DNA from: Lenisia limosa
Taxonomy: Eukaryota > Protista > Breviatea
Assembly: GCA_001655205.1 (NCBI GenBank)
Contig: LPNZ01009474.1
Location: 1 to 32,511 of the forward strand
DNA length: 32,511 bases
Direction: 5' to 3'
The notes under the pieces were generated by a model. That model made no database searches and had not been told where the DNA came from. It saw nothing but the letters and a program-made list of their open reading frames with translations. Positions 1-32,511 of this stretch are shown one piece after another (the stretch's first letter is position 1; each line of letters opens with the position of its first letter). The translations under genes and the position numbers were made by a program.

Positions 1-87
1 GGGGGGCTTCTTTACTCCTTTTTGCTTTTAAACTGTTATAAGTACTTATTGTGGCTTTGTGGCTGACTTGGTGCTGACTTGTGGAAA

Positions 88-644
88 ATGATTGAAATCT
101 ACTGTAACGATCGACTGGGAAAGAAAGTTCGTGTTAAATGCGAGTAGGTTTTTGGAAAATCACGTTTTTCTCTAACTGTTGCAGGCCTTCCGGTATGACA
201 AGCCTGTAATTTGTGTAGTTATTTTGATAATTAGTGGTTGGGGACTTTTTGGTTACTTTNNNNNNNNNNNNNNNNNNNNNNNNNNNNNNNNNNNNNNNNN
301 NNNNNNNNNNNNNNNNNNNNNNNNNNNNNNNNNNNNNNNNNNNNNNNNNNNNNNNNNNNNNNNNNNNNNNNNNNNNNNNNNNNNNNNNNNNNNNNNNNNN
401 NNNNNNNNNNNNNTTTCTTCGTTCCATGTTATCTTTAGGGTACCCGCCCTGAGAAGATTCGTCTTCAAAAATGGTATAACGTTTTTGCTGACCGTGGGTT
501 ACCACTCACCCTTCTTTGAATTCAATATGTAGATATCACCCTTGACGATTATGAAATTAAAGATGGAATGTCTCTTGGTAAGAGGAAATATTTTCATAGT
601 CATATTACAATGAGTCTGATTTTCCAGAGCTCTACTACAATTAA
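88..644 (+). CDS. UBL5: Ubiquitin-like protein 5 / Hub1 (spliced; one exon presumably inside the N-gap 260-413)
   Basis: Exons 88-143, 185-192, [gap], 439-493, 533-577 and 628-644 give MIEIYCNDRLGKKVRVKCEPS(D)...[38 protein letters not shown], matching the very conserved Hub1/UBL5 sequence; all visible junctions are GT-AG. Confidence 0.96.
260..413. other. Assembly gap (N run) inside UBL5
   Basis: N run; the missing conserved peptide (about DTIGDLKKLIAAQT) should lie here. Confidence 0.95.
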
Positions 645-829
645 CTGTCTGTCCTTCAGCCTCAATAAATTTTCGTGTTAATGATGATGCATATCAGTAG
701 AAAGAATCAGATTTTGGTTGCAAGATTAGAACAGTAACTATGATATTTTGATTTTTTTGACCGCGTCACCTCATGAGAAAAACGGAAACAAATTTTATCA
801 CACAAAAGATTACAGAAACAAACGAACCC

Positions 830-2755
830 CTAAGTAAAATCTCTCCCCTTCAGAACTGAGGGGGCGATAAGAGACCACACAAACATGAGCATCACAAGCC
901 ATACTGAAGCCATGTTGACCCAAAATGAGGTCCAGCCAACATCAACTCTCATCCTAGAGAATAATATGAAACAAACCATACTCGTCTTTTTCATCAGGCT
1001 CATCAGCAACACCACCCCATTTTGTGAAGATCATTGCGATATAACAGCAACCCTGATCGATTAACTGAAACAATACTTCCATACCAGTCCAAAAATAAGA
1101 TGGAAGTACCAATTGGAGGCATTTCCCTTCTTTTTCTTCTCTTCTTCGGTCAAATTCTAATAATGTCAAAACAAAATTTAAATCGCTTTGGTGGTGCCAG
1201 AGAATAGAGAAAGCTCACAAAATCTAGGGCGTTCCTTCCACCTTCTGCAGCTCTCATAGCTTTCCACGTCACAGAGAAAATGGCAATCGTCATTCCCTAG
1301 AAAAAAAATAAACTCTGGAAAATAATGGCAAGAAAAACAATTGATAAGTGCCTTAGATTGACAGTTTCAATACACTTGCTCTGATTATTTTTCGTTTTGG
1401 GATCTTGACAATATTGAAATCACATTGACTCAAAACTACCTACCATAAGAAGTTGCCACATTGCGTTCGTGTCCCCACCTGAGACTATAGAAAGTGAATA
1501 ATAATGATCTCATTTCAGAAGACATCTGGTGATTGAAACCAGACAATAATGAAGCGAAAAATCGAAATGTGATCCAAGGATTCACCAAATGTATACAGCA
1601 GGTTTGTCAGACCAAAATCACTGATCTTAAAAAAATATATATGATATACTATGTAGATAGAGTATAAAAAAAATGCCTATGTAGATTTGAGTGTTATCTA
1701 TTGTAAAACGTACCACTGTTGCAAGACATATCAGCATCATTGGGCTGAGCAAGCATTGCTGACCAAGACGTCTGACACGTGAAGAAGAACACCATTCCAC
1801 TGGAAAGAAGTGCTCCATGTTCAACCTAAACATGAGAGGTTTCAAAAAAAGATCAAACTGCGATCCAACACAAACGATTAGTGCGAGAAGCGTAAAGGCA
1901 GCTCCTGCTCCAATGTTGAGGAAAACAATCACAGAGTTGAGAAGACATCCAAATCCGTCTGTAAACCAGCGCTATTGTGGTCAGGAATTATTTGTACATC
2001 TTTTTGCTACCAACTCACATATAAGAGGTAGGAGAGAACTAACCCGGCTAAATAGAGCACAAATGAAACTGCCAAAATCAATTTATACCTTGAGAAGTAA
2101 GTAACATTATTTTGATAATAGATTCATACCACTCCTTTTCCACCCATTTTTCATTTAAACTATAAGCAAATTCAACTAAAAGAAGAAGCTGATTTGGTTA
2201 GCAAAGTCTATTAGACCGCGGTGAAACCCAACCTGAAGAACAATGAAAACTCCTGCACAAAATATGGCCACCCAGAAGTACTTGTCAAAGAATGCGTTTG
2301 AAATGAAAAAAGTAATAACACAGAGGATTCCCAAGAGTATTGCCTGAAGAAGATCAGTATAATCGACAATCGACAACAAACCTTAAGTATCCATAACCCA
2401 TCTGCCGCATCCGGGGAAATCTAAAAGTGTCACACATTCACGCCATTCGGAGGATCAAATTCGGCTCAAAAACTCCTACTTACTGCAGTAATAACGGATA
2501 GAACAAGGAAGAATACAGTTCCAGCAAAAGTCAATCTATACACAAGTGCCTTTTCATGGCAAGATGAGGCAGCACAGTCTCCATTATCATAAATAGCTGG
2601 ATTAGTTAATGCAGAACAGAGAGCAGCCTCCTAAAAACAATCTCACCTCCATGCTCAACCAGAACATCTGGCTTTGTTACCCTCAAAAAGAGAGTAGCAG
2701 CAGTTAAAATAGCAAAAAGGATACAGTATCCCACTTTCGAGGACAACGTTCCCAT
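830..2755 (-). CDS. Serine incorporator (SERINC/TMS1/TDE family) membrane protein
   Basis: Spliced translation contains family motifs: MGTLSSKVGYCILFAIL, C..ALVYRLTFAGTVFF, FIVLQLLLLVEFAYSLNEKW, GCLLNSVIVF, HGALLSSGMVFFFTCQTSWSAMLAQP, YIAMIFTKWG and the C-terminal GWTSFWVNMASVWLVMLMFVWSLIAPSVLKGRDFT*. An in-frame upstream ATG at 2907 is possible through an intron spanning roughly 2769-2826. Confidence 0.9.
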
Positions 2756-3266
2756 TGTGGTCCGAAAACTGAAAATGTATGTTTGATTTGACCCTATGCG
2801 ATGGATTTTTCTTTATGATGGATTCACTGCAGTATAATGATGATTTCCCTCAGCACTCTCGGGTTTGCGGTTCGGGGTTGGAGTCTTGGAGTGTGGGAGT
2901 CTTTCATGGGGTAGAATACCTAAATAACGGCGGCCGCGGTCAACAAACCCAATACCAATTTGAAGCAAGTCACCACAAGCTGCCAGCAAGCTCAGCATTC
3001 ACTCAGCAATTATCATCGAATTGATTGAAGTAACAAGAGCTTCATTTCTTCATTTATAACACCATCATTGTTAGCCCTCCAACTCATAACTCATTCCACA
3101 TTTGGTAACCCTTTCACTCAACCACCGATAATATAAACATAAGATGCCCCCATGGTCTCTTGCACAGGTATGGGTCTTTTGATATTTTTTGGATGAGTGT
3201 TACTTCATGACATTTCATACGTCTCCCAAATTTGGACCAATGTAATTTCATGACCCCCCCCCCCCC

Positions 3267-3382
3267 NNNNNNNNNNNNNNNNNNNNNNNNNNNNNNNNNN
3301 NNNNNNNNNNNNNNNNNNNNNNNNNNNNNNNNNNNNNNNNNNNNNNNNNNNNNNNNNNNNNNNNNNNNNNNNNNNNNNNNNN
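3267..3382. other. Assembly gap preceded by C13
   Basis: N run directly after poly-C at 3254-3266. Confidence 0.95.
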
Positions 3383-3911
3383 AAAAAGTTAGCTCCTTCT
3401 TACCTTTTTTTAAAATGGGATAATTCTTTTCTCGACTAATTTGAGCATTTTTCAAGGGAGAAACCCAATACAAAAATATTGTTAAAATTTAGACTTTGCT
3501 AAATGGTATCAGAAAAATCTGTGAAAATGCCCTTGGCATGGCTATTGTTTTACCATAATAATAAAAAGTAGAAACAAATATTTAGCAAAGTTAAAAATGT
3601 TAGCAATCTAGTTCCAAACCATTCACCCTGAATAGGATTAAAATACGCGGAAAAAATCATCGGCCAAAGCCAACAAGTATCTCTTTTCCAGACTTAGGGA
3701 ACTTTCTGGTACAAAAAATGTTATGTAAATTTCCGCAGGAAAATTCAAGAAAATTTAATTTTTTTTAAGCATCCACTCAAGGAGGACTTAAAAGTTCGTA
3801 AATTCACGTCAAATTTGTGGGAACCAGAACACGAACTTCAACAATTTTACATATTGTTACTTAAAATTTGTGTTAGTGAAAATACACTAATGTTTGGTCC
3901 TCACACTGAAG

Positions 3912-6207
3912 GTTTACAAACCAAGGAAGGCTGTTCTTATTGCAGGAAAGCGAACGCCTTTCTGTCGTTCTTTTGGAAATGCTCTTGAGGTTGGAATTAT
4001 TGAAGCTTCATTGTATTTGTAGCTCACTGCAGTGGATTTGGGAGTTTCAGCTGTTGGGGGCTTACTTGCTGACACAAAACTCGACCCAAATTGCATTGAT
4101 GACATTTACTGGGGAAATGTCGTTTATCAACCAGGTAAAAGGGAATAAAAAACTCTGTATTTACAGTTACCAATTGATGAGTTCACAAACCAATAAAACC
4201 TGTAACCAACAGACGCTCACAACATTGCTCGTGAAATTGCTTTTGACTTAAAGTTGCCTTCATCTGTACCCGGAATGACAGTGTCACGAGCATGTACGTC
4301 GAGTCTTCAAACAGTGATTTTGGTAAATATTTTCCTTCCACTCAGAGTTAGGCTTGTCATACAATTGAGTCAGGCGATGCTGATGTTATTATTGCAGGAG
4401 GGTCAGACTCCACGTCAAACTGTGAGGGTGTTACCTTGCCATTTTCGATTATGAAATAGAATATCATTGATTTGAGAGAAAATAATAACAAATGGATATC
4501 GACATTTCAGCTGCAATACCACTTTCACGGAAAGCAAGTCAAGCTCTTGTTCGATGGCAGTATCAGAAAAAAGGTGCTTTTTCCAAAGTTCCAGCTCTCA
4601 TCTCGGTAAAAATTTCCTGTTTGGTAATTCTGTAGGAAGGTGGAGGTATGACGGGCTGGATTCCTCAACCTGCCTCAGTGACCGAAAGACAAACAGGAAA
4701 GGTTTTTCGTTATTTCATATATCATATGTGACTTTCACAGACAATGGGATATCATGCTGATGTTATGTCAAAAATCAACAATGTTTCAAGAAAAGAACAG
4801 GTTTGACAGCAATAATAATATTCCACTTACTTTTTTATATTTTAAATCAATTGTATATCATATGATATCATATTATTTACACGTGGTTCAGGAATTACAA
4901 ATTGGATTCTCGAAAACAGTTTATAGTAGTTTTGTTATTTGTTTTCTTATCTCATATTTTATAGGAATCATTTGCGATGGAAAGTCACCAAAAAGCCTTA
5001 CAAGCTTCACACGATGGCGTATTTGGTAAGCATTTAAACTACTAACTATTTGAGATGCTGAAATTGTTGCTATCAAAGGAAAACGGAAAACAATCACCTG
5101 CGATGATAATATTCGTTCCAAAATTGACCCCAAAAAGGTAAGTAGTGTAACTTGACATTACATCTCAGCTTGAAAGCCTGAAACCTTGCTTTAAAAAGGG
5201 AGGAAGTGTAAGTTGTACATTGAAACTTTATGCACAAGGTGACAGCAGCTACTTCTAGTCCGCTTACAGATGGAGCATCATGCATCTTGGTATGCTATTC
5301 CAACATTGACTCTTTAGGTGATGTCTGAGGAAAAAGCTCGAAGTCTTGGCTATCCTGTTGACTGCTGGATTCGCTCATCTGCTGTGACCGCTGTCGACCC
5401 ATTCCCTCAGGTACATATTCATGGCATACGTCTTATATTTTAGCTTCTGAATGCTCCAACTATTGCAATCCCTAAAGCATTAAGCAGAGCAGGGCTTTCC
5501 ATAGAAGAAATTGACTTAGTGAGATAACTTGAGATTAACCAGTAGTTCGAAATCCACGAGGCTTTTGCTGGACAAGTACTCTCAACTATCAAAATGCTTG
5601 AGTCTCAGGTTTGCCAATTTGTGATTCATAATAGAATTAGACATTTGCCAAAGAGCACCTCAATCAGCTTGATGCAGTTGGAGTTATTCCAAGAGAAAAA
5701 GTCAATCCTTCAGTAAGAAGGTTTTATAAAATGTCTTTTTTGGAAGTGTTTCCAACACATAGAATTACATACGATTACACATGACTGTCCCATCTTTAAA
5801 TATAATGTGTGGTACGTGTTATAAAATAATGTCAAATTAGCATTTAGGGATCAAGTATTGCAATTGGACATCCCTTTGCTGCAACAGGAGGAAGACTCTG
5901 TTAGTTGGGTAGCTGATATGTGCAGTGATAATTCTCGGTATTTTATTTAATTCCAAACTATATTAAAGCAAGATCTTAAGAGAATAGCGATATTGTGTTT
6001 AGAAAATTAAATCCAAATGATTCAAATAAACAGCATTATTTCTAATTTGATCAGGTATGACGGCCATGAATAATTTGAGGAAGTCAAACAAGAGGTAGTA
6101 AGGCAGTTTTTCCTTCATTGTGACCGTTTAGATTTGCTCTTCTCTCATTATGTGCTGCTGGAGGAATGGGACTTGTTGCCATTATTGAGCATGATTCAAA
6201 GCAATAA
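3912..6207 (+). CDS. 3-ketoacyl-CoA thiolase, FadI / trifunctional-enzyme beta (HADHB)-type; first exon and start codon not resolved (upstream of 3912)
   Basis: Spliced peptides VLIAGKRTPFCRSF, DAHNIAREI, TVSRACTSS (catalytic Cys), IIAGGSDS, SPLTDGAS, EIHEAFAGQ, AIGHPFAATGGRL (catalytic His) and LCAAGGMG (second Cys), ending EHDSKQ*. The HEAF and GHPFAATG/CAAGG motifs indicate the FadI/HADHB subgroup. Confidence 0.93.
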
Positions 6208-6340
6208 TCCCAGCTATCTTTCCCAAAAGTATACACAGCAAAAATGCATCAATCTGTTCACATAACATTATTGACAAGTCCATCTTTTCAGAAGTCAAAT
6301 CCCATTTAATGTGACTGAATTTTTCATACCACTTAATTTA

Positions 6341-8067
6341 TTAATCGGGAACTTCTCTTGTCGGTGACAAATTATACACCCATATTCCTGGAAGATCAAG
6401 AAAGAAACAAAACAAAGAGTAGTAATTATAATTACACAGACAGACAAAATGTCCCTTCGTGGTGGATAAAAGAGACCTATTCTTCCTTATCCCTCCCTTT
6501 TGCTTGACATAAAAAAAATTTTCAGTTGCTACGCCAGTGTTGAAGTGTTGATATCTTCTGTTCATGTCCCACCCCTCTCCCCCCTTATATTCAAATATAA
6601 ACTCAGTTCTTTAATATGTAGCAATATATACATATTACATGTCAGTGGATTCTTGCGATCCTAAACTCCATCACCAATCGCTTACCTCCCAAAATAGTGG
6701 TAAATGCGACTCCAAACACTGGTGACGGCTACGAGGTAAGTAATTTATCATCAAAAAAATTTTCGCAAATAAAGACAAAGGAAGCAAGGATGCATGGGGA
6801 GAAGCGTAAGCAGATTGAGGATAACCTGACCAATATTGGTTGCTTTCTCTCTACTCGTAGAGGACTGTGTACAATACAAACCAGCTAGATCCAAAGACAA
6901 AATTATCCCTTCTGAAGAATTTTTTCTTGTGACACATACCATATAGTTGAACAAGAGAATGCCAGCTGCAAGGCCATACGCATCGGAAGTTAAAACACTC
7001 AAGTTCATCATGGTAGCTGATGATCGACTTATGAGGGATGGCACCTTGCGGTCAGAAAATCAGAAACAAGAACCTTACTTACTATCCAACAAACCAAGGT
7101 GTAAAAGCTAAAAAGACAAGCTGTGAAAAGAAACATGAGTGCAAAAACTTCCCATGAGTAATGGATACTTCGTAATTCCGAGAACTCGAATAAAGTACTG
7201 GAAAAGGTTAATACCAATTCAAAAACCAAGAGATCTCACAATTGAATAAGGTTGATAGGAACTGAATAGAAGGCAAGACCCGAAAGAAATTCCTAAATTG
7301 GGTCATGTTACAGTTGAAGTAGTTTCAAACCTTGCGGGAGCTATGTCTTAGAATGTACTCCTGACCGACATTGCTGACCGCGTACAGCATTGAGCCAAAT
7401 AAGCAGAGCACATCACCTATGAAACTATCTTGCCCAGAAGAACCTTTCACAGAGAGATCCGCATAAACCAATGCGGCTAATCCAGTCAAGCATACTGCTA
7501 TTCCTAGATAGTGTTGTATATGATATTGGGCCCCTAAAAAGATCCGCGAGAGAAGCTTGGAGGTAAATTGAGACTGATACTTACAATGACACACGGCAGA
7601 GTACAGCAGTCAAGAAGCATGACTGATGCTATGGATGTGTATTGATATGCTGTCACAACTAAAAAGTTGGCTTCCCTGTTGAGTTAATGGTGGTCATTGA
7701 AACCACTTACACATCAGCAAGAGCCACCAAAGGAACCAGCCAATTGAAAGTCATTGAAGGACCAGTGGAAAGAAGGCCTTGCTTCTCAGATCCACATTGG
7801 CGGTAAAGAGATCTTTTTAGCCTTCCTTTCACTGCTTGTGGAATCGTGAAGCATACAAACAGAAGAAAATAATTCAAAAACGTTTGTGCTGAAGGAACAG
7901 CCACATTGAACCTGAATGAAATAAGACAACCAATTAGAATGCAGCAAATAGTTCAAAAAATGACACACTTCAAACCATTGTACAAGTCCTTGTGATGAAA
8001 TGCCTGTTCCAGTGATAATGAGGGAAAGAATTTGTCCAAAAAGAACGGTCTGAAGTCTTCCCCACAT
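6341..8067 (-). CDS. SLC35F1/F2-like (DUF914) drug/metabolite transporter
   Basis: Spliced peptides LFGQILSLIITGTGISSQ, PSAQTFLNYFLL, EANFLVVTAYQYTSIASVMLLDCCTLPCV, GDVLCLFGSMLYAVSNVGQE, SSATMMNLSVLTSDAYG, YMPSPVFGVAFTTILGGIWVYNLSPTREVPD* follow the SLC35F pattern. Confidence 0.9.
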
Positions 8068-8676
8068 TCTGAGTCAACTACGTTTGGTCAAGTGAACCCG
8101 CTTAGTTGTTGAGTTGGTGGGGGAAATAGGGAGGTACTAATATTGAATATACTGCAATGAAGAAATTGCAATAAGTATATTGTACTTATAACCCAAGGAG
8201 TTCAGTCTCATGTATTAATAGCTACTTTATCCCCCTGAAAATTTTCCATGATATGTATTACTATTTCCTTGTAGATATGCTAGGGAGGCACGCAAAAAGC
8301 TGTGTACACTGAATTGTAAAACAAAAATGATTGGGTGAATTAATAATATTCTATAATCCAATATCTCTTATCGATATGAAGCATACCACTATGACTTCAA
8401 ACGCGCTCTCTCTGTGGGCCTTGTTGACACCTTGACAACATCTAACCACAGCCAACACAACAACAACCCCCACTCCACTACTGCAGCAAGAGTGAGACAG
8501 GCAGACAGGCAAAACCACGGTGCAAAGCAAGGCAAAAGGGCAGCGTTGATGGTTGATTGAACTTTGAACTTTAATGCATCAATAATCTGGGGGTATGTTC
8601 ACCCTAGAAACAAGTCTCCGATTGTGCATGTTATAGACTCTGTGAGGACTACCTGGGCGGCGGGGGGGGGGGGGGG

Positions 8677-8800
8677 NNNNNNNNNNNNNNNNNNNNNNNN
8701 NNNNNNNNNNNNNNNNNNNNNNNNNNNNNNNNNNNNNNNNNNNNNNNNNNNNNNNNNNNNNNNNNNNNNNNNNNNNNNNNNNNNNNNNNNNNNNNNNNNN
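8677..8800. other. Assembly gap preceded by G15
   Basis: N run directly after poly-G at 8662-8676. Confidence 0.95.
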
Positions 8801-8904
8801 CAGTGCCAGCCGCTATCCTTATATCATTCATTCTTCATTCATTATTCCATCAATCTTCTTAATTTCTTCCTCCTGTCATTGTCTTTCTCATTGAGTCTTG
8901 TTCA

Positions 8905-11900
8905 TTGAGGCAGTGCCACACGTGTCCCCCACGTCTCCCCAGTTCCTATTCAACTATTCCCTTGCCACAGCCAGGCCAAAGCCTCTCTGCAGAACTTGTA
9001 ATGAACACAACGGGGCCTCCAAGGCATTCCGCTGACCTTAGGCAAAGATCTATTGGGAATAACATAAATATTCCCAAGATCACACCTCCAACAAGCAGTC
9101 ACCGCCCTTCTCCGCTTCAAAAAATGTCTTCTTCAACAAGCCAGGTCCTGCAAAAGTCTACTTCAAGCGCCTCTATCTCCTCAGTTGCTTCAACCAAGGA
9201 TGAATCCCTGTTAAAAAGTTCACAAACATTTTCTTCCCCAGTTTTACCAAATGAGCATCTTCTAAATAAGCAAATGAACAAGCCCCTCTTTGAGCCTATG
9301 GTCTGTTGGGTGTTTTTGGTTGACCTTCTAGGGGCTTCAAAGAGCGCAAAGCTTGCAAAGCGCTGATGGCTTCCATCGTGTCCAGGGTAGTCTTGATGGA
9401 ACCAGAAGCCAGATCCTCAATGCCCCTCTAATCTTTGTTTGTCTACTTGAGAGTTTTACTTTTTTAGTCAGGAGAGCTTGTTAAGATGGAAAAAGGCTTT
9501 TTCAAGACGAAGTGGAAGAAGGTATTTGATTGTGCATTTTGTGGTTTTTACAGTGAGTTAAATAAGGATTGGCAAAAAGATTATTTGTAATTTTTCACAA
9601 AATATGTCTTTTTCAATGTGAATTACAAAGTAAGTTGGGTTCGCTAAAAAATTGGTGTATTTTGATCCATTTTGTGGCTTTACCCAATTGAACATGCCCC
9701 ACTACTTGATGACAAACACCGTGAAAAGCAGCAAACTACTTATTTTGAAATCCCCTCAATGGGGGAGGGCTAACTTAAGTACAAGAATTTTCATCATTTT
9801 GATGTTGTATACATACTTATTTTTCATGGTATTACAAATGGTATATTTTTATTTCGTTAAAAACACATCATAAAAGTATACATTTTTAATTTTATGCGAA
9901 AATAGAATAAAATTTATTTTAAATTCCAATAAATTGACACACTTTCCAGGAAATAGACCCAATTGCAACTAGTTATAAGGAAAATCTTCTCCCCGTGCAA
10001 CTCACTGTCTATCAATAATTAGTATTATTTCGGGAGTTAAAAAGGGGGGGGGGGGGNNNNNNNNNNNNNNNNNNNNNNNNNNNNNNNNNNNNNNNNNNNN
10101 NNNNNNNNNNNNNNNNNNNNNNNNNNNNNNNNNNNNNNNNNNNNNNNNNTGTACTATCATATGATATATTGCCAAAATTCTGGTTTTTCGGTAATTTTTT
10201 TTTGCTTTGAATATTGGAGTATTGATATAATATATGCCTTTTTTCAAAGGGTTCAAAATATAATAAATAGAAGGTAAAGCGGGACTAATGTTCAGGTCAT
10301 TTACTCTTAATGACTCAAGAAAACTAAAATGTTACTTCTATTTACTCTCTTTTTCTTCACACTAATTCTACATGAATACAATACAAAACCAGAATTTTCA
10401 AACTGATACGTGCTGGAATAGTAGACAAACATCTGGTAAGTCTTGACCGACAGAATAAGGTTTCTCTTTAGGAAAATCGGATATGAATTTCCACAGGCAG
10501 TGTATTAGTATGATTTATAATAATCATATGAATTTTTAGTTAGACGCCCTTTGAAAAGTCTATTTGTTGATTAATAAAATTTTTTAAAAGACATATTACT
10601 GGATAATAATACATATAGCTATATGATATTATTTAATATCTATATTTAAATCTCAACATTAGTTTATTTTTTTTAAGATGTGACAATCTAGGTTAGGGTA
10701 AAACTGTTTCCTGACGACCTCATTTGGAACATGGATGGCAAGTTATCTAATATTGCTCTTTTCGAAGGGTTTGCTTACTTTTTGTTTGTTGATTGTTTCA
10801 GGGAGGTCATAATCTCTGAAAGTGAATTGCCTTTAAGAGTGTCGGAAAAGGACCCGAGAGTATGTAAATATGATCTCAATGATAGATACTGATACACACG
10901 GAATGAACTGTCATATTATCATTGTTCATTGGACATATCACACGGTTTCATGGGATGATATGGTACATTTCATTATGAAGTTGTTTTTTTTTTTTATCAA
11001 ATTTACAATTTAGATGACCGGATTTCAAATTGTGACACCAACTGATACAGTAGAGTTTAGTGTGAGCGGGCCTGCCGTTAATATTAAAAACCTGCAATTG
11101 ATATTTTGACTCACCAATATTGAAGAAAAATTACCAGGATAAAATACAAAAAGTATATACCACTACTTATAGTACACGAATGAGTATGAGGTTATGGATA
11201 TGATATGCATACATACGCATAAAGGTACGTCACCTGACCGTGAACACTAACCTGACTGTGAATAACCTGGCCGTGAACATCGGACTTATTTTTTTTTGTT
11301 TATTTCATCATAATTGCGATATATATATGATATCCAAAAATTGCCCAAATTTATTTAAAAATGGCTGTTAAATAAGAGAAGAAAATTTCTTGGGAAAATA
11401 AAACACACAAAAAAATCACTGAACTGAACTGAACTGAACTTATTCCATTTATGTCGACTCGATCTAGATTTTTCTTTTGAAAAAACGTTGGGAGTGGTGG
11501 AATTGGCTAACGCAAATGTTTTCCCTTCAACCCCTGGTTCAACAAAACTTGGTTCTCTTTTGTTTTGTTATCCAATGATAATTTGAAATAGTTTTTAGAA
11601 TACTGGAAAGGTAATTGTCAAAAGAGGCTTTTCTTCTAACCAGATACTGTTTTGAGCGAATTTTTTTTGATAGGTTTGGAACTCTTGGTGACACCTCGAA
11701 GAAAAATTTGTATTTAGTTGAACACAAACCCCAGAAAACTGGAGTCTCTGGATCTAGAAGGTTCAGATGAGTCTGTTTCGTTGAAATTTTGTACCGATTT
11801 ACAGCCAATCGAAACAAAAAATTATACTTTTTCATATTTCTCTACGACGAATCAGCAGTATTAGGCATGACATTGATGTACAGCAACTAACTGTAGACTT

Positions 11901-12191
11901 TTGACGAACCATAAGGAGGTGTTAACAATTGTCTGGATTGGCGTCATGCTTTAATGAGCAACATTCATTCACTTTCACCACATTGTATACCACGTGATAT
12001 GAATACTAACTCAATCATTTTGCCTTACCATTTTTTTTTTAATAAAGTTGTTTGTATGACACTTTCAGGCTTCAACCGAGGCTGATCGAGCTTGTTGGAT
12101 GAAAGCCATCAAAAACCGATTTCAGCTCTTTAGAAGAGCCATCAGCAAAGGTATCATTATTCCGCCCGATGCTGATTCAAACCAACTCTAA
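8905..12191 (+). CDS. Protein with a Ser/Pro-rich disordered region and a C-terminal PH domain; 5' end unresolved (probably extends across gap 8677-8800 to about 8366-8390)
   Basis: ORF 8905-9300, then exons 9332-9436, 9468-9521, 10692-10768, 10802-10859, 11014-11061 and 12069-12191 join in frame to give IFSGELVKMEKGFFKTKWKKVRVKLFPDDLIW...TGFQIVTPTDTVEFSASTEADRACWMKAIKNRF...*, a recognisable PH fold with the conserved C-terminal helix Trp. Confidence 0.75.
10057..10149. other. Assembly gap preceded by G13 (PH-gene intron)
   Basis: N run directly after poly-G at 10044-10056. Confidence 0.95.
11233..11280. repeat. Imperfect tandem repeat (CCTGRCYGTGAAYA, 3 units) in the 1-kb intron of the PH gene
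   Basis: cctgaccgtgaacactaa / cctgactgtgaataa / cctggccgtgaacat read directly from the sequence. Confidence 0.75.
11418..11440. repeat. (ACTGA)n microsatellite, about 4.6 units
   Basis: actgaactgaactgaactgaact. Confidence 0.85.
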
Positions 12192-12284
12192 TTCTGTTTC
12201 CAATGTTCTACTGTTTCCTGTTTCCTATTTATTTAGTCTTTGAATTTGAAAAACCCTTGACAGAACACCATATCAAACAAAACT

Positions 12285-15117
12285 CTAGCTTTTGAAAAGG
12301 GACGCGATATAGATGTCACGCCCAGGTACTTCAGGTCGGGGAATGGGAGTGGCAAAACCTACAAGCTGAACGGTGATGATGATTGATAGAAGGCCAACCT
12401 TTGGAATGACGTCGTAGTTTACTCTCCTTCCCTTAGAACCTTTTCTATCTACCTTCTTGCGGGTCTTAGTTTTGAGCTTCTCTGCTGCAAGCCATTCTTG
12501 TGTAGCTTGAAGAGGATCGTCTAACGTGGTGACAAAGCAAGAGCGAAAGTAAACAAGGTAGATGCAAGCTCACGAGTGGCAGCGCTAGCGACTGTTGATT
12601 CAACAGCTTCTTTGACAAGAATGTGGTGGAAATCAGAATCATCATAAACCTCATTATCATGATGGTCAAAGAGCTAGATCGTCAATTCGAAAATACCACT
12701 AACATCTCGCCCAGCACGATCCTGAGTCACTTTCATTCTGGATTTTGTTTGCCCCAAAACCTAAAGGGTGATTTAATGTTGTATAAAGAGAATACAAGAA
12801 TTACATCACTTTATGATGAAGCTACAATGTATCATGTTTTATTGTCGCAAACAGTATAAGATCCACGCTTCAGTCTTGACCGTGTCAGAACTCTTTCACG
12901 GTCGTTCAAAACAGATTCAATTTGGTCGTTTGTTGACTAAAAGTAAACTATCTGAGGCTTGGGTACCTTGCTGAGTGCTTTGAATTCTTTTTGATTTGTA
13001 CCAGTGGCGAGAGCAACTTTAGCACTCCACTTATCAATTGAGTCAAGCTTGAACTTTTGGAACCTAGATTATATATAACCCAAGCAAACCTTGAGTTGCT
13101 TGATTTCGCCATTTTCCAAAGGTTATTAGGAGCAGCGTCATCCAGCTGAATATAGTCACGTACACAACCTTCTCACCTCATCAACCGGTCCAAGGTCTCC
13201 GATATCTTTGCGGTCTTTTGACATGGTCTAAAATGTCATATCACTGACACTCTTCAAGTGACCAAAGAATCCTCACCCTTCTAAATTGAATGAGTTCCTT
13301 CAAAAGGTCCTCAGCCTCCTTGATTCCTTCATCTAACGCGTCGACAATGCCTTCGTCCTTCTTAAAGAAGCTCAGAGTATCATGCTATATATCGTGAAGG
13401 AATTTTTTTTCCATGAAAGATAAAGAAGGAGAGAATGAAACTATTTACTGAAGAGATGACCAACATGGGGAAGACAGTTGGCAGCCTGGAGAGCAGGGTG
13501 AAGTAGAACTCTGCTGTCAATAGAGCGACGCCAAAGTGTCTGGGGGGGGGGGNNNNNNNNNNNNNNNNNNNNNNNNNNNNNNNNNNNNNNNNNNNNNNNN
13601 NNNNNNNNNNNNNNNNNNNNNNNNNNNNNNNNNNNNNNNNNNNNNNNNNNNNNNNNNNNNNNNNNNNNNNNNNNNNNNNNNNNNNNNNNNNNNNNNNNNN
13701 NNNNNNNNNNNNNNNNNNNNNNNNNNNNNNNNNNNNNNNNNNNNNNNNNNNNNNNNNNNNNNNNNNNNNNNNNNNNNNNNNNNNNNNNNNNNNNNNNNNN
13801 NNNNNNNNNNNNNNNNNNNNNNNNNNNNNNNNNNNNNNNNNNNNNNNNNNNNNNNNNNNNNNNNNNGCTGAAACACATTAGGGTTAATAAAAACAACAAC
13901 AAAACAAAGTCAGACCAGTCGCTTCGTTAGATAAAAAACATGTAGTACATAATATGTATGTATCTGGGCATGATTAAAGCCGGTATACTTCAATCACCGT
14001 TAATAAGATGGGGGGAGATATTGTCGTGAAATTCCATTTTCTTTCAGGTTCACCCCCCTACTCCCATCTATTATCCATCCAAAACCCTTATTCACTAGCT
14101 TCCTAAAATAAATATCAATGTTGTTTTTTGGCAATTTGGACCATACCCCCACCTTAAAATTGCTGATTACACCCACAACACTACCCCCCTCATACATGCA
14201 TCACACAGCATCTTTCAACCCCCCTCCCCACACCTAGACTGACAATTGACTTCTCAATCCTTCCATACAATAATCATAATAATATTAATGTCAATAAACC
14301 AGCTCCTCAAATATTCATTTATCTTCGATATCTGACTCACCTTTTGATTTTTTGCATGGACAGCCTTCTTTTCCTCCGACTGTTGAGAAGATTTCAGCTT
14401 TTCAACCTGAAGTCTGTTCCCATTAGTGATGAATTTCACCCAACTTTTCTTCAATTTGAATTTCTTTGAGTTCATCTTCGATTTTCTTCTTTTCAGCCTC
14501 AAGGTCATCCTCCCCCATCCCCGTTGCAAGCATTGCAGTCATTGTTTGACCCTTCTCTTGAAAGATGATACCACGATTCTCTAACAAACCTTCGTTGTCT
14601 TCTTCATCTGAAGTTTCCTCATCTTCTTCCAATTCTGATTCAAAATCATTTTCTTCTTCATTGAAATCATCTTCTTCCTCATCACTGCTACTCATCGCAT
14701 CGAGATCATGAGTTTCTTGTTCTTGGACATGAGGAAGAAAGGACGACTGTAAACTTACCAAAAAATGCATTTCGAGAAGCCTTTTTACCAGAATACTACA
14801 GTGATCAGCGAATGAAGGGCATGCAGGTGCACATAAGAAAACAGGGTGATGTACCTTTCCTTTAGACAGGCTTTGATCAACTCCACGAAGTCTTCGGCCT
14901 TCATTTTTGGATGATGGCTTCTTTCTAAGGGGAATTATGAGTTCAGGTATTTTGTGAAGCCAACCCGGTATCAATTTTGGTATCAAAAGTTTCAAAATGT
15001 GCATGATCAAGTCCAAAATCATCAGGATCGTCCGCTTCTAGATGGTAAAATATTTCGTGAATAATTACCTGGAGAAGCAGACATCAAAGAGTCCAAGGAC
15101 AGTTTACTACTCATCAT
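12285..15117 (-). CDS. AATF: AATF / Bfr2 (small-subunit processome component)
   Basis: MMSSKLSLDSLMSASPEADDPD...GRRLRG...YSGKKASR, acidic tract, KAVHAKNQK|TLWRRSIDSRVLLHPAL, and the TRAUB-type C-terminus VYDDSDFHHILVKE...QEWLAAEKLKTKTRKKVDRKGSKGRRVNYDVIPKLVGFATP...IASLFKS*. Confidence 0.93.
13553..13866. other. Assembly gap preceded by G11 (AATF intron)
   Basis: N run directly after poly-G at 13542-13552. Confidence 0.95.
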
Positions 15118-15564
15118 TTTCTTCTTATTTCCCGATAGCAGAGCAGATTTATTTGGTTGTTACTTTGTAATTTGTGGAGAAAACAAAAAGCCACTGAAAC
15201 ATGGAGTAGTAGAATATATTATTTAAGTTGAAAAGTTGGAAGTAAAGTGTCAAAGTGCTTAATTCCCTCAAGCTGGCCTCAAGCAATTGAAGCAACCACA
15301 AACAATACTCTTGCCGCTTCTGCTGCGAGACACACTCCCTCCTCCTTCTCTGCTTCAAGCCATCGAGTTCGTCTCTTCGAGGTACTGACTGTCATCCTTG
15401 TTGAAGAAAGACCAAAACTCCAAAACTTAAGAGTAAGGGACTCTAACTCTGTACGTCGGCTACCTGGTCATATACGCATTGTCCCGAAGATATTTTGGGG
15501 ATTCGCAAAATAGTAATTCCTCAGTTTCTCTTCAGCAACCGACACCCTCAACCCATTGACCAAA
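15118..15564. promoter_or_regulatory. Divergent interval between AATF and the ANK-kinase-PARP gene (may include extra 5' exons)
   Basis: 447 nt between divergent ATGs; contains splice-like signals (see findings). Confidence 0.35.
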
Positions 15565-18500
15565 ATGGCCAGTAAGATGAAAAGTTTAAAAGCATTGCAA
15601 GGTGCAATCCTTTCAAAGGTGGGCTAGAAATTGGTTTAACCATTGGGTAATAAAAACCTTATTGTTTTTAGAATCTTTGGGAGGCAATTGAAAAAAATAA
15701 TATTGAGCAAACAAAGCGCTACATTATCGAAGGTGGCGATCTTGATTTCAAACTGAACGGAGTTTGTGGGGTTTTGTTTTCTTGGATGAAGTGAAGACCG
15801 GTTGAGATAGGGGTTTTTAAAACCATTTTAAAAGACATGTTTTTTTTTTTTTTTTTTTACATTCATAGCCCAATAAGGTATACTCTCTATTTTTGTGAAA
15901 CCGTTTTTAAACTAAGTGTATTGAAATAAACTAATAACTAACACACAATAGCCCTTCTCGTCGAAGGAGCTTGCCTATATGGCTTCGACTCAAATGAAAT
16001 CGCTCATCAAGTATTACGTTCGCGGGATGAATAAATCTTAAAGTAGTACTACTTTTGCATGAATTTCTTCTGTCCTTAACATTTCTTGAATGTTACTCCA
16101 GTTATATTTTTTTTAACAAGTCCTATTTAGGAAGTATTCCCACTTCATTGGGCTTCAGAGTTTGGAAACAAAGAAATGGTCTCAAATATGCTTGCAAAAA
16201 AACATGACGTCAATGGGCTTGACAAAGAAGTATGATAACCACCCAAACACCCCCTTTTCATTTGAGTTAATTTCTCATATTATAGGATAACACTCCCCTT
16301 CATAAGGCATGTGCATCAGGAAATATACTGGTGGTGGATGTACTTCTTCAGAATGGAGCCTCTTTGAGTTTGAAAAACAAGGTAATCGCCTATTTGCTTA
16401 CGGTGTAGTTTGTGCCAGAAACCAAAAAAGGAGCACCAGTTTGTTCCGAAGCTATTCCCGGTGATAATCCATTGTTTGTAGCATGTCAAAATGGACATGT
16501 TGATATTGTTGAAAAATTGATACGCAGTGGTGAAGATTTGTTCTCAAAAAATAACTCCGTTTGACTTTTTTTATCCATCTTATGTTAGGGAGACTCTGTT
16601 CTTGATGTTCTCTTTAGAAGAGGGGAATTCAAAAATAACATCTACAAACTTGTCGTTTGCTCGTTTTCTTATTTCTGACCATTAGACCCTTCATCAACAA
16701 CGACATTCACACAAACTTAATGAGAGGTTTGAGGAGCTCCAAAATGTAAGGTCTTTCAAAGTAGTAATCCTTCAGAATGTGGAGCATAAAGTAAGAAATT
16801 TTTCTTCCGTGAACCAGAAAGAGGTTATTGAAAAATTGTACTGTTTGTTAAGCGATGTTGGTTTTATTTATTTTGATTGAAGCAGAATGAAAAACAGGCA
16901 AGTCAACCCCAAGAATCCATAGACCCACCTCTTGCATCGGTATTTAGCTATTGCCATTTGACGTTTTAGAATGAAATTTTTGATGTAGTAACCCGTTACG
17001 TCAATGACCCCAATATGGACACAGCTTGCAACCCTCTCCAAGAAGAACTCTTCAAACAACAACGGCTCTCAATTAAGAGAGTGTGTTATCTTTTCGGCTA
17101 TCTACGAGGTGAAATTCAAATTGGTGGAGTTGCTGTTGCCTCAATACTCTCGCAATTGGCTAATTTTGCAAAAAAATACCTCATTGACCTCAAAAATCTG
17201 CTTGTTGACCATTGGAAACAAGAAATGGGGTTAGCTAATATCATCTCTTAGAATTTTCCTGTTTCATACTTATATTCTTTCAGACCAATGCACTCTCTTG
17301 AAAGTGACTTAGAGAGATTGAAGAAAGATTTTGAAGGACTGTCATCCTCAAATCAGTGCATGTGTTCAGCATTGACACTTCAAAAAGCGGATGATATGAA
17401 CACAAAAATGAAGGTTTGCTCAGCGCTTCTGCTTTTTTTGTTCTGTCAATAAGATTTCATTATTTTCAGCGCTGTCGAAGTGCTCTGAGCAATATTGAAC
17501 GGTTAAATGACGAGAATTCTCCAACAATCAACCAAAAAAATGAGCTCCTTGCTGATTTCGTTTCTTTTATGGAGAGTTCTGATAGTACGTTTAGAATGGT
17601 ATTGTTGACAACTCACTTTTTAGATATTGAAAACAGAAGAGATGGAAAATATGATATGACTGAAGCTCTTGATACTGTCAGAACCATTGAAAACGAGTTG
17701 GAAAGAGTATCCAGCCAGTTCGCAGAGTTTGATAAATCCATTCAAGACAAAATCTACTTCACTTCGGACTTAATAACAGCCACAACAAGACTGATAGACT
17801 TTTCAGAAGTAGCAATCAAGGCTACAACTAATCATCAATTAGACGAGGTTCGTGAGGCTAAGACATTTGTGGATCATTTCTTTCCATATGTTTCTTATAC
17901 GTAGCTAAATACATGTTCTTTCTCACTTATAGCACTTGTCAAGCTTCTAAGTCTTTAGGCAAACCTTCAATTTTGCGAAGGGTATGACTCATTACGTGAT
18001 TCCATGGAAGATACTTTGAGACGATTGAACGAAATTCCCCGACTTCAGACTGAAAGAATTTTACAGAATACTTGTCAAATTGATGTAAGAGCACCTGTTA
18101 TAAAATTAATTTTGCATGTTCATTGCCATTCTGGTGTCATGTTTTAGCTGTCGCACTTTAACCAATTGATCAAAGAAGTTGAGAGAAAGTACACGGAAAA
18201 TTATCAAGGTTACATCCAGGAGAGCTTCAATGTGGAACAGGTAGGTTATTTTTTTGTCGTCACTTTTCAGATATCAAAACGTGCTTATGAGTTCCTTTCG
18301 AAAATCAAGGAAGCAGAACAGTATACTGATATCCAAAAACTTACAGATGCTCATAAAGCATACTTGCAAGCCAAAACAGACTACGATATTAAGGATTCGG
18401 TTGAAAAAACTTTGACAGCAAGTTTGTTCCACTTCTCTAGTCTTACTTGAACAGAAAATGCCTACCTAAGAATTAGACAGAAATATCTTCAATTTGCTGC

Positions 18501-21079
18501 AACACTGTACCCTGAATTCAAGTTTGATAAAATGGTAACACGTGGTTGTTTTCATTCTGTAGTTCCAACAAGCTACTGGTGTAGTGGACATGTTGTACAA
18601 CCCCTTGCTTGATATGGAAAATGATTACAAAGTAAGGGCTCGAAGTGTGAAACGTATTCTTAAATTCCATTTAGGAGTCAGAGTATCCACTTCAAGAGAG
18701 CAATAACAGCATCATTGCCCTGGTTCATCTTGAGAGCGGAGAGGAGGTCGTTCATAAGGTATGAAGGTTTCAGGTCAACTTCATGGAAATGGCCATTTAT
18801 GTTTCACCTTTTTAGTCTGTGAGCAGATCCATAGCAAGATCAGAACTCTCAGTCGCTCTCACACTGAAACATCCATCAATCCTCTCCCCCTTAAAGTAAG
18901 TCCATGATTGCCTTTAATTATTCTAGGTATTTTAATTCAGGCTCTCATACAACTATTCTCGAATTTCCGCGAATGAAAGAATCCCTCTACCAATTTCTTT
19001 TGAAAGAGCCTTGTCTGTCCCCCGAAGAAGTGATCCAAAAATGTTACGACTTATCCCAAGCTCTCTATCACATCCACTCTCAGAATATTACTCATCGTGA
19101 TATCAAAGTTTGTCATGAGCTTTAAAATTTTTTACAATTTAGCCCCAAAACATTTTGGTTGATAAGAGCGGCCGACTTTTGCTGACCGACTTTGGTATCA
19201 GTAATGTTGGTTTGGGAGTGTAATGGATAAAGTAACCCATTAGATGGACACCTTCAAAACCATTCAACAAACATTCGTTAACTCAACTAGCATTGGTGGT
19301 GGTACTCCTGCTTATATGGCTCCTGAAGTCGGTTATTCATTCGCATAACATTTTTAGTGTTTTATATCCAAAGTTCAAAATGAAGATCTTTCTAAATGTG
19401 ATGTTTACTCCTTAGGTACTTTTGGGTAGTATAATAGTACTTATCTCCAAGGTCTTGTTTTCTTTTCTCTGCTTGTCCCCGAGTCATTGAAATCGATTTC
19501 TGCTTTGAATATACAAACTTGGTAATTGGCAAAGAAATGATTAGATGTGCCAGCGATTGTTTTTGCTTTCACCACTTAGGGCTGACATCTCGCAAAGTTT
19601 TGCTCAAAATATTCCACTACTCGAAACATTGATTAAATCCATGTTAAATCAGATTCCGTCGCAAAGACCTACAGCTCAGGAACTTGTTGAAACAATTGGT
19701 GATGTAAGTTACAAGACATGGTAATAATTTTGTAGATCCAAGCAAAGTTCTTCAAAGAACAGAATCGTCACTCAACAGCCAACCTGTAAGCATAACATTG
19801 ACGCAATTAATCATCAAAAAGGATGAAACTGAAAAAAACAACTGAGCTTCTGAAATCTGTATCTGATGAGAATAAAAAGCAAAGGTTGGTTGGATGCGAC
19901 AAGGATTAATGATATTATATAGTCGTCAACTCCAAGAAAGCAGAAATACTGTTACGTTTCTCAAGGTTCGATTAGAATTCACTCTTTCAATACAAAACAG
20001 AAAATAGACTGAATGACCACTAACTTCTACAGGAAATCAACAAGGATTGTAATCCCCCTGTGTACTGGACCTCCAAATCTCCGTAAGATAGTAAATCATT
20101 TCATTGTTTAAGGTACTCCCAAACCAATCTGGATGGAACAAAAACTATGAATGAAATACGTGAGATACTTAAGACAGGTTGCAAGCGTAAGTCCTTGTTC
20201 AAGGAGCTTGACTTTCTAGACAACTGTAGTGGTCGGGATGGGGTACGTATAATGGTACCTGAGGTTTGTGATGCTGTTATTAAGTTATTCACATTCTTAA
20301 GATCAGTGAGGTGTACCGTGTAGAAAACACAAAGCTGTGGAAGCGGTATTCATCAGCAAGACAGAATATTGCTGATTTATCTCGGGAAACTTCAGGCGTT
20401 TCGGTTTGCCAGCCTACCTTTTCTAACACCAAATAGACTCGAAGTGACATTTGGTTGAAAAATGGAAGTTTGATGAAAGCTGCCGGCGAAGTTTATCTTG
20501 TTCATGGATGCCCCAATATAGTAGGACCTGAGGTTTTTTTATCAAATAGGCGTTGGACAACATTAAGCACTATGGATTTGACATCCGATACGCTTCAAGA
20601 TCAGCTTTTGGCAAGGGTATTTATTTTGCAGACCAAGTGAGATTGACTAAAGTTTTAACATCTCAGCTGTGTAAATCAACGCAGTACATCAACGAAATGA
20701 ACAAGGGTCATTTAATTATCTCAAGGTTTGATTGATGAAGACCTTCCTTATTGTTGAAGAGTTTGCCTTGGTACTGTGGCCGAAACAGATTCTTCCCAGG
20801 AATGCGAAGTAAGTTTCTTTCATTTTCAATCTCAAAAATAGGACCTCAGAACTGAGCCTTGCTTGGTGAATTATAGTACCGGTAAACTGCAGAATTGCGT
20901 AAGGAATTTGTTAATCATTCTCTTTTCTAGACATGTACCCCGCACCATTGCAGTAATTCTCTTTACGCTAAGTTCAAGCATAATGAATATGTCATCTTTG
21001 AAGGAGCCCAAGTAGGAATAGATTATGTAAATTGACAATGTAGTGTTATCCTGAATACGTCATTGAGCTGAAGTGGTAA
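15565..21079 (+). CDS. Multidomain ankyrin-repeat / alpha-helical / Ser-Thr protein kinase / PARP-catalytic (ADP-ribosyltransferase) fusion protein
   Basis: Ankyrin repeats (FPLHWASEFGN, TPLHKACASGN, NPLFVACQNGH; about 15672-16620). Kinase about 18615-19710 (VVHK, alphaC Glu in ARSEL, HRDIKPQN, DFG, GTPAYMAPE, DVYSLG, RPTAQE). PARP domain about 20033-21079 (PVYW, VYRVEN..LW.RY, YLVHG, FGKGIYFA, KSTQY, RVCLG, NEYVIFEGAQCYPEYVI). A canonical GT-AG path joins the domains without stops; the start ATG is tentative and some junctions in the helical region are ambiguous. Confidence 0.88.
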
Positions 21080-21203
21080 TTTTTTTGTGTGTAATACTTA
21101 AACTGTTCCTTATTTTCATTTTCTCTTGTCCAATAAACATCTCATTTATCAAAGGAAGACTGGAAGATCAAAAACTAATCATAGATTATTCATAAATCAC
21201 AAT

Positions 21204-24200
21204 TTACTCCTCTGCCTCAGCCAAACTCAGAAATACCTAGAAAGTCAGAAACTTCAGAATGGTTGAATCAACACACATCTTCCAACGAAGTCATAGAGAT
21301 TTCAACCTCGTTGCAGCACAGCTCATCTTGTGTCTTGATGTGACTTATTATCTGGGAGATAACATTTCAACATTCATCATACTTTTGGAATTTGTGACGC
21401 ATACAACTCAGGTACTGAAAATGTAACACAATCTGATCTAAAATGTCATCTTTCAAAAAAGATCCGACTTCATTCTGAGCTTAGACGCGAATGTGTAAAA
21501 GGAAGACACTCTTCTGGTAAGCAGCTTAGGTTTTGATGTGAAAAATTGGATCTATCATTGTGTAAACTTATAAGAGAGCTTGCCCACGATATAACCTGGA
21601 CCGTATTTGTTTTTGAGATGCAGAGATGAGCCCAATGCTGATACTACAAATGAGAAATCAAAGAAATTTCGGATACCTTTTCCCTTAGACATAATCACAA
21701 TTTTATCAGACAAAATTGATGCTTCCTCCATTGAGTGCTAAGAAGGTCACCAACAAAAAGTATTACAGTTGTCAGAACAATCACTCTGTCTTTCTTGGCT
21801 TTTTCCATAAATGACCAAACTTGTCTGCGTGACATAGGATCCATACCAGTGGTCTATACGGTGAGAGAGCATCAGTCCTACGGGCTCATCGAGGAACACA
21901 ATTCTGGGGTCTCCAACCATAGCAATAGCAACACTGAGTCGACGTTTTGTACCACCACTACTCTGTCAGAAGAACAAAATACACACCTGAAGGACCTTGC
22001 TGCAGAGTGGGCAACAGACTCCAAGTTCAATTCCTCAAGACGTGATGCAATTTCATCTTCAACCTAAAAGTCAGTCATTAGCAAAGACAAATGACGCACC
22101 AAATAGTCAGGGATACCCTTCATGCAGGAAAAGAGTTCAATATGTTCAGAACTGGTAAGGTCGTCGAAGAGAATGTCATGTTGGGGGCCTTGTCCGTGAA
22201 ACAGATCAAGATTAACAGATCCCCAATCCCAGCATACATACACCAAGGATAGCTCTGATATTCTGCATTTGAGATGAGATTGGGAAACCTCCAATAAGTG
22301 CATCTCCTGAATTGTAAAGTCAGAAGGCACTCACCAGCTGATGGTCCAAACATTCCAGTAAGCATATTGATTGTTGTTGTTTTACCGGCGCCGTTATGTC
22401 CAAGAAGACATAGGAGGTGACTCTTTTGGGCGTCAAATGTGATACCTTGAACTGCATGAAACACTCTTTTCCCGCAGCATCCTGAAAGGTATCAGCATGA
22501 AGTCGTTCAACCTTTTTTGGCAACAAAAGTCTTCTCAAGATTAACAACAGAGAGTTCAGCAGGATTTTCATTATCTAAAACCATCATGGTCAAGAACTAT
22601 TCCTACTGATAACTCTGCAGTGCTCTTGCCAAACATCCCGAGGCATTTCTTCCTCAAGATCCTTTGATGGTGTTGCCTTGCTCAGGTTATGGGAGTGAGG
22701 CTTCGCTAAAAAGTAAAGACTACTCCCTCTACTTACAACTCCAATAAGAAGGAAGGAGGAAGTACCACGGTTTCAAGGATATTCCAAAGGAACCTATGAT
22801 ATCTATCAAGATGGAAATACGGCCAACCTTTCATGACATTATCCAGATACATGCCAAGAACAGTGAAGAATACAGCGGAAAAAGCAAGCCACTTGTAGAC
22901 CTGTAGATGAGAAGATGAAACTGTGACCAACAGTTAAGAGGGGCCAGAAACCATCATTGATGTCACTCCATCTCATTCCATCAGAATCGGCTCTAGCACT
23001 ATATGAAGATATGACGGATATGCCTCGGCTCAGCATCACGAAAGGGAAAATAGAAACGACATTCTGCGAAGTGAACAAAAGCACTTCTTACTTGAGTAGT
23101 TGAATCCATTTCGGGATCAAAGATGAAGCCAGAAATGAGTTGCGCTAAGAGACCAACTAAAAACAGAGTGAATCCGAAGCTTGTAGCAGTTCGAGCCCTA
23201 AATTGTCAACAATAAAATATTGCAAACTTTGACACAAAGGCAGTCATAGTGACCGTGAAAGGGGTCATGCTCACTGCAGTCAAGAGAAAAAGGATGATGT
23301 AGGTCATTGGTTCATTCTGTTGAATCAAATGGGATTATACAGCAAACTTTCGTGAAGAAATTAAAATCAAAAGCCAAACTCGAACTAATGAGAAGAATCA
23401 CAGTTACAAAATTGAAGAACTACACTCATAAGCAAGAAACTTCATACAATGTTGTTGAAGTACCAAGACATCCAGTATGCCGAGTCTCTCATTCCCATGA
23501 CACTCATGCTTTCGCGAAGATGTACTTCTTTTTCAAGAACAATCTGGCCTGACAAAATCATAATACCTACTAACATACCCAACTGTAGAACGCTATTGAA
23601 GCATAAGGCACCAAAGAAGAAAACAGGCCCCTGCTCAGCAACAACTGGATCACAAGTGAGTAGATCACAAAAGAACAAACCATCATAGGGATTAATTTCA
23701 GGATGAGGCATATCACTTCGTTGGACTTCATAGTGAAAATTGGGATTATCTGATGACCACTTCACTGCATGGTGGTAAGTTTCTTTAATAATTCCTACTA
23801 ATGGCTCTCTCGACTGCAACTTGAAGCGGAATTAGTACCTCAATTGAAGGGTAGTACGGCTTCTTCCTCAAATAGGTAAGTGTCTTGTTGTATTGGATAT
23901 TGTAGGAGATTCGTTGGGTCCCCTCATCAGTCGTCTCCACCGCAATCACCAAGCCTGGTCAATAAGATTACAGAATGAAACAGAAAGGCTGAATAATCTA
24001 CTCACCAGATTGAGTGAAGTTACTCTTGGAGTAGAAAGCGTCGTCCATTTGACTTGAAGATTCATATCGTGAGTACTTCCCTTCACCGATGCCATTGTCA
24101 AGGAGAAGCTGATCTGTCATGGATAACAATAGGGCAAACATAATTGATGATGGGCATTGCAGCGTCGTTAGCAACAAAACCAAGCGTCTCACATGATGTC

Positions 24201-24591
24201 AAGCCATTCCCAATCTAAAATCGATAAAGGTCTGTGAACTTACTGTGCAAGAGGGGATCCGTGAAACATTTTCAAACTCAAAATGCTCCATATTCTAAAA
24301 CTAGGGTTACTTCAAGATCAAATTAACCTTGCGCATATCAGACAAATCAGCATTTGCAGTTACTCCAAGCTGAAGCAGCCAGAGCAAGAAGATGAACACA
24401 ATAGGGGTGATGAGCTGGAAGAAAGTAGAGACGGGATTGCGTTTCTATTAAGTTACAACTGAGCTCTTTCCCACCGCTATTTTGAAGTTCTTCTTAATAA
24501 GAAGCTTTGATTGCCTCCAGATAGAAACCTGCAATTCTATGTTGTTACAAAACAGCCTCATTATCACTAGCAAACCAGGAGTCATCGTCAT
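21204..24591 (-). CDS. Half-size ABC transporter, subfamily A (one TMD + one NBD), copy 1
   Basis: [26 protein letters not shown]; [27 protein letters not shown]; Walker [12 protein letters not shown]; GVCPQHDILF; signature SGGTKRRLS; Walker B FLDEP; TTHSMEEA; ends [14 protein letters not shown]. Confidence 0.92.
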
Positions 24592-25098
24592 GGAACGGAA
24601 GGGGAAGTGTCAAAAAGCCAATTAAAACGGTCGAAAGTACTTAAACAATTTATAAATTCGTGTTTTAAGTGTAAAAGTGCTTGGATAGCCAGAGCGGTGG
24701 AATGCGGCAAGTTTGCTGAAGCGCATCCTACCGTTGGAAGTACGATGTTGATATATAAGGAGTTTTCTGACTTGTTTCGTCCTTACTTTTATCATTATTG
24801 TTCAATAAAACTGCCGACTTTGTTTTTCGGGTGAGTTTTGACCTGATCTGTCTCGGTCATCTTCCCCAACATTATTTTGGGGAACCCTCTTGTTCCTTCT
24901 TGGCTTTGGTTAAATTCAGCATACTATAGTATATGTTTTTTAAAAGGATTTCTCTTGGATTGAAGCATTCCTTCCTTAAATTGCCTTTGTTTTTGGATGC
25001 TGACAATGAACATTCCAGCCTTTTTTTACCCTCTTCAGCAAACTTACAACGAACTGACGATTTGGTGTTTTCAAAGTTCCAAAGCTGCTCCTTAAGTG
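24592..25098. promoter_or_regulatory. Candidate bidirectional promoter between the two ABCA genes
   Basis: 507-nt interval between divergent start codons; promoter function is inferred from position only. Confidence 0.55.
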
Positions 25099-28000
25099 AT
25101 GGTTGATTCCAATGGTATGCCTGATTTCGTTTTACAGTTCTCTGATCAATAAGAGCGCCAACGGTTCCCTTCTGGAGGTTCTACAAGAACTCATTTCCTG
25201 GCATTGTTCTCCAAGGCATGGACTAATCAGAAACGACAGGCCAAGACAAACTGTGCTCAAATTGCTTTTCCACTTGCAATTGTTGGGTAAAAATCTCCGT
25301 CCGATGACTTTCCAGATAATTTTGATGTGGCTGAGTCAACAGTTTGTTAACACTTTGGTCCGTGCCGATGGAAAGTACACCCCCATCTTTCGTCATCCTG
25401 AGCTTGTTCCTCCTTTCTTTATGTAAGACCATTTTCCAACTCATAATCAGTGCTCCAAAGAAGAACAGTGGCGTCTGCCCTGACCCTGGCCGTGAAGTTG
25501 AGAAGTACAGCCATTCAAATAAAGTCTTTATCCATCATGCTTCTGGACTGGATGTTGGCCACTATTTAGAAAAAGTATGTCTTGCCTTTTTCACAGAGAT
25601 GACGGTTTAGATGGTCGATTCAACAGGTCTTCTCAAAGATGGTACTAGGATATCTCTCAAGGGTACCTCGTCAGTCTACCTCAGAGACCTCGACCTTGGC
25701 GAAGACCAAAGACCAGGTGTGCTTTCTTGAATTGATTGAGAAATAAAATTGCACGCATGTTCACTCAGCTTAGGTTTTGAAAATTTGACTTATGTTCGCC
25801 AGGAGAACCAGTTTCCTGTATCTCTTGTAAGGCGAGATGGAATGTGTTACAGTTTAGGTCTATGAAATTGTGCCTATTGTCTCACCAGTTGGGGTTTTCC
25901 AGTGGGAGTGCCTTCGTCATCCTTATGAATCCGAAGTTCAGTTTCATGTACATGACAAATGGACTCTGTTTGATGGGGTTTTTTGTTAAGTGCGTTGCTC
26001 TCATAAACATAGAACTGAATTGGAACGGAACATTCATGATCAATGGAATGAAGATGAGAAGTATCAAAAGTGGAGAGCTGGAGGGGTCATCTTTCAGGAA
26101 GCAACCTCTTTTGAGGTTGGTGAAAACTGTTTTTTATTCACTTATTTTTCCGTTTAGAAACACTTTGTGGAATATGGAGTCGGCTACAACAATTCTATTG
26201 GAATCGGTCAAGAAGTGCCGAGAATTACCAACTTGGTTTGACAGGTTATTACTCATACTTCAGATTGCATCTGCTTTGTTCCGCCAAAATCTGCAAAAGA
26301 GAGGCCAGTCACCTGATGAAATTGTTTTCAAGGTTTAATCCAACGTTATTAACCCTTTAGGGAACGCGTGATTTTCCACAACTTGGAAAATTGAAGAACT
26401 TCGATGTCTATACAATCTTGGAAGGGCAAATGTACATTTTCATTCTACAAGTTAGTTAAAACGTAGATAAATGACCATTGAAGCTTCTCTTACCTGTCTT
26501 TATTTCAACTTTGGTTTATGAAAAGGAACACAACCTTTTGGGTATCATGAAGCTTATGGGATTAAAAATGGTATGTTTATAACTTGAAACACAATGACTA
26601 TATAGAGTGTACATTACATTCAAAGTTACATCTTTTTCCTGGGCATGTATGTTATGTCAACTGGATTTACTTATTTGCTTGGTTATCTGTTGAACTTTCC
26701 GTAAGTCCCTTAATTCTTGGTTCACTGTTCAGTTTTTGGGCTCGTAACGATGTTGCACCAATTGCAGTACTTCTGTTTTTATGGGGTAACTGTATGATTG
26801 CCATGTCTTTCTTCCTTTCGTATGTATTATCTTGATGGCCTATTGACTCTGTGTAGCACACTTATGAAATCTGCTCGAACCGCAATGGTGATGGGCTACC
26901 TCATTGTCATTGCTTTTGCTTTGTTTTCTGAAAGCATTGTGAAGAACTTTTACAATGAAGAGAATACTTCAGTGAGATTAGCTGGTCATCATGACATATA
27001 GGCTCAAGTAATTGCCTCGTGCATGATATTCCCTCCATTTGCGTTGTACCGTGGTATTCTTGCGCTCTCCAATAACGTATGGTTCCAGGTAAAATTGACT
27101 TTAAGGTTTCAGAATCTGGCCCAGGATTAACTTGGTCTCAAATCTCAGAAGTTGGAATGGACGAAGTAAGTTAACTGCTTCTCATGACTTTTCAGGCTTA
27201 TATTTACCTCACTATTGAATGGATTGTTTTTGGACTTCTTTCTTTTATTCTAACCAAGTTGTCAAAATCTAAATGTAAGACCATTTAATTGAGTTTTCAG
27301 TTTTCACATTTGTAGTTTCAAATTCCTCTTTCAATAAAGGTAACGGAAGGGGTTTCAGAAATGCCAATTTATCACGTTTACAGGCTCATTACCTTGTGGA
27401 AAGGAAGATGTTGATGCTGAAGTTAAGAGAGTACAAGAGTTAGGAAACGCACCTATTGCTATCAACAACCTTTATAAGGTATCAATCCGCTTTATTGGTA
27501 ACACTTTAGAACTATACTACCAGCTCTGGGGAAATCAATGCTGTCAATGGTCTGAGTCTAGTTGTGCAGCCTGGCTGCCTTGGGCTTCTTGGGTAGGCTA
27601 TCAGTTATTGTGATGTTTCAGTATAAACGGAGCTGGAAAGTCATCAGTGTTGTCGTGTGTTTCCGGCCAAGTCAATGCAACTTCTGGAGTGATCACTATC
27701 CATGGCCGTGATGTTTCTGTAAGACCTGCGTCTTACAGCTCTCTAATGTTGTACTTTTTTTAGGTTGAATCATATGATATCCATTTGGATATGGGTGTGT
27801 GCCCTCAGGATAACATTCTTTGGGGTAACTTGACCGCATATGAGGTATAATGTTTGTTGTTGCCTCACCTCCAAGCACCTACTCTTCTTTGGACGGTTGA
27901 AGGGACTGAAAGGATCCGAACTGCATTCGGAGATCTATCGTGTTTTGAAGCGTAAGTTGGGAGTTTCGGTTGACTGTTTAGAAGTGAACTTGCATGAGAC

Positions 28001-28786
28001 TGGAATGAAGAAGTCAGATGAGTTCAGCGGGGGTATGAAGCGTAGACTCTCCGTTGCCAACGCCCTGATTGGTTTGTCTTTGTATTGTATTGACTGTTAG
28101 GACGGCCCTCAGTTGTCCTCTTGGATGAACCAGCCACTGGACTTGATCCCGCGTCACGTTGTGCTTTGTGGAATGTTTGTGAGACTTGTCGTGATATTTC
28201 TAGGTTATAAACGAGTATAAAGAGACTTGTACCATTCTGCTGACCACCCACGACATGTCAGAAGCTGAAGAGCTGTGCGATCGTGTGGCAATCATGGAGG
28301 AAGGCGCTTTAATGGCTATTGGAACTGTGTAAGCGTACTAATAAAGATATCATTTTCAGGGCTGAGCTAAAAACTCGTTACTCAAAAGGTTTCAGTTTAA
28401 CTTTTGCCTGTAAAACCTCCGTCGAAGAAAAGAAAGCACAGAAGGTGGGGTATTTTCTTGCTCTCCTGACAGTTTAGTTCATTGAGAAAACTTGGAAACA
28501 CTCAAAGCTGGAAGCTTCCCTTGCTGGTTTGCATAATGACAGTCTTATTTTTCAGGAACTTCAACCTATCGTCTCTCCAAAAAGGACAACCCCGAAGAAG
28601 TCTTCCAGGTGATTTTCGAAAACAAAGCAATGCTAAATATCATTGATTGGTTTGTGGGGTCCAGCATAATATAATGTCTCTTTGAACCTATTTTTGTTAG
28701 AAAATTTTTTCCTCAGTTCACAAAATAGGGGACTCTCTGCCTGTGACCTCGAACACGTTTTTATTCAAGTCTTGAAAGAAAACTAA
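25099..28786 (+). CDS. Half-size ABC transporter, subfamily A (one TMD + one NBD), copy 2
   Basis: MVDSNERQ...HFLALFSKAWTNQKRQAKTN; LLPVFISTLVYEKEHNLLGIMKLMGL; SPFALYRG; Walker A LLGINGAGKS; GVCPQDNILW; signature FSGGMKRRLSVA; LLDEPATGLDP; TTHDMSEAEELCDR; ends LEHVFIQVLKEN*. Confidence 0.92.
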
Positions 28787-28914
28787 CTATTATTGTATTG
28801 GTTACATGAGGGCTTAATAATTTCAGTTTCTATTTACTCTGGCTTGGACCCTGATGATTATGATTCGTTAGATTACAAATAATATTCATAATAGGATAAA
28901 TACTCACAAACGGT

Positions 28915-29855
28915 TTAAAGGGACAGTTTGCACGCAGCGAAAGCAGGTTGTTCAAGAAGATTGTTGTGATAAGCAAGAGCCTTCTAAATAGTGAAACCAG
29001 AACGATGGATCAGAGTGACGCGAACCTTTACACCTTCGGTTTCAGGAAGAGTGACTACGCCCTGCTTCATGAACATCACTGCTCTCTCGAGAATTGGCCC
29101 ATAAGTTACATCAGCCTGATGGGTTACGGGGTATTCCATTTCTTTGTCCTACCATTGAGATCTCATCTCCCAGGAAGAACTTGCCTTGAATACATTCACC
29201 AAGTTCTTCAACGGACTAGGTAGGTTGTTAACTGTACTTTGCATATGATACCAAAAAACAATGATATATAATACAATGAGAATACAATACACTAAACCAG
29301 AGTGGAGCTTACTTTGATGACACCAGCGCGAGCAGCTTCACGCTCCTCATCGGACTCAGCCTTCTTCATTTTGTAGACAGCCATGAGGTGAGGTCCTGAG
29401 TTTGCGATGGCAATGCGGCATTTGGCACTGCGATATCAATCAAGAGGGGGTGTTGCTGGTGATTTAAAAGCAGTTATCATTCCCAATACCGGATGAAAGC
29501 AGTTTCAGGCATGACCTTGGGGCCTTCAAAAGCTTCATCAATATATTCAGCAATTACAGCAGACTCGTTAATAATCTTCTCACCATGCTTAATAACAGGA
29601 ACCTGAAAAGGAAAATTAGAGGAAAGCCATTTCCATACTTTTCCAAGAGGGTTGATCTTTAAAAACCAATCAGGCTTGTTTTGAAGGTCTAAAAGAGCAA
29701 ATAAATATCAGAATACGAAGTATGTAAAAAGAAATAACACCAATATTCCAAATACCGATGTTAATTAATTCAAACTTGACTTTCTTGAGTTCCAGCAGAA
29801 TTCTGATGCGGTGAGCGAAGGGACAACCATCAAAAGAATAAAGAGTAAGGTCCAT
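28915..29855 (-). CDS. Glutathione S-transferase, omega-like (CPFA active site)
   Basis: MDLTLYSFDGCPFAHRIRILLELK...IDLQNKPDWFLKINPLGKVPVIKHGEKIINESAVIAEYIDEAF...FFLGDEISMADVTY...QPAFAAC. The CPF motif, NP.GKVP, ES..I.EY and the N-capping S..D motif are all present. Confidence 0.9.
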
Positions 29856-30295
29856 TGTGTGTCTTTTTGAGTGTATTAGTCTCAACGTGAAGAATCCTTC
29901 TCACAGTTACAGTTTCTCAGTTTCTTCGACATTTTCGACGAAAGCTCGACAGATATATTTAACTGTAACCCCCCATGCTTGATTTTGAGTCTCCAGCAAA
30001 AATTCCTGAACCCGGTGGGGGGTCCCCCCTCATTTATTTGAGGTTCATTGTTCCAAGCAGCTCTGGGTCAATCCGGCCCGTGTTACTTTTTGCTCCCGTA
30101 GCCCGGGCCACGAGAAGTTCATTGGGTTTCATTTTGTGATTTTGAGCCATTGTGCAAGAGATAGACAGATATTAGGTGATTAGGTGATTTGATTAGTGAT
30201 TAGGTTTCATTGTGCCTCAGACAATATATCAATAAATCGAAAAGTTGAAGTTTCTATTTCTTGGCTGTAGGCTCACAGCCAGCTGAAGCTGAGCC
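29856..30295. promoter_or_regulatory. Candidate bidirectional promoter between the GST and Ig-repeat genes
   Basis: 440-nt divergent interval containing GGGGGGTCCCCCC (about 30017-30029), GC-rich patches and a short tandem repeat; function inferred from position. Confidence 0.45.
30171..30205. repeat. Imperfect (TTAGGTGA)-like tandem repeat about 90 nt upstream of the Ig-repeat gene
   Basis: attaggtgattaggtgatttgattagtgattaggt. Confidence 0.65.
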
Positions 30296-32511
30296 ATGAG
30301 ATATATATGGCTTTTTAGCCTGTTATTGTTGCTGGTTGCGGCGGAAGTGACTATAACGGCTCCAGCAGGTTCACCTTTGAGTTCTTGTGGAAAAGAAGGT
30401 TGGTGTTTTGGAGGGATGTGAAGGTTATATAAACTATTATATTAGTTTTTGACAATGACAGGAGTGTTGCCTGCTTTTGGTGTCTCCAGTGCCTTTTCTT
30501 CTGTTGATTTTTCCATTTCTTGCTCCTCGCCTCCCACAGTTTCAGGTATGTTCTTCGTTATATCATGTTTAACTACGGTGATTGAATTTGGGGGAGAATA
30601 AGTTTGTTTCATCGATCTGACAGGTTCAGATTGTTTGATCTCTGTTGAAGTTGCTCCTGGTGATGTGGCTTCTGTGACATTTTTAAGTGGATCAACTGGA
30701 TCGCTCTTTAAGGAGCTTTCGTTTTCAACAACACCTGCTATTGGTTTATCAATTCTTGGAACGATCTCCTTTGAAGCTCCGGACTACAATTATACAATTG
30801 GTTCTTCAGACACGTTCACTGTTACGGTCCAAGGAAGTACTAATGTCACTAATTCAGCTTCTTTGGATATCGAGGTTTCTTCTTGGCCCGTAACTGCGGA
30901 GTTGTCCCCGGCTGTCACTACTGTGTGCAGTGATTTCACAATTGTTTTGAAGGATGGCTGTGGAGACTCTCGTCGTTTCGGAGGGGACAACATCTCTGTC
31001 AAGTCTACTATTGACGCAGTTACAACAAATGCAACGATCACTGACCTTGAAGGAGGCAACTACAAGGTAACCATTGATTGGACCACTGTTGGATCTTATG
31101 ACTTGCTTATTGAACTCTCCCCCTTGACCCTTCTTTCTTCTCCAGTATCAGTTGTGGCTGATAGTTGGGTCTCGCAATTTTCTGTTTTTGGTTCCGGTTG
31201 GGGCACATCTGTTGCTGCTGCTACGAATGTGAGTATGGAGGTAATGCCAGAGGACACCTTTGGTAACCCCATTCCTGAGGGAAGGGGGGACTACCCCACT
31301 ATCTCTATATCCGTGGTATCAGCAGCTCTTGTGACCGTTTTAACCCCAGCATCTGCTGAGGTGTTTTCTTTAACAAATGCTGAAAGTTATTCAATCAACG
31401 TTGAGGTTGGAGGTAACCCTCAAAGTAACTCGTTGATGATCACTGCTGCTATCTGGGATTCTGTTTTCACTATCTCCGGCATTGGTTTTGACGGAACTCA
31501 TTCAGCTGGTTCGGATTTAGCTGTTAATATCACTCCTCTTGATAACTATGGTAACCCCATTCCCGAGGGAAGAGGGGACTACCCGTCACCTTTGACAGTA
31601 GTTGTTAAGGAGGGAGGTACGACAGTTCTGTCCACTACTCCATCCACCATTTTTCAAGTAACATCTGTTGGCAGTTTTACTGTTGAGGCAAAACATGATG
31701 ATGCTTTGATTGACGCTGCTACTATTATGATTGTTGCTGCGTCACCTTTAGCAAGCAAGGCTACTGCTTTGATTAATAATCTTGAGGGTTCTGTTGTAGC
31801 TGGTTCATCTCAAAATGTTACTGTCACTGTCTATGATGAATATAACAACACCATTCCTGAGACTAGACCTGACTACCCTCATATTGACATTTGGATCTTG
31901 TCTGACAGCAACGTTTTCGTTACTAGTCTCAGCAATAATGCAGCTGCAACGCCCCAGGTTACGGAAATTGGTTCCTATAAGTTGGTAATTCGTTTTGATG
32001 CGACAGAGGCAGTCCATCTTACGAAAACCTTTGTTGTTTTGGCTTCTGCTCCTGACCCAACGAAAACTAGAGTTTTATGGCCTTCAGCCATATTGACCGC
32101 TGGTACTACGGTCAATATTCGTGTTAGTGCCATTGACTCATATAACAATATCCTCTCTTTTCCAGCAGCCAGCGATGTTGCTTTGTCATTTACAACCTAT
32201 CAAGGTGTTCTTCCTGTTATCACAAAGGCTGCTGATGATCTTATTTTCAGTTTTACTGTGATCTCTTCTGGACTCCATGTCATACTCTGTAAAATCAATG
32301 ATGCTGATACTCAAAATACTACATCATCAATTACCGTCATTGCGTCGAGCCCGGTCATGGACGCGGCTAGCGTGGAAGTGGCGGGCACGATGCTGAGTTC
32401 GCCTCGCGTCGCCCACGCCACCAACTCTGGTACTCTGACCTTCAAGCTCAAGGACAGCTACGGCAACTACGTTCCGGCGGTTCGCAGCAGCAACCCGGCG
32501 TTTGTCGTTAC
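30296..32511 (+). CDS. Secreted or cell-surface protein with tandem filamin/Ig-like repeats (5' part only; open at the window end)
   Basis: Signal-peptide-like MRYIWLFSLLLLLVAAE; two short exons, then an uninterrupted ORF 30624-32511 with about 96-100 aa beta-rich repeats carrying D.(Y/F)GN motifs and a filamin-like LKDGCGDSRRFGGDN...DLEGGNYKV...GSY unit. Missing from the ORF track, probably because no stop codon lies in the window. Confidence 0.85.
31262..31585 (+). repeat. Near-identical coding repeat GGTAACCCCATTCCYGAGGGAAGRGGGGACTACCC (GNPIPEGRGDYP), two copies 288 nt apart
   Basis: Copies at about 31262-31296 and about 31550-31584; a diverged third copy (NNTIPETRPDYP) lies at about 31844-31879. 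Confidence 0.9.

Follow-up and report, generated by a model that had tools for sequence, protein, structure and literature searches.

Does the intron-rich locus at 15565–21079 on the forward strand of a Lenisia limosa contig (LPNZ01009474.1, analysed over its whole length of 32,511 nt and called the window below) encode one protein in which ankyrin (ANK) repeats and a long helical region precede both a protein kinase and a PARP catalytic domain, or does it comprise two adjacent genes? Lenisia limosa belongs to the breviates, protists that are relatives of animals and fungi. The occurrence of all four parts in a single reading frame, with the PARP domain at the C-terminal end, is supported by the analysis described here, and the locus is most likely one gene with a product of about 1,190 residues. 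Taken as a whole, an expressed single-gene fusion with the domain roles proposed below is probably the best explanation of the data.

Gene structure and expression

The initial annotation had traced an open GT-AG path from the ANK repeats through the kinase to the PARP domain, running without a stop up to position 21077. An independent reconstruction reproduces this path as 41 exons separated by 40 GT-AG introns, which together encode 1,191 residues (Table 1), and the previously given linker peptide between the kinase and PARP domains matches exons 29–31 of the new model exactly. The introns are 26–190 nt long, mostly 26–40 nt. An in-frame stop lies close upstream of the start codon (15511–15516). 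A few joins are ambiguous, namely 16368/16452 and the candidate in-frame mini-introns at 16746–75, 16791–817 and 18241–70. Most other open reading frames (ORFs) in the neighbourhood have no Pfam match. The domain assignments come from searches with short exon pieces and not with the whole spliced protein, and their E-values are weak.

Table 1. Features of the ANK–helical–kinase–PARP locus (positions in the window)
Feature	Position	Strand	Basis
Start ATG; stop TAA	15565; 21077–21079	+	Rebuilt gene model
Exon 1, with start codon	15565–15618	+	Gene model, sequence reading
Ankyrin-repeat region, ~4–5 repeats, exons 2–7, model residues ~20–186	15672–16651	+	Pfam Ank, RNA-confirmed introns
Confirmed introns, ANK part	16018–16130, 16230–16285	+	PolyA RNA contigs
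Helical region, ~450 aa, exons 8–19	16686–18534	+	AF2 model, five RNA-confirmed introns; no Pfam family
Confirmed introns, helical part	17230–17283, 17414–17469, 17585–17623, 17848–17958, 18085–18147	+	PolyA RNA contigs
Protein kinase domain, exons 20–28	18563–19703	+	Pfam Pkinase on three exons, collinear profile positions
Kinase motifs VVHK; HRDIK then PQN; DFG; APE	18747–58; 19093–19107 then 19143–51; 19188–96; 19319–27	+	Coordinates verified
Intron directly 3′ of kinase, 32 nt, GTAAGT...TGTAG	19704–19735	+	Donor 8.7, acceptor 9.6; best-scoring parse
Linker exon 29, 50 nt, decides one gene versus two	19736–19785	+	Codon usage, path test
Intron, 36 nt, GTAAGC...AAAAG	19786–19821	+	Splice scores, path test
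Linker exon 30, in-frame ATG at 19823	19822–19884	+	Codon usage, path score
Linker exon 31	19923–19965	+	Codon usage, path score
PARP catalytic domain, exons 32–41, to the stop	20033–21079	+	Pfam PARP, tankyrase matches, motifs
PARP triad His (LVHG); Tyr (GIYFAD); Glu (HNEYVIF)	20503–05; 20622–24; 20985–87	+	Verified
Further PARP Tyr	20685–87	+	Motif coordinates

At least the 5′ half of the gene is expressed; polyA RNA contigs show the removal of seven introns, two in the ANK part and five in the helical region. In the RNA run, the share of sampled words of the locus that are present is 0.35. Because the 5′ half and the upstream sequence (as a 5′ UTR) could supply 0.25, the 3′ half appears to be expressed as well.

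Pfam Ank matches fall at 16131–16229 (E 1e-4) and 16454–16558 (E 3e-7), in an ANK part that comprises only ~167 residues ahead of the helical region. The latter had also been described as long and helical, and this description holds: an AF2 model of the piece at 17470–17847 is all-helical (pLDDT 76, pTM 0.34). It matches no known Pfam family and has no internal repeats above the level of shuffles. Among 1.84 billion representative proteins the sole match to the helical region is the genome's own 162-residue ORF, so no orthologue or paralogue with a comparable architecture is found, and a lineage-specific origin would be the best explanation of this sequence. The atlas look-alikes of the helical pieces are bacterial four-helix-bundle sensor domains alone, with sub-threshold scores (0.76–0.83) that make them a lead only.

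The kinase and PARP domains

The Pfam Pkinase profile is matched at positions 76–125 by exon 23 (18928–19107, E 1.6e-7), carries on at 126–145 in exon 24 (19143–19205), i.e. across the join that splits HRDIK from PQN, and is taken up again by the last kinase exon (28) at 236–259 of 263, position 259 being reached at 19703. The motifs HRDIKPQN, DFG and APE, already recognised in the initial annotation, lie at verified coordinates and, together with the β3 Lys, are all intact in this PF00069 domain. The sequence GTPAYMAPE presumably is STE-like, and a Ser/Thr-type kinase would best explain the domain. The expected position of the glycine-rich loop reads LQESNNSIIAL, with no glycines, and GxGxxG is absent from all frames of 18455–18760. 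As this loop is not recognisable, the regulatory role that had been proposed for the kinase is not assured.

The Pfam PARP profile matches exons 36–37 over positions 63–93 of 199 with an E-value of 0.01, a score that misses the curated cut-off owing to the shortness of the piece; 84 of 100 atlas look-alikes are PF00644. By sequence match, the 231-residue catalytic domain belongs to the PARP superfamily (PF00644). Motif alignment to tankyrase, read with established knowledge of the family, indicates an H-Y-E NAD+-binding triad, and an STQY motif is also present. A metagenome scan with the PARP piece returned two short contigs with generic PARPs (40–48% identity), which were used to validate exon joins alone. 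One contiguous metagenomic PARP ORF aligns collinearly at 39% identity over 66 residues, spanning three exon joins of the model, and these joins are validated by this alignment. A scan for related viral loci found no relatives. In PDB searches, tankyrases are the only PARPs among the matches listed for exon 36 (E 0.27–1) and exon 34 (E 0.6–1.3), at collinear positions; searches with exons 25, 35 and 40 gave spurious matches or none.

The kinase–PARP junction

The end of the kinase is connected to the first PARP exon by a charged linker of 52 residues, in which a 38-nt intron (19885–19922) separates exons 30 and 31; the next introns of the model lie at 19966–20032, 20083–20112 and 20187–20284. 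The reading frame through exon 29 depends on the removal of two mini-introns. Retention of the 32-nt intron would stop the frame at 19725 and retention of the 36-nt intron at 19787; the splice scores of the former are typical of the gene's other introns. A plain stop-free GT-AG path was rejected as evidence for one gene, since 326 of 500 shuffles (65%) also have one, and a scored splice parse was used in place of this test. The best-scoring parse of the linker is the frame-preserving path. Its score is reached by none of 400 shuffles of the whole linker and, over the critical 118 nt, by 14 of 2000 shuffles and 3 of 243 real intergenic substitutes (p ~0.007–0.012). The codon log-odds of exon 29 are 5.3, compared to 5.6 ± 2.9 in coding windows, and 1–4% of non-coding windows reach this value; for the whole linker they are 26.4 in frame, whereas the two alternative frames give −5.7 and 4.4.

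The locus could instead hold two same-strand genes, an ANK–helical–kinase gene that ends at 19725 or 19787 and a small stand-alone PARP gene that starts at the in-frame ATG of exon 30 and encodes a separate protein of 267 residues. That ATG and the in-frame stops that begin both mini-introns fit such an arrangement, and some stop-free GT-AG path often arises in random sequence. No RNA contig spans the junction or the surrounding region 18197–21300. At 19704–19821, 4 of 10 sampled words are present in the RNA run versus 10 of 10 in the DNA run. This share is compatible with partial retention too, but it is about equally likely with exon 29 spliced or with one mini-intron retained and is therefore counted neither way. 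A homologue search with the ORFs at 19545–19721 and 18904–19122 gave no matches, not even to themselves, the contig's short ORFs being absent from the collection. Two genes would, however, have to accommodate a poly(A) site and a promoter in 33–95 nt, with only 95 nt from the would-be stop to the next ATG, whereas the flanking intergenic spaces in the window measure several hundred nt. The gap from 19704 to 19822 contains no AATAAA, the best-scoring parse is exactly the one that preserves the frame, and exon 29 is coding-like in its codon usage. Two genes are thus improbable, and the kinase and PARP parts very probably belong to one.

Putative function and relation to known systems

Known roles of the individual domains suggest how the fusion protein might work. 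A partner protein would be held by the ANK repeats, and the long helices would serve as a spacer or in oligomerisation. The PARP domain would use NAD+ to ADP-ribosylate itself or the docked partner. The kinase domain might phosphorylate the same complex. Because its glycine-rich loop is degenerate, it might instead work chiefly as a switch through nucleotide binding or dimerisation, as the corresponding domains in RNase L and IRE1 do for the effectors that follow them. If either of the mini-introns flanking exon 29 were retained, the product would have the kinase but no PARP domain; the amount of PARP-bearing protein could thus be controlled by splicing.

Two other readings keep the single gene but assign different roles to its enzymatic parts. 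If the kinase domain is a pseudokinase that serves nucleotide binding or dimerisation only, the protein would be an ankyrin-targeted PARP with no dual modification. The glycine-free loop argues for this, as does the fact that, among solved structures, the pseudokinase STK40 matches the main kinase exon best (E 0.007), but most pseudokinases have lost at least one of the β3 Lys, HRD, DFG and APE elements, all of which are intact here, and the short N-lobe exons could be mis-joined; a pseudokinase is unlikely, though a serious contender. The defence role suggested in the initial annotation, in which the PARP domain is an NAD+-consuming death or defence effector set off by an infection signal, has its context in animals, which employ PARP families in conflicts with viruses. 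However, none of the nameable flanking genes has a defence function (an ABCA-type transporter lies downstream, and the other neighbours are unrelated genes), the viral scan found no relatives, the search of representative proteins shows no paralogue expansion of the helical module, and the H-Y-E triad with tankyrase-type motifs suggests protein ADP-ribosylation and not plain NAD+ hydrolysis. Such an effector is highly doubtful.

If the fusion is real, it brings a kinase and an H-Y-E PARP, each a major post-translational writer, together behind a single targeting module and offers a natural system for studying the coupling of phosphorylation and ADP-ribosylation. The architecture by itself is only a moderate surprise because protists shuffle domains freely. 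A far bolder proposal is a single-chain "dual writer", in which one ankyrin sensor would serve both an active kinase and a tankyrase-type PARP (H-Y-E, no regulatory domain), so that a docked target is phosphorylated and poly-ADP-ribosylated. PARP would then be a general plug-in effector in innate immunity or stress responses of a protist, and the association of ANK repeats with a tankyrase-type catalytic domain would be older than animals; this proposal is speculative and unlikely. A real fusion would also mean that a PARP with ankyrin repeats but no regulatory domain exists in a non-animal lineage. This is relevant to how tankyrases arose, since they have so far been reported from animals only (PMC2964712, PMC4245714).

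The ANK–helical–kinase–PARP combination was found neither in the PARP surveys consulted nor as a described family, in agreement with the initial annotation, which had not recognised it as a characterised one. No homologue of the same architecture was found among the proteins and the metagenomic and viral loci searched, which thus provide no comparative support. The closest parallels are partial. Tankyrases (PARP clade 4; TNKS1/2) likewise have N-terminal ANK repeats, an H-Y-E PARP domain at the C-terminal end with a motif of the EYVI...YPEY type, and no helical regulatory domain, for which there is no room ahead of the PARP domain here. The description "tankyrase-like" is apt for the triad, for this missing regulatory domain and for two exons whose best solved match is a tankyrase (weak, E 0.3–0.6), but it does not extend further. 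Tankyrases have 15–24 ANK repeats, arranged in ARC clusters, compared to 4–5 in the present protein, and a SAM domain where the latter has its 450-residue helical region and kinase. No SAM match was obtained with the exon pieces scanned, whose shortness limits sensitivity, and where tankyrases have their zinc site the present protein lacks a Cys/His cluster. Because it has no SAM domain and only 4–5 ANK repeats, the protein is not a tankyrase; true tankyrases are reported from animals only (PMC2964712, PMC4245714).

Clade 1A or "Clade 1-ank" PARPs, e.g. Dictyostelium ADPRT3 and C. elegans PME-5, are non-animal or atypical PARPs that also join ankyrin repeats to an H-Y-E catalytic domain (PMC2964712, PMC4245714). 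They carry WGR and PRD domains directly ahead of it, whereas the 52 residues between the kinase and PARP domains of the present protein are too few to accommodate either. Ankyrin-repeat kinases (ILK, TNNI3K, ANKK1/RIPK4 and many protist ANK kinases) combine ANK repeats and a kinase in one polypeptide but lack a PARP domain. In RNase L and IRE1, a kinase-like domain is followed by a C-terminal effector, and the N-terminus of RNase L carries ankyrin repeats as well. The likeness to the Lenisia protein would be one of layout, with no sequence relationship claimed: an ankyrin sensor (in RNase L), a kinase or pseudokinase and a C-terminal enzyme, which is a KEN ribonuclease in those proteins and a PARP here, where a helical insert of 450 residues is added.

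Gene model and transcripts

Between 15.5 and 21.1 kb the window, which is eukaryotic and has a G+C content of ~38%, contains no long open reading frame (ORF) and is made up of numerous short stop-free pieces between which the frame shifts. The gene rebuilt here consists of 41 exons and 40 introns and encodes a 1,191-residue protein, with an in-frame stop codon immediately 5′ of its ATG. The introns are 26–190 nt long (26–40 nt in most), all 40 are GT-AG, and a non-AG intron was never required. This independent reconstruction reproduced exactly both the kinase–PARP linker peptide and the stop codon of the initial annotation.

Features of the locus and supporting evidence
Feature	Position	Strand	Evidence
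Gene	ATG 15565 to TAA 21077–21079	+	rebuilt by reading DNA
Pfam Ank	16131–16229	+	E 1e-4
Pfam Ank	16454–16558	+	E 3e-7
Pfam Pkinase	18928–19107	+	E 1.6e-7, profile 76–125
Pfam Pkinase, next exon	19143–19205	+	profile 126–145
Pfam Pkinase, domain end	19581–19703	+	profile 236–259 of 263
Pfam PARP	20550–20725	+	profile 63–93 of 199
RNA-confirmed introns	16018–16130, 16230–16285, 17230–17283, 17414–17469, 17585–17623, 17848–17958, 18085–18147	+	X1 contigs
ABCA-type ABC transporter gene, downstream neighbour	~21500–24000	−	ABC_tran E 4e-9 at 22120–22461; ABC2_membrane_3 at 23442–23816
Locus contig in ENA			ERZ3820729 NODE_142

Two runs of the same study contain the locus: X1, a polyA metatranscriptome from 2016, and X2, a run of unrecorded kind in which every sampled word is present and which we took as DNA. 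RNA contigs of X1 were placed at 15955–16229 and 16988–18196, and in them seven introns are spliced out at exactly the boundaries of the model. One of the seven (17585–17623) is 39 nt long, in frame and stop-free, yet spliced out, so ORF reading alone is untrustworthy for this gene. Three further mini-introns that are in frame, contain no stop and have good splice signals (16746–16775, 16791–16817 and 18241–18270) are unproven candidates, which makes the protein length uncertain by ~30 residues. The join between ankyrin repeats 3 and 4 (16368–16451) is ambiguous: it could be an 84-nt intron whose acceptor is weak, or a 27-nt GT-AG or 33-nt GT-TG intron after 16381, either of which gives a perfect 32-residue ankyrin repeat followed by an insertion of 16–18 residues.

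No X1 contig was placed at 18197–21300. X1 nevertheless contains 0.35 of the 31-mers sampled from 15400–21300 (~216 of 616 words), which exceeds the maximum of 0.25 (154 ± 11 of 616) attainable from the 5′-half exons together with all upstream sequence. Since unspliced contigs would have been placed, polyA RNA very probably contains the 3′ half as chains of short exons, which are hard to place.

The kinase–PARP junction

The initial annotation joined kinase and PARP domain by a stop-free GT-AG path. As bare evidence of fusion such a path was rejected, being allowed in 326 of 500 interval shuffles, and parses were therefore scored by combining donor and acceptor matrices and codon log-odds, trained on the remaining introns and exons of the gene, respectively, with a penalty for each intron. 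The best parse of 19701–20033 is exactly the model (introns 19704–19735, 19786–19821, 19885–19922 and 19966–20032), and its score of 26.6 was reached in none of 400 whole-linker shuffles (−4.2 ± 9.0). In-frame codon usage across the 52-codon linker scores 26.4 bits, compared with −5.7 and 4.4 for the two alternative frames; the corresponding values are 24.2 ± 6.3 for coding windows and at most −7.2 for intron windows.

Alternatively, a kinase gene could stop before a stand-alone PARP gene whose start codon is ATG 19823. Such a gene would share linker exons 30 and 31, and the test was therefore repeated on 19701–19823 alone. The model was again the best parse; 14 of 2000 shuffles and 3 of 243 substitutes taken from real intergenic sequence scored at least as high. 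The 50-nt exon 29, on which the distinction turns, has a coding-typical codon score of 5.3, a value that 1–4% of non-coding windows reach. Two genes would leave just 33–95 nt from stop to start, and this gap lacks the AATAAA that is found 55 nt past the stop at the actual 3′ end. It is highly likely that the kinase and PARP parts belong to one gene.

In the critical 118 nt (19704–19821), 4 of 10 sampled words occur in X1 versus all 10 in X2, so part of this interval is in polyA RNA that is neither plain unspliced RNA nor DNA. The share fits about equally well exon 29 spliced on both sides and one mini-intron retained, and was therefore counted neither for nor against fusion. Either mini-intron flanking exon 29, if retained, halts the frame immediately, so retention could possibly yield kinase-only isoforms.

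Domains of the encoded protein

Domain searches were run on individual exon pieces. The kinase carries the motifs VVHK, HRDIK/PQN, DFG and APE, and its profile continues across the HRDIK/PQN join, which is therefore collinear. Its glycine-rich loop is unrecognisable (LQESNNSIIAL), and among solved structures the main kinase exon is matched best by the pseudokinase STK40 (E 0.007).

In the atlas, 84 of the 100 named clusters closest to the PARP piece are PF00644. Model residues 1059–1122, which cross three exon joins (introns of 29, 30 and 34 nt), align unbroken to a PARP ORF that is itself contiguous on metagenomic contig L001, which confirms how the PARP core is spliced. LVHG, GIYFAD, STQY and HNEYVIF provide the H-Y-E triad, and the protein has the C-terminal motif CYPEYVIELKW. 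A Cys/His-rich stretch (C-x12-C-x-C-x3-HH-C, 20842–20985), immediately N-terminal of the catalytic Glu and away from the tankyrase zinc-site position, may constitute a separate metal site.

The helical region (~450 residues from the ankyrin repeats to the kinase) matched no Pfam family, showed no detectable internal repeat and, in a search of 1.84 billion representative proteins, had no relative but the genome's own ORF. A single-sequence AlphaFold model of 126 of its residues is helical throughout (longest helix, 63 residues), with poor packing confidence.

In X2, the 142 nt at 16576–16717 (exon 7, some of the intron sequence on either side of it and the first part of exon 8) form a separate unitig of ~51–63x depth versus 31–38x in the flanks. 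Two further X2 contigs (23x and 25x) connect it to unrelated flanking sequence, so it has a second genomic context; no second copy lies within the window.

Neighbourhood and known families

The transporter gene is likewise interrupted by tiny introns and runs towards the 3′ end of the PARP gene. Extremely AT-rich sequence (G+C ~10%) occupies 13501–13950, and other AT-rich valleys lie at ~150–600, 3150–3600 and 9900–10350. No context for the suggested defence role was found in the downstream neighbour, among viral relatives (none found) or among helical-module paralogues (none in the same 1.84 billion proteins). Any function of this protein we infer from its domains.

Tankyrases are ANK-SAM-PARP proteins reported only from animals, and clade 1A PARPs are ANK-WGR-PRD-PARP proteins (PMC2964712, PMC4245714). 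Tankyrases are the sole PARPs among the solved-structure matches of exon 36 (E 0.27–1) and exon 34 (E 0.6–1.3), with the two exons aligning in collinear order to the same chains, and the C-terminal motif is tankyrase-type; together these weakly suggest a tankyrase-type catalytic domain. The likeness stops there: ankyrin repeat number, SAM domain and zinc site rule out membership of the tankyrases, and clade 1A is ruled out because WGR and PRD would not fit. The initial annotation is confirmed in its observation and supported only in part in its interpretation.

No kinase–PARP fusion occurs among the many architectures of PMC2964712, PMC4245714 and a 2026 fungal survey or was found by a text search. 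The gene is a variant of two families already known, the PARPs and the ANK kinases, with an apparently new kinase–PARP combination. Its layout of ankyrin repeats, kinase-like domain and C-terminal effector resembles, by analogy only, that of RNase L.
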